DNA of 59,799 bases from Deltaproteobacteria bacterium (GCA_025361065.1 JANYAY010000032.1:1-59799), one strand, 5' to 3'; positions 1 through 59,799 are shown, counted from the stretch's first letter. The notes: generated from the sequence alone by a model not told the origin. Translations and numbers: made by a program.

Positions 1-302
1 ACTTCCCGGCCTTTAATGGCAACGATACCCAGTGAGTTCTGTCCTTTGATATGGCTGCCGGATACACCAACATAAGCCGAATTAATGCGGCATCCCGACA
101 TATGTTCAGCATCGTCGATAGCTTTTTTTATAGCTTCCACAGTGCTTTCAATATTGACAACAACACCTTTCCTTAATTCTTTGGCCGGTGACGTACCAAT
201 CCCGATGATATCAATACCGGTATCAGTAACCTCACCAACGATAGCTGTTGTCTTTGTTGTTCCAATATCTATCCCTACTAGAACATTGCTTCTTCTGCCC
301 AT
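1..302 (-). CDS. ftsA: Cell division protein FtsA, N-terminal part (runs off window)
   Basis: Manual translation MGRRSNVLVGIDIGTTKTTAIVGEV...LRKGVVVNIESTVEAIKKAIDDAEHMSG; follows ftsQ; not in the ORF track because it is truncated. Confidence 0.95.
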   Translation of the reverse strand, partial: MGRRSNVLVGIDIGTTKTTAIVGEVTDTGIDIIGIGTSPAKELRKGVVVNIESTVEAIKKAIDDAEHMSGCRINSAYVGVSGSHIKGQNSLGIVAIKGRE

Positions 303-347
303 CAGTTTCTTCTCCACCTTTTAAAATACGCAGCTACTGGCCGCGTT

Positions 348-1193
348 TCATATCCGGTATTGCTTGCCTTTTTTCCCCGGTTCCGGTTGCCCGGAAATAT
401 TTCTCTGCCGGATGGTGATTTTTTTAACATCGCATATATCTACAAAAATATAACCTTTTTTCATACCCCTCTTTTCCACATCGGCCATAACCACATTTAA
501 TTGTTTCAATTTGTTTTCGTAATTATCCGCACCCAGCTTCAGGTAAAGACCGGTATCTGTCAGCAGAGAAAGGCCAAAAATATCATCGATTTTAACTTCT
601 GATATTGCACCCAGATAATTATATCGGCCGGAAGCAGACATCGTTTTCAACAAATTCAGCGTACTCAGTAAGAGCTTGGATTTTTCCTTTTCCCTGCCAT
701 CGATTCCGGTAATAATCGGCAGATCCACGTCATCCCCTTTTCCGAATTTCTTAAAAACAACCCCTTCATTATCCATAAGATAAAAATCGCTGGCTTGCTT
801 GACCATAGCAACAGGATTGCGCTCCCGTACTTCCAGCACCAGCCTGCTGGGAAGTTCCCTGCCGGCATAAATATTTCTCACCCAGGGATTGGCAGAAACA
901 CGCAAAACCAGGGCCTCGGTATTGACGGACAACAGGTTTTGCTGCGGCGGAATCGCTGCCAGAGTTAAAATGTCTTTTTCCGTTAATTCCTTTAACCCGC
1001 GCACGGATACTTCTTTGATCTCAAAATAGGGCATGCTCAATAAATAACTGTAAGCATAAATAAACAACAAACAAAGTACCGCAACAGAAAACAATAATCC
1101 GATCGCACCGGTAAATTCACCAATGCCGTTGGCAATGCGCCGGCGCAGACGGTTCTTTTTAGCGGCAATGCTTGTTTTTAATTTCTTGGACAC
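348..1193 (-). CDS. ftsQ: Cell division protein FtsQ/DivIB
   Basis: Single TM segment followed by POTRA domain (PWVRNIYAGRELPSRLVLEVRER); dcw position. Confidence 0.92.
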   Translation of the reverse strand: MSKKLKTSIAAKKNRLRRRIANGIGEFTGAIGLLFSVAVLCLLFIYAYSYLLSMPYFEIKEVSVRGLKELTEKDILTLAAIPPQQNLLSVNTEALVLRVSANPWVRNIYAGRELPSRLVLEVRERNPVAMVKQASDFYLMDNEGVVFKKFGKGDDVDLPIITGIDGREKEKSKLLLSTLNLLKTMSASGRYNYLGAISEVKIDDIFGLSLLTDTGLYLKLGADNYENKLKQLNVVMADVEKRGMKKGYIFVDICDVKKITIRQRNISGQPEPGKKGKQYRI

Positions 1194-2113
1194 TAATTTT
1201 CTCCAATAACGATTACTTCCGTCTCCAGATCAATACCTTTTTCTTTTTTGGCTCTGTCCGCAATGAGGCCGATTAATGCCAAAACATCGGTTGCGGTTGC
1301 CTTGCCTTTGTTCACGATAAAGTTGGCATGCAAAGTTGAAACTTGTGCATCCCCGCATGATTGTCCTTTAAGACCTATTTTTTCGATGATTTGGCCGGCA
1401 GGCTCCCCCGGTAAATTTTTAAAAATAGATCCGGCATTGGGAAAGGCCAGCGGATGCTTCCTCTGCCGCGCCTGCATGTTTTCTTTTATCTTTGTCCGGA
1501 TTTGTTCGCGATCACCTTTTTCTAATTTCAGCCGGGAATTAAGAATTATTGCTTCCCCGGGCAAAACGGTCCGGCGATAGCTAAATTCTATTTCTTCCCG
1601 CAGCAGTGTTCTTTTTTGACCGCTCAGATCCAGCAGAGACACTTCCGTTACGACATCCTTTATTTCCGACCCGAATGCTCCGGCATTCATCCACACGACG
1701 CCACCGACGCTGCCGGGGATACCCGCGCAAAACTCCAGGCCGGTCAATTCGTGCACGGCGGAAAGTCCTACCACCAAAGCCAGCGCAGCACCGGCCTGAG
1801 CATTGATAAAATGTCCGCCATCCGGCGTTTGCTGGTAATCTATTTCTTTGAGCCCACTCATCAGTAAAATTGCCCCACGGTATCCGCCGTCCCGAACAAT
1901 AACATTCGTTAAGTTTCCCACAGGCAGATAATTAATTTCCGCCGCTTTCAGTTTCCTGACCATTTGACTAAGTTGTTCTTCACTATCAATTACAATCAGG
2001 GCATCGGCATTGCCGCCTACTCTAAGCGATGTATGCTGGGACATCGGTTCGTCATAAAATATTTTCCCGTGCATCCCGCCGAGCACCTCTGAAATTTTCT
2101 TCTTACCGCCCAT
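1193..2113 (-). CDS. murB: UDP-N-acetylenolpyruvoylglucosamine reductase
   Basis: HTSLRVGG, GIPGSVGG..MNAGA, NAGSIFKN, HANFIVN motifs. Confidence 0.97.
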   Translation of the reverse strand: MGGKKKISEVLGGMHGKIFYDEPMSQHTSLRVGGNADALIVIDSEEQLSQMVRKLKAAEINYLPVGNLTNVIVRDGGYRGAILLMSGLKEIDYQQTPDGGHFINAQAGAALALVVGLSAVHELTGLEFCAGIPGSVGGVVWMNAGAFGSEIKDVVTEVSLLDLSGQKRTLLREEIEFSYRRTVLPGEAIILNSRLKLEKGDREQIRTKIKENMQARQRKHPLAFPNAGSIFKNLPGEPAGQIIEKIGLKGQSCGDAQVSTLHANFIVNKGKATATDVLALIGLIADRAKKEKGIDLETEVIVIGEN

Positions 2114-3524
2114 TCGATTCTGCTTCCCGAGCTTTCAGTTGTTTTAAAAAGGCTTCGCCTATCTTATAGACACTGCCGGCACCCAGAGTTAATACCGCAT
2201 CGTTGGGCTTGGCAATTTTCAGTAAATATTCAATTGTATCTTCCGCCTTCGCTATATATTCCACATGAGGATGGCCGGCTTTCTTAATCGCTAAGCTAAG
2301 CGCGGCAGAGTTAACTCCGGCAATCGGCTCTTCGCTGGCGGGATAAATGTCGTTTAAAATCAGAACGTCGGCATCATTGAAAGCCTGCGTGAACTCATCA
2401 AAAAGCGCCTTGGTCCTGGTATAGCGATGCGGCTGAAAAACAACAACGCGCCTTTCCTTCCACACGTGACGGGCTGCCGCCAGTGTTTCTTTGACTTCCG
2501 TCGGATGATGACCGTAATCATCGACAACAGTTATACTCCCGACCTGGCCTTTAATCTCCAGCCGGCGTTGTACGCCCTTAAAGCTCGCCAGTCCTTTCCT
2601 TATTGCCGGGATATCAAGTTCCAGCTCACGGCCAACGGCTATAGCCGCGAGTGAATTATAAACATTGAACATTCCCGGAACATTAAGTTCAATTTCGCCC
2701 ACTATTTCTCCCTTGTAACCAAGGCTATAACTTGTTTTGCTGCCCTGAAATTTAATTTCCCGCGCGCTGTAATCCGCCGCATATTCAATGCCATATGTTA
2801 TGGTTCTGCGCTTAATCTGCGGGGCAATTTCTCTTACGTGCTCATTATCACTGCACATGACCGTACAGCCGTAAAAGGGAACAATATTGGCAAACGTAAG
2901 AAAAGCATCTTTGATTTCTGTGATGCCCGGATAATAATCCAAATGTTCACGATCGATGTTGGTAATGACGGCAATCGTCGGCGAAAGTTTCAGGAAGGAG
3001 CCATCACTCTCGTCCGCTTCGGCAACAATTATTTCGCCATCTCCCAAGCGCGCGTTGCTGCCGATACTGGCCAATTTTCCGCCAATAACCATGGTCGGAT
3101 CAAGGCCGCCACCCGCCAGGATTGTGGCAACCATGGATGTTGTCGTTGTTTTGCCGTGACTGCCGGAAACAGCGACGGAGAATTTCATTTTCAAAAGCTC
3201 GGCGAGCATTTCCGCACGTGGAATTACCGGAATATTCCGGCGGTGGGCCTCCACAACTTCGGGATTTGCCGCCTTTACTGCGGTAGAAGTTACCACAACA
3301 TCGGCATTACCGATATTTTGTGCACTATGACCTGTGGCGACCATTGCCCCCAGTCTCGAGAGACGCAATGTTGTATCGGACTGCTGGGCATCGGAGCCGC
3401 TGATTTTATAGCCCAGGTTGAGCAGAACTTCGGCAATTCCACTCATACCGATGCCGCCGATTCCCACAAAATGAATACATTTTATTTTGCGCTGCATTAA
3501 TCCGGTTTCTCTATCTGTTCCCAT
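2103..3524 (-). CDS. murC: UDP-N-acetylmuramate--L-alanine ligase
   Basis: GIGGIGMSG, GSHGKTTT, EADESDGSF, DDYGHHPTE, FQPHRYTR. Confidence 0.98.
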   Translation of the reverse strand: MGTDRETGLMQRKIKCIHFVGIGGIGMSGIAEVLLNLGYKISGSDAQQSDTTLRLSRLGAMVATGHSAQNIGNADVVVTSTAVKAANPEVVEAHRRNIPVIPRAEMLAELLKMKFSVAVSGSHGKTTTTSMVATILAGGGLDPTMVIGGKLASIGSNARLGDGEIIVAEADESDGSFLKLSPTIAVITNIDREHLDYYPGITEIKDAFLTFANIVPFYGCTVMCSDNEHVREIAPQIKRRTITYGIEYAADYSAREIKFQGSKTSYSLGYKGEIVGEIELNVPGMFNVYNSLAAIAVGRELELDIPAIRKGLASFKGVQRRLEIKGQVGSITVVDDYGHHPTEVKETLAAARHVWKERRVVVFQPHRYTRTKALFDEFTQAFNDADVLILNDIYPASEEPIAGVNSAALSLAIKKAGHPHVEYIAKAEDTIEYLLKIAKPNDAVLTLGAGSVYKIGEAFLKQLKAREAESNGR

Positions 3525-3554
3525 TTTACCGATATTCCTCTTTCATGTTTATCT

Positions 3555-3619
3555 TTAATCAACCACCTCGCGAGCTTGCTGCGGAGAATTAATGCTCGTC
3601 CCGCGTGAGCGGGATTGAA
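3555..3619 (+). repeat. Family A palindromic repeat, short (single-hairpin deletion) variant
   Basis: TTAATCAACCAC...GCTGCGGAGAATTAA...GTCCCGCGTGAGCGGGATT; matches 50909-51013 and the reverse complement of 40371-40472. Confidence 0.85.
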
Positions 3620-3621
3620 CC

Positions 3622-4707
3622 CTAATTCCTCAGCGACATCAACTCAAGGCAGGCATCAACAATATTTGACGCCGCATTGATGTTGCCGAGCTTTGCTGAG
3701 TTCTCTTCCAGCAGTCGCAATTTCTTCGGGTTGCTCAGCAGGCCCTCGACGACTTCAAATAATTTATTGCCACTGAGATCTTTTTCATTAATCATAATTG
3801 CCGCACCTCTATCCGCCAGCGCCTGGGCATTTTTAGTTTGATGATCATTGGTCGCCCAGGGGAAGGGAATTAATATCGGCACTTTCCCGGCCGCAGTAAT
3901 TTCTGCCAGCGATGTCGCTCCGGCCCGGCAGATAATCAAATCCGCCTGACGATAGGCTTCGGCCATATCGATAATAAAGGCGGTAACATCGGCTGAAATT
4001 CCATGACGGTCATAGGCGGCCCTTACTGATTCCACTTCCCGCGCGCCGGTCTGATGCAAAATATGTACTTCATTTTTCATTCCCGATAATTGGGGCAGCA
4101 TCTCAACCACACTTTTATTTATCGCCATAGCTCCCTGAGAGCCGCCAAAGATCAGCAGCTGAAAGAATTTTTTTTCTGCTTTTTGCAGACTCCGCACATT
4201 GATAAATGCCGCCCGGACCGGATTGCCGCTTATCGACACCTTGGAACGTGAAAACAACTCTGCCGTCCGCGCATAAGTTACAAATATTTTATCCGCAAAC
4301 TTTCCCAAAATTCTGTTAGTTATGCCGGGCACCGCATTTTGTTCGGCGATTGCTGTCGGCAGGCCCATAAAATATGCGGCCAGGACCACCGGTCCCGATG
4401 CATAGCCGCCCACACCGATAACCATCTGAGGATGAAACTGTTTCAAGATTCTTCTGGATTGCCACAGGCTTTGCGGAATCTGATAAAAACCTTTCATCAG
4501 TGCTTTCATTCCTCGTCCTTTAATTCCTTCGATTTCAATCGTGCTAAGCTCATAACCTGCAGGACCTAGCAATTTACTTTCAATACCTTTTTGCGTCCCG
4601 ATAAACAGAACTTCCGTCTGTTTGTTTCTTTTAATAAATTCCTCGGCGATGGCTATGCCCGGAAATAAATGTCCTCCTGTTCCTCCTCCGGCAATTACGA
4701 TGCGCAT
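3622..4707 (-). CDS. murG: Undecaprenyl-PP-MurNAc-pentapeptide GlcNAc transferase
   Basis: GGGTGGHLFP, GGYASGP, EQN, GGSQGA, RAGAT motifs. Confidence 0.98.
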   Translation of the reverse strand: MRIVIAGGGTGGHLFPGIAIAEEFIKRNKQTEVLFIGTQKGIESKLLGPAGYELSTIEIEGIKGRGMKALMKGFYQIPQSLWQSRRILKQFHPQMVIGVGGYASGPVVLAAYFMGLPTAIAEQNAVPGITNRILGKFADKIFVTYARTAELFSRSKVSISGNPVRAAFINVRSLQKAEKKFFQLLIFGGSQGAMAINKSVVEMLPQLSGMKNEVHILHQTGAREVESVRAAYDRHGISADVTAFIIDMAEAYRQADLIICRAGATSLAEITAAGKVPILIPFPWATNDHQTKNAQALADRGAAIMINEKDLSGNKLFEVVEGLLSNPKKLRLLEENSAKLGNINAASNIVDACLELMSLRN

Positions 4708-4765
4708 GAGCTTCTCCCGATGAAACAGGAAACGACCAAAATAATCCCGATAATTTCCCCTCTGT

Positions 4766-5875
4766 TCATACTTTTTGCGTCGATATATTCAATAAAATTC
4801 CTACCGCTGTCATACTCATGATAAATGATGTTCCGCCATAGCTCAAAAAAGGCAGGGCCAGCCCCTTTAGCGGGATAATGCCCATGACACCGGCAATATT
4901 AATAAATGCTTCCAAGGCAATTACCATCGTTAACCCCGCGGCCAGGAGCGTACCGAAAAGATCAGGCGCTTTCAGCGAAATCATAAACCCCCGCAAGACA
5001 AAAAGGATAAACATGACAATCACTATTGTTACACCGACAAAACCGCTTTCTTCGGCGATGATGGACAAAATAAAATCGGTATGAGGTTCCGGCAGGTAAA
5101 ATAATTTCTGCATACCATCGCCGATGCCCACGCCAAAAGTTCCCCCGGACCCGAAAGACAAGAGGGATTGAATTATTTGAAAGCCGGTATTGTCCGCATC
5201 CTTCCAGGGATCCAAAAACGCAGTGAGGCGTGCCACCCGATATCCTTTATGCCAGATAAGGCCGATGCCGATAGGAATAAAAGCAGCCCCCAAAATCAGC
5301 AAATGCTTAATCCTTGATCCGGCGAGACTCATCATCAAAAGCATAATTGCCACTATAATTACTGCTGTCCCGAAATCAGGTTCCAATAAAATTGGTAAAA
5401 TGACCACCGCCGTTATAGACAGAGGAACCAGAACGCCGCGGGTAAATTTCTTGAGCTGATGAACTTTGCGCGTTAATAAATGAGCAAGAAAAACCACCAT
5501 TGCAATTTTAACCATTTCTGTCACCTGGAAAGAAAAAAATCCCAGATTCAACCAGCGTGTTGCTCCGCCACGTTTGAGACCGACATGCGGAATCAAAAGC
5601 AGCGTGAGCAAAATCAGAGATACTACTATTCCCGGATAAGCCACTTTCTTTAATAATGCATAGGGAATCTTGCTCATCAGCACCATGGAAATAATGCCCA
5701 AAAAAACAAAGAGCATCTGCTTTTTCAAAAAATACAGACCGTCTTTAAAACGCTCCAATGCAATAATAGAGCTTGATGAATAAATCATCGCCGTACCCAC
5801 AGTTACTAAAATCAGTGTGACCATGAGCAAAATAATGTCCGGCGCTTTATCTTCATTTTTAAGCACAGCATCCAT
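4766..5875 (-). CDS. ftsW: SEDS peptidoglycan polymerase FtsW
   Basis: Multi-TM protein with GATRW, EPDFGT, LPEPHTDFI, SYGGTS. Confidence 0.97.
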   Translation of the reverse strand: MDAVLKNEDKAPDIILLMVTLILVTVGTAMIYSSSSIIALERFKDGLYFLKKQMLFVFLGIISMVLMSKIPYALLKKVAYPGIVVSLILLTLLLIPHVGLKRGGATRWLNLGFFSFQVTEMVKIAMVVFLAHLLTRKVHQLKKFTRGVLVPLSITAVVILPILLEPDFGTAVIIVAIMLLMMSLAGSRIKHLLILGAAFIPIGIGLIWHKGYRVARLTAFLDPWKDADNTGFQIIQSLLSFGSGGTFGVGIGDGMQKLFYLPEPHTDFILSIIAEESGFVGVTIVIVMFILFVLRGFMISLKAPDLFGTLLAAGLTMVIALEAFINIAGVMGIIPLKGLALPFLSYGGTSFIMSMTAVGILLNISTQKV

Positions 5876-7219
5876 TTACAGATTCCTGACTACTTCTTTA
5901 AAAAATTTACCCCGCTCTTTATAATTTTGAAATTCATCAAAACTGGCACAACCGGGAGAAAGCAATATCACGTCTCCGGCTGTTGCATTTTTATAAGCAC
6001 TCTCGACAGCTTCCCGTAAAGTCTGTCTTTTTTCCGCAGGCACAACCTCACCAATCAGAGATTCAATGCGGTTGCGGGCTTCGCCGAACAATATCACTTT
6101 TTTGGCTTTTTTCTTCAGGCTTGGCTGTAGAGTATCAAAATCACCGTCTTTATCCCGCCCGCCTAAAAGCAATATAACAGGCTCGGGAAAAGTATCCAGC
6201 GCACGCCTAACAGACCCGACGTTGGTTCCTTTGGAATCATCATAAAACCTTATGCCCTTTTTCTCACCGGCGAATTCAATCCGATGGGGCAGACCATGGA
6301 AATCGGTAATAGCAGCAATAATGCTGTCCCTGTTGCATCCGCAAAAACGCGCAGCCATCACAGCAGCCATTACATTTTCCACGTTATGCAAACCGGGTAT
6401 TTTAATCATGTCCAGCGGATATTGCTCCTGACTGCCGTCGAACATTTCAAAAACAAGAACATCTTCCTTTAAATATATCCCCTGTTGTATTTGTCTTGCC
6501 GAGCTGAACAGTGCAACCTTCGCCTGAATACCGTAACTCATTGACTCTGTGGCCTCGTCTTCGGCATTGAGAATAGCAAAATCAGATTTGTTCTGATTGG
6601 CAAATATTCTGGCCTTAATGCGGCGGTACTCGTCAAAAGAACCGTGATAATTAATATGATCACATGTAACATTCAAAATTATCGAGACAAAAGGCCGGAA
6701 CTTCTCCACCCACTGCAATTGGAAACTGCTGATTTCGGCTACGACAAAATCTTCCTTCTGTGCCGTACCGGCATATTGAATCAAAGGATTACCGATATTG
6801 CCGCCGACAAATACTCTCTTTCCTGACCGGGCAAGAATTTCTCCCAACAGGCTTACTGTTGTTGTTTTCCCGTTAGTTCCGGTAACCGCGATCACCGGTT
6901 TTTTCAGAAACCGGAAGGCCAGTTCAATTTCACTGATCACCGGAATTTTTTTCCGCACGGCCGCCGTAATAATTTCATTATAAGGCGGTATCCCCGGTGA
7001 CGGGATAACCATGTCTGCGCCACTCAAGATAGCGGCATCGTATGCTCCGGTTTCCAGCCATTTTTTATCGGCAATATGCTTGTATTGTGTATCCCACTGC
7101 TGGGGCGGTTTTTCATCGGTAACCACAACTCGGCAGCCCTGTAAACCTAAAAATCCGGCCGTGGCGATTCCTGTTTTGCCCATGCCAATGACAACTATTT
7201 TTTTATCTTTCAAATCCAT
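5876..7219 (-). CDS. murD: UDP-MurNAc-L-Ala--D-glutamate ligase
   Basis: GMGKTG, SPGIP, TGTNGKTT, DDSKGTN, SPGCASFD; start reset to ATG 7219 because the upstream extension is repeat sequence. Confidence 0.97.
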   Translation of the reverse strand: MDLKDKKIVVIGMGKTGIATAGFLGLQGCRVVVTDEKPPQQWDTQYKHIADKKWLETGAYDAAILSGADMVIPSPGIPPYNEIITAAVRKKIPVISEIELAFRFLKKPVIAVTGTNGKTTTVSLLGEILARSGKRVFVGGNIGNPLIQYAGTAQKEDFVVAEISSFQLQWVEKFRPFVSIILNVTCDHINYHGSFDEYRRIKARIFANQNKSDFAILNAEDEATESMSYGIQAKVALFSSARQIQQGIYLKEDVLVFEMFDGSQEQYPLDMIKIPGLHNVENVMAAVMAARFCGCNRDSIIAAITDFHGLPHRIEFAGEKKGIRFYDDSKGTNVGSVRRALDTFPEPVILLLGGRDKDGDFDTLQPSLKKKAKKVILFGEARNRIESLIGEVVPAEKRQTLREAVESAYKNATAGDVILLSPGCASFDEFQNYKERGKFFKEVVRNL

Positions 7220-7227
7220 GTTACCCC

Positions 7228-7337
7228 TAAGCCGTTCATCAACGATAACCGTAACCTTGTGATATCTTGACCGGCATAAGGGACCGTAACGAAATGATAT
7301 TGCCACCCCCAAGGTGGTTATTTCGAACGGTCCCTAA
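7228..7337 (-). repeat. Family B two-hairpin intergenic element, copy 1 (mraY-murD)
   Basis: Aligns over about 110 bp with 30100-30230; stem GGGACCGT/ACGGTCCC flanked by TAA. Confidence 0.85.
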
Positions 7338-8413
7338 CGTAACTTCAATGTGCTTATCGCCATCAAGGCCAGCAAAATGGAAATTACCCAAAAACGCACG
7401 ATTACTTTTGGTTCCGCCCAGCCTTTCAATTCAAAATGATGATGCAACGGCGCCATCCGGAAAATACGCTTTCCCTGTGTCAGTTTGAAATAGCCCACTT
7501 GAAAAATTACGGAAAACGTTTCAATCACAAAAATGCCGCCGACAATGACCAGCAGAATTTCCTGTTTGGTAATTACTGCCATCATTCCTAAAGCTCCGCC
7601 TAACGATAGCGAACCGACGTCACCCATAAATACTTCCGCAGGATAAGAATTAAACCAGAGGAAACCTAAGGAGGCCCCGACCAGAGCCCCGCAAAATACC
7701 GCCAACTCACCGGCGCCGGCAACGTAAGGAATTTGCAGATACGTTGATACTTTTACGTTACCGGCAAAATAGGCAAACATTAAATAAGTGGCAAAGCAAA
7801 TGGTAGCCGGACCGATAGCCAGCCCATCCAATCCATCGGTGAGATTAACCGCATTAGCCGCACCCACAATGATAAATGTCGAAAGCAGAACATAACCCCA
7901 GCCGAGATTTGGTAGAACTGTTTTAAAAAACGGGATGGTAACCTGTGAATTAAAGCCCGGTTTTATATAAAGAATGATGCTCACAAACAGAGCAATCATT
8001 ATCTCTATAGTGAGCCTTGTTTTACCGGACACCCCTTTGGAATTTTTTCCGATGAGTTTAAGATAATCATCGACAAAACCAATCAAACCGTATCCCACCG
8101 TCACCAGTAATATCAGCCAAACATAATCAATAGTAAGATTTGCCCAGAGCAATGTCGAAACGACAACAGCAAAAATTATCAATACCCCGCCCATCGTTGG
8201 CGTACCTTTTTTAGACAGATGGCTTTGCGGACCGTCTTCTCTGATCTGCTGGCCTATTTGCATGCTTTGCAATTTCCGAATCAGCCAGGGACCTATAACG
8301 AAACATATTACCAGCGCAGTAATCGTTGCATAAATCGTCCGGAATGTGATGTAACGAAATACATTAAACGATGAAAATGTCGTATGTAAGGGATATAATA
8401 AATGGTAAATCAA
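7334..8413 (-). CDS. mraY: Phospho-N-acetylmuramoyl-pentapeptide transferase
   Basis: [37 protein letters not shown]. Confidence 0.98.
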
Positions 8414-9882
8414 TTTTCATTCACTCCCGACAAATGAACTGTTGCACTGTTCTTTGCTCCGGCGGCAGCTATGCCGAAGAGATTGCATATTTGAGCTGCA
8501 ATCTTTTCCATTTTCAGCCGCCGCGACCCTTTCACCAGGATCCAGTCACACTTCTTTAAATTATTTTTCAAAAACAGCATGCCGTCTTCTTCTTCGGACA
8601 AAAAGAAAATATTTTGCGGCAGCATGCCACCTTCGATCGCACCGGCTGCTGTAACTGCGGAAAAATCACCCTTCAAAAAAACAGCATTTACGCCGATTGT
8701 CGCCATCAGGAACCCTATTTTACGATGCATTTCGTCAGCTGCGGCACCTAATTCCAGCATGTCTCCTAAAAACACATAGCCACTGTGATGGTTCTTCAAA
8801 TCTTTCAGTGTCATCAGCGCTTCGCGCACTGATGCCGGGTTGGCATTGTAGGAATCATCTAAAACATAGGCGCAGTTTTGCAGTTTGATCATTTGCATGC
8901 GCCCGGAAACCGGTTGAAATGCAGCCAGTCCTTCCGCAATCGTTTTACAGTCAATCCCTGCCGCCCAGGCTGCTGCTGCTGCCGCCAGCGCGTTGTAGAC
9001 ATGGTGGATGCCGACAATTTTCATGTCCAGCTTGATGACGTTGCCACCGATTACCAGTTTGAAACGTACGCCGCGGGCACCGTTTTTTTCTATGTCCTTT
9101 GCTGTAACGTCGGCATCAGGACTCATACCGAAAGTAATGCGGCGGCCCAGCCATCTCTCGGAAATAATACGAACGGCTTCATCATCCACATTAACTATTG
9201 CCGTTCCTGCAGGGTCCATATTAAAAAACAAATCTCCTTTTTCCTCGCGGACGATATCCACAGACCCGAAGCCGGCCAAATGCGCAGGACCGATATTGGT
9301 AATCAAACCGATATCCGGGGCGGCAATTTGTGTCAGCCTTTTAATCTCGCCGCGTGTATTCGTGCCCATTTCCAGAATGGCTAATTCGTGATCTTTCATT
9401 AAACGAAATATCGTTTGCGGCAATCCGATCAGATTGTTCAGGTTGCCTTCTGTTGTTAAGGTTATTCTCGCCCGGCCGATAATTGCCGCCATCATTTCCT
9501 TTGTGGTTGTCTTTCCCGAAGAACCGGTTAATCCAATCACCGGGATGGAAAAGCGCTTTCGGTAATTTTGCGCTAGATCACCCAGTGCTTGTAATGTATC
9601 GGCAACTTTAATTACAGTTACTTTCTTTCCCGGCAGAGCCGGCTCTAATTTAGTCTCATTGTGCACCAAAAGACCCGCGGCTCCCTGCTCTAATGCCCTT
9701 CGGATAAAATCGTGGCCGTCATATTTTTCGCCTTGCAGGGCAATAAATAAATTCCCATCCTCAGCCTTCCGGGAATCGGTTGTAATTCCATAAAATTTAT
9801 TTCCTTGCTCTCCTGCAAGCAAAACACCGCCGGTTGCTATCAATACCTGCTTGGCAGTATATATCGGGGAGGCACTGACCAT
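8410..9882 (-). CDS. murF: UDP-MurNAc-tripeptide--D-Ala-D-Ala ligase
   Basis: [40 protein letters not shown]. Confidence 0.97.
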
Positions 9883-9885
9883 AAA

Positions 9886-11409
9886 TTATTTAACCTTCCT
9901 TTTCAAAGCATTTGCAGCAACAATACGGTCATCAAAGGGCATCTTTTTTGTACCCATGATCTGATAATCTTCATGACCCTTACCGGCGATTAAAACAATG
10001 TCCCCCACCGAGGCGAAATGGATTGCCGCTTCGATTGCTTTTTTCCGGTCAGGAATTACCGTATAAGAATGAGTTTCATTCATTATTTGCGGACTATCAA
10101 TCTCCACTTTTTTAATCTTCTTTTGATCAATCCCCGTTTCTATTTCTCTGATTATCGCCCCAGGATCTTCCAGACGGGGATTGTCCGAGGTTACGATGGC
10201 GAGGTCACTATAACTCACCGCGGCTTCGCCCATAAGGGGCCGTTTGCCACGGTCACGATCGCCGCCGCAACCAAATACCGTGATGATCCTTTTTTTCTTG
10301 AGCACCGACAAATTTTGCAGCACTCTTCTTAAAGCATCATCCGTGTGCGCGTAATCCACAAAAACATGGAAGCCGGAATTTGTTTCGACACTTTCCAACC
10401 GCCCGGGCACACAGGACAGCTGCTCAATGCCCGCCTTTATCGATGACTGCGGGATATGGAGAATGAATGAGGCGCCGACCGCCGCCAGAATATTATAAAG
10501 ATTAAATTTGCCAATCAGCGGAGAGGAAATGGAAAGCGTTTCACCGGAAATATTTATCCGGGCTGTAATTCCCAAAAGCGATAAGTCATAATCAGTTGCT
10601 TTGAGGTCACAGTTGTTTTCGATACAATATGCCAATGCCGGCAGCTGCGTTTCCGCCAGAATTCTCTGTCCCCACCTGTCATCGTTATTGATTACCATTT
10701 TCTGATGATTATTTTTCCTGCTTTGCGGCAGTACTTCGGAAAAAAACCTTTTCTTAGCCTGAAAATAATTTTCCATTGTTTTGTGATAATCAAGATGGTC
10801 GCGGGTAAGGTTGGTAAAAATTCCCATATCGAAGTCACAATCATCGACCCTTTTCAAATCAATGGCATGCGAGGACACTTCGGCTATAACATGTGTCACG
10901 CCGGCATCGGCCATTTCACGAAGAATTTTCTGCAGCTCATAAGATTCGGGCGTTGTATTTGGTGCAGGATATGTTTTATCATTAAAACGGTAATTGACCG
11001 TTCCCAGAACACCACATTTATTACCTGCCGCCTTTAAAATAGATTCCAGCAAATATGTAATTGTTGTCTTTCCGTTTGTCCCGACAACGGCAATCAAAAC
11101 AAGATTTGCTGAAGGATTGCCGAAATAGTTTTTAGCTAATATTCCTAAAGCACGTCGGCTGTTCGCCACCTTAATGGCCGTTACTTCCCGGGGAAACTGT
11201 AAATCTTTTTCATGTACGATATACTTTGCACCGCGAGCAATTGCCTCCGGGATAAAATCATGGCCGTCATGCTTTAACCCTGGAATGGCCACAAAGACAG
11301 ATCCTTCCCGGCACTTTTCCGCCGAATAACAAACAGTGGAGATTTCGTCCCCAATGTCTCCGGAAGTATTGCTCCCGTCTATTCCTGCGAGCAGTTGCTC
11401 CAGTTTCAT
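9886..11409 (-). CDS. murE: UDP-MurNAc-dipeptide--meso-DAP ligase
   Basis: GTNGKTT, TTPES, DYAHT, DNPR (DAP-specific motif), AGKGHE. Confidence 0.97.
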   Translation of the reverse strand: MKLEQLLAGIDGSNTSGDIGDEISTVCYSAEKCREGSVFVAIPGLKHDGHDFIPEAIARGAKYIVHEKDLQFPREVTAIKVANSRRALGILAKNYFGNPSANLVLIAVVGTNGKTTITYLLESILKAAGNKCGVLGTVNYRFNDKTYPAPNTTPESYELQKILREMADAGVTHVIAEVSSHAIDLKRVDDCDFDMGIFTNLTRDHLDYHKTMENYFQAKKRFFSEVLPQSRKNNHQKMVINNDDRWGQRILAETQLPALAYCIENNCDLKATDYDLSLLGITARINISGETLSISSPLIGKFNLYNILAAVGASFILHIPQSSIKAGIEQLSCVPGRLESVETNSGFHVFVDYAHTDDALRRVLQNLSVLKKKRIITVFGCGGDRDRGKRPLMGEAAVSYSDLAIVTSDNPRLEDPGAIIREIETGIDQKKIKKVEIDSPQIMNETHSYTVIPDRKKAIEAAIHFASVGDIVLIAGKGHEDYQIMGTKKMPFDDRIVAANALKRKVK

Positions 11410-11416
11410 CGCCGCC

Positions 11417-13393
11417 TCAGTTATTTAATTCAAATGTAATATTGCAAACCCGCTCTTCGCCGAGCTGTGTACCGGCTTGCGGAAATTGGCTTGTCGCCCA
11501 GCCATTACCGGATATTTTCACTTCTATTGATCGCTCCCTGGCTTTCTTCAGCACTTCTCTGATCGTCAAATTTAAGAAATTAGGCATAACGGAATCATCA
11601 TCCGAAGCAACATTCTCCGGAGCTAATGTCTGCTGAGTCGAAATCAGTTGTACTCTATTTGTTTTTTCCTGTTCAAATACCGGTGTTTCCCGGATGTTTG
11701 TTTTAAAACAATTCAATATCTGCTCACCAATATTTTTGAAAACCGGTGCGGCAGCTATACCGCCCCACTTGTCACGCTGCGGCTCATCGAGAATTACTAA
11801 AATGGCGACTTGTGGATTATCGGCCGGGAAAAATCCCATAAAAGATGTTCGCACTTTTTCCGATGAATAAACGCCCCGGGTAAAATCAAATTTTTGTGAA
11901 GTTCCTGTTTTACCGGCTACGGCTACGTTGACTATACGGGCGTTTTTGCCGGTACCGTCAACGGCCCCGACAACTTCCGTAAGCATGCCGGTCAATAGCT
12001 TTGCCACGCCGGGAGAAACAACCTTCCGCACAACCGTTGGTGTATACATCTTGATCATACGGTTGTTATTATCAGTAAAGCCCCGCACAATATAAGGTTT
12101 CATCAAAACTCCATTATTGGCAATGGCCGACAGCGCCGAAATTAATTGAATGCCCGTAACCGAGACCCCCTGACCAAAAGCAACTGTCGCGGCATCAACT
12201 GTCGTCCATTTTTGCACAGGCCTTAGTAGTCCCGTCGATTCGCCCGGCAGATCTATACCCGTTTTAGATCCAAACCCAAAACGTTCAATATAGTCATGGA
12301 ACTTTTCTTTACCCAACTTCTGGGCAATTTTCACCGAACCGATATTGCTGGAGTATTTTAATATCTCGGGTACGGCAAGCACCCCGTGGCGCCCATGATT
12401 AGCTTCATGAATTGTCCGGTTCGCTATGCGATAAGATCCGTTTTCACAAAAGAACTTATCTGTTGCTTTAACGGCCTTTTCTTCCAGCGCGGCGGCCACC
12501 AAAAATGGCTTGAAGGTAGATCCAGGATCAAAGCAATCGGTAATGGCGCGGTTGCGCCATTTTTCCGGAATCAGTCCGTCAATATTATTCGGATTGAACC
12601 TTCCCTCATTGGCCAAAGCCAGAACCTCACCGGTTTTAGGATCCATGACAATAGCCAGCCCGCCTTTTGCTCCCTTGCTCAAGACGGCATCTTTCAAATG
12701 AGTTTCTGCCAGATATTGAATACGACTATCAATGGTCAGAACGAGATTAATATTTTCATCTTTTTTTGTCTCACTTTTGTCTGCACGTAAAAACAACTTC
12801 TTGCCTTTAGCATCACGGGACCAGGCTAGTTTTTCCGGCTTTCCCTTGAGAACTTCGTTATACTTTTTTTCCAGGCCTTCCAAACCGGTGGCATCGGCAC
12901 CGACAAATCCCAGCATATGCGCCGCCAGCTCGCCATTGGGATAAAAACGTTTCGGCTCTTTGACCAAAACGATCCCCTCAATATTTGCGTTTCCCACAGA
13001 AGCTGCCTGATCCGGAGAAATTCTTCTGGCCAGCCAGCAAAAGTTTTTCGGCTCGGATATTTTCTTGAAGACCGCAGTCTTATCCAAATTGAGAATTTCT
13101 GATATTTGACGGGATGTTCGCACGGGATCGGCAATTTTAGATGGATCGGCGCACACAGAATCCGCCATAATCGATGCCGCCAGTTTTTCACCGTTGCGGT
13201 CAAAAATCACTCCTCTTTCCGGCTGCAATTGTAATGTGGTAGTCTGCTGTTTTTGTGCCATGGTTTTAAGTTTCTGGCCGGACAAAATCTGCAATTGAAA
13301 AGCACGGGAAAGTAAGGCTATAAATAGTATGAGGAAAATTAACAAGACACTGACAATCCTGATTTTAAGCTTTTTTTTCGTTTCAACTGCCAT
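11417..13393 (-). CDS. ftsI: Penicillin-binding protein 3 / FtsI with C-terminal PASTA domain
   Basis: RGVIFDRNG, STFK, SSN, KTGT; PASTA-like VMPNFLNLTIREV. Confidence 0.95.
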   Translation of the reverse strand: MAVETKKKLKIRIVSVLLIFLILFIALLSRAFQLQILSGQKLKTMAQKQQTTTLQLQPERGVIFDRNGEKLAASIMADSVCADPSKIADPVRTSRQISEILNLDKTAVFKKISEPKNFCWLARRISPDQAASVGNANIEGIVLVKEPKRFYPNGELAAHMLGFVGADATGLEGLEKKYNEVLKGKPEKLAWSRDAKGKKLFLRADKSETKKDENINLVLTIDSRIQYLAETHLKDAVLSKGAKGGLAIVMDPKTGEVLALANEGRFNPNNIDGLIPEKWRNRAITDCFDPGSTFKPFLVAAALEEKAVKATDKFFCENGSYRIANRTIHEANHGRHGVLAVPEILKYSSNIGSVKIAQKLGKEKFHDYIERFGFGSKTGIDLPGESTGLLRPVQKWTTVDAATVAFGQGVSVTGIQLISALSAIANNGVLMKPYIVRGFTDNNNRMIKMYTPTVVRKVVSPGVAKLLTGMLTEVVGAVDGTGKNARIVNVAVAGKTGTSQKFDFTRGVYSSEKVRTSFMGFFPADNPQVAILVILDEPQRDKWGGIAAAPVFKNIGEQILNCFKTNIRETPVFEQEKTNRVQLISTQQTLAPENVASDDDSVMPNFLNLTIREVLKKARERSIEVKISGNGWATSQFPQAGTQLGEERVCNITFELNN

Positions 13394-13394
13394 A

Positions 13395-13733
13395 TTATTC
13401 TCCCGAATTTTTCAAGACAATTACTTGATCTGTTTCAGGATAAGACATTAGCAACCTGCTTCTTGCTATGCCTTCTATTCGCTGCGGTGACTTAAGCATC
13501 GCATATTCCAGCTTCAGCTTTTTTTGCTCTTCCAGCATTTGTTCTTGAGCACTTAATTCCGCAGTATATTTATATTCCAGCTCCGTCATACGAATGTGCG
13601 AGCCTACATAGATCAGGGCGACAAACATCAACACTATGGCCACTACAATAAAAGTCGGATACTTGATGCCGGACGATGATTCCCTCTCCTCCCGGACATG
13701 CGGCATGGCCTGTGTGCTGACTGCCTGTTCCAT
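13395..13733 (-). CDS. ftsL: Cell division protein FtsL
   Basis: Small protein, TM plus coiled coil, LKSPQRIEGIA; lies between rsmH and ftsI; start reset to ATG 13733. Confidence 0.88.
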   Translation of the reverse strand: MEQAVSTQAMPHVREERESSSGIKYPTFIVVAIVLMFVALIYVGSHIRMTELEYKYTAELSAQEQMLEEQKKLKLEYAMLKSPQRIEGIARSRLLMSYPETDQVIVLKNSGE

Positions 13734-13734
13734 T

Positions 13735-14670
13735 TTATACCCTCTGAGCCACCCGCAGTTTGGCACTGCGGGAGCGTGGATTTGCTTCTGTTTCTGCGGC
13801 TGCGGGGATCAATGCTTTTTTCGTCAGCACTTTGAGTATTGCCTCCCGTTTGCAGGTACAAATCGGCACATCTTTGGGACAACTGCAAGCTCCCTGCAAA
13901 GCGCGAAATTCATTTTTAACAATTCTGTCTTCCAATGAATGAAAAGAGATAACTGCAATTCGACCACCGCGATTTAATACGCTTGCGGCAGAATCAATTG
14001 CCGGTTTGATGCTGTCCAATTCATTATTAACGGCAATCCTGATTGCTTGAAATGTTCTTGTGGCGGGATGAATTCTTTGCCAGCGAAATTTAGCAGGCAT
14101 GGCAGAAGCAATAACGGCAGCGAGTTCCACCGTCGTTTCCAGAGGAGATGACCTTCTTTTTTGCGATATTGCCCTTGCAACTCTACTTGCCATCTTTTCT
14201 TCCCCGAAAGTACGAATAATTCTTTCCAAATCTTTTTGGGCAAAGCTGTTGACAATATCGTAAGCGCTGAGCTTCAAACTACGATCCATCCGCATATCGA
14301 GCGGCGCCAGTTGATTAAAACTAAAGCCTCTTTCAGCTCGATCCAGTTGATGTGAAGAAACCCCCATATCCAGGAGAACGCCATCAACCTTTTTTATCTG
14401 TAAATTTTCCAGAACCGAGCCAAGTTCGGCAAAATTAGCTTTCACTAGAACCTTGCGAGAGCCGAATTCGGCCAGCCGCTTTTCTGCCGCCCGCAGGGCT
14501 TCATCGTCACAATCAATCCCAATCAAAAAACCATTAGTTGCTTTGAGTATCTCATAGGCATGGCCTGCGCCCCCCACAGTGCCATCCACATAAATTCCAT
14601 TTTTGCTGATACAAAGCCAATCAATAACCTCTTTCAGCATTACCGGCTCATGACAAAAGTCGGTATCCAT
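13735..14670 (-). CDS. rsmH: 16S rRNA m4C1402 methyltransferase
   Basis: HEPVML, DGTVGGAGH, LDMRM, HPATRTFQAIRI, NPRSRSAKLR. Confidence 0.98.
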   Translation of the reverse strand: MDTDFCHEPVMLKEVIDWLCISKNGIYVDGTVGGAGHAYEILKATNGFLIGIDCDDEALRAAEKRLAEFGSRKVLVKANFAELGSVLENLQIKKVDGVLLDMGVSSHQLDRAERGFSFNQLAPLDMRMDRSLKLSAYDIVNSFAQKDLERIIRTFGEEKMASRVARAISQKRRSSPLETTVELAAVIASAMPAKFRWQRIHPATRTFQAIRIAVNNELDSIKPAIDSAASVLNRGGRIAVISFHSLEDRIVKNEFRALQGACSCPKDVPICTCKREAILKVLTKKALIPAAAETEANPRSRSAKLRVAQRV

Positions 14671-14673
14671 GCT

Positions 14674-15120
14674 TTAAATTCCCAAATCGGCAATGAAGTT
14701 AGTGGCTTTATCAATTTCTTCACCGGTCTTTTTCATTTCTTCCTCAAAGCGATCTTTGGACCAAATCTCGATTACTTTGATCATCCCGGCTAGAACAATA
14801 TCTTTTTCCAATTTAGCATATTCACGTAACGTCGGCGGGATAAGTACGCGTCCCTGGCCGTCCAGATTACAATCAACGGCACCCGACATGAAGAAGCGTT
14901 GGAAAGCCCTCACTTCTTTGCGCAGAATAGACTGGTGAGAAACTTTTTCTTCAATAACGCGCCATTCATCGTAAGGAAAAACCATCAAGTAGCCGTCCCA
15001 ATTGGTAATCACCATACGGTTGTCATACGTTTCCGTAAAGATCTCCCGGAACTTGGACGGAAAGATTACTCTTCCCTTTTCGTCGATATTATGATGATAT
15101 TGGCCTCGAAAAACGGACAC
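14674..15120 (-). CDS. mraZ: Transcriptional regulator MraZ
   Basis: [14 protein letters not shown] and [10 protein letters not shown] repeats; GTG start at 15120 after a GGAGGG RBS. Confidence 0.95.
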
Positions 15121-15129
15121 TATTTTCCC

Positions 15130-15155
15130 TCCACAACAAACCACTTTACTCCACG
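15130..15155 (-). promoter_or_regulatory. MraZ-binding repeats (three GTGG boxes, 10-bp period)
   Basis: CCAC at 15131, 15141 and 15151 on + strand, read as GTGGA-N5-GTGGT-N5-GTGGA on - strand; matches the known MraZ operator architecture. Confidence 0.85.
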
Positions 15156-15161
15156 TGGCCA

Positions 15162-15190
15162 ACTATAAAGAGGGTGATTGTCTTTGTCAA
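15162..15190 (-). promoter_or_regulatory. Sigma70 promoter of the dcw operon
   Basis: TTGACA-N17-TATAGT immediately upstream of the MraZ boxes. Confidence 0.85.
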
Positions 15191-15381
15191 GAAAAAAAAT
15201 AACTTTTTTCTGATTTATTGACTTAAAATTACTCAGAAATCGGGGAAATGTTGCAGGCAGAATTATACCGAGTCAAAATAGCCTACGAAATATTTCGTAT
15301 TTGATAATCAAATAATTATGTAGAGGGATTAATTACTAATAATTTCGAATATTTCAGATTACTTGGAAAGACAAATAACAG

Positions 15382-16398
15382 CTAGTTGCTATTTATCCTC
15401 ACGCGATAGCGGAAAACTGCTTTATTATGCTTTTCCAGGGAAGCAGAAAAAAAGTGCGAACCATCATGCCGCGAGACAAAGTAAAGATAATTAGCATCTG
15501 CCGGATAAAGAGTTGCTTTGAGGGAATCAAGTCCGGGATTGGCAATTGGCCCCGGTGGCAAACCATTGATAGCATAAGTATTATACGGTGAATTTCTCTT
15601 CAGATGACTGCGTCTCACGGTTCCTGCGAAATCTTCCAGGTCATATACGGCGGTCGGATCGCTTTGCAGGCGCATGTTTCTTTTTAATCTATTATGAAAG
15701 ACCGCCGAAATTAAAGGCTTTTCACCACTATTTCCTGATTCTTTGCCGATGATTGAGGCCAAAGTAATATATTCGTGAGTACTAAAACCCAGCTTATGGG
15801 CCCTATCCAACATCGCCGGTGTAACTCTCTTCCAAAACTGGTTGACCATGATGCGCATAATCTGGCGCGTACTCATCGACCGGTCAAAATTATATGTTTC
15901 CGGGAAGAGGTATCCTTCGACAGAAACGGCCTTAACACGTACAGATTCCAGGAATTCTTCATCCTCCGCCAATTCCAGAAAAGACTCCTCGTCAATTAAT
16001 TTATATTCCATAAGACGGGCAGCTATTTCTTTTACGGAAAGATCTTCAGGAATAGTTACGCGATAAGTTTTGATTTCTCCCCGGAGTAATTTAGAGATGA
16101 CGGCAGATGGAGTCATCGAAGTATTAAATTCATATTCACCGGCGCGAATGGAACTCAATGCCTGCCTGGTTATCGCGAGGCCATAAAATAATATCCGGTT
16201 CTTGATAATACCTGAATCATTGAGAATTTCGGTAAGCTTAAGGAAGCTGGAGCCGCTAGGTATGTCAACTGTCACCGGGGTGTTTTTACTATCGATAGGA
16301 CTTACGGAATAATTTATCAGCAGTGCAAAATACGTAATGACACCAACAGTAAGCAACAAGATAACGTAATATTTATTTTTGCTGAGTAATTTTTTCAT
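15382..16398 (-). CDS. mltG: Endolytic transglycosylase MltG
   Basis: EGYLFPETY, LASII.KE, LQSDPT, SPYNTY..GLPPGPIANPG. Confidence 0.95.
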   Translation of the reverse strand: MKKLLSKNKYYVILLLTVGVITYFALLINYSVSPIDSKNTPVTVDIPSGSSFLKLTEILNDSGIIKNRILFYGLAITRQALSSIRAGEYEFNTSMTPSAVISKLLRGEIKTYRVTIPEDLSVKEIAARLMEYKLIDEESFLELAEDEEFLESVRVKAVSVEGYLFPETYNFDRSMSTRQIMRIMVNQFWKRVTPAMLDRAHKLGFSTHEYITLASIIGKESGNSGEKPLISAVFHNRLKRNMRLQSDPTAVYDLEDFAGTVRRSHLKRNSPYNTYAINGLPPGPIANPGLDSLKATLYPADANYLYFVSRHDGSHFFSASLEKHNKAVFRYRVRINSN

Positions 16399-16419
16399 AT
16401 TATTTTAATATTTACAGGA

Positions 16420-16845
16420 TTAATTAATATTTATACTGCCGGAAGAATCCAGGTAACCCTGAAGGATAATACAGGCGGCCAGTTTATCAACTGTTTTCTT
16501 TCTCTTTTTCCAATGCATACCGGAATTAATCAATATTTCTTCAGCTTCTTTTGTGGATAGTGCTTCAGACCATTTAATTACCGATAAGGAAAAAGTTTTA
16601 TTCAGAAGCACAGCAAACCGGTTGACTTTTTCACATTGAATTCCTTCGGAGCCATCAAGACGAATAGGATAACCTATGACAATTTTCTCGACATTATAGT
16701 TTTTGATTAGACCTGCTACAATCTCCAAATCGTGTTTCTTCGTCTTTCTAATGATCGTCGGTAAGCCCTGAGCTGTGAACCCCAACTCATCACAAATGGC
16801 AACACCAATTCTTTTTTCACCGTAATCCATACCAAGAATACGCAA
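16420..16845 (-). CDS. ruvX: YqgF/RuvX pre-16S rRNA nuclease (Holliday resolvase-like)
   Basis: RILGMDYGEKRIGVAI, VDKLAACIILQGYLD; TTG start at 16845 after an AGAGG RBS. Confidence 0.92.
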   Translation of the reverse strand: MRILGMDYGEKRIGVAICDELGFTAQGLPTIIRKTKKHDLEIVAGLIKNYNVEKIVIGYPIRLDGSEGIQCEKVNRFAVLLNKTFSLSVIKWSEALSTKEAEEILINSGMHWKKRKKTVDKLAACIILQGYLDSSGSININ

Positions 16846-17135
16846 AAGCCACCTCTTTGAATTTTTGTTTCTAACAATTACCGCCGGTATTTTCAACAGT
16901 AGTTTTAATTTAAATTATCGTCTCGAATAAAACAACAAAAATAATATTGAGAGAAATTTCCTTGCAAAGATAATCTTCTCTCCAAAATAGCGAGTTATCA
17001 TGAAGTATTTATTGCTGAGTTGCTCCCAAGACCGGAAGCTCATACCGCATAGTATGATGCAAATATGTTTTTTGCATTATCGGCAGTTCTACAGGCAAGT
17101 GTTAATCGTCAAACGGATTGAGTATAAATAGAAAT

Positions 17136-17591
17136 TTAAATAGCCCCGGGTGGATAATCAGTAGTACCTTTGATTGATCTGTCTCTGGCTATAAAAAGAT
17201 TGGCACCCATGTATCTTCGCTTTAAGATCAGCTCACAGCACCGATAACAGTTTGTATTTGCTCCTTCTGCAACATTGCCCAGGTAAATATAACATAATCC
17301 CGCATTCCGGCCAATCTCTCTTGCTCTTTGGTGTGATTCCAGAGAGGTAACCGGATGATCAGCAAACTTATACCGGCTTACATGCCGGGGGATATTTTTA
17401 TTCGTCTGGACCAAAAAATCGGCAATTTGTCCCAATTCTTCATCCGAATCATTTTCACCCGGAACAATCAGCGTAGTCACTTCGAACCAGATACCCACCC
17501 CGAATGCAGAAATATGAAATCCGTGAGCGCAGAGATAACAATAGACCCTTTTCCCATTTTGCTTTTCCCGGAACATAGCTTCTTTATTCAT
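17136..17591 (-). pseudogene. AmmeMemoRadiSam-type radical SAM enzyme with large internal deletion
   Basis: N-terminal KEAMF...CYLCAH joined directly to the C-terminal GIWFEVTTLIVPGENDS...YIYLGNV..NTNCYRC; CxxxCxxC core missing. Confidence 0.75.
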
Positions 17592-17744
17592 CGGCAGATA
17601 CCCCTCAGCTATCAAACGACCATGCTGATGCGAAAGGCCGGTATCAGCAAAGGGAGAATTTCCAAAAAGTCAGATAACTATGCATCTAAAGAGAGGCAAA
17701 GTGATAACTTGCAGGCCAATTGGTATTAACCTCCCGGACAATAG

Positions 17745-18170
17745 CTAGGACTCCAATACGGCATCCATGGTGATCTTCGCTTTAAACAGCTTCGACACGG
17801 GGCAACCTTCTTTGGCAGTCATGGCGGCAGTATTAAATAATTTGAGGTCAGCCCCAGGAACATTAGCCACAACATTAAGGTGGACAGCTGTAATAGTAAA
17901 ACCTGCTCCATCTTTTTCTATTGTAACGGATGCGGTAGTGGTGATTCTCTCGGCGGTGAGACCAACGCCCTGTAATTGACCCGATAGGGCCATAGAAAAG
18001 CAGCCGGCATGAGCGGCAGCTAATAACTCTTCGGGATTAGTGCCTGTGCCGTTTTCAAAGCGCGTGGCAAAAGAATATTGTGTATCAGAAAGAACCATGC
18101 TTTCGGTTGAAATTTTTCCCCGCCCGTCTTTCAGACCGCCCTGCCAGATTGCTGTTGCTTTTCGCTTCAT
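17745..18170 (-). CDS. osmC: OsmC peroxiredoxin
   Basis: YSFATRFE.GTGTNPEELLAAAHAGCFSMAL and CPVS. Confidence 0.93.
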   Translation of the reverse strand: MKRKATAIWQGGLKDGRGKISTESMVLSDTQYSFATRFENGTGTNPEELLAAAHAGCFSMALSGQLQGVGLTAERITTTASVTIEKDGAGFTITAVHLNVVANVPGADLKLFNTAAMTAKEGCPVSKLFKAKITMDAVLES

Positions 18171-18203
18171 CTCTTATTTCCTTTCCTCATTTAATGTCCA
18201 TAC

Positions 18204-18482
18204 TTATGCATCTGTTTTCTCTACCTCAAAAAAAATCTCCGGTTTGCCAATTACCCCGGCCCGTTCCAACGTATGCTGGAGAAACCCCGACTCGAAAAAA
18301 GTGCGTGCCTTGGCCATTTCATCCCACTCAAAAAGAATAGCCACATTGTTGGGATCTTTTTCATCCCGGAATATACGCGCTCCTTTTGATCCTGACTCCT
18401 TGCGTATTTTTGCCTGTTCATAAAATACCTCTTTCCATTGTGCATAATCTTTGACTTTATGATGGACTTCTATGTGAACCAT
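18204..18482 (-). CDS. Small dimeric alpha-beta barrel (ABM/cyclase-like) protein
   Basis: HKVKDYAQWKEVF...FRDEKDPNNVAILFEWD; strong AGGAGG RBS. Confidence 0.7.
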   Translation of the reverse strand: MVHIEVHHKVKDYAQWKEVFYEQAKIRKESGSKGARIFRDEKDPNNVAILFEWDEMAKARTFFESGFLQHTLERAGVIGKPEIFFEVEKTDA

Positions 18483-18730
18483 GGCTATTCCTCCTTTGAC
18501 ATTAGTTTCTTGATTGCGGCATTACTTTGAAAAACCGGACGCAAGCAAAGGCTAGCGCACCGTTTGTCAGATTTCAATGGACATTAAATCCAAGCATTAT
18601 GATAGTTAAAAACTACTTATGTGGTCAGAACTTATGGCATATCAGCCAATCGGTGAGGCGGCATTGGCTGGCAGTTAAAGACTGCCGGGAAACCTGCAAT
18701 CATTTCATACAGTGAACAGGACATAAAATC

Positions 18731-18886
18731 ATGTTCCTTTACAAAGACCGGGTTCAGGCGGGGCAACAACTCGCCAACAAACTGTACCGTTATGCTAATG
18801 ATCCGGATACGCTCGTTTTGATACTTCCACGCGGCAAAGTGATTGTTGCTTATTAAACTCGGATTACCGCTCGATATATTAAATGA
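18731..18886 (+). pseudogene. Remnant of predicted phosphoribosyltransferase
   Basis: MFLYKDRVQAGQQLANKLYRYANDPDTLVLILPRGKVIVAY then stop, with frameshifted LGLPLDIL; matches the N-terminus of the family (DR..AG..LA...LPRGG...LDV). Confidence 0.75.
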
Positions 18887-19089
18887 GCAAAGACAAAAAT
18901 AATTTACCGCTTCCCCATATACAAAAACCAAAGCACCTGTAAGCCCAAGCGCAAGGCTGATTTATTTCCGTCAGACAGTTTGAATCTTTTCTATACATAT
19001 CTGCGATTTATTAAAATCCATTATCACATAAATTATGATGTTGTGAAAAAGTCAGGAGTTTGTTACTTTCCTTAAGGTTTAAAAATATT

Positions 19090-19264
19090 ATACCATGGTA
19101 TATTCGAAAGGATAACGAAGCGGCAAAGAAGAGGCTCCCCGGCACGCCTGACAGCGAGTGACCTTCAGGTTATGCGCCGGGCATGCATCCGGCGCATTGC
19201 GGAATACATTGAAGAAGCCAACGACCAAAGCCAAAAAAGTTAGCAAAAGAAGACCATACGGTAT
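19090..19264. repeat. MITE-like element upstream of selB
   Basis: Imperfect ends ATACC-ATGGT / ACCATACGGTAT; internal GTGACCTTCAGGTTAT and GCGCCGGGCATGC are shared with the 34534-34645 element. Confidence 0.55.
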
Positions 19265-19275
19265 CAGGCAGGCAC

Positions 19276-21189
19276 ATGAAACATTTTGTTTTAGGCACAG
19301 CAGGACATGTCGACCACGGAAAAACTGCTTTAATCAAAGCACTTACCGGTGTAGACACTGACCGCTTAAAAGAAGAAAAAGAAAGAGGCATAACGATTGA
19401 ACTGGGATTTGCCTCGCTTACCCTTCCTTCCAATCTAACAGTGGGTGTTGTTGATGTTCCGGGACATGAAAAATTTATTAAAAACATGGTTTCCGGCGCG
19501 GCAGGCATTGATTTGGTTATGCTCGTTATAGCCGCCGATGAAGGTGTCATGCCGCAGACAAAAGAACACCTGCATATCTGCTCGCTTCTGGGTATAACCT
19601 GCGGTCTTGTAGCCTTGACAAAAATTGATCTTGTGGAAGCGGACTGGCTGGAGCTGGTCAAATCGGAGATAGCTGAATTTCTCCGAGGATCTTTTTTACA
19701 GGATGCACCCATTGTGCCGGTATCCGCCATTAAACAGGAAGGCTTGTCCGATCTCAAAGACGCAATCGATGCTACTGTAAGACAAATTGCTGAAAAAACA
19801 GATGACGGCATATTTCGTCTGCCAGTGGATCGCGTTTTTACGATGAAGGGGTTTGGCACTGTTGTCACCGGAACACTCGTCTCCGGCAGCATTAAAGTAG
19901 GAGAAGAAGTGCAAATTCTCCCGCAAAGACTGATTTCGCGCATTCGCGGCCTTCAAGTCCATAATATGGCGGTGGAAGAAGCCTGGTCAGGACAGCGTAC
20001 GGCGATAAATCTGCAAGGGACGGAAAGATCAAGTATCAACCGTGGTGATGTTCTGGTGCGCCCGCAAACTGTCTGGCCCACACAGAGATTGGATATTTTG
20101 GTCGAATATCTGGCAGTAAATTCCAAGAGCCTAAAAAACAGGGCACTGGTTCGCCTGCATACAGGGACAAGCGAAGTTATCGCCCGGATAATATTGCTTT
20201 CGCAAGACGAACTTCTTCCGGGAGAAAAAGCTTTTGCTCAGTTGGTCCTGGTCAACAAGACCGTAGTAGTTGCCGGTGAACATTTCGTTTTGCGCAGTTA
20301 CTCACCGGTAACCACGATCGGCGGCGGCCAGATCCTAGATCCGCAGCCGGTAAAGCACAAAAGAAAAAATGAAAAAGTTCTCAGCGAGTTTCATCAACTG
20401 CAAAACGGATCATTGCCGGAAAGAATTTCTGCCATTATGGAAAGAACCGGATTTGTCGGCATCAACCTCTGTGGCCTCGCTTTTCGTTTGGGCGTGAGTA
20501 ACAGGAAAATTAAAGAAGTATTGGAAAATTTATTTTCCCGGAAGAGAGCAATTTTATTGGATGGCGAAGATACGACCGTAATCTCCGAATATTTTTATTC
20601 TCAACTCGAAGAACTGATTACCCGAAATATCGCGGCATATCATATAAACAATCCTCTACAGGAGGGCATCTCGAAAGAGGAATTGAAAGCTGCTTTGGGC
20701 CGGCCTGTCTCCACGAAATTATTTAATATGGCGCTGCGCAGTTTAGGTAAAAAAGAAACAATTGTCAGCGATAAAGATAACGTGCGTCTGGCAGCGCACC
20801 ATATTCAGATGACAGGAGATATTGATGCAATTCGTCTTACCATTGCCGGGATTTACCAAAAAGCCGGTTTGACACCGCCGGCACTTACAGATGTTATTGC
20901 CGGCTTTAAAGATCAGAGAGCCCAGGCACAAAGCATCATTAAACTGATGGTTAAAAATGGTGAATTGATCAAGATCAATGAAGATCTTTGTTTTGCGCGT
21001 GAGTCTCTTGACCAATTACGTAAAGACTATAAGGCGCTGCTGATGAAAGATGGTAAAGCAACGCCCGGCAGCTTCAAAGAATTAACCGGCCTTTCCCGTA
21101 AATATATAATTCCGCTGATGGAATATTTTGATATGAGCAAGCTGACCGTTCGTGTAGAAGATCATCGTATTTTAAGGGAAAAAATTTGA
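19276..21189 (+). CDS. selB: Selenocysteine-specific elongation factor SelB
   Basis: [27 protein letters not shown]-terminal winged helices ending [14 protein letters not shown]. Confidence 0.97.
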
Positions 21190-21365
21190 GAACTGATATT
21201 CAAGCGGGCAGAGAAATGAATATATTATCTTCTGAAAGGAATATAGGTACAATGACAATTATTTCTCAGCACTACCGGCAAAGGCACTTGAACATTTAAT
21301 ATAGCTGCTATAACTTTAACCGACTATTTTCGAGCGTATAAGACAAACATTTATTCTTACGAAAG

Positions 21366-22331
21366 GTGGATAAAAATTTGAAAACAAAAAGTATTTATCT
21401 TAAAGACATCAAGCAGGGAGAAAAAATATCTTCTTCTTTTTTGGTTGCCGAAAAAAACATGGCTTTTTCGCTAAAGGGTGCTCCCTATCTGACAGTAAAG
21501 CTGAAAGACAAAACCGGTGAACTAGACGGCAAGGTCTGGGATAGCGCTGTGGAATTTGATCAGCAGTTTAAAAAAGGAGATATCATTGCCATTGAAGGCA
21601 GAGCAAACACTTATAAAAACTCCATTCAAATCTCCATCATCGGTATAAAGAAATGTAATTGGGAAGAAGTTGAACCAACGGATTACCTGCCCGTCGCCAA
21701 AGGCAATGTCATGGCTATGTACGATGAGCTGCTCAGATACATTGACATAGTTCAGAACAAACCACTCCAAGATTTGCTTTATGCTTTTTTTAAAGACGAA
21801 AAGACAGCTGAACTTTTTAAAAGAGCACCGGCAGCCAAGGGTTTCCATCACATTTACTTGGGGGGCCTCCTGGAACATACACTTTCTGTTGTGCGCCTGC
21901 TGACTAAAATCGCCGAACATTATCAGTATCTGGATAGGGACATGCTTATTGCGGGCGGACTCTTGCACGACATTGGCAAAATTTACGAATTTTCCTATGA
22001 CCAACTGGTTGAGTACAGCGATGAAGGCAGATTAATCGGCCATATAGTTATGGGCGTGGAGATGATCGACAAAAAGATTGCCGCCATTCCTGATTTCCCG
22101 ATGCAGTTGTCATTGGAACTGCGCCATGTTATCTTGAGCCATCATGGAGAATTTGAATACGGCTCGCCCAAACGCCCTAAAACGATGGAGGCGCTGGCTG
22201 TCCATTATATGGATGACCTCGATGCTAAACTCAACGCATTTCAATCATTCACAGCTGATTCCAACAATGCCGATTCCGATTGGACAAATTATAATCGTTT
22301 TTTTGAGAGGTATCTATATAAGAAAAAATAG
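21366..22331 (+). CDS. yhaM: YhaM/Cbf1-family 3'-5' exoribonuclease (OB plus HD domains)
   Basis: OB-fold LKDKTG; PAAKGFHH..GGLLEH, LLHDIGK, SHHG..EYGSPKRP. Confidence 0.9.
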   Translation: MDKNLKTKSIYLKDIKQGEKISSSFLVAEKNMAFSLKGAPYLTVKLKDKTGELDGKVWDSAVEFDQQFKKGDIIAIEGRANTYKNSIQISIIGIKKCNWEEVEPTDYLPVAKGNVMAMYDELLRYIDIVQNKPLQDLLYAFFKDEKTAELFKRAPAAKGFHHIYLGGLLEHTLSVVRLLTKIAEHYQYLDRDMLIAGGLLHDIGKIYEFSYDQLVEYSDEGRLIGHIVMGVEMIDKKIAAIPDFPMQLSLELRHVILSHHGEFEYGSPKRPKTMEALAVHYMDDLDAKLNAFQSFTADSNNADSDWTNYNRFFERYLYKKK

Positions 22332-22358
22332 CTTTGAGGCTTTGCTTACCCTTGTTGA

Positions 22359-23270
22359 TCATCCCTTTCTGATTCGTGGTGCCAGCGATGGTCCTTCCAG
22401 CCACTGTTTTATTCGGTTGGCGTCGCCGACCCGGGTTAACTTGCCTTGAGAATCAAGCAGCACAATAAGCACGGGACGCCGGGCCACATGTGCTTGCATC
22501 ACGAGACATCGGCCTGCCTCGTCGGTAAAGCCCGTCTTGGAGAGACCTATCCGCCAGCGCGGGTTTTGAATCAAGTGATTGGTGTTATGAAATTCCATTA
22601 CGCGTCGACCCGAATGGACAATAGCTTTTTTGCAGGTGGTAAATTCCCTGATAAGACGATATTGGTAGGCGGCATCAACCAATCGCGCCAGGTCTCGAGC
22701 GGAGGAAACATTACCTTTGGATAATCCGGTGGTATCCTCGAAGTGCGTCTCCAGCAGTCCCATCGACTGGGCTTTGGTATTCATAGCAGTAATGCAGGCA
22801 GCGAAACCGCCGGGATAAGTTCGCCCTAGAGCATGAGCCGAGCGATTATCGGAAGCCATCAAAGCAAGCAGCAGAGCATCTCTGCGTGCCAGGTGAATAC
22901 CCACGGGCAGGCGGGAGCGGCTATGACGCAGGGTGTCCATGTCTCCGGATTCGATGGTAAGCGATTCCTGAAGATCAATTTTGGCATCAAGCACTACCAT
23001 AGCGGTCATAAGTTTTGTGATGGAAGCTATAGGCGATACTGCCGTCGCTTGTTTCTGAATCAGTAGTTCACCTGTCTGCTGGTCCTCTACCAAGGCAAAG
23101 GCAGAGCGCAGTATAAGCTTTCTTGGATCCCGACCAACTTCAGTGGATAAAGAATTCCTGTGAGAGGCCAGGATTATCGCCGACTTGGAAAATCCTGTAG
23201 CTAACGGGACCGGCAGCATCCCCATACATAGAACAACTGCCAGGGTAGTTATAAAATATTTTTTAGCCAT
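22359..23270 (-). CDS. pbpG: D-alanyl-D-alanine endopeptidase (peptidase S11, PBP7-like)
   Basis: Signal peptide; SITK, SDN and KTG motifs; TRVGDANRIKQWLE tail typical of PbpG. Confidence 0.88.
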   Translation of the reverse strand: MAKKYFITTLAVVLCMGMLPVPLATGFSKSAIILASHRNSLSTEVGRDPRKLILRSAFALVEDQQTGELLIQKQATAVSPIASITKLMTAMVVLDAKIDLQESLTIESGDMDTLRHSRSRLPVGIHLARRDALLLALMASDNRSAHALGRTYPGGFAACITAMNTKAQSMGLLETHFEDTTGLSKGNVSSARDLARLVDAAYQYRLIREFTTCKKAIVHSGRRVMEFHNTNHLIQNPRWRIGLSKTGFTDEAGRCLVMQAHVARRPVLIVLLDSQGKLTRVGDANRIKQWLEGPSLAPRIRKG

Positions 23271-23544
23271 GTTCTCTCCGTTACTTGAAGATACCGGAGC
23301 ACCTCATTTGAAGTAAACAGATAATCTTCTTCCAACGCATAGACTAAGGCATTATTTATCAGTTTGATGCCTGTTTTCATTCTGGTACTAGAATATTTTA
23401 GCTATAGTCCGAGTTAATCTTGCACACTTTTCAAAATCAGTCAACTTATCCGTTGCCAGAAATATTTCGTGTAATGGCATAATATGTCAATCTCCTTACC
23501 GGTAATTGCCGCTTGTGTAGTGGTAGCTTTCAAGCGAATGGTTA

Positions 23545-24345
23545 TTAATCAATCATAATTGTCTTAAAACCGGCAGGTACAGGCAGATCAAAAACTGCCA
23601 GATCTTTTGCTTTTTCAATTTTAAGACCGGAATATTTTATAGTGATGGAAGTTACGCCATCGGCCAGGCCTACAGTGATTTTACCGGCGATAGAACTTCC
23701 TTCTTCATAATCTGTAAATTCGGCTTTATATAGCTCTTTTCCATTTTCATCAAAGCGTTCCAGTTTGCTCAAATGGCCGGCAGGTCCTATCCATACCGTT
23801 TGTGATATTCCTGATTGAGCTTTCATATCTATCCGCAAATAATTTTCTTCCGGAGTGCGCAAATAAGCAACATCTCCGATTAGAGGAGGATAAGTACCGG
23901 CAAAGATGAAAACCATATCTTCAATATTAAATTGCCAGGGCAAAAAGCGCGATAAATTATGGCTGTTAGGCTCTCCCTGATAAAACTCGCCTTTTGCCGG
24001 CAATAAAATTTTCATTTCGTGTGGAGTTACGACCAGAAAAAAATCCGGCGGACCCATTGGCGGAAGAAGTTCTAAACGCAAATATAAAGGCTTTTTTATA
24101 ATGAGAGCGGCTCTTGCCGGATAATAACCTCCGGACGTAACCAAAGCAATTTGAGCGATCGCACTCATTATATCAGTTTCCGGAAGAGTACTGGAAATTT
24201 TAAAAAGAACTTTTTGGGTGGAAGGATCATGAGGAATAATAATTTGCTTAGCACAGGCAGCAGGTAAAGTTACTACAATAATCAAAAAAATTATTTTCTT
24301 AAAAAAATGAAAATGATTCAGCATAGAAAAAGTTTCTTTGATCAC
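23545..24345 (-). CDS. LolB-like / DUF4292-like lipoprotein
   Basis: Lipobox PAAC; LRLELLPPMG; typical partner downstream of the TPR gene. Confidence 0.6.
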   Translation of the reverse strand: MIKETFSMLNHFHFFKKIIFLIIVVTLPAACAKQIIIPHDPSTQKVLFKISSTLPETDIMSAIAQIALVTSGGYYPARAALIIKKPLYLRLELLPPMGPPDFFLVVTPHEMKILLPAKGEFYQGEPNSHNLSRFLPWQFNIEDMVFIFAGTYPPLIGDVAYLRTPEENYLRIDMKAQSGISQTVWIGPAGHLSKLERFDENGKELYKAEFTDYEEGSSIAGKITVGLADGVTSITIKYSGLKIEKAKDLAVFDLPVPAGFKTIMID

Positions 24346-24403
24346 TCGAGTAATTTTATGTGCACCAACAGCCGGTAATTATTTTCTCTGGAAGAAAATT
24401 GCT

Positions 24404-26092
24404 TCAGTTTTTCTTTATCAAATCTTTCAGTTTGTTTTGCAGCGATTTATTTTTCGGATCAATTTTCAGCGCTCTTTCATACATTTCGTTTGCTTCTTTC
24501 AGTCTGTCCAACTTCAGATAAACATCACCTAAATGTTCAATAATGGCGCCATCGGCAGGCATGATTTCCATTGCCTTTCTTAAATTAGAAAGAGCGCTGT
24601 CTAATTTGCCCTGTTTAAAATGTACCCACCCGAGGCTATCAATCATATAACCGTTGTCCGGCCTGATTTTCAGAGCTTTAACAATCATCTTTTCGGCTTC
24701 ATCCAGGTTAAGACCGCGATCTGCATAACTATAACCGATAAAATTCAAAGCTTCTGCATTATCCGGATCCATACTTAAAACAGTTTCCATTTCCTTGATG
24801 CTTTCAGGAAAACGATTCGTTTTTTCATAAATGACACCCAGACTATAATGTAAATCAATATTCGCCGGTGAATTTTCCATCCCTTCTTTTAAAATATTTT
24901 CAGCATTGAGCATATCTTTGCTATCTTCATAAAGGGAAGACAAATAAAGAAAAAGTGTCACCTGGCCCTTTTTCTTAAGGATGGATTCCTTGAGAACTTT
25001 GATTGCCTCCGGTAACTTATTTTCTTTCTTTAAAATCATAGCCACATGAATCATGGCATTGGGGTATATTTCGGATGTAAAAGATACTTTTTGATATTCA
25101 GCCTGGGCTGATTTGTTGTCGTTGTTTTCTTCATAGGCGCTGGCCAGTAAATAACGGGTCCTGTCATCGCCGGCATTTTTCTCCAGCACCCGCAAAAATT
25201 CCGGAACTGCCAAATCGAAACGCCTCATCTCGTAATATAAAAGTCCCAGGGCAATTCTTACTTCGCTGTTATCCGGCGTAGTTTTTAACAACTCCTGGTA
25301 TTCTTTTTGCGCTTCTTCATATTTCTTATCTTTGATCAGAAGATCTCCAATTTTCACTCTTAAATTTATCCGGGCAGGATTGATTTCAATATAATTGCGA
25401 TAAACTTCAATAGCTTTATCCATTTTCTTTTGTTTCTCATAAAGAGCCGCTAAATCGAATACTGCCGCTTCGAAATAAGGTCTGATGGAAATGACTCTCC
25501 GATACATCGAGGCTGCATCATCAAATCGTTTCATTTCCGACAACACTTTACCGAAATAATATATGCCCATTACATTGTCGGGATCTATTTTCAATAATTT
25601 GGCAAAGATTTCTTCGGCTTCATTATATTTCTTTTCTTCTGCATAAATTGTGGCCAGGTAAAGATGGGCGACCAAATTTTTCGGCTCCAGTTGGATTACC
25701 GTTTTGTATTCTTGGATAGCTTTTTGGTATTCACGAAGGTTCAGGTACAAACCACCCATAACCAGGTGCAATTCGCTATCGTCCGGATTGACGGCGAGTG
25801 TTTCTTCGCCCAAAGTCATCGCTTTGGGAAGTTCGCCCTTTTCCGCATAAAGAGAAACCAGTTCTGTTTTCAGATAGGAAGAACGTGGATCAGCGGCAAC
25901 TGCTTTTTCCAATTCAGCAGTTGCTTCATTTACCTGACCATCCAGCCGTAAAAGAACGCCTAATGAATAATGATAAGTAGCCTCGACCGAACTGTTGTCC
26001 GTATAAATTGCCGAAGAACTGAAGCTGCAACCACTGATCATCATGATTGTCAGTCCCAGCAGCATTATCAGATGTTTATGTCTTTTTTGCAT
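24404..26092 (-). CDS. TPR-repeat lipoprotein
   Basis: Lipobox ISGC; many TPRs; ALNFIGYSYAD...DSLGW...EHLGD C-terminus. Confidence 0.9.
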   Translation of the reverse strand: MQKRHKHLIMLLGLTIMMISGCSFSSSAIYTDNSSVEATYHYSLGVLLRLDGQVNEATAELEKAVAADPRSSYLKTELVSLYAEKGELPKAMTLGEETLAVNPDDSELHLVMGGLYLNLREYQKAIQEYKTVIQLEPKNLVAHLYLATIYAEEKKYNEAEEIFAKLLKIDPDNVMGIYYFGKVLSEMKRFDDAASMYRRVISIRPYFEAAVFDLAALYEKQKKMDKAIEVYRNYIEINPARINLRVKIGDLLIKDKKYEEAQKEYQELLKTTPDNSEVRIALGLLYYEMRRFDLAVPEFLRVLEKNAGDDRTRYLLASAYEENNDNKSAQAEYQKVSFTSEIYPNAMIHVAMILKKENKLPEAIKVLKESILKKKGQVTLFLYLSSLYEDSKDMLNAENILKEGMENSPANIDLHYSLGVIYEKTNRFPESIKEMETVLSMDPDNAEALNFIGYSYADRGLNLDEAEKMIVKALKIRPDNGYMIDSLGWVHFKQGKLDSALSNLRKAMEIMPADGAIIEHLGDVYLKLDRLKEANEMYERALKIDPKNKSLQNKLKDLIKKN

Positions 26093-26146
26093 ATGGAAAT
26101 CTCATTCTCTCCGGACCTTTGAATATCCTTTGAGCTCAAAATGTAA

Positions 26147-27112
26147 TTACGAAGAACCCTGCCGAGCGTTATCTTTTATCAATTTAGAGGCCGGAACAAT
26201 AACTACCCCTTTTTCCCGTAACATTTTAGTTCCATCCTTTATTGCCCGGATAGTCTCCGGGTGCGGATGACCAATGATGATGATAGGTGAAACATCTCCG
26301 CCTTCCGTATCCCGGGCGATTCCGGCTAATATTTTATAAATTTCTTTATAATCGCGGTTGTTATCAAGAAATATCTTCCGGGAAGCCAGCGGCAGACCTG
26401 ATTTTCCTGAAGCTGCCGAAGCTTTGGAATTTGGTGCTGTCCGCGAATCAATAAAAAACAAATTCTTTCCCTTTAACCTGTCAAAAATTAACTTCAGTTT
26501 CTCTTCATCACCCATGAACTTTGAACCCATATGGTTATTAACACCGGAAATGTAGGGTACTGAAGCCAGGTCTTTATCCAACTGGAATAAAAGTTCCTTT
26601 TCGTTCATATCGGTAAAGAGAGCACCCTTCCCCGGCTTCTCCTGTGGATAGGATGCCGGTTCCATGGGCAGATGTAAAAGTATCTCCCGGTGAGCAGCAT
26701 GCACTGTCTCTGCGGCAGCACTCGTATGGCTGCAAAAAGGCAGAATTGCAAATGTTATCTCGGCATTAATTTTTAAAAGCTCTCTTACCGGCCCCAGATC
26801 ATTGCCGATATCATCGATAATTATCGCCACCTGCCGCAGTGGCAATGGAGTTTTTCCGATTTTAGCTACAACTATCTTTTCTTTTTCCTTCTGGGGCGCT
26901 CTACCGGGAACAATTGGGGTATCCTTTACCGGTTTCTCCTTCTGCGCTTCCGGTAATCCAATCCTGGAGTGTTCGGCCTGTTTCGCTTCCTTCTTCGGCA
27001 GTTTTACTGCCACCTGTTCTTCTTCCCATTGCAAGACATAAATTATGGCGGCAATGGAAGCAATTATCAAAAATATCAGCAGTCCCCTGAAAAGACGTTT
27101 CAATAGCTTCAT
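26147..27112 (-). CDS. Divergent polysaccharide deacetylase (YibQ family)
   Basis: AIIIDDIG, LHLPMEP, NNHMGS, FIDSRT, IGHPHPET. Confidence 0.92.
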   Translation of the reverse strand: MKLLKRLFRGLLIFLIIASIAAIIYVLQWEEEQVAVKLPKKEAKQAEHSRIGLPEAQKEKPVKDTPIVPGRAPQKEKEKIVVAKIGKTPLPLRQVAIIIDDIGNDLGPVRELLKINAEITFAILPFCSHTSAAAETVHAAHREILLHLPMEPASYPQEKPGKGALFTDMNEKELLFQLDKDLASVPYISGVNNHMGSKFMGDEEKLKLIFDRLKGKNLFFIDSRTAPNSKASAASGKSGLPLASRKIFLDNNRDYKEIYKILAGIARDTEGGDVSPIIIIGHPHPETIRAIKDGTKMLREKGVVIVPASKLIKDNARQGSS

Positions 27113-27143
27113 AAATAATCGACAACTCTTTTGACTGAAAAAA

Positions 27144-28460
27144 TCAGTTGGTCAAATTCTTCCTCATGATATCCCAGCCCTTCAAGATATCAATTGCAGT
27201 TTTTAACTGATTATCCTTCGTTAAATCAGCAGAATCTTTTATGCCTTTGGCCTGCACTTCATCAAGCCTGGTACCATCTTCTTTGGCGGGTTTAATATGG
27301 CCTTTCAGATCTTTTTCCCGAATCCGGTCATCCCAGCCATTATCTGCATCTTCCGTACGTTTTATATATTTGACAACAATATCCGGTTTGATGCCTTCCG
27401 CCTGGATGGAACGTCCTTTTGGTGTATAATAACGTGCAGTGGTGAGTTTCAGAGCTGAACCGTTTTCCAGCGGAATTATTGTTTGTACCGATGCTTTGCC
27501 GAATGTTTGCGTACCGACAATCAGAGCCCGGCCATTGTCCTGTAATGCTCCGGCAACAATTTCTGCAGCACTGGCCGTGCCTTCGTTAACCAGTACAACA
27601 ATCGGACAGGTTATTTCATTGCCATTATCTTTGGCATTTATTTTTGATTCCATGTTCTTGGTCCGGCCGCGCGTAGAAACAATCACACCCGATTTAAGGA
27701 ACATATCGGATACTTCTATTGCCTGAATCAAAAGACCGCCGGGATCATTTCTTAAATCTAAAATCAGCCCTTTCATAGGATGCAGTTTGTCTGTGACTTC
27801 TTTCAATGCTTTGCGTAAATCATCCGCTGTCCTTTCATGGAAAGAAGCAATCCGAATGTATCCGATATTGTCTTCAAAGGTTTTAGCTTTGACACTCTTG
27901 ATTTGAATGATAGCGCGTGTCAACACGATATCCTTAGGTTTGTCAATGTTTTCGCGCATGATCGTAATTGTTATTTTAGTATCTTTGGGCCCGCGCATTT
28001 TTTGGACAGCTTCCATAATCGTAATATCCTTGGTGGACTTGCCGTCAATTCTTATAATCTGATCACCTGATTTCACACCGGCATTATAAGCGGGTGTATC
28101 TTCAATCGGCGATACAACTGTCAAAACATCCTTCAATAAAGTAATTTCAATACCGATTCCGCCAAACTGACCTTGCGTCTCCACCTCCAGTTCCTTGTAC
28201 ATATCAGCGGTCATAAAGGTACTGTGGGGATCGAGTGTTTTGATCATGCCATTGATGGCACCCTGGATCAAAGCTTGCGGTTCCACTTCATCAACGTAGT
28301 TCTTCTTCACCAGGTCCAAAACTTCATTAAATGTCTTAATATCCTTATATATTCCCTTATCCAGGGCAGAAACTCTGCTGTCCGTAAAGGGCACGAAAAG
28401 GACAAAGCCTCCCAGGAGAACGGCAATTAACAGAGACCACTTATTAAATATTTTTTTCAT
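27144..28460 (-). CDS. ctpA: Carboxyl-terminal processing protease (S41)
   Basis: LDPHS, PDZ GIGIEI, LDLRNDPGG, TASAAEIVAGALQD, FGKASVQ. Confidence 0.94.
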   Translation of the reverse strand: MKKIFNKWSLLIAVLLGGFVLFVPFTDSRVSALDKGIYKDIKTFNEVLDLVKKNYVDEVEPQALIQGAINGMIKTLDPHSTFMTADMYKELEVETQGQFGGIGIEITLLKDVLTVVSPIEDTPAYNAGVKSGDQIIRIDGKSTKDITIMEAVQKMRGPKDTKITITIMRENIDKPKDIVLTRAIIQIKSVKAKTFEDNIGYIRIASFHERTADDLRKALKEVTDKLHPMKGLILDLRNDPGGLLIQAIEVSDMFLKSGVIVSTRGRTKNMESKINAKDNGNEITCPIVVLVNEGTASAAEIVAGALQDNGRALIVGTQTFGKASVQTIIPLENGSALKLTTARYYTPKGRSIQAEGIKPDIVVKYIKRTEDADNGWDDRIREKDLKGHIKPAKEDGTRLDEVQAKGIKDSADLTKDNQLKTAIDILKGWDIMRKNLTN

Positions 28461-28592
28461 AAAAATCCTCTCGCTGCTTGATATATAATTTAAGCACTTA
28501 TATCATCTTTCCTGATATTTTCCATATATTTTGGAGATTATAAAAAGATAAAGGTGATTATCAACCAGATTGATTTGATAAATAGCTGACAG

Positions 28593-30077
28593 TTATTCTA
28601 TCGACCAAGTGGTGTTATCTTTGGAATCCTTGAGGACAATATGGAGCGCCGCAAGTTTGCTTCTTATTTCATCTGCCCTGGCCCAGTCGTGGTCAATTCT
28701 CGCTGTTTGTCTGGCCTTAATTAAACTTTCTATTTCGATTACATCCAGAGCCCTTTTGCTGGACTCCATCTCTTTGTCGACAAGAAAGAAATGATCGGGG
28801 TCATCTTGAAAAATACCCAGAACTGCCCCAAAATGTTCGAAGGCTTTCTTTGCTTCCTGCAAAACGGCAGATTTACCTGTCTCGATTATATTTTTTTCAG
28901 CAGTAGCAAAATTGTTAATCAGTCTGACTGCATCAAAAACATAACCCAGCCCTTGTGCGGTGTTGAAATCATCATCCAGCGCCGAATTAAATTTCTCGAT
29001 CAATTCACCTAACCTATTGATGAAGTCTTTCCTTCTGGCCAAGGATTTATCATTTATCGCTGTCGCCGCACTATTGGCGGAAGCTGCCATAATTTCTTTT
29101 AACTGCTGCAGCGTCGTATAGCACCTGATCAGTCCCGCTCTGGATTCATTAAGTGATCCTGCAGAATAATCAACCGGACTCCGGTAGTGGCTCTGCAGCA
29201 TAAAAAGGCGTAAAACTTCCGGGTGATAATTTTTCAGAATTTCCCTGATAGGGAAGATGTTGCCCAGCGATTTAGACATCTTTTCGGAATTTATTTTAAC
29301 AAAGCCGTTATGCATCCAGTAGTTGGCCAGAGGTCTGCCGGTTGCAGCCTGGGATTGGGCAATTTCATTTTCATGATGCGGAAAAATCAAATCCTCGCCG
29401 CCACCATGAATATCGAAAGTTTCTCCCAGATAACGCCGGCTCATTGCCGAACATTCTATATGCCAGCCCGGCCGGCCTTTGCCCCATGGGGACTCCCAAA
29501 AGGGTTCACCTTCTTTGCTGGCTTTCCACAGGGCAAAATCCATCGGGTTCTTTTTCTTGTCGTTTATGTCAACACGCGCACCGGCTTGCATTTCATCTAG
29601 ATTACGGCCGGAAAGTCCGCCATATTGATGAAAATTATTTACTGCAAAATACACATCGCCGTCGACAACATACGCAAAGTCTTTCTGCATCAGAACACCA
29701 ATGAGGCTAATCATATCATCCATATGATCTGTAGCCCGGGGAGTAATAGTGGGAGTTTCTACTCCCATTGCGGCCATATCTTCATTATGCAGCTCTATGA
29801 AACGCTCGGCTATTTCAGAAAAAATGACTCCTTCTTTTTGGGCGCGGGCGATAATCTTGTCATCGATATCAGTGAAATTCTTGACATATGTTACCGAATA
29901 GCCGCGTGACCGCAAGTGTCTCACTACTATGTCGAATACGACGGCGGCACGGGCATGGCCTATATGGCAAACATCGTAAGCCGTGATCCCGCAAACATAT
30001 ATGCCTACTTTCCCTTCTCTTACCGGCTGGAAAACTTCTTTCTTTCTTGTTGCTGTATTAAATATTCTTATAGACAT
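28593..30077 (-). CDS. cysS: Cysteine--tRNA ligase
   Basis: HIGH, GRPGWHIECS, FPHHENE, KMSKS. Confidence 0.98.
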   Translation of the reverse strand: MSIRIFNTATRKKEVFQPVREGKVGIYVCGITAYDVCHIGHARAAVVFDIVVRHLRSRGYSVTYVKNFTDIDDKIIARAQKEGVIFSEIAERFIELHNEDMAAMGVETPTITPRATDHMDDMISLIGVLMQKDFAYVVDGDVYFAVNNFHQYGGLSGRNLDEMQAGARVDINDKKKNPMDFALWKASKEGEPFWESPWGKGRPGWHIECSAMSRRYLGETFDIHGGGEDLIFPHHENEIAQSQAATGRPLANYWMHNGFVKINSEKMSKSLGNIFPIREILKNYHPEVLRLFMLQSHYRSPVDYSAGSLNESRAGLIRCYTTLQQLKEIMAASANSAATAINDKSLARRKDFINRLGELIEKFNSALDDDFNTAQGLGYVFDAVRLINNFATAEKNIIETGKSAVLQEAKKAFEHFGAVLGIFQDDPDHFFLVDKEMESSKRALDVIEIESLIKARQTARIDHDWARADEIRSKLAALHIVLKDSKDNTTWSIE

Positions 30078-30099
30078 AGTTACCCGATCATAAATTTAT

Positions 30100-30230
30100 T
30101 AAGCCGTTCATCAATAATAACTGTAACATTAAAATATCGTCACCGGCATAAGGGGCCGTAAAGAAATGGTCTTGCCATAACCTGAAGGTCACAAGACCTG
30201 CATGGGTGGTTATTTCATAACGACCCCTAA
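30100..30230 (-). repeat. Family B two-hairpin intergenic element, copy 2 (argC-cysS)
   Basis: TAAGCCGTTCATCAA...ACCGGCATAAGGG...GGTGGTTATTTC...CCCTAA shared with 7228-7337. Confidence 0.85.
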
Positions 30231-31264
30231 GGATAAATAGGGGCCATCTGCAGGCCTGTATCTTCTTCCCAGTTGCAAAGGACATTCATATTCTGCACGG
30301 CTTGTCCTGCAGCGCCTTTAACCAGATTGTCAATTGCCGAGACAATAATTACCCTTTTTGTCCGCAGATCAATCGTCAGACCGATATCGCAGAAATTGGA
30401 ACCGCAAACAGCAGAAATATTAGGAAATGATCCCGGAGGACAAATCCGGACAAATTTTTCTTGCTTATAAAAAGATGAATAAAGAGCATACAATTCCGGC
30501 AGAGCAATGTCTGTCTTTAAATTTGCATAAATTGTACTCAAAATTCCCCGTTTGACAGGAAGTAAATGTGGTGTGAAAGAAATAGCAAATTTTTCACCGG
30601 CTAATATGTTCAATTCCTGCTCGATTTCCGGAGTGTGTCGATGCTTCCCGACTTTATAAGCTTTAAATCCACCATCAACTTCACAAAACAGCGAACTCGT
30701 TTGCGGTTCCCTTCCCGCCCCGCTGACACCGGATGCTGAATCAGCAATTATTGTGTTTACATCTAAAAGCCGGTTTTTCAAAGCCGGGGCCAGGCCTAAG
30801 ATAATGCTTGTCGGATAGCAACCCGGATTAGCAACAAGTGTTGCATCCTTAATTTTCTGCCTGTATAATTCGGGAATTCCATATACAGCATCTTTTAAAA
30901 TGCCGGCACTTGTATGTTTTGCATACCATTCTTCATAAGTACTTACATCCCGCAATCGATAATCAGCGGAAAGATCAATGACCTTTTTTCCGGCTTGTAT
31001 AAAAACCGGAGCTATCTCCATAGAAATTCCATGGGGAAGAGCCAGAAAAACAATGTCACAGATTTTGGCTATATCTGCCGGTGCCGCATTTATATATTTC
31101 AATGACGTCAGACCGTAAAGAGAAGGAAATATTTCCGCTACCGGCTTAGACTCAAAACGCCGTGAAGTGACAGCGACCAGGTCCACTCCCGGATGACCTA
31201 ATAGGATTCGTATAAGCTCCTGACCCGTATAACCACTGGCTCCAAATATTGCTGCTTTCATCAT
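30227..31264 (-). CDS. argC: N-acetyl-gamma-glutamyl-phosphate reductase
   Basis: GASGYTG, DLSADYRL, ANPGCYPT, DNLVKGAAGQAVQNMN. Confidence 0.97.
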   Translation of the reverse strand: MMKAAIFGASGYTGQELIRILLGHPGVDLVAVTSRRFESKPVAEIFPSLYGLTSLKYINAAPADIAKICDIVFLALPHGISMEIAPVFIQAGKKVIDLSADYRLRDVSTYEEWYAKHTSAGILKDAVYGIPELYRQKIKDATLVANPGCYPTSIILGLAPALKNRLLDVNTIIADSASGVSGAGREPQTSSLFCEVDGGFKAYKVGKHRHTPEIEQELNILAGEKFAISFTPHLLPVKRGILSTIYANLKTDIALPELYALYSSFYKQEKFVRICPPGSFPNISAVCGSNFCDIGLTIDLRTKRVIIVSAIDNLVKGAAGQAVQNMNVLCNWEEDTGLQMAPIYP

Positions 31265-31273
31265 AAAAACTCC

Positions 31274-31301
31274 AAAAAAAAGGGAGGCTCGAAGCCCCCC
31301 T
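31274..31301 (-). terminator. Intrinsic terminator after rpsI
   Basis: AGGGGGGCT-TCG-AGCCTCCCT followed by a T-run on the - strand. Confidence 0.8.
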
Positions 31302-31312
31302 GTTTGTGAAAT

Positions 31313-31711
31313 TTAACGCTTGGAGAATTGGAATCTTTTCCTGGCACCCGGTTGTCCGTACTTCTTTCTTTCCACTTCCCTGGCATCTCTGGTCAGAAAA
31401 CCTGCCTTTTTCAGGATAGGGCGCAGTTGGACATCATATTCCAGAAGGGCTTTAGAAATTCCATGCTTGACTGCTCCAGCCTGACCGGCAACTCCTCCGC
31501 CACTGACATTAACATATAAATCAAACTGGCCAATTTTCCCTGTAATCTCGAAAGGCTGCCTGATGATCATCTTTAAGCTGGGACGCGTAAAATACTCCTC
31601 ATAGCTTCTTTTATTGACTACTATATTGCCACTGCCCGATTTCATATAAACACGAGCTATGGCGCTTTTTCTTTTACCAGTTGCATAATAACGTTCTTGT
31701 GTCTGTGTCAT
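31313..31711 (-). CDS. rpsI: 30S ribosomal protein S9
   Basis: YATGKRKSA...[10 protein letters not shown]...[17 protein letters not shown]; start at ATG 31711. Confidence 0.98.
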
Positions 31712-31763
31712 ACCTTCTCCAAAATTAATAAATATCAAACAAATCTTATATTAAACGGTGAAA

Positions 31764-32192
31764 TTATACCGCCAGAATATGCGGGCACTGCGCTTCGTGA
31801 GGATGAGCATTGCCGGTATAAACTTTCAGTTTCCTCGACATTTTCCTGCCCAGGTTAGTTTTGGGTAACATTCCCGCAACTGCAGTACGAATTAAATTCT
31901 CCGGCTTCTCGGCCAGCATTTTTCCTGCACTTGTCTCTCTTAATCCACCGGGATAACCCGAATAATGATAATAAATCTTATCGGTCAGCTTTTTGCCGGT
32001 TAAAACAATCTTTTCGGCATTGACGACAATAATAAAATCACCGGTATCGACATGCGGAGTGTAAGTCGCTTTATGTTTACCTCTCAGTCGGTGTGCTATC
32101 TCCGCAGCTAATCTTCCCAATACTTTACCGGATGCGTCCACCACATACCATTCGCTGTTCGGTGCCTCAGTTTTTGCCATATAAGTCTTCAT
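31764..32192 (-). CDS. rplM: 50S ribosomal protein L13
   Basis: [25 protein letters not shown]; start at ATG 32192. Confidence 0.98.
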
Positions 32193-32229
32193 AATAAAAA
32201 CCACCAAGTGATGAAAAATTTAAAGGCGC

Positions 32230-32258
32230 AAGTTATGTAACTTTGCTTCGTTTGTCAA
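32230..32258 (-). promoter_or_regulatory. Sigma70 promoter of rplM-rpsI
   Basis: TTGACA-N17-TAACTT. Confidence 0.65.
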
Positions 32259-32601
32259 GTAAAATATTTATTTGCACCTTGTAAAAGGGACATGTCGTTT
32301 TTACAGTTTTTCTTTTGTCCATATATCCATATTTCTTGAAAATGATCAAGGTCGTAATGCAGTAATATATTAAAGATAAGACTGCTGATAAAAAAATGAT
32401 TTAAATCAGAATATAATGAGCGCGATTAGCTTCTTACCACACTTTTTTCCTTTTCTTATTATCAGAGGTAAGACAACTATGAATGATGCAGCTAGCCTAG
32501 AAATGTGATAAGTCACATTTTGAATAAAAAAATAGTATCTGTACAGGAATCAAATAATTGGCTCTGTATGGCCTGGAGAATAAAGAAATGAGCAAGAGAT
32601 T

Positions 32602-34506
32602 ATGGGATTGATATGGATTAATAATGTTTCGGTAAGCTTCGGCGGACCGCCCCTGTTATCTTCCGCCACACTCCAGATCGAAGCCGGCGAAAGAATAGGA
32701 CTTCTGGGCCGGAATGGTTCCGGCAAATCAACTCTGATGAAAATGCTGAACGGCAATATCGTTCCGGACACAGGCGAAATAATAAAAAGTGCTAACGTCC
32801 GCATAAGCCTGCTCCCCCAGGATGTCCCGGATGGTCTATCGGGCACAGTCTATGACATAGTGGCCGCAGGTGGCAGTAAACATCTGGAGCTGCTCAAAGT
32901 TTATCACGATCTCACCGCGGAAATTCAGCGTAAAAGCGATGATGGTTTGCTCAAGAAACTCGCAAACATTCAGCATCAGTTGGAAGTATCCGGAGCCTGG
33001 AATTACCATCTGCAAGTCGCGGGGATCATCAGCCGGACCGGTCTTAATGAAAATGCCGAATTTCGGAACCTATCTGCCGGAATGAAACGTCGTGTTTTTA
33101 TGGCCCGGGCGCTGGTTTGTGAACCAGACCTTCTCCTGCTCGATGAACCCACCAACCATCTGGATATCAATGCCATACTCTGGCTGGAGGATTTTCTGCA
33201 AAATTATGATAAAGCCATCATTTTTGTAACCCATGACCGCGCGTTTCTTCAAAGATTGGCCATGCGCATCGTAGAGATTGATCGGGGCAAATTGATATCC
33301 TTTGCCTGTAATTACCGCGCATATCTCGAACGCCGGCGGGGAATGCTGGAGTCGGAAGAAAAACAATGGCATGATTTTGATAAAAAGCTGGCCAAAGAAG
33401 AAACCTGGGTCCGGCAGGGTGTCAAGGCGAGGCGGACCCGAAACGAAGGCAGAGTCAGGGCTCTCAAGCAGATGCGCGAGGAACGTGCCCGCAGGCAGAC
33501 GCAGACGGGCGTGGCGCGCCTGGCAATTCAGGAGGCCGAAAGAGGCGGCAGGATGGTTGTAGAGGCGGAAAATATCAGCTTCGCTTACGGAAATAAAAAA
33601 ATTATTGAAGCATTTTCCACCGTGATCATCCGCGGCGATAAGGTAGGCATTATCGGCCCCAATGGCTGCGGTAAAACCACTCTCCTTAAAATTCTCCTGA
33701 ACGAACTTGAACCCCAGCAGGGCCGCATCCGCCTGGGAACGGGAATACAGATTGCCTATTTCGATCAGCTTCGGGCTCAACTTGATGAAAACAAAACACT
33801 TAGGGATAATATTGCCTCTGGCAACGACACTATCTTCATCGACGGATTCCCCCGGCATATTGTTGGTTATCTCCAGGATTTTCTCTTCCCTCCGGCGCAG
33901 ATAATGGCGCAGGTCAAATCCCTTTCCGGCGGAGAACGTAACCGGTTGCTGCTGGCCAAACTTTTCAGTATACCTTCCAATGTACTGGTGATGGACGAAC
34001 CTACAAACGACCTGGACGCCGAAACGCTGGAACTGCTAGAAGACCGGCTCTTGGAATATAACGGCACAATCCTGCTTGTCAGCCATGACCGGGCGTTTCT
34101 CAACAACGTGGTAACCTCCACAATAGTCTTTGAAGGCGAAGGACAACTGCAGGAATATGTAGGCGGATATGATGACTGGCAAGCTCAGCGCATTGCGCGA
34201 GTTGAACCGGAGAGCGCAATGCCAAGAGAAGCAAAGCCCAAAAGAGAAAAGCTTCCTGCGGAGAAACGCAAACTCTCTTTTAAAGAGACGCGTGAACTCC
34301 AGGAACTGCCACAGAAAATAGGATTTCTGGAAGAGGAAAAACAACAGTTAACCGCTGATTTAAACTCGCCCGCGTTCTATGCGAAAAACGATGCCGTCAA
34401 AATCAAAGCGACCAGCGACAGGATGACTTGCCTGGATGCGGAACTCGACTGTGCCTATCAACGCTGGAATGAATTGGAAGACCTGGCGGCACAGCTGGGC
34501 AGGTAG
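32602..34506 (+). CDS. uup: ABC-F ATPase Uup
   Basis: Two ABC domains (GRNGSGKS, GPNGCGKT), KARRTRNEGRVRAL linker, C-terminal coiled coil KLSFKE.REL. Confidence 0.95.
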   Translation: MGLIWINNVSVSFGGPPLLSSATLQIEAGERIGLLGRNGSGKSTLMKMLNGNIVPDTGEIIKSANVRISLLPQDVPDGLSGTVYDIVAAGGSKHLELLKVYHDLTAEIQRKSDDGLLKKLANIQHQLEVSGAWNYHLQVAGIISRTGLNENAEFRNLSAGMKRRVFMARALVCEPDLLLLDEPTNHLDINAILWLEDFLQNYDKAIIFVTHDRAFLQRLAMRIVEIDRGKLISFACNYRAYLERRRGMLESEEKQWHDFDKKLAKEETWVRQGVKARRTRNEGRVRALKQMREERARRQTQTGVARLAIQEAERGGRMVVEAENISFAYGNKKIIEAFSTVIIRGDKVGIIGPNGCGKTTLLKILLNELEPQQGRIRLGTGIQIAYFDQLRAQLDENKTLRDNIASGNDTIFIDGFPRHIVGYLQDFLFPPAQIMAQVKSLSGGERNRLLLAKLFSIPSNVLVMDEPTNDLDAETLELLEDRLLEYNGTILLVSHDRAFLNNVVTSTIVFEGEGQLQEYVGGYDDWQAQRIARVEPESAMPREAKPKREKLPAEKRKLSFKETRELQELPQKIGFLEEEKQQLTADLNSPAFYAKNDAVKIKATSDRMTCLDAELDCAYQRWNELEDLAAQLGR

Positions 34507-34533
34507 AAATGATATGCTTGCATAATCTATATT

Positions 34534-34645
34534 ATTCCATTTTCAAATAGCCTGAAGGTCACGCGTCAATCGCTACCTTTGTTGGCGGCAAAGCCCGGCG
34601 CATGCCCGGGTCTTCGCCGTATCATCGATGCTTTGGAAATGTAAT
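34534..34645. mobile_element. MITE-like element
   Basis: Terminal inverted repeats ATTCCATTTTCAAA / TTTGGAAATGTAAT (12 of 14 match); internal palindromes; no ORF. Confidence 0.65.
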
Positions 34646-35817
34646 TATATCTGCGCATGACTAAAACATGTATTAACTATTGCTTCACTTTTTACAGAAT
34701 CTTTAAGAATCAGGCCAATAAAATCCAAATAAGGCGAGACTATTAGATCTGAAGGGAAGACAATACCGCTATATTGTGATTTGGGAGTTAAAAGGATTCC
34801 AGCCTCCCTGAAAGCCTGGTTAACCAATTCGCTACAAAAATATTTTGATCTTCTTGTTCTTATGAAATTTGGTACCAAGGCATAGCCTGATTTGAATATA
34901 TTAATAATTTTGCTTATTAGATAAGAGATAAATACTCCTACTAATTTTAAATCAGAAAATCCCGACTTAACCTTTACGCACTCAACCATCTTTTTTAATA
35001 ACAGCTTTATCTGAGAATGGCCCATTCTTGGTCTAAGGACAATTAATATTTCGCCAGGAAGAATCTTAAAATCTCTTAAATGCACTCCGTCTGATCCTCG
35101 TTCCATATGAGCATCCATCATCCTGACATCAGAAGGTGATACCTTTGCCGCCATTAAAACATGTGTAATTTGCGAACTTGTAACGGTACTGATTATTCTG
35201 GAAATCAGACCTTCTTTAAAATGCCCTTTAACCTTGTATCGAAATAATATGTCTCCAGTGTCTATTTCATTTTTATTAATTACATATCTTTTTAGATCTC
35301 CATATTCCTTCACAAGATTTTCTTCAATTTGTACCCTGCCTTGAATATCAGAAACCAGGACATTAATCTCTTTTGCGTATTGTAAATTTAAATTGAATTC
35401 ATCTCTGATTAAATGAAAAATTTCTTGATGTTCTCTCGGTTCCCCTGCAATTTCAATACTTGTTAAGTTTCTTATAATTCGATTAATGCTTTGTTTCATT
35501 AATCTGTTTTTTTTGATTGCGTTATAGACAAACCTTTTTGCCAATCTACGGTATTTTTTTTGGGATAAACAATTCGAATGTTCTAGCTCGTTATAATATT
35601 CTTCAATGCATTTCAGGAGTTCATCCGTCTTTTTATATAGATTATGTAATCTTTGTATTAAATACAAGGATTTGTCTTTTCTTGCTTTGCCCAATGTATA
35701 ACCAAAAACAATGCGTCTCACTATTGGAGAGAAAATATATAATGCTAACGATTCGATGTTTTTTTCAATTATCGTAGCTTCTACACTTAATTTTTTACTC
35801 GTTTCTAATGAATTCAT
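34645..35817 (-). CDS. Hypothetical protein with C-terminal permuted papain-like NlpC/P60 (YiiX/YebB-like) domain
   Basis: GDILF...ISTVTSSQITHV (His) ... YFCSELV (Cys) ... VFPSDL; helical N-terminal half; visibly AT-rich. Confidence 0.75.
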   Translation of the reverse strand: MNSLETSKKLSVEATIIEKNIESLALYIFSPIVRRIVFGYTLGKARKDKSLYLIQRLHNLYKKTDELLKCIEEYYNELEHSNCLSQKKYRRLAKRFVYNAIKKNRLMKQSINRIIRNLTSIEIAGEPREHQEIFHLIRDEFNLNLQYAKEINVLVSDIQGRVQIEENLVKEYGDLKRYVINKNEIDTGDILFRYKVKGHFKEGLISRIISTVTSSQITHVLMAAKVSPSDVRMMDAHMERGSDGVHLRDFKILPGEILIVLRPRMGHSQIKLLLKKMVECVKVKSGFSDLKLVGVFISYLISKIINIFKSGYALVPNFIRTRRSKYFCSELVNQAFREAGILLTPKSQYSGIVFPSDLIVSPYLDFIGLILKDSVKSEAIVNTCFSHAQI

Positions 35818-36102
35818 AATCCACCCCTGATATCACCTGAATCAGATTAAAAAAGCCTTCCTTCCTGTTGGCTATAAATTAATCTAAGTAATGGAAATAT
35901 GATACAGACAGACACTAATGGATGCTGAAGGAATTTGATGCTAAAGGATGCTAAGATTTGCTGATGGAAAATTGGCCTGTAAATATTTATCACTTGAAAG
36001 GCAGAATTGCTTATTGGCTCTGCCTTTCTTATGTGACCATTTGTCCAATAGATGCTAAAGGTAGGAAATGCTATATGTTGCTAATAGAAAATCAAAAAAA
36101 TG

Positions 36103-36822
36103 TTATTCATGTGTGGTTTGAAATTGCAGCAATTCAGCGGTCGGTATAAGAATCTTACAGCCGGCCTTAACCTGTTTGAATTTGATGCGATTCTCCATTG
36201 TCCATCGCCAGACGGTATACCAGTGGACGCCGAGTCTCTTGGCAGCCTCCTTAACGGTTAAGAATTCCTTGCTTGCGATCTCCTCACGCTGATTTTTGAC
36301 GGCCGACTTAAACTTCTCTAACGGAAAAGTCCCTTCTATATCCATTTGTTCAAGGGATTTGTAAAACTGCAAACCAGTGCTGTGACGTTTAGAATGAGGG
36401 ATATGTCCCGACCAGACAACTTTACCGGCCAGCCTTATCTTATCCTTGGTCTTGGTAGGAACAAAATATAATTCTAAATCGCTGTTGGTGGAACTTTTGA
36501 TCAGGGATTCGACTTGAGCCCCCCAAGCACTAATATCTACCATGACTGTATCGTTAACCGACTCACCATTTATTTCGCTTACCTTAAAAAAAACATCATA
36601 ACGTTTAGATGTTCTATGATCGCTGGTTTCCTGGTCCCGTTTTTTATCTTTCATGGAAGACAAGGTTTGGATGGCGGCATCTAATTCTTCCGCGGTAAAC
36701 TTGAATCCTTCCTTCCGCAGCAATGTCCTCCTCTCATCGTCAGAAGTGCACTTCGCCGCGTCTTTCAAGAATTTCTGGTCTTCCTGAATCCGCTGTAAGA
36801 ACTCAAAAGCGTCTTTCATCAT
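36103..36822 (-). CDS. Nif11-like leader / PilZ / excisionase-type HTH fusion protein (239 aa)
   Basis: FLQRIQEDQKF...EGFKFTAEEL (Nif11-like); RTSKR...DISAWG (PilZ); FLTVKEAAKRLGVHWYTVWRW (HTH_17); own promoter and RBS. Confidence 0.8.
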   Translation of the reverse strand: MMKDAFEFLQRIQEDQKFLKDAAKCTSDDERRTLLRKEGFKFTAEELDAAIQTLSSMKDKKRDQETSDHRTSKRYDVFFKVSEINGESVNDTVMVDISAWGAQVESLIKSSTNSDLELYFVPTKTKDKIRLAGKVVWSGHIPHSKRHSTGLQFYKSLEQMDIEGTFPLEKFKSAVKNQREEIASKEFLTVKEAAKRLGVHWYTVWRWTMENRIKFKQVKAGCKILIPTAELLQFQTTHE

Positions 36823-36853
36823 TTTTGATAAGACCTTCCTTTTTGTGTAGTGA

Positions 36854-36882
36854 AGTATAAGAAACGCCGTCATGTATGTCAA
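36854..36882 (-). promoter_or_regulatory. Sigma70 promoter of the Nif11-PilZ-HTH gene
   Basis: TTGACA-N17-TATACT, then AGGAAGG RBS before ATG 36822. Confidence 0.8.
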
Positions 36883-36910
36883 GGGAATCTTGAACCAATC
36901 TGATAAGAAC

Positions 36911-37168
36911 AAGCTGCCACCGGAGAAACGCAAGCTTTCTTTTAAAGAGGCGCGGGAGCTCCGGGAGTTGCCGCAGAAAATAGGTTTTCTGGAAGAGAAA
37001 CGGCAGCAGTTAACCGCCGCATTAAACTCCCCCGCGTGCTGTGCGAAAAACGCTGCCGTGAAAATCAAAGCAGCCAGCGACAGGATGACTTGCCTGGAAA
37101 CAGAACTGGACTGTGCCCAGCAATGCTGGCAGGAATTGGAAGACCTGGCAGCAAGGCCGGGCAGGTAA
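36911..37168 (+). pseudogene. Duplicated, displaced 3' end of uup (258 bp, direct repeat of 34249-34506)
   Basis: KLPPEKRKLSFKEARELRELPQKIGFLEE...WQELEDLAARPGR aligns without gaps to the Uup C-terminus. Confidence 0.92.
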
Positions 37169-37234
37169 AAAGATTCCCCCTGATTAAAATTCTGCGCTCC
37201 GATCGAAGCTTTCAGCTTTCGTAAGTTCGACAAC

Positions 37235-37266
37235 AAAAAAGGGGACTGAAATCAGTCCCCTTTTTT
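37235..37266. terminator. Bidirectional intrinsic terminator
   Basis: AAAAAAGGGGACTGA-AA-TCAGTCCCCTTTTTT. Confidence 0.9.
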
Positions 37267-37288
37267 GTTTTGTTTCTACTGCGCAAGA

Positions 37289-38122
37289 TTATTTTATTTC
37301 CTGCAGCTTCGTCCGCGCGATGCGTGCCTGATTGGTATTCGGGTAATCCTTGATTACCTGTTGCAAAAGTAATTTGGCACTGGTTTTATCCTTCAGTTTC
37401 AGGAAGGATAGTCCTTGTTTCAGCAAAGCATAAGGAACTTTATTGCCACCCGGGAAATTTTTAGTTACCTTTTCGTACTCTAAAATTGCTTTCTCGTAAT
37501 TCTTTTCAAAAAAGTAACATTCGCCAATCCAGAACTGGGCATTATCAGAATACTCGGAATCAGGATACAAGGCTAAAAAGTTTCGGAATTCCGTCCGGGC
37601 TTTATCGTAATTGCCTTCTTTAAAAATCTGGTAAGACATGGAATACATAGTTTCCTTGTCTTGTTTTCTCGCTGGATCTTTTAAGGCGGCATTACCTGCT
37701 GATCTTCCCTTGTCTCCAGATTCGCTTAAACTATCTTTTTTGCCAATTTCCAGGAAGTTTTCAATGAAATTGATTTTGAGGAGTATGTTGTCAAATTTTT
37801 CTTTGTATTCCTCGTCCTTTTTCATGCCGCGGGTCATGTCTTTTTTAAATGCTTCCACCTGACCGCGCAGTTGCTGAATATTATCCCGCAAATCATTAAT
37901 ATCAGCCGCCGTATTGGCGCTACCTTTTCTTGTTTGCGTCAGAGCCTCGTAGTTTTTTCCCAGTTCCTTTTTCATGTCGGCCAAAGTGGCATCGATAACC
38001 GCAAGTTTATACTCCATGCTCTGATTTAATTCGGAGCGCATTGCTTTTAAATCGCCGGTTGTGGCGCATCCTGTTAACGAAAGCAATATAACCGGCAAAA
38101 TGAGATAAAGAAAATTTCTCAA
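37289..38122 (-). CDS. cpoB: Tol-Pal protein CpoB/YbgF
   Basis: Lipobox LTGC, coiled coil, TPR YSDNAQFWIGECYF; follows pal. Confidence 0.92.
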   Translation of the reverse strand: MRNFLYLILPVILLSLTGCATTGDLKAMRSELNQSMEYKLAVIDATLADMKKELGKNYEALTQTRKGSANTAADINDLRDNIQQLRGQVEAFKKDMTRGMKKDEEYKEKFDNILLKINFIENFLEIGKKDSLSESGDKGRSAGNAALKDPARKQDKETMYSMSYQIFKEGNYDKARTEFRNFLALYPDSEYSDNAQFWIGECYFFEKNYEKAILEYEKVTKNFPGGNKVPYALLKQGLSFLKLKDKTSAKLLLQQVIKDYPNTNQARIARTKLQEIK

Positions 38123-38142
38123 TTTCTAACCTCGTCGTTAAA

Positions 38143-38787
38143 TTATTTGGTCTTTACCACAAAGTGATCCCGACGATTTTTAGCCCAGGCCTCTTCGTCG
38201 TGTCCAGGATCAATCGGACGTTCTTTGCCGAAGCTGATTGTCTTTATCGCGGATCCTTTTACACCCAGATTTACCAGATATTTCTTTGCTTCCTGAGCAC
38301 GCCTTTGACCCAGAGCCATATTGTATTCGGCGGTGCCTCTTTCGTCGCAGTGGCCTTCAACAACGATGGAAGCAGCACTATTTTTCAGAAGATAATCGGC
38401 ATTAGCCTTGAGGACTTCGCGGGCATCAGCGCGGATGCTGGAGGCATCAAAATCAAAATAGATATCTTTGACTGCTTCCTCTGCTGTTGCTTTTGCTGTT
38501 GCCGCTGCTTCAACTTTAGCTGCCTGTTCTTTTTGAGCTTTTTCCCGGGCCAGACGATCAGCAGCTTCTTTTTCAGCCTGCTCTCTGGCCAGGCGATCAG
38601 CAGCTTCTCTCGCTGCCGCTGCATCTTTTGCCGCTGCTGCATCTTTTGCTGCCTGATCAGATGTAATTTGCTGATCCTGTACAGCACCTTCTTTAACTAC
38701 TGCTTTTTTCCCAGCGCAACCGGTAAACATGCTCAGACTAAATGCAAGCACGATAAAAAATCCTATCCAAGTTAAGTTCTTTTTCAT
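38143..38787 (-). CDS. pal: Peptidoglycan-associated lipoprotein
   Basis: Lipobox FTGC; IYFDFD, EGHCDERGTAEYNMALGQRRA, WAKNRR. Confidence 0.97.
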   Translation of the reverse strand: MKKNLTWIGFFIVLAFSLSMFTGCAGKKAVVKEGAVQDQQITSDQAAKDAAAAKDAAAAREAADRLAREQAEKEAADRLAREKAQKEQAAKVEAAATAKATAEEAVKDIYFDFDASSIRADAREVLKANADYLLKNSAASIVVEGHCDERGTAEYNMALGQRRAQEAKKYLVNLGVKGSAIKTISFGKERPIDPGHDEEAWAKNRRDHFVVKTK

Positions 38788-39025
38788 TATAAAATCTCCT
38801 CTTTATCCGAAAATAAGGTTATCAAAACAACAATTTCCAACAGCTAAACACAAGTAAAGTGTTCCATCAACAAAAATCAGTGACAAAATTATGGGGAGTT
38901 TAAAGGCGAAGCTCGGCAACCACGTTGTTTTTCAATATTCCTGTCAAATTCAGGCCTTATCATAATGGTTTTGTATATACGGTAAACAAAAAAAAATAAC
39001 AACCTTAAAATTGGTTAAGGTTAAA

Positions 39026-40348
39026 TTATTTAAACCGTGGTGACCACATCGGCATGGTCAAGCTGCCGCCATTTTCCTGAAGAATTCTTCCATTCAGACC
39101 ATTAGCATTCATAATACAAATTTTGCTTTTTGAATTTATTTTCGAACTATAGGCAATCTGCCGGCCGGAAGGAGACCAGGAGGGAGATTCGTTATCAGCA
39201 GCATTAAAAGTAAGTTGCAACAGATTGTTGCCCTCTTCATCAATAGTAAAAATTTGATACTTATGGTTAATAAGCCCTTCATAGGCAATCCTTCCGCCCC
39301 GCGGTGACCAGGAAGGGCTTGTATTATAGTTCCCTTCGTAAGTAATTCTTTTTACATTGTTTCCATCAGTGTCCATGGAATAAATTTGCGGTGATCCGCC
39401 GCGGTTGGAAACAAAAGCAATTTTTTTGCCGTCCGGCGACCAGGCCGGAGAAACATCAATTGAATAGCTATTTGTCAGGCGCTTCAACTTCAGATTCGAT
39501 ATCTCGAGGATATATAATTCTTCGTTGCCGTCCTTGCTTAATGTCAATAATAATTTCTGCCCATCGGGTGACCAGTAGCCACATAAATTAAGTCCTTCAA
39601 AGGAAGCCACTTTTCTTTCCGAACCATTTTTCAAGTCCCGAATATAAACTTCCGGATTGCCATCTTTAAATGATGTAAAAGCCAGAAACCGGCCATCGGG
39701 CGACCAGCGCGGAGAAACAATGATAGAGCGGTGATTAGTGAGAGCTTTCCGGTCGGAGCCATCATAATTCACCATGTAAATATCGGCCTTATTTACTTTT
39801 TTGGCCACAAACGCAATTTGGGTATTAAAATCACCTTCATCGCCGGTAAGCGTAAACAATATGTCGGAAGCAATATTTTTTGCCAGAGCTTTTAAATCGT
39901 TGCCCGCAGAAATGTATTTTTTATTGAACAGAAGATCTCCCTTGATGACATCGAATAGACGGCATTCACTAATTGTTTCTTTTTCGCTCTGCTTAATATT
40001 TCCTTTTACCAGGTAATCGGCGCCGATCATCGCCCAGTCGGCGAAAATGATAGCATCAGAAGGGGAACGAGCACTTTTATCATCCAAAAAACTTTTTTTA
40101 TTCAGAGGGTTGAAAAATCCCGCCATTGTTAAATATCTTTTTACTTCGTCAGCAAGCTCAATACCTGAATCTTTGGATTTAGCAGCGGCATGGACATAAG
40201 TAACATCAAAGTCACAAACAGCTATGGGAAAAAGCTGGAAGTTCGGCGAATCAACATCAATATATACTTTAGCTGCAACCTCACTGCCAACAGCCAAAAA
40301 CATAAAGATCACTACAGCAATCAACATAGATATAAAATATTTTCTCAT
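39026..40348 (-). CDS. tolB: Tol-Pal beta-propeller protein TolB
   Basis: TolB N-domain plus repeated SP.WSPDG blades. Confidence 0.95.
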   Translation of the reverse strand: MRKYFISMLIAVVIFMFLAVGSEVAAKVYIDVDSPNFQLFPIAVCDFDVTYVHAAAKSKDSGIELADEVKRYLTMAGFFNPLNKKSFLDDKSARSPSDAIIFADWAMIGADYLVKGNIKQSEKETISECRLFDVIKGDLLFNKKYISAGNDLKALAKNIASDILFTLTGDEGDFNTQIAFVAKKVNKADIYMVNYDGSDRKALTNHRSIIVSPRWSPDGRFLAFTSFKDGNPEVYIRDLKNGSERKVASFEGLNLCGYWSPDGQKLLLTLSKDGNEELYILEISNLKLKRLTNSYSIDVSPAWSPDGKKIAFVSNRGGSPQIYSMDTDGNNVKRITYEGNYNTSPSWSPRGGRIAYEGLINHKYQIFTIDEEGNNLLQLTFNAADNESPSWSPSGRQIAYSSKINSKSKICIMNANGLNGRILQENGGSLTMPMWSPRFK

Positions 40349-40370
40349 GAGATAATATTTGCCTTTCCGG

Positions 40371-40472
40371 AATCCCGCTTAAGCGGGACGAGTGTTAATT
40401 CTCCGCAGCTTACTGCGATATGATGACGTTCATTTCATGCCTCGACAGCGAGCTCGCAAGGTATTTGATTAA
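40371..40472 (-). repeat. Family A palindromic repeat, full length
   Basis: Reverse complement aligns end to end with 50909-51013; abuts the tolA stop codon. Confidence 0.88.
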
Positions 40473-41204
40473 TCAGCGCAATTGTGAAGGATGAAAACGG
40501 ATGCCTATTTCCATGATGTTATAAGGGTACACTCCAGGCAATGGCGGAAACGGCGCCGATTTTTTGACTGCTTTCATGGTAGACTCATCATAAAAGCTGT
40601 TACCGGACCGTTTTTCAAAGCCGGCATATGCCAACGATCCGTCGCGCATAATTTTTATTTCGATAATAGTTTCGATGTTACCGCGGGGTTTTAACTCCGG
40701 CGGTATTGACCAATTATTATGTACTTTTGATGATACAATATTAGTGTAATCATTTGTCTTTGCATTTATCTCTCCCGATGTCATCTTGGGGGAAAGATTT
40801 CCCAAATTGGTCCGTGCGGAGGCTGATGGCGCAGGTGTATTGAGTTGTTTCTCTTTAATTGCGCTGACTGCTTTTTCAATATTCAGTTTATTCGTTTCTT
40901 CTTTTTTTACCGGAGTACCGGTAAAACGGCCAATCTCCTTTTTGTAAATAACGGAGTTGGCCGCTTCGTTGGATTTTGCTATCTCTTTGAGCAGTAAAGA
41001 TTCCTGATTTTTGGAGAAAACCGCATCCGAAGTGACAAGCTGAACGGAATAAACCGGTCCGAAGGTCAAATGTCTTGATTCAGACGGCAGGGAAACAAGG
41101 ACAATCGTGATTACTAGGAAATGGACAATCAGGGAGAGAAGAATCATATTGTAAAAATTTGTATTTTTGACACTGTACCCATTGTTAAACATCGGGGACG
41201 TCAT
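40473..41204 (-). CDS. tolA: TolA/TonB-family energy transducer (short)
   Basis: TM with S...H (SLIVH), TonB/TolA C-domain (NWSIP..SGNSFYDES..PFPPLP); lies between tolR and tolB. Confidence 0.8.
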   Translation of the reverse strand: MTSPMFNNGYSVKNTNFYNMILLSLIVHFLVITIVLVSLPSESRHLTFGPVYSVQLVTSDAVFSKNQESLLLKEIAKSNEAANSVIYKKEIGRFTGTPVKKEETNKLNIEKAVSAIKEKQLNTPAPSASARTNLGNLSPKMTSGEINAKTNDYTNIVSSKVHNNWSIPPELKPRGNIETIIEIKIMRDGSLAYAGFEKRSGNSFYDESTMKAVKKSAPFPPLPGVYPYNIMEIGIRFHPSQLR

Positions 41205-41623
41205 TTCTTATCCTCAGGAGGCTCCGTAATCATTCCAAGTTTGTCGACACCGGCTTTTCGTACCTCCGACATAACTTCCACAACAAACCCATAAGGTACG
41301 TTTTTATCAGCGCGCAGGAAAATTTCCCGGTCGATCCTGCTTGTGAATATGGCATCAAGCTTGGAATTGAGTTCACTCAGTGGTATCCTTATCTTATTTA
41401 AATAAATTTCTTTACTTTCATTCACTGTTAAGACAAGCTTTTCTTCAGTGACATCGACACTTTTTGATTTTACGCGAGGAAGGTTTACATCTATGCCCAT
41501 GGAAAGCATCGGCGCCGTTACCATGAAGATGATCAAAAGTACGAGCATAACGTCAACTAACGGAGTAACATTAATTTCCGAAATGGCCCTGTCCTGATTG
41601 TTTCGTCTGCGTAAAGAGCGCAT
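41201..41623 (-). CDS. tolR: TolR
   Basis: SEINVTPLVDVMLVLLIIFMVTAP; LRADKNVPYG. Confidence 0.95.
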   Translation of the reverse strand: MRSLRRRNNQDRAISEINVTPLVDVMLVLLIIFMVTAPMLSMGIDVNLPRVKSKSVDVTEEKLVLTVNESKEIYLNKIRIPLSELNSKLDAIFTSRIDREIFLRADKNVPYGFVVEVMSEVRKAGVDKLGMITEPPEDKK

Positions 41624-41653
41624 CTTTATGACTCCCGGAAAATCATCTGACGG

Positions 41654-42376
41654 TTATTTTCGTACTAAATACCGTTCAACAATGTTTAAAAATTCAGCGG
41701 AAAAATTGTCCATTTCCTGCACCATTGTTTTGGCACGATTAAGAAAATAATTATAGAAAATAACAGCCGGTATGGCAGCGGCCAGCCCCGCGGCAGTTGC
41801 AATCAGGGCCTCAGAAATACCGGGCGCGACAACAGCAAGAGTTGCCGATCCGCGGGCGCCGATACCTTTGAAGGTGTCCATAATTCCCCAGACCGTACCA
41901 AACAAGCCGATGAATGGACTGGCTGAACCAGTCGTCGCTAAAAATCCCAAGGCACTTTCCAGTTTGGTCATTTCGGAATTACAGGCTTTATTTAAAGATC
42001 TCTCTACATTATCCAAAGAGGAAAGGCCGATTTCATTGCTGCCGGAAATCGATTCTTTTAAAGGCTTATTTGTTTTTGTTAATTCCGAATAACCGACACG
42101 AAAAACTTCGGCTGTTGTCGAGTAATTGTATTTTTTAGCTGCCGGCAGAACGTCGGAAAGTTTGGTGCTTTTAAGATAATCAGCGTGGAACAACTCATTC
42201 TCATTTTTGATATTCCGGTAATATTTGTATTTCAGGAAAATGATTGCCCAGGAAACCACCGAGAAAACAAGGAGTATAAGCAAAACAAATTTAACCATGA
42301 AACCCGCATCGAGAATCATGCCGATGAGGCTGCCATGAAAATTGCCGCCCATATCCAAAGAGCCAATATCTTTCAC
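41654..42376 (-). CDS. tolQ: TolQ
   Basis: SPFIGLFGTVWGIM, VAPGISEALIATAAGL. Confidence 0.95.
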   Translation of the reverse strand: MKDIGSLDMGGNFHGSLIGMILDAGFMVKFVLLILLVFSVVSWAIIFLKYKYYRNIKNENELFHADYLKSTKLSDVLPAAKKYNYSTTAEVFRVGYSELTKTNKPLKESISGSNEIGLSSLDNVERSLNKACNSEMTKLESALGFLATTGSASPFIGLFGTVWGIMDTFKGIGARGSATLAVVAPGISEALIATAAGLAAAIPAVIFYNYFLNRAKTMVQEMDNFSAEFLNIVERYLVRK

Positions 42377-42414
42377 TTTTTTATCTCCAAAATGGAATTA
42401 AAAACCAGGAGCGT

Positions 42415-42443
42415 AACCTAAAGTAAAAACAGGATGTTGTCAA
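42415..42443 (-). promoter_or_regulatory. Sigma70 promoter of the tol-pal operon
   Basis: TTGACA-N17-TAGGTT upstream of tolQ. Confidence 0.65.
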
Positions 42444-42674
42444 TACATCTTTTTCCCCCGGGGCATCAGGAAAGAGTGGCGGCACAACGCAGCAAAATAG
42501 GTGCCGTTTATTCCATTTCCATAATTGAATGACAACTAAAAATAAGATATAATTATGAAAAATTAATATTTAATGAACTTGCCTGCGTACTTACTCCATC
42601 CGGCGCTTTGAGTTACAAATCGCTAGTCTCGCATTTCCCGGCAAGTTGGAAAACTGACCCGGAAAGGGGAACTG

Positions 42675-43109
42675 ATGAAACTTAAAGTACATATAATCAA
42701 CCATATGGTGAAAGGTGACGACCTCAACCACCACGGAACGTTGTTTGCGGGAAAGACAGCGATGTGGTTCGTAGAGGCCGGTTTCATCGCCGCCGCCAGC
42801 CTCACAAATCCGGAAAGCATCGTCTGTCTGAATATCCATGGGATGCTCTTCGTAAAACCTATCCACAACGGCTCGATCATACGCTTCGAAAGTAAGATCG
42901 TCCTCGCGGGAAATACCCGCCTGGTATCCTATGTGAAGGTTTTGGACAACAGCAACGAAGATTTCCTTCTGGACGGCTTCATCACCTTCATCCATGTTGA
43001 CAAGGATGCCCGGCGTATTCCCCACCACATTGTCATTAATCCAACGGATCCCGAAGACATGGCTCTCCAAATAAAAGCAAAAAATCTCCAGATTGCCGGG
43101 AAGGACTAA
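42675..43109 (+). CDS. Hotdog-fold acyl-CoA thioesterase
   Basis: DLNHHGTLFAG, GFITFIHVD. Confidence 0.85.
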   Translation: MKLKVHIINHMVKGDDLNHHGTLFAGKTAMWFVEAGFIAAASLTNPESIVCLNIHGMLFVKPIHNGSIIRFESKIVLAGNTRLVSYVKVLDNSNEDFLLDGFITFIHVDKDARRIPHHIVINPTDPEDMALQIKAKNLQIAGKD

Positions 43110-43398
43110 TAACAAAAAACCGAACTTGATTTGATAATTCTGCTTAAACTATCAGTTCATTTGCCGATATATTGGTTGCTGAAGCTGCAGAATCGTTTAT
43201 ACTTGTGTTGATACCCTCGCCGGGGAAAAAGAAACCGCCGAACGGCTGATAATTTTACTGTTTTTGTATTCCTGCGGAAAACGATTCTATGCCAAACACG
43301 GATCATTTATTAATGGTCTTTAATTCTCGAGAGGTAGTATGAAAAGATTTCTGATTTACTGACAATAGCGGGAGAAAGGTATCTCCTCTTTTTCCCTC

Positions 43399-43427
43399 AA
43401 AAGGGCGGAGGAACTCCGCCCTTTTTT
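43399..43427. terminator. Bidirectional intrinsic terminator
   Basis: AAAAGGGCGGAG-GAA-CTCCGCCCTTTTTT, downstream of cooS. Confidence 0.9.
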
Positions 43428-43476
43428 ATTCCTATTCACTTTTTTGCCGACAAATGAGCGAATTATGGATTTATAA

Positions 43477-45351
43477 TTAAACTCCCAGCCCCAAATCCTT
43501 TCTCTTCAAGGCGATGTGAGAAGTAATGAGAGTGCAAGCCGCAACAGGGTCCGGTTCGACGGCAAAGCATGCCCCAAAGACATTATTTAAACCCGAGGTG
43601 GCAAGTTCCACAACCTTCGTGCTGCCTCCAATCGGAGGCATAACGCCTAAAACTGTATATATACCGCTGGCCATGGCATAGAAGGCGATTGTCACCGCTT
43701 TTTCCGAATACCATTCCGGCGCCGCCGCCGCGAGCGGAAGCTTGTCGATGTCCACTCCCAGCGCATTGGCCAGGGCACAGGCAATAACTAGTATCCGGGA
43801 ATTATCCACGCAAGAACCTACATGCAGTACCGGAGGAATTCCCAGAGCTCCGCAAATTTCTTTCAGTCCGGGACCGGCAAGCTCTTTGGCCTCGGGAACC
43901 TGCAAACCGGCTTTACCCGCTGCAACATTGACGCAGCCGGTTGTCAATACCAGAATATCGTTGGCGATCAATCCCTTGATAAGTTCAACATGTCCATAAT
44001 CATGTTTGATTTTGGGGTTATTGCAGCCGACAACTCCTGCGGCACCCTTAATCTTTCCGGCTTTAATTGCCTCGATCAGTGGGGTAAGGGTTCCGCCTAA
44101 GGCCGCGACAATGGCTTCAACAGAAAAGCCCGTCATACTCCGGACCGGGGTACAGGGAATGGAAACTCTTTTTTTATCGCGCCGCGAAAAGTTTTCCACC
44201 GCTTCCCGAACTATCTTAAACGCCTGCTCTCGGGCGTTCTGCGGGGTAAACTCTACATGCTCCATAAACTTGAATTTTGCCTTATCGGACGTTGTGTACA
44301 TCTTTGTATGGTAACATTGGGCAATTTGTCCCAGAGAAGGCATGATACATTGATAGTCAACGATGATGGCTTCCACTGCCCCGGTCACGATAGTCAACTC
44401 CGTCATCAGGTGATTGCCGGCCATAGGAATTTTTTTCCGCATCATTAACTCATTCCCTGTGCAGCACAATCCCGCCAGATTGATGCCCGTAGCCCCTTTC
44501 GATTTTGCCAGAGCCAGCATATCGCCGTCTTCGACGGCAATGCATATCATTTCAGAAACAATGGGACTGTGTCCATGCACCAATATATTGACCTGATCCT
44601 CCTTAAGCACACCCAGGTTGACTTCAGAAAAACCCGGCTGGGGAGTGCCAAAGATTATATCCGATAACTCCGTGCCAATCATCGAACCGCCGTATCCGTC
44701 GGCGAGGCTACTCCGTACCGCCTGCAGCAATATGGAAACATAATCATTATCAACTCCCATATGCGTGCGGTGTAGCATTTCCGAGATTTCCCAATCGATT
44801 CCTCGGGGAATGACATTGACTTTTTTCCATACATCTATCCGCTGCTTCGGCACTCTGGAGATAAATGACAATATCCCCTTTTTCATGCCATAATCTTCCA
44901 TCATTGCTTCAGCAAGTTGTCTGGCAGTCTCTCCTTCACTTATTTTATCTGTGTTAATTCCGTATTCTTTCGCTATCAGCATTAATTTTGCGGCATCCGC
45001 AATTTTATAGTTGGAAGTCTTGTCCAAACCGATTTCACGAAGAACCAGCACAAGATCGCGTCCATGGTCGGAGTGCGATGCGGAGCCCGCCCCGACCATC
45101 CGGGCTAAATTCCTGGCGACTATTATATCGGCGTCTGCACCGCAAACCCCAAGCTGAGGCCCCTCGCCAAAAGGGTCGATGCGACATGGCCCCATGGCGC
45201 AGATGCGGCAAGAGACTCCTAATTCACAATATCCACATTGTGGTTCCTGTTTTTTCAGCCTGTCCCATGCCGTTTGGATACCTTCTTCCTGCGCTTTTTT
45301 CAGCATTATCTGGGCATCTTTGCATATTGTCAGATCTGAGAACTCGCTCAT
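43477..45351 (-). CDS. cooS: Ni,Fe carbon monoxide dehydrogenase catalytic subunit
   Basis: CGYCELGVSCRICAMGPC, HSDH, VHGHSP, GLCCTGNE, VDYQC, GCNN, TGC, GSCVDNSR, EWYSEKA. Confidence 0.97.
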   Translation of the reverse strand: MSEFSDLTICKDAQIMLKKAQEEGIQTAWDRLKKQEPQCGYCELGVSCRICAMGPCRIDPFGEGPQLGVCGADADIIVARNLARMVGAGSASHSDHGRDLVLVLREIGLDKTSNYKIADAAKLMLIAKEYGINTDKISEGETARQLAEAMMEDYGMKKGILSFISRVPKQRIDVWKKVNVIPRGIDWEISEMLHRTHMGVDNDYVSILLQAVRSSLADGYGGSMIGTELSDIIFGTPQPGFSEVNLGVLKEDQVNILVHGHSPIVSEMICIAVEDGDMLALAKSKGATGINLAGLCCTGNELMMRKKIPMAGNHLMTELTIVTGAVEAIIVDYQCIMPSLGQIAQCYHTKMYTTSDKAKFKFMEHVEFTPQNAREQAFKIVREAVENFSRRDKKRVSIPCTPVRSMTGFSVEAIVAALGGTLTPLIEAIKAGKIKGAAGVVGCNNPKIKHDYGHVELIKGLIANDILVLTTGCVNVAAGKAGLQVPEAKELAGPGLKEICGALGIPPVLHVGSCVDNSRILVIACALANALGVDIDKLPLAAAAPEWYSEKAVTIAFYAMASGIYTVLGVMPPIGGSTKVVELATSGLNNVFGACFAVEPDPVAACTLITSHIALKRKDLGLGV

Positions 45352-45950
45352 GATTGCCTCCTCCTTATTTCATTTAGCTTTTGTTTATATGCCACCAAAG
45401 ACGCAAAATTTCCGGGTTCAGGCACCCGTTCTCTGATTCCCATATAAATAAGGGAAGCGAGCTTTTCGGTATCTTTATCCATTATTTTATTGACTTCATC
45501 AAATAATAGGGCCCCTACTTTACAGGCTGCAACGCAGGCCGGAATCTTGCCTTCCGCCTGACGATCTATGCACTGGTCGCATTTATGGGCGGACTCCCGG
45601 TTTCGTACATAGGGATAATACCTGACCACGGCAAACGGACAGGCCATGGCGCACATCCCGCAATTGATGCACCGGTCCCGGTTAATGAGAACAATGCCAC
45701 TTTTAGCATCTCTATAAATAGCTTTAGTTATACAGGCCATCTCACAAGGGGCAGGCTCACAATGCCGGCATTTGTTAGGGAAATTTTCTTTACCACTCGA
45801 TAGGTAGACACGAATGCGCGGTTTGGAAAGAATGGCTTCAGATATAGCCCCCATACGGGTTTTACTTGAGGAATGGGTAACTGCGCATTCAAAACTGCAT
45901 TGATGGCACCCTACACATCGTTCGGGCTTAACAATTACGGTTTTCACCAA
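45348..45950 (-). CDS. cooF: 4x[4Fe-4S] electron transfer protein CooF
   Basis: CVGCHQCSFEC, CRHCEPAPCEMAC, CINCGMCAMACP, KCDQC...PACVAAC. Confidence 0.9.
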   Translation of the reverse strand: MVKTVIVKPERCVGCHQCSFECAVTHSSSKTRMGAISEAILSKPRIRVYLSSGKENFPNKCRHCEPAPCEMACITKAIYRDAKSGIVLINRDRCINCGMCAMACPFAVVRYYPYVRNRESAHKCDQCIDRQAEGKIPACVAACKVGALLFDEVNKIMDKDTEKLASLIYMGIRERVPEPGNFASLVAYKQKLNEIRRRQS

Positions 45951-45959
45951 TAACCTCCT

Positions 45960-47177
45960 TTACAAAGGTTTCAAAATATCACTTATGCTGACATCACCGT
46001 TTACAACTTTTTGGGGCCGAACTAATAAAGGCTGAGCCTTTTTAATTAAGTTGACAAAGAGTCCGGCTTCTTCAGGACAATTGTAAAAGGCCATACCCAC
46101 AGGAACATCGTCCCTGAAAGCTATCCTCCGGAACTGCTTCGTGGCGAACATTTGCTTTTCATAAACTTTCAATCCGGGTTCGCCTTTCAAAATCCCCGCC
46201 GATATAAGGTGAAACGCCTTTGTTTTCAAACTGTTCATCCCGATGCTTCCCGGATACCGGGATCGGTTGCCGGACATATTCAACGCGGCAAAATAGCCCT
46301 GCTCCACGGCAACGGGCCACAGGCCGATTAACGAAACTTTATTCCGCGCCAGATCGACCGTCTCACAGCAATCACCCGCGGCAAATATATCCGGGACAGA
46401 TGTTTCCATGTATTCATCTACAGAGATTCCTTCATTAACTTTAATTCCTGCTGCCCGCGCCAGATCCACCTGCGGTTTAACACCCTTACCGGCCACTACA
46501 AAATCACTTTCCAACACTCTGCCGGAACTCAGACAGACTTTCAGATCGTTTTGGTGCAGGTTGATTTCTGCGATGTCATCATTTGTTATGATTCCAATAC
46601 CCATTTGGGCAAGGTCTTTTTCAATATACGAGGCGGATGATTCATCTAAAACCATGGACAGAGGATACGAAGAAGTGATTACCATTTCCGTCTTGATTTT
46701 CCGTTCCAGCAAACCATACGCTGTTTTTATGCCGACAAAACCACCGCCCGACACGACCGCTTTTCCCTTCAGCTTCGCAGCGATTTTCTTAGCATCATCC
46801 ATGTAGCGCAAGGTAAAAGTTCTTTTCTCCTCATCACAGTATTTCGGTTTTACTGCATCAGCACCCACAGCAATAAGAAGTTTGTCATATTCGCACTCCA
46901 TGCCATTGGAAAGGCGGACTGACTTCCCTCTCGTATCCACCTTTTCGGCCTTTTGTCCCAGGATAAATCGTACACTTGCCGGGTAGCTAGACGGTGTGCT
47001 AATCGTCAATTCCTGTTCCGTCATCATATTCCCCAGGTAATAAGTGAGAAGGCAGCGGCTATAAGGAGAATATCTTTCAGCCGATATTACGGTAACGTGT
47101 GCCTGAGGAGAAATTTTGCAAAGAGTATCCAGACAAGAAAGGCCGGCGGCGCTGCAACCAATTATCACGATGTTCAT
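45960..47177 (-). CDS. FAD/NAD(P)-dependent oxidoreductase (FNOR)
   Basis: IGCSAAG, YSRCLL, GGGFVG, TSVPDIFAAGD. Confidence 0.9.
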   Translation of the reverse strand: MNIVIIGCSAAGLSCLDTLCKISPQAHVTVISAERYSPYSRCLLTYYLGNMMTEQELTISTPSSYPASVRFILGQKAEKVDTRGKSVRLSNGMECEYDKLLIAVGADAVKPKYCDEEKRTFTLRYMDDAKKIAAKLKGKAVVSGGGFVGIKTAYGLLERKIKTEMVITSSYPLSMVLDESSASYIEKDLAQMGIGIITNDDIAEINLHQNDLKVCLSSGRVLESDFVVAGKGVKPQVDLARAAGIKVNEGISVDEYMETSVPDIFAAGDCCETVDLARNKVSLIGLWPVAVEQGYFAALNMSGNRSRYPGSIGMNSLKTKAFHLISAGILKGEPGLKVYEKQMFATKQFRRIAFRDDVPVGMAFYNCPEEAGLFVNLIKKAQPLLVRPQKVVNGDVSISDILKPL

Positions 47178-47269
47178 TCTCTAATCTCCTCTCCGGATGC
47201 GAAGGGCTCCCCCTGAATGTCTCTCCGACGCTTTCTATCTTCCCGGTGGAAAGTGAAAAAGATAATATA

Positions 47270-47345
47270 TAATGAACTACCCCGCAGCAAGCTGCAGGGG
47301 ATATGAATTCTGAATCCCGAATAGCTGCGCTTTCGGGATCAATTC
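47270..47345 (+). repeat. Family A-related palindromic repeat (divergent)
   Basis: TAATGAACTACCCCGCAGCAAGCTGCAGGGG hairpin plus ATCCCGAA...TTCGGGAT hairpin. Confidence 0.55.
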
Positions 47346-47394
47346 CACAACGCTTCAAATTTCGCATCGCTCGCTTTCAGCCAATGTCATTGAT

Positions 47395-48201
47395 TTAATT
47401 CAGACCGGAATTCTCTGCCAAAACGCTGTTTACAATCCCGGCGACTTCTGACAGAACATTCTTACTTTTAACGCTTTCAAAAGGTTGCCTTCCATTAATA
47501 TCCGCCTCAATGAAATCCCGGTGATAGGGGATGAATCCCAGAAAAGAAAAATCGGGTAAACTTCTCTGCAGGTACCCTTTATCTGATTTATTGCGGACTT
47601 TGTTGCCCACAACAGTAATTTTTTTTAAACCAATTTCTAAAGCCAGCTTATTTATCTGCAGAGCGGTTTCCACACTTCTTTGTCCCGGTTCCACGACGAC
47701 AATCAGCTGGTCGACGGCGCCTGCCGTGCCACGCCCCAGGTGTTCGATCCCCGCCTCCATGTCCATGACTACAGCTTCATTTCTTTTCAGAACCAGATGC
47801 CCAATGAGAGATTTGAGCAGGATATTTTCCGGGCATACGCAACCGCCGCCGCCTTTTTTCACGCCCCCGAGAACCATGAGTTTTATATTACCTTTAGCAA
47901 TGGAGAGTTTTTCCGGCAAGTCACTGACAGTCGGGTTCATTTTGAAGAATGTCCCCATTGACCGCATTTTCACTCCTGTGCGTTCTTCGATCAGCTCTTT
48001 CATATCGGCAAGAGGAACTACCGAAGAGTAGTCAGGCATACCTAATGCGAGGGCCAGATTGGCGTCGGGATCGGCATCGATTGCCAGCACATTTATTCCC
48101 CGTCGGGAAATTTCATTAATAACAAAAGCGGCAAGCGTCGTTTTCCCTACACCACCTTTTCCGCTGATCGCCAGCTTTACTCCATTATTTCCTTTCAGCA
48201 C
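47395..48201 (-). CDS. cooC: CODH nickel-insertion ATPase CooC
   Basis: GKGGVGKTT, DADPDANL, GGGCVCPE, DMEAGIEHLGRG. Confidence 0.95.
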   Translation of the reverse strand: MLKGNNGVKLAISGKGGVGKTTLAAFVINEISRRGINVLAIDADPDANLALALGMPDYSSVVPLADMKELIEERTGVKMRSMGTFFKMNPTVSDLPEKLSIAKGNIKLMVLGGVKKGGGGCVCPENILLKSLIGHLVLKRNEAVVMDMEAGIEHLGRGTAGAVDQLIVVVEPGQRSVETALQINKLALEIGLKKITVVGNKVRNKSDKGYLQRSLPDFSFLGFIPYHRDFIEADINGRQPFESVKSKNVLSEVAGIVNSVLAENSGLN

Positions 48202-48551
48202 TTGCCGCCTTTCATTATATTAAAATATATTTGATTGTTATTCGACCGGATCTTCAGCTAAGGCTAAATTGTTATATATTTTTATTAGGGGAATACGGTG
48301 CTTATCGGTGGAGGTCAATGGTAAAAAAAAAGAGGCGTAATGGCAGGTTTATGCTACTTATCAAGTGATGAACACAAAATCCTTTTTTCCTGAAGTGGAA
48401 CAATCAGTTGGTTACAGGATAACGTTGGCCTTTGTAACTAATATGAAGTTTTTATACTTCAGCACGGAATGTCCGCAGGGGCGATTATAAGGCGACTCTA
48501 AATAACAAAAAGGCTGGACCAAGCTGCATATCTCTGCTGAAAGCACCCTTT

Positions 48552-48842
48552 TTAATGAACGTTTTGATCATCCGGCTCCAGCAGCTTAATGACTCCATAT
48601 TTTTGTTCGTACTGCTGCAAGCTGAGCTTAAGGGTTTCGATCGTTCGCTTGAGATTGGCCGGACTTAATATTACTCTAGCTACCAGATGGGGACCATTGG
48701 GTGAATTTAAAAGCCAGTCCAGCATAAATTCGTCCGGGCTGTTTGATGCCAGAATCATATTGCTGTATCTGCCTCTTGATATTTCATCGGCGGTATTGAT
48801 TTTTATTGGTTGCGGTTGCTGCGCATCTTGATTATCGGTCAT
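48552..48842 (-). CDS. DUF3467-like small protein
   Basis: GRYSN...SPDEFMLDW...ARVILSP..KR...YEQKYGVI; AGGAGG RBS. Confidence 0.75.
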   Translation of the reverse strand: MTDNQDAQQPQPIKINTADEISRGRYSNMILASNSPDEFMLDWLLNSPNGPHLVARVILSPANLKRTIETLKLSLQQYEQKYGVIKLLEPDDQNVH

Positions 48843-48877
48843 ATTATCCTCCTTAAAGAGAAGTGCTCATCATTGAT

Positions 48878-49303
48878 TTAAGCAACAATTTTGTATTCGG
48901 TTATAACTTCAACATTATTTTTCAACATCGCCCACACCGGACAATAAGTTTCCTCCGATAATCGGATAGCTTTTTGAACGTCGGCATCCTCGGCATCCTC
49001 AGAACTTAAAATAAACTCCAGATAAATTTTTGTCAGTGCTGTCGGGTGATCGTCCCGCCTTGTACCTTTGGCATTAACTTTAAAAGCAGAGATGTTCTTT
49101 CTCATCTTTCGCAGCAAATATACAACTGTTGTTACACTGCACACGGCAAGACTCATGAGCAACAATTCCAGCGGTGTATAACCCTGACCTTCTCCCAGCG
49201 GAGGTCTGTAGTCGAAAGTGATCGCCGGATTGGACCTTGCAACTCCGGAGCACTGAACCTTTTGATCTGTCGAATTAACTGTAACTGCCAATTGCTCACC
49301 CAT
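48878..49303 (-). CDS. OsmC/YhfA-family protein
   Basis: PLELLLMSLAVC...LSEETYCPV. Confidence 0.88.
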   Translation of the reverse strand: MGEQLAVTVNSTDQKVQCSGVARSNPAITFDYRPPLGEGQGYTPLELLLMSLAVCSVTTVVYLLRKMRKNISAFKVNAKGTRRDDHPTALTKIYLEFILSSEDAEDADVQKAIRLSEETYCPVWAMLKNNVEVITEYKIVA

Positions 49304-49332
49304 GATAGTTCTCCTTTTGCTATTTTGCCGCT

Positions 49333-50034
49333 TTATTCAATCGACATCAGAGATGTCCAGCGCTCCCATTCTGTGGCACTGGGAAGCCCTTTTTTTACCA
49401 GCAGCTTAATAATAGAATCTTCGTTAAAGCGCAGATACGGATTGATCCGTCGCTCATCGGACATCGTCGAACAGACTTGATTGGGATCATAGAAACCCAG
49501 AAAACTGTCGATCTCCTTATTGTCCGGTTCCAGGTACCTGGCAAAGGCCAGGGAATCACGGACATAATCATGTCCGGCATAAATTAACGTCCCATCCGGC
49601 AAAGCCATCAGGCGTTTGACGGAAAGATAAAAACTTTTCAGATCACCGGTAAAACAATTACCGATAGTACCGTTGAAAAGAGTATCGCCGGAGATAAGTG
49701 CATGACCTGTGTAAAAGCAGACAGAATCAGCGGTATGTCCGGGAGTCCGGTAAACAGATATCTTTTCCCCGTCGATCGGAATTTCTTTATTATCGGAAAG
49801 CTCCGTAAAATTCAGAAATTTTGCCTCAGTGAGTTTTCGCAATTCATCATTGCCGGATGTATGGTCAAAGTGCCCGTGTGTATTGGTTACAATGGCCAGA
49901 GATAGACTTTTACTTTTCAGAAAATCCAGGATCGCCCGACTCGCACCGCCGTCAACGGCAATGGCTTCTCTCTTTCCATAAATCAAATAACCGAAGTTGT
50001 CGGCATCATAATGGAATTGTTCAACACTCAGCAT
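49333..50034 (-). CDS. Hydroxyacylglutathione hydrolase-like metallo-beta-lactamase
   Basis: DNFGY, THGHFDH, TPGHT, SGDTLF, YAGHDY, ERRINPYLR. Confidence 0.88.
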   Translation of the reverse strand: MLSVEQFHYDADNFGYLIYGKREAIAVDGGASRAILDFLKSKSLSLAIVTNTHGHFDHTSGNDELRKLTEAKFLNFTELSDNKEIPIDGEKISVYRTPGHTADSVCFYTGHALISGDTLFNGTIGNCFTGDLKSFYLSVKRLMALPDGTLIYAGHDYVRDSLAFARYLEPDNKEIDSFLGFYDPNQVCSTMSDERRINPYLRFNEDSIIKLLVKKGLPSATEWERWTSLMSIE

Positions 50035-50142
50035 AATAACCCCTTTCCTCTTAATCAGATATGTATTGCCGCTTTATGCCGGTACAACAATTATTCACCG
50101 GATTTGTACATCCCTGAAAAAATAAATCTTTCCCCCAGTATT

Positions 50143-50739
50143 TTAAAACTGAATTCCCTGGGATATAAAAGCGGCAATACCTCGACGTACTATCATCACA
50201 CCAATTGCCGCCAGAAGCAGGCTCGTAATTTTCGATACTGTTTTGGAACCTGTCTTCCCCAATACTTTATTAATGAACGGAGCAAAATAAAAAATACCGC
50301 CGACAATCAATATATTGATGATAATTGCCGCAGAAGTTATAAACAGGCTGTGCTCGTTGATTAAAAGCAGGGAAGTAGTCAACACTGCCGGGCCGGTAAT
50401 CAGAGGCACGCCTATCGGCACAGCACCCACACTTTCCGGATCAACTGCATACGACGGCTTTTCCGTAGAAAGAATATCTCTGATGGAAATTATGAAAAGA
50501 AGCGTTCCTCCGGCAATCATGAAATCAGCCACGGTTATTCCCAGAAACTTTAATATCACCGTACCCAGAGCAAGAAACGCCAGTGCCACAATCAAAGCCG
50601 TAATCATCGATTGCAAAATTATACGCCGAACTTTGGGGGTATCAATCCCTTCGGTGAGATTGATGAAAAGCGGCAGCACACCGATGGCATCAACAGCGAC
50701 AAACAGTGGAACAAAACTCAGCCAGAATGATTTCATCAC
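50143..50739 (-). CDS. MarC family membrane protein
   Basis: FMIAGG.LL, VPIGVPLITGP, LLLAAIGV. Confidence 0.92.
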   Translation of the reverse strand: MMKSFWLSFVPLFVAVDAIGVLPLFINLTEGIDTPKVRRIILQSMITALIVALAFLALGTVILKFLGITVADFMIAGGTLLFIISIRDILSTEKPSYAVDPESVGAVPIGVPLITGPAVLTTSLLLINEHSLFITSAAIIINILIVGGIFYFAPFINKVLGKTGSKTVSKITSLLLAAIGVMIVRRGIAAFISQGIQF

Positions 50740-50908
50740 GGGGCAAACCTCAACTTTTAAGTCGTTTACGGCATTATACCAGATTAACAGGAAATGACAT
50801 AAGATTTCTCCCCGCGTTCATCCACATAATCACTCCGGATGACACTTGCAGTGAAAATTCATATTAATGTGTAATCGCAACATTGTTTTTCAACAAAATA
50901 AATGATAA

Positions 50909-51013
50909 TTAATCAACCACGTCGCAGCAAGTTGTCGAGGTATGAAATGAACGTCATTATACCGCGAGCTCGCTGCGGAGAATTAACGCTTGTCCCGCGT
51001 GAGCGGGATTAAA
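50909..51013 (+). repeat. Family A palindromic repeat, full length
   Basis: TTAATCAACCAC-hairpin-ATGAAATGAACGTCAT-hairpin-GAGAATTAA-GTCCCGCGTGAGCGGGATTAAA. Confidence 0.88.
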
Positions 51014-51108
51014 CAATCCTGATTTCAGGCAATTCATTGTGTTGTCTGGAAATGCCCGATTTAGCAGCAAGTGAGCAAATAAAAGCTTTAGGAGGCTGCC
51101 CCCCATCC

Positions 51109-52662
51109 ATGAAGATCTACGAAGGAAATATTGTTAGTTGTGATAGTAATAATTCCCTATTTCAATATCTGGTAGAAGATAACGGAATCATCCGCTTTGT
51201 CGGCAATGTGCTGCCGGCAGAATATCTTTCTTTCCCCAGAGTACTCCTGCAGGGAAAGGCACTGCTGCCCGCTTTTGCCGACACTCATATGCATTATTCA
51301 TCCTACGCCTTTTTTGCTTCCAGCCTCGATGTCAGGCAGGCCACTTCCATAGCTGAAATAATCGAACTGATTGAACAATACATTATTACCAACCGTCCTA
51401 AAACAGTTCTCGGCTTCGGCGTTTCCGCCCATAATGTAAAAGAAAAAAGGCTCATCGAAAAGATTGACCTTAACCGTGCCTTTCGTAAAATACCGGTCAT
51501 GCTCATCAAGTACGACGGCCATGCCTCGGTAAACAATACCTGCATGCTGGAAATGCTTCCGGCCAAAATCCTTTCTCTGCGGGGATTTCATTCCGGAACC
51601 GGCCAGCTGAATCAAGAGGCCTATTTTGCGGCAACCGATTTTATCACCGGGAAAGTATCGCCTATTGCTTTACTGAAAAACTCCCTGCACGGTTTTGATC
51701 TCCTCGCCGCAAAAGGTATCGGGATGATCCATACTGCTGAAGGCGTCGGTTTTCCCAGAGATCTCGATGTCGATCTGATCCGGTTTATTGCCCGCGGATT
51801 ATCCAATCCTTTTCAGGTACGCCTGTTTTTCCAGACAATGGACATCCTTAAGGTCCAAAAGCGCAAACTGCCGCGTATCGGTGGGTGCTTTGCCACTGCG
51901 CTCGACGGCTGCTTTGGTTCCGTTGATGCCGCGCTCGCAGAACCATACTCCAACAATCCGGCAAATAAAGGAGTCCTTTTTTATAATCAGGAAGATGTTA
52001 ATGCTTTTGCGAAAAAAGCCAACCGCGCCGATTTGCAAATTGCCATGCATGCGATTGGTGATGCCGCCTTCGATCAAGCTGTAAACGCATTGGAGATGGC
52101 GTTGAAAGATTATCCCCGGGAGAACCACAGACATACGCTAATCCACGCCTGCCTGCCGACCGATGCCGGCCTGGAAAAGAGCGCTCGGCTGGGATTGGGG
52201 ATTGCCGCCCAACCGGCATTTATTCATTGGCCGCTCGAACCAATGGAATATCTGGAAAAGATTCTTGGTGACAGGGCATATCAACTTAACCCCCTGAAGA
52301 AAATGGTGGACATGGGAATAATTGTCAGCGGCGGCTCTGACGCACCCTGCACGCTGCCCGATCCTGTTGAAGGGATTTATTGCGCCTGCAATAACACGGT
52401 GCCGGAAGAATCGCTTTCCATTACCGACGCTCTCAGGCTTTTTACCAGCAATGCCGCCTGGATGAGTTTCGACGAAAAACAGAGAGGGACGCTCGAGACA
52501 GGCAAGATTGCCGATATGGTGATACTAAACAGAAACCCGCTGGAAATGAAGCCGGAAGCTTTGCGGGAACTGAAAGTAGAGTTATTGCTCTTGCAGGGCA
52601 AGGAATGCAAGCCCGGGCAGGGCCTTTTCAGCATGCTGTCCCGGGGCTTGTTTAATAAATAA
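51109..52662 (+). CDS. Amidohydrolase family 3 (YtcJ-like)
   Basis: PAFADTHMH, DGH, MHAIGD, GGSDAP, GTLETGKIADMVIL; start uncertain (51037 or 51109). Confidence 0.88.
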   Translation: MKIYEGNIVSCDSNNSLFQYLVEDNGIIRFVGNVLPAEYLSFPRVLLQGKALLPAFADTHMHYSSYAFFASSLDVRQATSIAEIIELIEQYIITNRPKTVLGFGVSAHNVKEKRLIEKIDLNRAFRKIPVMLIKYDGHASVNNTCMLEMLPAKILSLRGFHSGTGQLNQEAYFAATDFITGKVSPIALLKNSLHGFDLLAAKGIGMIHTAEGVGFPRDLDVDLIRFIARGLSNPFQVRLFFQTMDILKVQKRKLPRIGGCFATALDGCFGSVDAALAEPYSNNPANKGVLFYNQEDVNAFAKKANRADLQIAMHAIGDAAFDQAVNALEMALKDYPRENHRHTLIHACLPTDAGLEKSARLGLGIAAQPAFIHWPLEPMEYLEKILGDRAYQLNPLKKMVDMGIIVSGGSDAPCTLPDPVEGIYCACNNTVPEESLSITDALRLFTSNAAWMSFDEKQRGTLETGKIADMVILNRNPLEMKPEALRELKVELLLLQGKECKPGQGLFSMLSRGLFNK

Positions 52663-52674
52663 TTACCGCTACAT

Positions 52675-54144
52675 TTACGAATTAGTTATCAGCTGCATAT
52701 AAAATTTTATCAACTGAGTGTAGTTGTCCAGAGCAATACGTTCATTGATGCCATGCAATCGGCCGGTATCATCTTTCCTGAAAATCTGGGGAGAAAATTT
52801 ATAAATATCTCTCGTCAACCCGGTAAAATGGCGAGAATCGGAAGCGGCAATAGCAAGCGCTGGAGCCACTATTACATCGGGGAAAATCTGCCGGATTGAT
52901 TTTTGAATTGCCCGGAAATTTTTGGAATCAATGTCGGCCACCGGCGATGGAGGCTGAATTTCTTTGGCAATAGCCCTAATTTCGATACGCGGGTCATTGA
53001 CAGTTTTACGTACATGCTCCAAAACACTTTCCGGCGTGTCACCCGGCAAAATCCGGAAATTAACCACCGCCCGGGCAATATTGGGCATTACATTATTCTT
53101 GTTGCTGCCTTCGAGTACTGTTGGCGCCGTTGTTGTTCGAATCATAGCGTTGGTAGTATTTGATTTTTGTAATTGCCCTTTCAACAAACCTTCCGTCAGC
53201 CACAAATTAGCAAAAATAATTTTGTTGGGGAAAGACATTTCCCGGCCGGCATAATCAAACAGATATTTTGCCGGTCCATCGAGCCTTGCCGGAAAAGGAT
53301 TGTTTTCCAACTTAGTTATCGCCTTACAAAGGATACCTACCGTTGTTTCACGGGGCGGCATCGAGGAATGGCCACCCGCACCCTTTGCCCGCAACTCAAC
53401 ATTCATAATGCCTTTTTCGGCAATGCCAACCAGGCCGGCGCGAGCGGCAATACCGGGCATTACGCCGTCGGTTATAACCATCCCTTCATCGATGACGTAA
53501 TCCAAGGCAAATCCGCGCGATTTGAATAATTCGGCAATCTTCACCGCCCCCTGACTTCCACCCACCTCTTCATCATGTCCCGATACGATATAAATGGTTT
53601 GTTTCGGTTGAAATCCCTTTGCCAGCAATCCTTCCACCGCCTCCATGATACCCAGGAGGTTGGATTTGTTATCCAGCGTACCGCGTCCCCAGATATACCC
53701 TTCGGCAATGCGCCCCTCAAAAGGCTCATATTTCCATTCTTTTATTGTTTTTTCTTCAACCGGCACAACATCCATATGCGCAATAAATACAGCCGGCTTT
53801 AGTTTTAAATCCCTTCCCGGCCAGGTATAAAGAAGACTGTATTTATTGATGACTTCCTTTTTCAAAGCTTTATGCAACTGCGGGAACGACCTTTCCAGAT
53901 ATATATGGAATTTCAGGAATTCAGCTCCCTTAAAATCTGCATTGTTTTCATAAGAAATGGTGGAAATTTTAATAGCGTCGGAAAGACGCTGGGAAGCACT
54001 TTTTGCGTCTACGGTAAAATCACCGGCAGTTTCAGCCTTAACCTGCTTGGATGTAAACAAAACTGTTTTTATAAGTACTATGGTCAATAAAATTAGAATA
54101 ACTGCAAAAATACCAGCCAACACTTTTGCAACTTTCCTGCCCAT
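52675..54144 (-). CDS. M20 metallopeptidase (carboxypeptidase S / PM20D1-like)
   Basis: N-terminal TM; AHMDVVP, GRGTLDNK, HDEE, GGHSSMP, HGINER. Confidence 0.9.
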   Translation of the reverse strand: MGRKVAKVLAGIFAVILILLTIVLIKTVLFTSKQVKAETAGDFTVDAKSASQRLSDAIKISTISYENNADFKGAEFLKFHIYLERSFPQLHKALKKEVINKYSLLYTWPGRDLKLKPAVFIAHMDVVPVEEKTIKEWKYEPFEGRIAEGYIWGRGTLDNKSNLLGIMEAVEGLLAKGFQPKQTIYIVSGHDEEVGGSQGAVKIAELFKSRGFALDYVIDEGMVITDGVMPGIAARAGLVGIAEKGIMNVELRAKGAGGHSSMPPRETTVGILCKAITKLENNPFPARLDGPAKYLFDYAGREMSFPNKIIFANLWLTEGLLKGQLQKSNTTNAMIRTTTAPTVLEGSNKNNVMPNIARAVVNFRILPGDTPESVLEHVRKTVNDPRIEIRAIAKEIQPPSPVADIDSKNFRAIQKSIRQIFPDVIVAPALAIAASDSRHFTGLTRDIYKFSPQIFRKDDTGRLHGINERIALDNYTQLIKFYMQLITNS

Positions 54145-54351
54145 TTTATTCCTCCTTTCATCATCAGATGCCAACTCCATATTCTGGATAAGTTCGGCAA
54201 ACTGCGAAAATAATATACCTTTTTCAATTAATTGTCTTTACTTTTTTTCAAACTTATCTGATCTGGAGATAAACATTTTTATGGAAAAGATTATTTTAAA
54301 ATGTAAAAATACTGAAGTCTAAAAACATATGGAAATTGAGGGAATCTTCCC

Positions 54352-55068
54352 ATGCATCTGAAAAAAATGACTCTACATCCGGAAAAATATCCAACCGGCA
54401 AGAGCTATCCTTTCAACCTGCCTCTTTTTCAGGAAACCAGACAGGTCACGTTGGACACGGCGGTAACAATGTTTGCCGGCGAGAACGGCACGGGCAAATC
54501 CACTTTACTGGAAGCCTTGGCTGTTGCCTGTAATATCCATATCTGGCGCACTTCGGAGAGAAGCCGGCCGGATTATAATCCTTACGAAGGCATGCTGCAT
54601 AAATATATTTCGGTGGAATGGACCAATGAACGGATACCGGGATCTTTTTTCGGTTCTAATATTTTCCAGCATTTTACGGAACTTTTAGATGAATGGGCAG
54701 CCGCAGATCGTGGCCAGTTGAATTATTTCGGCGGCAAATCCTTAACCACCCAATCACATGGCCAGTCACTAATGTCCTTTTTCCGCAGCCGTTACCAGAT
54801 CAAGGGACTCTATCTGTTGGATGAACCGGAGACAGCACTGTCACCGCGCAGCCAGATTGAACTGCTTTACATCATCAAAAACATGAGTAACGCCGGCCAT
54901 GCTCAATTTATTATTGCCACCCATTCACCGCTCCTGTTAGCCTGTCCGGGTGCCAGAATATACACTTTCGATCAGACGCAGGTCCAGCCTGTTCTGTACG
55001 AAGACACTGATCCTTACCGTATTTATAAGAGTTTTCTGGATGATAGAAGCAAGTATCTTAACCCCTGA
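54352..55068 (+). CDS. Predicted ABC/AAA ATPase (COG3910-like)
   Basis: GENGTGKS, SHGQS, LLDEPETALSP, IIATHSP. Confidence 0.88.
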   Translation: MHLKKMTLHPEKYPTGKSYPFNLPLFQETRQVTLDTAVTMFAGENGTGKSTLLEALAVACNIHIWRTSERSRPDYNPYEGMLHKYISVEWTNERIPGSFFGSNIFQHFTELLDEWAAADRGQLNYFGGKSLTTQSHGQSLMSFFRSRYQIKGLYLLDEPETALSPRSQIELLYIIKNMSNAGHAQFIIATHSPLLLACPGARIYTFDQTQVQPVLYEDTDPYRIYKSFLDDRSKYLNP

Positions 55069-55082
55069 CGAGGGAGGTTGAA

Positions 55083-56360
55083 ATGCCAACCAAAAGAAAA
55101 ATGAAAAATAAACAGCAAGGTAATGATAAACTGATTAAGAAATATGAATCCTTTATTCACGGTTTCCGGGATGTTATTCTTTTCATCCGCCATAGTGACG
55201 GGAAAATATTGGAGGCAAATACTGCTGCCTTAAAAGCTTATCAATACTCCCGTGATGAATTAGTCACCAAAACAATTTTTGATCTGCGGTCACCGGAAAC
55301 GCGTAAACAAATCATGCCTCAGATGGATGCCGCCGCTATTTCCGGTCTTTTGCTGGAAACAGTCCATATCAGGAAAAATGGCACAAGGTTTCCGGTGGAA
55401 GTCAATTCTCAGGGTATCACCATTGGTGAAGAAACTATAATTTTGAGCGTTGTTCGCGATATTTCCGAGCGAAAAATCGCTGAGCAATTACTGCAGGAAA
55501 GCGAGAATAATCTGCGTGCTCTACTTAATGCAGTAACTGAATCTTTCTATCTTATGAATAAAGACGGCGTTATTCTCGCCGCCAATGAAACCATGGCCCG
55601 GAGATATGGACTCGCCCTTGAGACCTTGGTGGGAAGCTGCATTTATGATCTGGTGACACCGGATATAGCCGGTCAAAGGAGGGCTCAGGCTAACCTGGTT
55701 ATCGAGAGCGGCAAACCGGTACGTTTCGAAGATATGCGTTTCAAGCGAAATATCGATCAGGTCCTCTACCCTGTTTTCAACAGCAATGGACGGGTCGTGC
55801 GCATCGCTGTCTTTGGCATTGATCTTACCGACCGGCGGAAAATGGAACACGATCTGGAAACCATGGCCTTTACCGATCAGCTCACCGGCATTTATAACAG
55901 GAGAGGGTTTATCAATCTTGCAGAGCGCCAACTTAAATTTTCTAAACGTTCGAAACAAAGAATGCTGCTTTTTTTTGCCGATATAGATAAAATGAAATGG
56001 ATAAACGATAACTTTGGCCACGAAGATGGCGACAGAGCACTGATCAATACGGCCAGAATTCTCGTTAAAACTTTTCGTGAATCTGATATTGTTTCGCGTG
56101 TAGGAGGTGATGAATTTGCTATTCTGGCTATTGACGCTGAAGACAAAACAGCAGAAGGCCTGCTGGACCGGCTAAACAAACTAATTCATAGCAGCAATTC
56201 ACGCAAGGGCCGGAAATACGATCTTTCCATCAGTATCGGTTATGCGGTATTTGATCCCCACCATCCCGACTCTCTTGATGAACTGATGTCCCGCGCCGAC
56301 ATGCATATGTATAAGCAAAAGAAAGCAAAAAGCAGGCGCAGGCGCCGAGAACACGAATAG
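55083..56360 (+). CDS. PAS-PAS diguanylate cyclase
   Basis: Two PAS domains; intact GGDEF with RESD I-site. Confidence 0.93.
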   Translation: MPTKRKMKNKQQGNDKLIKKYESFIHGFRDVILFIRHSDGKILEANTAALKAYQYSRDELVTKTIFDLRSPETRKQIMPQMDAAAISGLLLETVHIRKNGTRFPVEVNSQGITIGEETIILSVVRDISERKIAEQLLQESENNLRALLNAVTESFYLMNKDGVILAANETMARRYGLALETLVGSCIYDLVTPDIAGQRRAQANLVIESGKPVRFEDMRFKRNIDQVLYPVFNSNGRVVRIAVFGIDLTDRRKMEHDLETMAFTDQLTGIYNRRGFINLAERQLKFSKRSKQRMLLFFADIDKMKWINDNFGHEDGDRALINTARILVKTFRESDIVSRVGGDEFAILAIDAEDKTAEGLLDRLNKLIHSSNSRKGRKYDLSISIGYAVFDPHHPDSLDELMSRADMHMYKQKKAKSRRRRREHE

Positions 56361-56379
56361 AACCGTCTTTGCTTATGAT

Positions 56380-56985
56380 TTAAAGTGTCTTCAGCACGAA
56401 TTTGTCCAAAGGGAAGCGCGGTCTGGCCTTGGGTGACTGATCGGGATGCCCGACCGGCAGAAGTGCTACCGGCCAGATATTTTCGGCCAGTGCCAGCCAT
56501 AATTTTACCTTCTCGCGGTCAAATCTTCCCAGCCAGCAACTGCCCAGGCCAAGATCAACGGCTTTAAGGACGATGTGCTCCACGGCAATGGCTACATTCA
56601 TCGAAAGATACGCTTGAATTGCTTGTGCATCCATGACGGGGGTAGAGACGGCTGATGCATCACTCGCATCTATATCGACGCCGTCGAACACGCCTTCTTT
56701 CAGGAGTTCTCCCACACGCATGTCCCTTGTGGAGATGGCTGTCAGATCGGCGCAGCACACAAAAATGACTGCGGCTCGGGTGATGAACTTATAGGGGGTG
56801 TATTGGCCCAGGGCCTCTTTGGCGGCAGGTGATTGAATAACGATGAACCGCGCAGGCTGGAGGTTTGAGCCCGAAGGGGCGAGCCGTGCGGCGTCGAGAA
56901 GGAGGTGAATGGTATCTGGGGAAATATCCTCCGGACTGAATTTACGAATGCTCCTTCGGGAAGCAATGACGTCTGTTAATTCCAC
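56380..56985 (-). CDS. Nitroreductase family protein
   Basis: RRSIRKF, APSGSNLQP, LGLGSCW. Confidence 0.93.
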   Translation of the reverse strand: MELTDVIASRRSIRKFSPEDISPDTIHLLLDAARLAPSGSNLQPARFIVIQSPAAKEALGQYTPYKFITRAAVIFVCCADLTAISTRDMRVGELLKEGVFDGVDIDASDASAVSTPVMDAQAIQAYLSMNVAIAVEHIVLKAVDLGLGSCWLGRFDREKVKLWLALAENIWPVALLPVGHPDQSPKARPRFPLDKFVLKTL

Positions 56986-57015
56986 TGTGGCACCCCCGGA
57001 AATATTGTATGGAGA

Positions 57016-57044
57016 ACTCTACAACATGCTCCCGGACATGTCAA
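57016..57044 (-). promoter_or_regulatory. Sigma70 promoter of the nitroreductase gene
   Basis: TTGACA-N17-TAGAGT. Confidence 0.65.
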
Positions 57045-57240
57045 ATAAGGATTATATATGTCTGATTATCATCGGAACGCCGGTATAATAAGACCTAAGA
57101 GGAAAAATAATTTACAATAATAAGAGAATAAAGCACTTTTTTAGTAGAAAAATATTAGTATATGTGTTATTTTGCAGACATAAAGCACTAAAGGTTAGTG
57201 CGTTAGTAAAAAATATTTAATCTGAAAAAGGAGGAAAATA

Positions 57241-57513
57241 ATGAACAAAGCGGACATCATCAATGAAATTGCAAAGGCTACATGTACCAAAGCGGAAGCT
57301 GCAAAAGCACTCGACGCATTTTTGGAAGCGGTCAAGAAAGACCTGAAAAAGGGCAATAAGGTAACGCTCATTGGTTTTGGAACTTTTTCAGTAGCTAAAA
57401 GAGCTGCCAGAAAAGGGAGAAATCCCCAGACCGGCGCGGCAATCAAAATCGCCGCCAAGAAAGTCCCCAAGTTTACAGCCGGCAAGGCATTAAAAGCGGC
57501 AGTTGCCAAGTAG
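57241..57513 (+). CDS. hupB: DNA-binding protein HU
   Basis: [32 protein letters not shown]. Confidence 0.95.
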
Positions 57514-57627
57514 AATTTGATTATGTCGGCAGTTTATGCCGATGTTCACTTTCGTTGATCTGCAACTGCAAAGTTCTGATCACTCCGGTTCCTGTGTTTT
57601 TTACTAGAATTTGTAACATTATCCAAA

Positions 57628-57670
57628 AATAAAAAAAGCTACTTCTGAAACCAGGGGTAGCTTTTTTATT
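57628..57670. terminator. Bidirectional terminator between hup and panE
   Basis: AATAAAAAAAGCTACTTCTG...CAGGGGTAGCTTTTTTATT. Confidence 0.85.
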
Positions 57671-57730
57671 ATTTTCTTTGCTTCCACCATCCTTTTCCCA
57701 TGCTGTGATGACGGTGATCCCTGCGCCTCA

Positions 57731-58666
57731 TTATATTCCTGAGGGCAGCAAACAATTTTTCAGATGATTACATACCTGGTCATGCAATGGCGTGGGAATT
57801 CCCAACTCCCTTCCGGATTGTCTGACATAACCAGTGAAGATATCTATTTCCGTCTGATTGCCTCGTTCCTGATCGATCTGCAGGGAAGTTTTGGTATCAT
57901 AAGCAAAGCCTCCGATCCTTTCTAATGTCTTTTCGACAATATCTTCCGGCAGGGAAACCCCGCGGGCTTCGGCAATTAATTTCACTTCCTTGATCATTTC
58001 CTGGAGCCGGTTTTTTAAATCCGGATTTTCCAAAACACCGCCAAATGTTTTTCCGGTGGCGGCAGTCAGTCCGGCTAAAGGGCAAATCAGCAGATATTTT
58101 GTCCACAAAGCAATGGATATCTGGCAGGTCAGCTCGGCATTAATCCCGGCCTGCAATAAAATATCCAAAATGAATTGATAGCTTTTTGCCGATTGATCGT
58201 CTGTACCAAATACAAGCTTGCAGGTTCCTGCCGTTTGACGCACTACGCCCGGTTTTTCCATTGCCGCGGAAATATAAACACATCCTTTCAATATACGGGC
58301 CCGGGGCAATATTTTGTTTAATCTTTCCGCAATATCGACACCATTGAGCAGTGGAATAACGATTGTGTTCTCATTGATATTCCCGATAAGCGCCAAAGCC
58401 GCCTTCTCCAGATGGTAGCTCTTGGTGCAAAAGAAGACTAAATCAAAGATGCCTGCCCCGGCAGGATCATCGGTAGCCAGCGCAGGGGACACAACATAAG
58501 AACCTTCTTTTGTGAATAATGTCAGTCCATCATTTTTGATCGCTGCTAAATGTTCGCCGCGGCAAATAAAAACTATTTCATGCTGACCGGAATCGGCGAA
58601 TGCACGCGCCAGTTTGCCGCCAAAATACCCCCCTACTCCACCGATACCGATTATTGCGATTCTCAT
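57731..58666 (-). CDS. panE: 2-dehydropantoate 2-reductase
   Basis: GIGGVGG, CTKSY, LNGVD, LWTKY, TSLQID, TEID. Confidence 0.9.
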   Translation of the reverse strand: MRIAIIGIGGVGGYFGGKLARAFADSGQHEIVFICRGEHLAAIKNDGLTLFTKEGSYVVSPALATDDPAGAGIFDLVFFCTKSYHLEKAALALIGNINENTIVIPLLNGVDIAERLNKILPRARILKGCVYISAAMEKPGVVRQTAGTCKLVFGTDDQSAKSYQFILDILLQAGINAELTCQISIALWTKYLLICPLAGLTAATGKTFGGVLENPDLKNRLQEMIKEVKLIAEARGVSLPEDIVEKTLERIGGFAYDTKTSLQIDQERGNQTEIDIFTGYVRQSGRELGIPTPLHDQVCNHLKNCLLPSGI

Positions 58667-58729
58667 AAATTAATATTCCTTTTTTTCAGCTTTTCACCCA
58701 AGTATTTCTATGTTCGCCTTCGGCTATAT

Positions 58730-59599
58730 TTACAAATTACCTTCGGCGACGGTGATGGATTTTCCCCCGACAAGGACTTCGATATTATCGTCTATTTCCG
58801 CTGCCCTTAAATAAAGCAGGGAGGGGCGATTGATCTCATAACCCTGTTCGGAACGGATATTAATTTCCTTTTTACCCCAATACCTATTCTTGACAAGGTA
58901 AGCGGCCAGGCAGCCATTGCCGCTGCCTGTGGCGGGATCTTCGGGCACGCCATAATAATCAGCAAACATACGGACGCTGATGTCATTCAATCCGGCATGA
59001 GATTCCGGGCAGAAAACAAGAATCGGTTTAGCCCAGGTATTTTTAATGAGGTTATAATACTTATCCAATGCAACCTGTATACGTTTTAACGAATCCAATT
59101 TTCTCAGGGGAACGATAATATGCGGCAGTCCGGTGGAAACTTCTTCTATGGGAAAGCGCTCATCGATTTCTGAGCGGGAGAGCCCCAAAACCCCGGCCAT
59201 GGCATTAATATCCAGCTTCCGTCCGAACTCCGGGCGAACCTGCTTCATCCAACTGATATTTTCTTGAAATGTTACCGCTATGGGACCAACCTTTAAATTC
59301 AGGATAATTTCCCGGGGAGCATCCCGGACAATTTCACTGCGAATAATATGTGCTGTGCCTAATGTGGGATGACCGGCAAAGGGAACTTCTGCCGCCGGTG
59401 TAAAGATGAGCACATCATATCCTCCATTGTTTTTATCATCAGATATAATAAAGGTGGTTTCTGAAAAATGCATCTCCCGGGCAATGGCCTGTTTTTGATC
59501 CATGGAGAGATTTGCTCCACCGCGAAAAACGGCCAATTGATTCCCGGCAAACTTCTCCTCGGCAAATACATCAACAATGTAAAAAATAAGTTTTCCCAT
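58730..59599 (-). CDS. PhzF-family isomerase/epimerase
   Basis: VDVFA...GNQLAV, SETTF, EVPFAGHPTLG, EDPATGS. Confidence 0.92.
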   Translation of the reverse strand: MGKLIFYIVDVFAEEKFAGNQLAVFRGGANLSMDQKQAIAREMHFSETTFIISDDKNNGGYDVLIFTPAAEVPFAGHPTLGTAHIIRSEIVRDAPREIILNLKVGPIAVTFQENISWMKQVRPEFGRKLDINAMAGVLGLSRSEIDERFPIEEVSTGLPHIIVPLRKLDSLKRIQVALDKYYNLIKNTWAKPILVFCPESHAGLNDISVRMFADYYGVPEDPATGSGNGCLAAYLVKNRYWGKKEINIRSEQGYEINRPSLLYLRAAEIDDNIEVLVGGKSITVAEGNL

Positions 59600-59658
59600 T
59601 CAATTATGATGACTCCGTAAAGAGTCGGAAAAGCCTCAGAATTGTCATTCCGGCGAAA

Positions 59659-59799
59659 GAGACTGTGTCATAATTACCATTTCGTCATTCCGTGCAAGCG
59701 TAGCGCGACACGGAATCCAGTATTATCAGTGAGTTCTGGATGCCGATTTTCATCGGCATGACACTATTGATAGCACTTTTGCTATTGCGACACAGTCTC
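59659..59799. mobile_element. MITE with inverted ends, containing a CGTC-type palindromic repeat
   Basis: GAGACTGTGTCATAA ... TTGCGACACAGTCTC; internal CGTCATTCCGTG...CACGGAATCCAG...CTGGATGCCGA..TCGGCATGAC. Confidence 0.75.

Follow-up and report, generated by a model that had tools for sequence, protein, structure and literature searches.

Within the window, by which is meant the whole stretch of deltaproteobacterial DNA that was analysed (59,799 nucleotides), the ORF of 239 aa that an earlier reading made from the sequence alone had proposed was confirmed; it runs from 36822 to 36103 on the minus strand. The plus strand of the same interval (36103-36822) contains six stops. The genes and features of the locus are as follows:

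36854..36882, minus strand: sigma70-type near-consensus promoter of the regulator gene, a member of a dispersed promoter-leader element
36103..36822, minus strand: regulator gene P0001, 239 aa, Nif11 - linker - PilZ - helix - BldC/Xis-like winged HTH
36682..36813, minus strand: Nif11-like four-helix domain, aa 4-47, without a Gly-Gly leader end and with a near-invariant Cys25
36352..36618, minus strand: PilZ domain, aa 69-157, with R70xxxR74, D96xS98xxG101 and G150xxF153
36115..36264, minus strand: HTH_17 / excisionase-type winged HTH, aa 187-236, the best-conserved part
36053..36084, minus strand: repeat array 1, three TAGCA units at a spacing of 10 then 16, directly past the stop codon
35994..36027, minus strand: hairpin between the arrays, candidate terminator of the regulator transcript (z -6.3; no clear U-tract)
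35913..35964, minus strand: repeat array 2, the predicted operator, with units that start at 35964, 35954, 35944, 35928 and 35918
35876..35904, minus strand: downstream promoter, assigned by position (-35 TATCAT, degenerate; 17-nt spacer; -10 TAATTT)
34645..35817, minus strand: cargo gene P0052, 390 aa, with a C-terminal permuted papain-like (YaeF/YiiX, C92-like) domain below curated cut-offs
34249..34509, plus strand: 3' end of uup (ABC-F), intact gene, left copy of a duplication, 261 bp
36911..37171, plus strand: second copy of the uup 3' end, right cassette boundary, 84% identical, more diverged

Both expression signals named in the sequence-only reading were identified. A near-consensus promoter, TTGACA-17-TATACT (11/12 match), lies at 36882-36854, 32-60 nt upstream of the ORF, and a AAGGAAGG element is located 11 nt upstream of the first ATG as the RBS. 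As the promoter scan returned five sites against 8.4 in shuffles, this promoter stands on its own score and on its conservation in the related locus L025. The promoter-leader element of which it forms part (TTGACAT...TTTCYTATA...AAAAGxAAxxTCTTATCAA; window 36825-36893, minus strand) was found at approximately 14 more places in the host genome G000 (contigs C147, C130, C5, C32, C175, C114, C95, C124, C123, C80, C71 and C20), in front of unrelated genes, one of which resembles rubrerythrin by eye, and possibly represents the regulon of some unknown factor. Contigs of close relatives were also present in four wetland/peat metatranscriptomes, two spanning nearly all of the regulator gene, and were set aside as evidence because strand, starts and level are not readable from contigs.

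All three domains that had been claimed for the protein scored above their Pfam cut-offs, namely Nif11 (PF07862, aa 4-47, 32.5 bits against 23.8), PilZ (PF07238, aa 69-157, 28.1 bits against 22.5) and a MerR/excisionase-like HTH (HTH_17, aa 187-236, 35.7 bits against 27). The NCBIfam models for Nif11 (TIGR03798, 35.4 against 32.3) and excisionase (TIGR01764, 37.9 against 28.8) were also passed. The two PilZ motifs read from the window recur among the aligned homologs, with RxxxR in 48/49 and D/NxSxxG in 49/49; these are described as the c-di-GMP receptor motifs of PilZ proteins (PMC7288161). Mean pairwise identity among the 49 aligned proteins was 82% for the HTH, 63% for Nif11, 62% for PilZ and 29% for the linker. 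Two cysteines are conserved: Cys25 of the Nif11 domain in 48/49 fused proteins, and Cys222, situated in the wing of the HTH, in 49/49. Position 222 being invariant in the fusions and Gly in most stand-alone HTH relatives suggests a role for Cys222 that is tied to the fused form.

An AlphaFold2 model, which the sequence-only reading had proposed, matched the PilZ and winged-HTH folds, with moderate quality for the protein as a whole (pLDDT 70, pTM 0.56). Comparison of the model to PilZ-type chains gave Z scores of 6.8-8.4, the top ten VIA-align rows including VCA0042, MotI, YcgR and BcsA/CeSA, and the best Foldseek E-value for the PilZ fold was 0.014. The C-terminal segment (aa 184-238) matched Pukovnik Xis (Z 6.6, 2.6 A, 53 aligned of 54 residues) and DNA-bound BldC in the BldC-whiI structure (Z 6.0, 2.8 A, 52 aligned of 52), Z scores of 6-6.6 being middling on the tool's own scale with the domain covered whole; further fold matches of these 55 residues were to Tn916 Xis, RdfS and RacA. 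No significant match of the HTH to BldC was found by sequence, and sequence searches against solved structures gave no meaningful match. The Nif11 domain folded alone gave four confident helices (pLDDT 91). Structure searches with this fold gave no significant match (best Z 3.4, best Foldseek E 1.5; the weak rows include the borosin precursor SonA), and an ESM Atlas search with aa 1-62 returned no match. PADLOC reported nothing but a weak mad1 HTH match.

Of 271 candidates from a word-seeded search, 50 were homologs; their identity is 46-94%, almost all are approximately 240 aa long, and the named records are deltaproteobacterial (Thermodesulfobacteriota, Desulfobaccales). Locus searches gave 17 genome loci and 48 metagenome loci, among them stand-alone relatives of 60-73 aa made of the same HTH. 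Occurrence is patchy, at 3/13 genomes of the host genus, 10/69 of family f33 and 3/401 of the phylum sample. An unfiltered profile search revealed related architectures, namely REC-Nif11-PilZ(-HTH), Nif11-PilZ alone, tandem Nif11 repeats and a permuted HTH_17-Nif11-PilZ. The permuted form (P0058; L148:1501-2202, L149, L150, L151) carries a different HTH with both PilZ motifs intact and is full length in 4/69 f33 genomes; no TTAGCA array was seen within 260 nt either side of its genes. As it is joined to excisionase-type HTHs in two orders, Nif11-PilZ behaves as a portable unit. Among 860 candidates, none was a longer fused form (420-2000 aa), which is weak evidence. Proteins P0066, P0105 and P0120 consist of two or three tandem Nif11 domains with a Pro-rich linker and a conserved GG(R)RRG(M/I)xW tail. 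The three-domain combination is not known to have been described, and a literature search confined largely to open-access journals found neither the fusion nor the operator described.

On reading the DNA by eye, tandem TTTAGCATCC-like repeats were found past the stop codon of the window's gene and of its relatives, both fused and stand-alone-HTH, with the consensus (C/T)TTAGCA(T/A) and a 10-bp period. Dereplication of the 62 sequences that extend 200 nt or more downstream left 40 loci. At 20 of these, two TYAGYA units exactly 10 bp apart occurred within 400 nt downstream, the strict pair not being found at the other 20; the reverse strand gave no such locus, and 200 dinucleotide shuffles gave a mean of 0.03 and a maximum of 1. 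This enrichment test is post hoc, since the motif was first defined by eye on the same loci. The commonest pair spacing was 10 (26 pairs), followed by 20 (7) and 26 (5). As the distance from stop codon to array varies from 3 to approximately 370 nt, the register of the array is set by the promoter and not by the gene end. Neither array nor riboswitch was found downstream in a well-supported five-row clade (L017, L018, L020, L047, L048) with a nearly identical recognition helix, and 2/3 of its genomes that were checked lacked any match to the tandem pattern. In L011, L012 and L015, arrays also precede the gene, in L015 together with a degraded HTH copy ahead of the intact one (L015:8001-9010); given these upstream arrays, the regulator may have been placed under the control of its own operator following a tandem duplication.

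A genome-wide regulon in the host was rejected: in its genome, tandem pairs at a spacing of 10 (7) were no commoner than at other spacings (3-7), and a weight-matrix scan ranked the regulator's own locus first (30.4, 19.7) with one weak further match. The strict tandem pattern, which the window's own array does not fit, gave four matches in 401 phylum genomes against one for a control pattern; one of the four lies beside an HTH, and the other three look like chance, HTH and riboswitch being absent nearby. Operators elsewhere in genomes with an array-less regulator were likewise discounted, as 2/5 genomes had a match and only one of these a promoter and riboswitch.

Downstream of the array, a putative promoter and, in many relatives, a riboswitch were identified. 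At 28 riboswitch-bearing loci, motif starts lay at -14 from the best -35 hexamer in 21, at -24 in 14 and at -34 in 4, and at many loci a further, degenerate unit begins at -4 and overlaps the hexamer. The -35 hexamer behind the array is mostly TTTACA, TTGCCA or TATACA, with the -10 mostly 17-18 nt on. Members of the Rfam c-di-GMP-I clan (RF01051 / RF03167) were found above gathering score, downstream and on the same strand, at 15/20 and 12/16 loci, a sample of 36 of the 65 loci that was picked partly because the pattern had already been seen. Most of these aptamers score highest against the 'GGC' variant model. The bases at the equivalents of G20, A47 and C92 do not vary among the aptamers (26/26), where A47 and the column mapping follow the Rfam structure line and Vc2 numbering. 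The c-di-GMP contacts are reported to be G20 and C92, with cGAMP switches having an A in place of G20 (PMC6140456). In 3/3 folded examples the terminator hairpin uses the aptamer 3' strand, and from this competition the downstream riboswitch is predicted to be an ON switch. The genes that follow vary by clade and include a polysaccharide deacetylase with SGNH or GH9 enzymes, PEP-CTERM proteins, receiver-domain and LuxR proteins, and a chemoreceptor with an HD_5-domain protein and CheX.

Riboswitches of this kind are abundant in family f33, with 221 pattern matches in 50/69 genomes, and a c-di-GMP-I subtype (GCCAAA...CGGAAAGC) is strongly expanded there, at up to 22 per genome and often in tandem; tandem riboswitches are treated in PMC9481103. 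A control set of 30 loci from among the matches listed held 34 riboswitch matches, two of these 34 looking like chance in coding DNA. The repeat motif was found 50-105 nt upstream of the riboswitch at 27/28 HTH-linked loci and at 1/34 controls. In the one exception (L133:1390-1600), array, promoter and riboswitch follow the last codons of an HTH remnant, and an intact HTH without an array is encoded on another contig of that genome, making it possible that the L133 array is served in trans by this distant HTH. With the exception left out, TTGAC was present in the promoter of 22/33 control riboswitches and 0/28 HTH-linked ones, although the linked promoters are not independent counts, as all may descend from one ancestor. 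A combined operator-plus--35 pattern was found in 3/69 f33 genomes, each time within approximately 100 bp of an HTH match, and in 0 of 59 f33 genomes without the HTH; this search is independent on its negative side alone, since some of the genomes hold the loci that defined the motif and kin share ancestry.

In the window itself, no riboswitch was found (0 Rfam matches), the single match of the host genome being on another contig. Array 2 is the best-scoring array of the genome, and the region that the sequence-only reading had put forward for EMSA (35820-36100) contains these conserved repeat arrays, on which it had not remarked. The -35 position of the downstream promoter matches TTGACA at 1/6, and as this position is degenerate the promoter would be weak and may be decaying. 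The cargo product P0052 scores 15.1 against 27 bits with PF05708 and E 0.0019 with NF008552, and its Atlas feature value was 0.92, with recognition just sub-threshold. The regulator and cargo pair is present at a different locus in two congeners (G001, G012), and a papain-like gene was seen beside the regulator only in L008, L009, L025, L050 and the window. One congener (L009:8884-10057) carries a frameshift in the cargo gene. A papain-like paralog of this gene, 67% identical, is located elsewhere in the host genome (G000 C41:15865-17034), and the 500 nt preceding it contain no array.

The cassette is flanked by the two copies of the uup 3' end. A 98-aa ORF with a match to ABC_tran_CTD survives in the right copy, and in several congeners uup is joined directly to the next gene. 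The greater divergence of the right copy indicates that the duplication is an old event. A REP-like short sequence lies between uup and the cargo gene (window 34566-34620) and recurs at approximately 10 places in the genome. The host genome has 15 GGDEF matches; one gene for a GGDEF domain is encoded in the same window (55866-56336, plus strand), 19 kb off. Among the stand-alone HTH relatives, one lies 27 bp ahead of a tyrosine integrase in a phage-like region without an array (L063:4725-5479), a hint that the HTH family was derived from a real excisionase.

Taken together, these observations are best explained, at a probability of roughly 0.5, by P0001 being a c-di-GMP-gated activator of the BldC/Xis type that is predicted to bind the 10-bp repeats and to switch on the weak promoter abutting them. 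By analogy with BldC, the HTH would very probably bind the repeats head-to-tail with one protomer per helical turn, and the resulting coat would reach the -35 box and recruit or position polymerase at a non-consensus promoter. The PilZ domain would, with good probability, bind c-di-GMP and control either assembly or the contact with polymerase. Activation is the likely outcome, given that the -35 boxes depart from consensus and have the array on their upstream side. The Nif11 bundle might, more tentatively, serve as a self-association or coupling module that travels with PilZ, and not as a leader; structured Nif11-type leaders have been modelled to engage enzymes via a hydrophobic core (PMC12537861). 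The link to c-di-GMP gains independent support from the c-di-GMP-I riboswitch matches downstream in relatives. At riboswitch-bearing loci, c-di-GMP would be sensed at two steps, once when transcription initiates and again at the terminator. For stand-alone HTH relatives, which would act on the same promoter, the riboswitch would be the only sensor; in the clade of the window, where the riboswitch is missing, the protein would be the sole sensor and would control the permuted papain-like gene.

The degenerate unit at -4 would also suit a repressor, the filament of which spreads over the -35 box and is released or tightened by c-di-GMP, and BldC provides a precedent, as it protects -50 to -80 of whiI, yet a bldC mutant transcribes whiI earlier (PMC5859096). 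Repression is nevertheless considered unlikely, given that TTGAC is missing from every linked promoter and that the well-conserved units lie upstream of the -35 and not between -35 and +1. Another reading would keep the HTH on the array and leave sensing to the riboswitch, with PilZ binding another dinucleotide (3',3'-cGAMP) or a partner protein. The stand-alone HTHs, which retain array, promoter and riboswitch without a PilZ domain, would fit this, as would the PilZ score of just 5.6 bits over its cut-off and the REC-fused forms, which suggest other inputs; the near invariance of both PilZ motifs over 48-94% identity, their retention in the permuted family and the G20-type base of the riboswitches, in place of the A of a cGAMP switch, make it decidedly unlikely. 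The TIGR01764 match, the Xis and RdfS folds and the integrase beside the L063 relative could instead mark an excisionase or recombination directionality factor, for which the repeats would be attachment-arm sites of a small mobile cassette, one that is bracketed by the uup duplication and present in 3/13 genus genomes at two or more loci. We regard this as very unlikely, since that integrase is the only one among 42 scanned neighbour ORFs (many loci being short) and belongs to an array-less locus, since copies 84% identical do not form a fresh att pair, and since the register of the array is fixed to promoter and riboswitch. The position of the array, always on the coding strand and near the stop codon, would be expected if the repeats acted as RNA in the regulator 3' UTR (read-through or antitermination) and not as DNA; a 10-bp period equal to one DNA turn, a distance fixed to the -35 and not to the stop codon, and the arrays upstream of the gene in three loci render this highly improbable.

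A further alternative to an activator gated by c-di-GMP is a true RiPP-type precursor, the Nif11 leader of which would bring in a maturase or be removed by the papain-like protein encoded next to it. The N-terminal domain resembles the Nif11-derived peptides (N11P, TIGR03798 / PF07862) in passing both profiles and in forming a long helical bundle, the databases name the homologs Nif11-like precursor, a papain-like gene is next in the window's clade, and two C39 peptidase matches are present on other contigs of the genome. N11P leaders are described as ending in Gly-Gly, followed by a low-complexity core (PMC2887384), and stand-alone Nif11 peptides in the same alignment end in an ELxDxxLxxVxGG-type motif, whereas GG, GA or AG was found in 1/49 linkers of the fused proteins. 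Here the domain is fused, also in permuted order, to folded signalling domains; what follows it is an 18-aa Lys/Ser/Leu/Glu-rich linker and then PilZ, not a short Cys/Gly/Ser-rich core. The papain-like neighbour was seen only at the five loci named above, and no maturase or transporter was found among 42 neighbour ORFs scanned of 130 listed, just as the sequence-only reading had seen no RiPP enzymes in the window, none being apparent by eye among the ORFs listed for 26000-47000. A precursor role is therefore hardly tenable, and the database naming of these proteins as RiPP precursors is taken to be a mis-annotation. The proposal of the sequence-only reading that a Nif11 leader fold has been repurposed on a second-messenger-controlled regulator is supported by the missing Gly-Gly end and by the recurrence of Nif11-PilZ with another HTH in the opposite order.

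Beyond the activator itself, a broader reading, which we hold to be rather doubtful, would see a self-contained c-di-GMP coincidence cassette in which a BldC-type filament is ligand-gated by Nif11-PilZ at a dedicated promoter followed by an ON-riboswitch. Nif11-PilZ would have been grafted onto excisionase-type HTHs twice in opposite orders, the cassette would be portable before surface and signalling genes, and Nif11, beyond its use as a RiPP leader, would be a domain for oligomerisation or signal coupling in general. Proteins like BldC are widespread and are called effector-less in the founding paper (PMC5859096); a PilZ-gated member with a sharp operator would, if true, show how a second messenger can control DNA filaments of this type. 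As operator, promoter and riboswitch are all short and can be transferred, the model is testable in a laboratory host, and the protein would offer a tractable case of a Nif11 domain working outside peptide biosynthesis.

Comparison to known systems places the P0001 model with Streptomyces BldC (HTH_17, PDB 6AMK), Pukovnik Xis (4J2N) and RdfS (8DGL), with which it has the winged-HTH fold in common. The wHTH of BldC alone binds direct repeats head-to-tail (PMC5859096) and BldC can activate or repress (PMC6428758); RdfS acts in a like manner and activates promoters (PMC11963761), and head-to-tail polymerisation on such repeats is a property of Xis as well. The apparent cognate site here is likewise a directional direct repeat of approximately one helical turn per unit. 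BldC is described as a wHTH alone without an effector domain (PMC5859096), whereas P0001 is fused to Nif11 and PilZ, so that a strict definition of the class (wHTH only) covers the stand-alone relatives, which match BldC in size, and not P0001. The repeats also differ, being AATTXXXX(C) for BldC and TTAGCA-based here, and in place of the genome-wide regulon of BldC there is essentially a single array in each genome, next to the HTH gene. Klebsiella MrkH is similarly a PilZ activator that binds c-di-GMP and DNA (PMC7288161), and the PilZ model matches it at Z 5.8 (5EJL), but MrkH resembles YcgR and is reported to contact DNA through PilZ as its binding motif (PMC7288161), in contrast to the separate wHTH predicted here. 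Pseudomonas BrlR is a MerR-related HTH regulator with a DNA affinity raised by c-di-GMP (PMC7288161); it differs in binding c-di-GMP at the HTH region, in having a coiled coil and a GyrI-like domain, and in the absence of PilZ and Nif11. The riboswitches of the relatives agree with the c-di-GMP-I (GEMM-I) class in passing gathering scores and in keeping the G20/A47/C92-equivalent bases, and differ in that their promoter is preceded by a repeat array and regulator gene and that they are missing from the window's clade. The regulator would thus be of the BldC/Xis type with a PilZ input, a member of PilZ and HTH_17 by profile, with an architecture that is absent from MrkH and BrlR.
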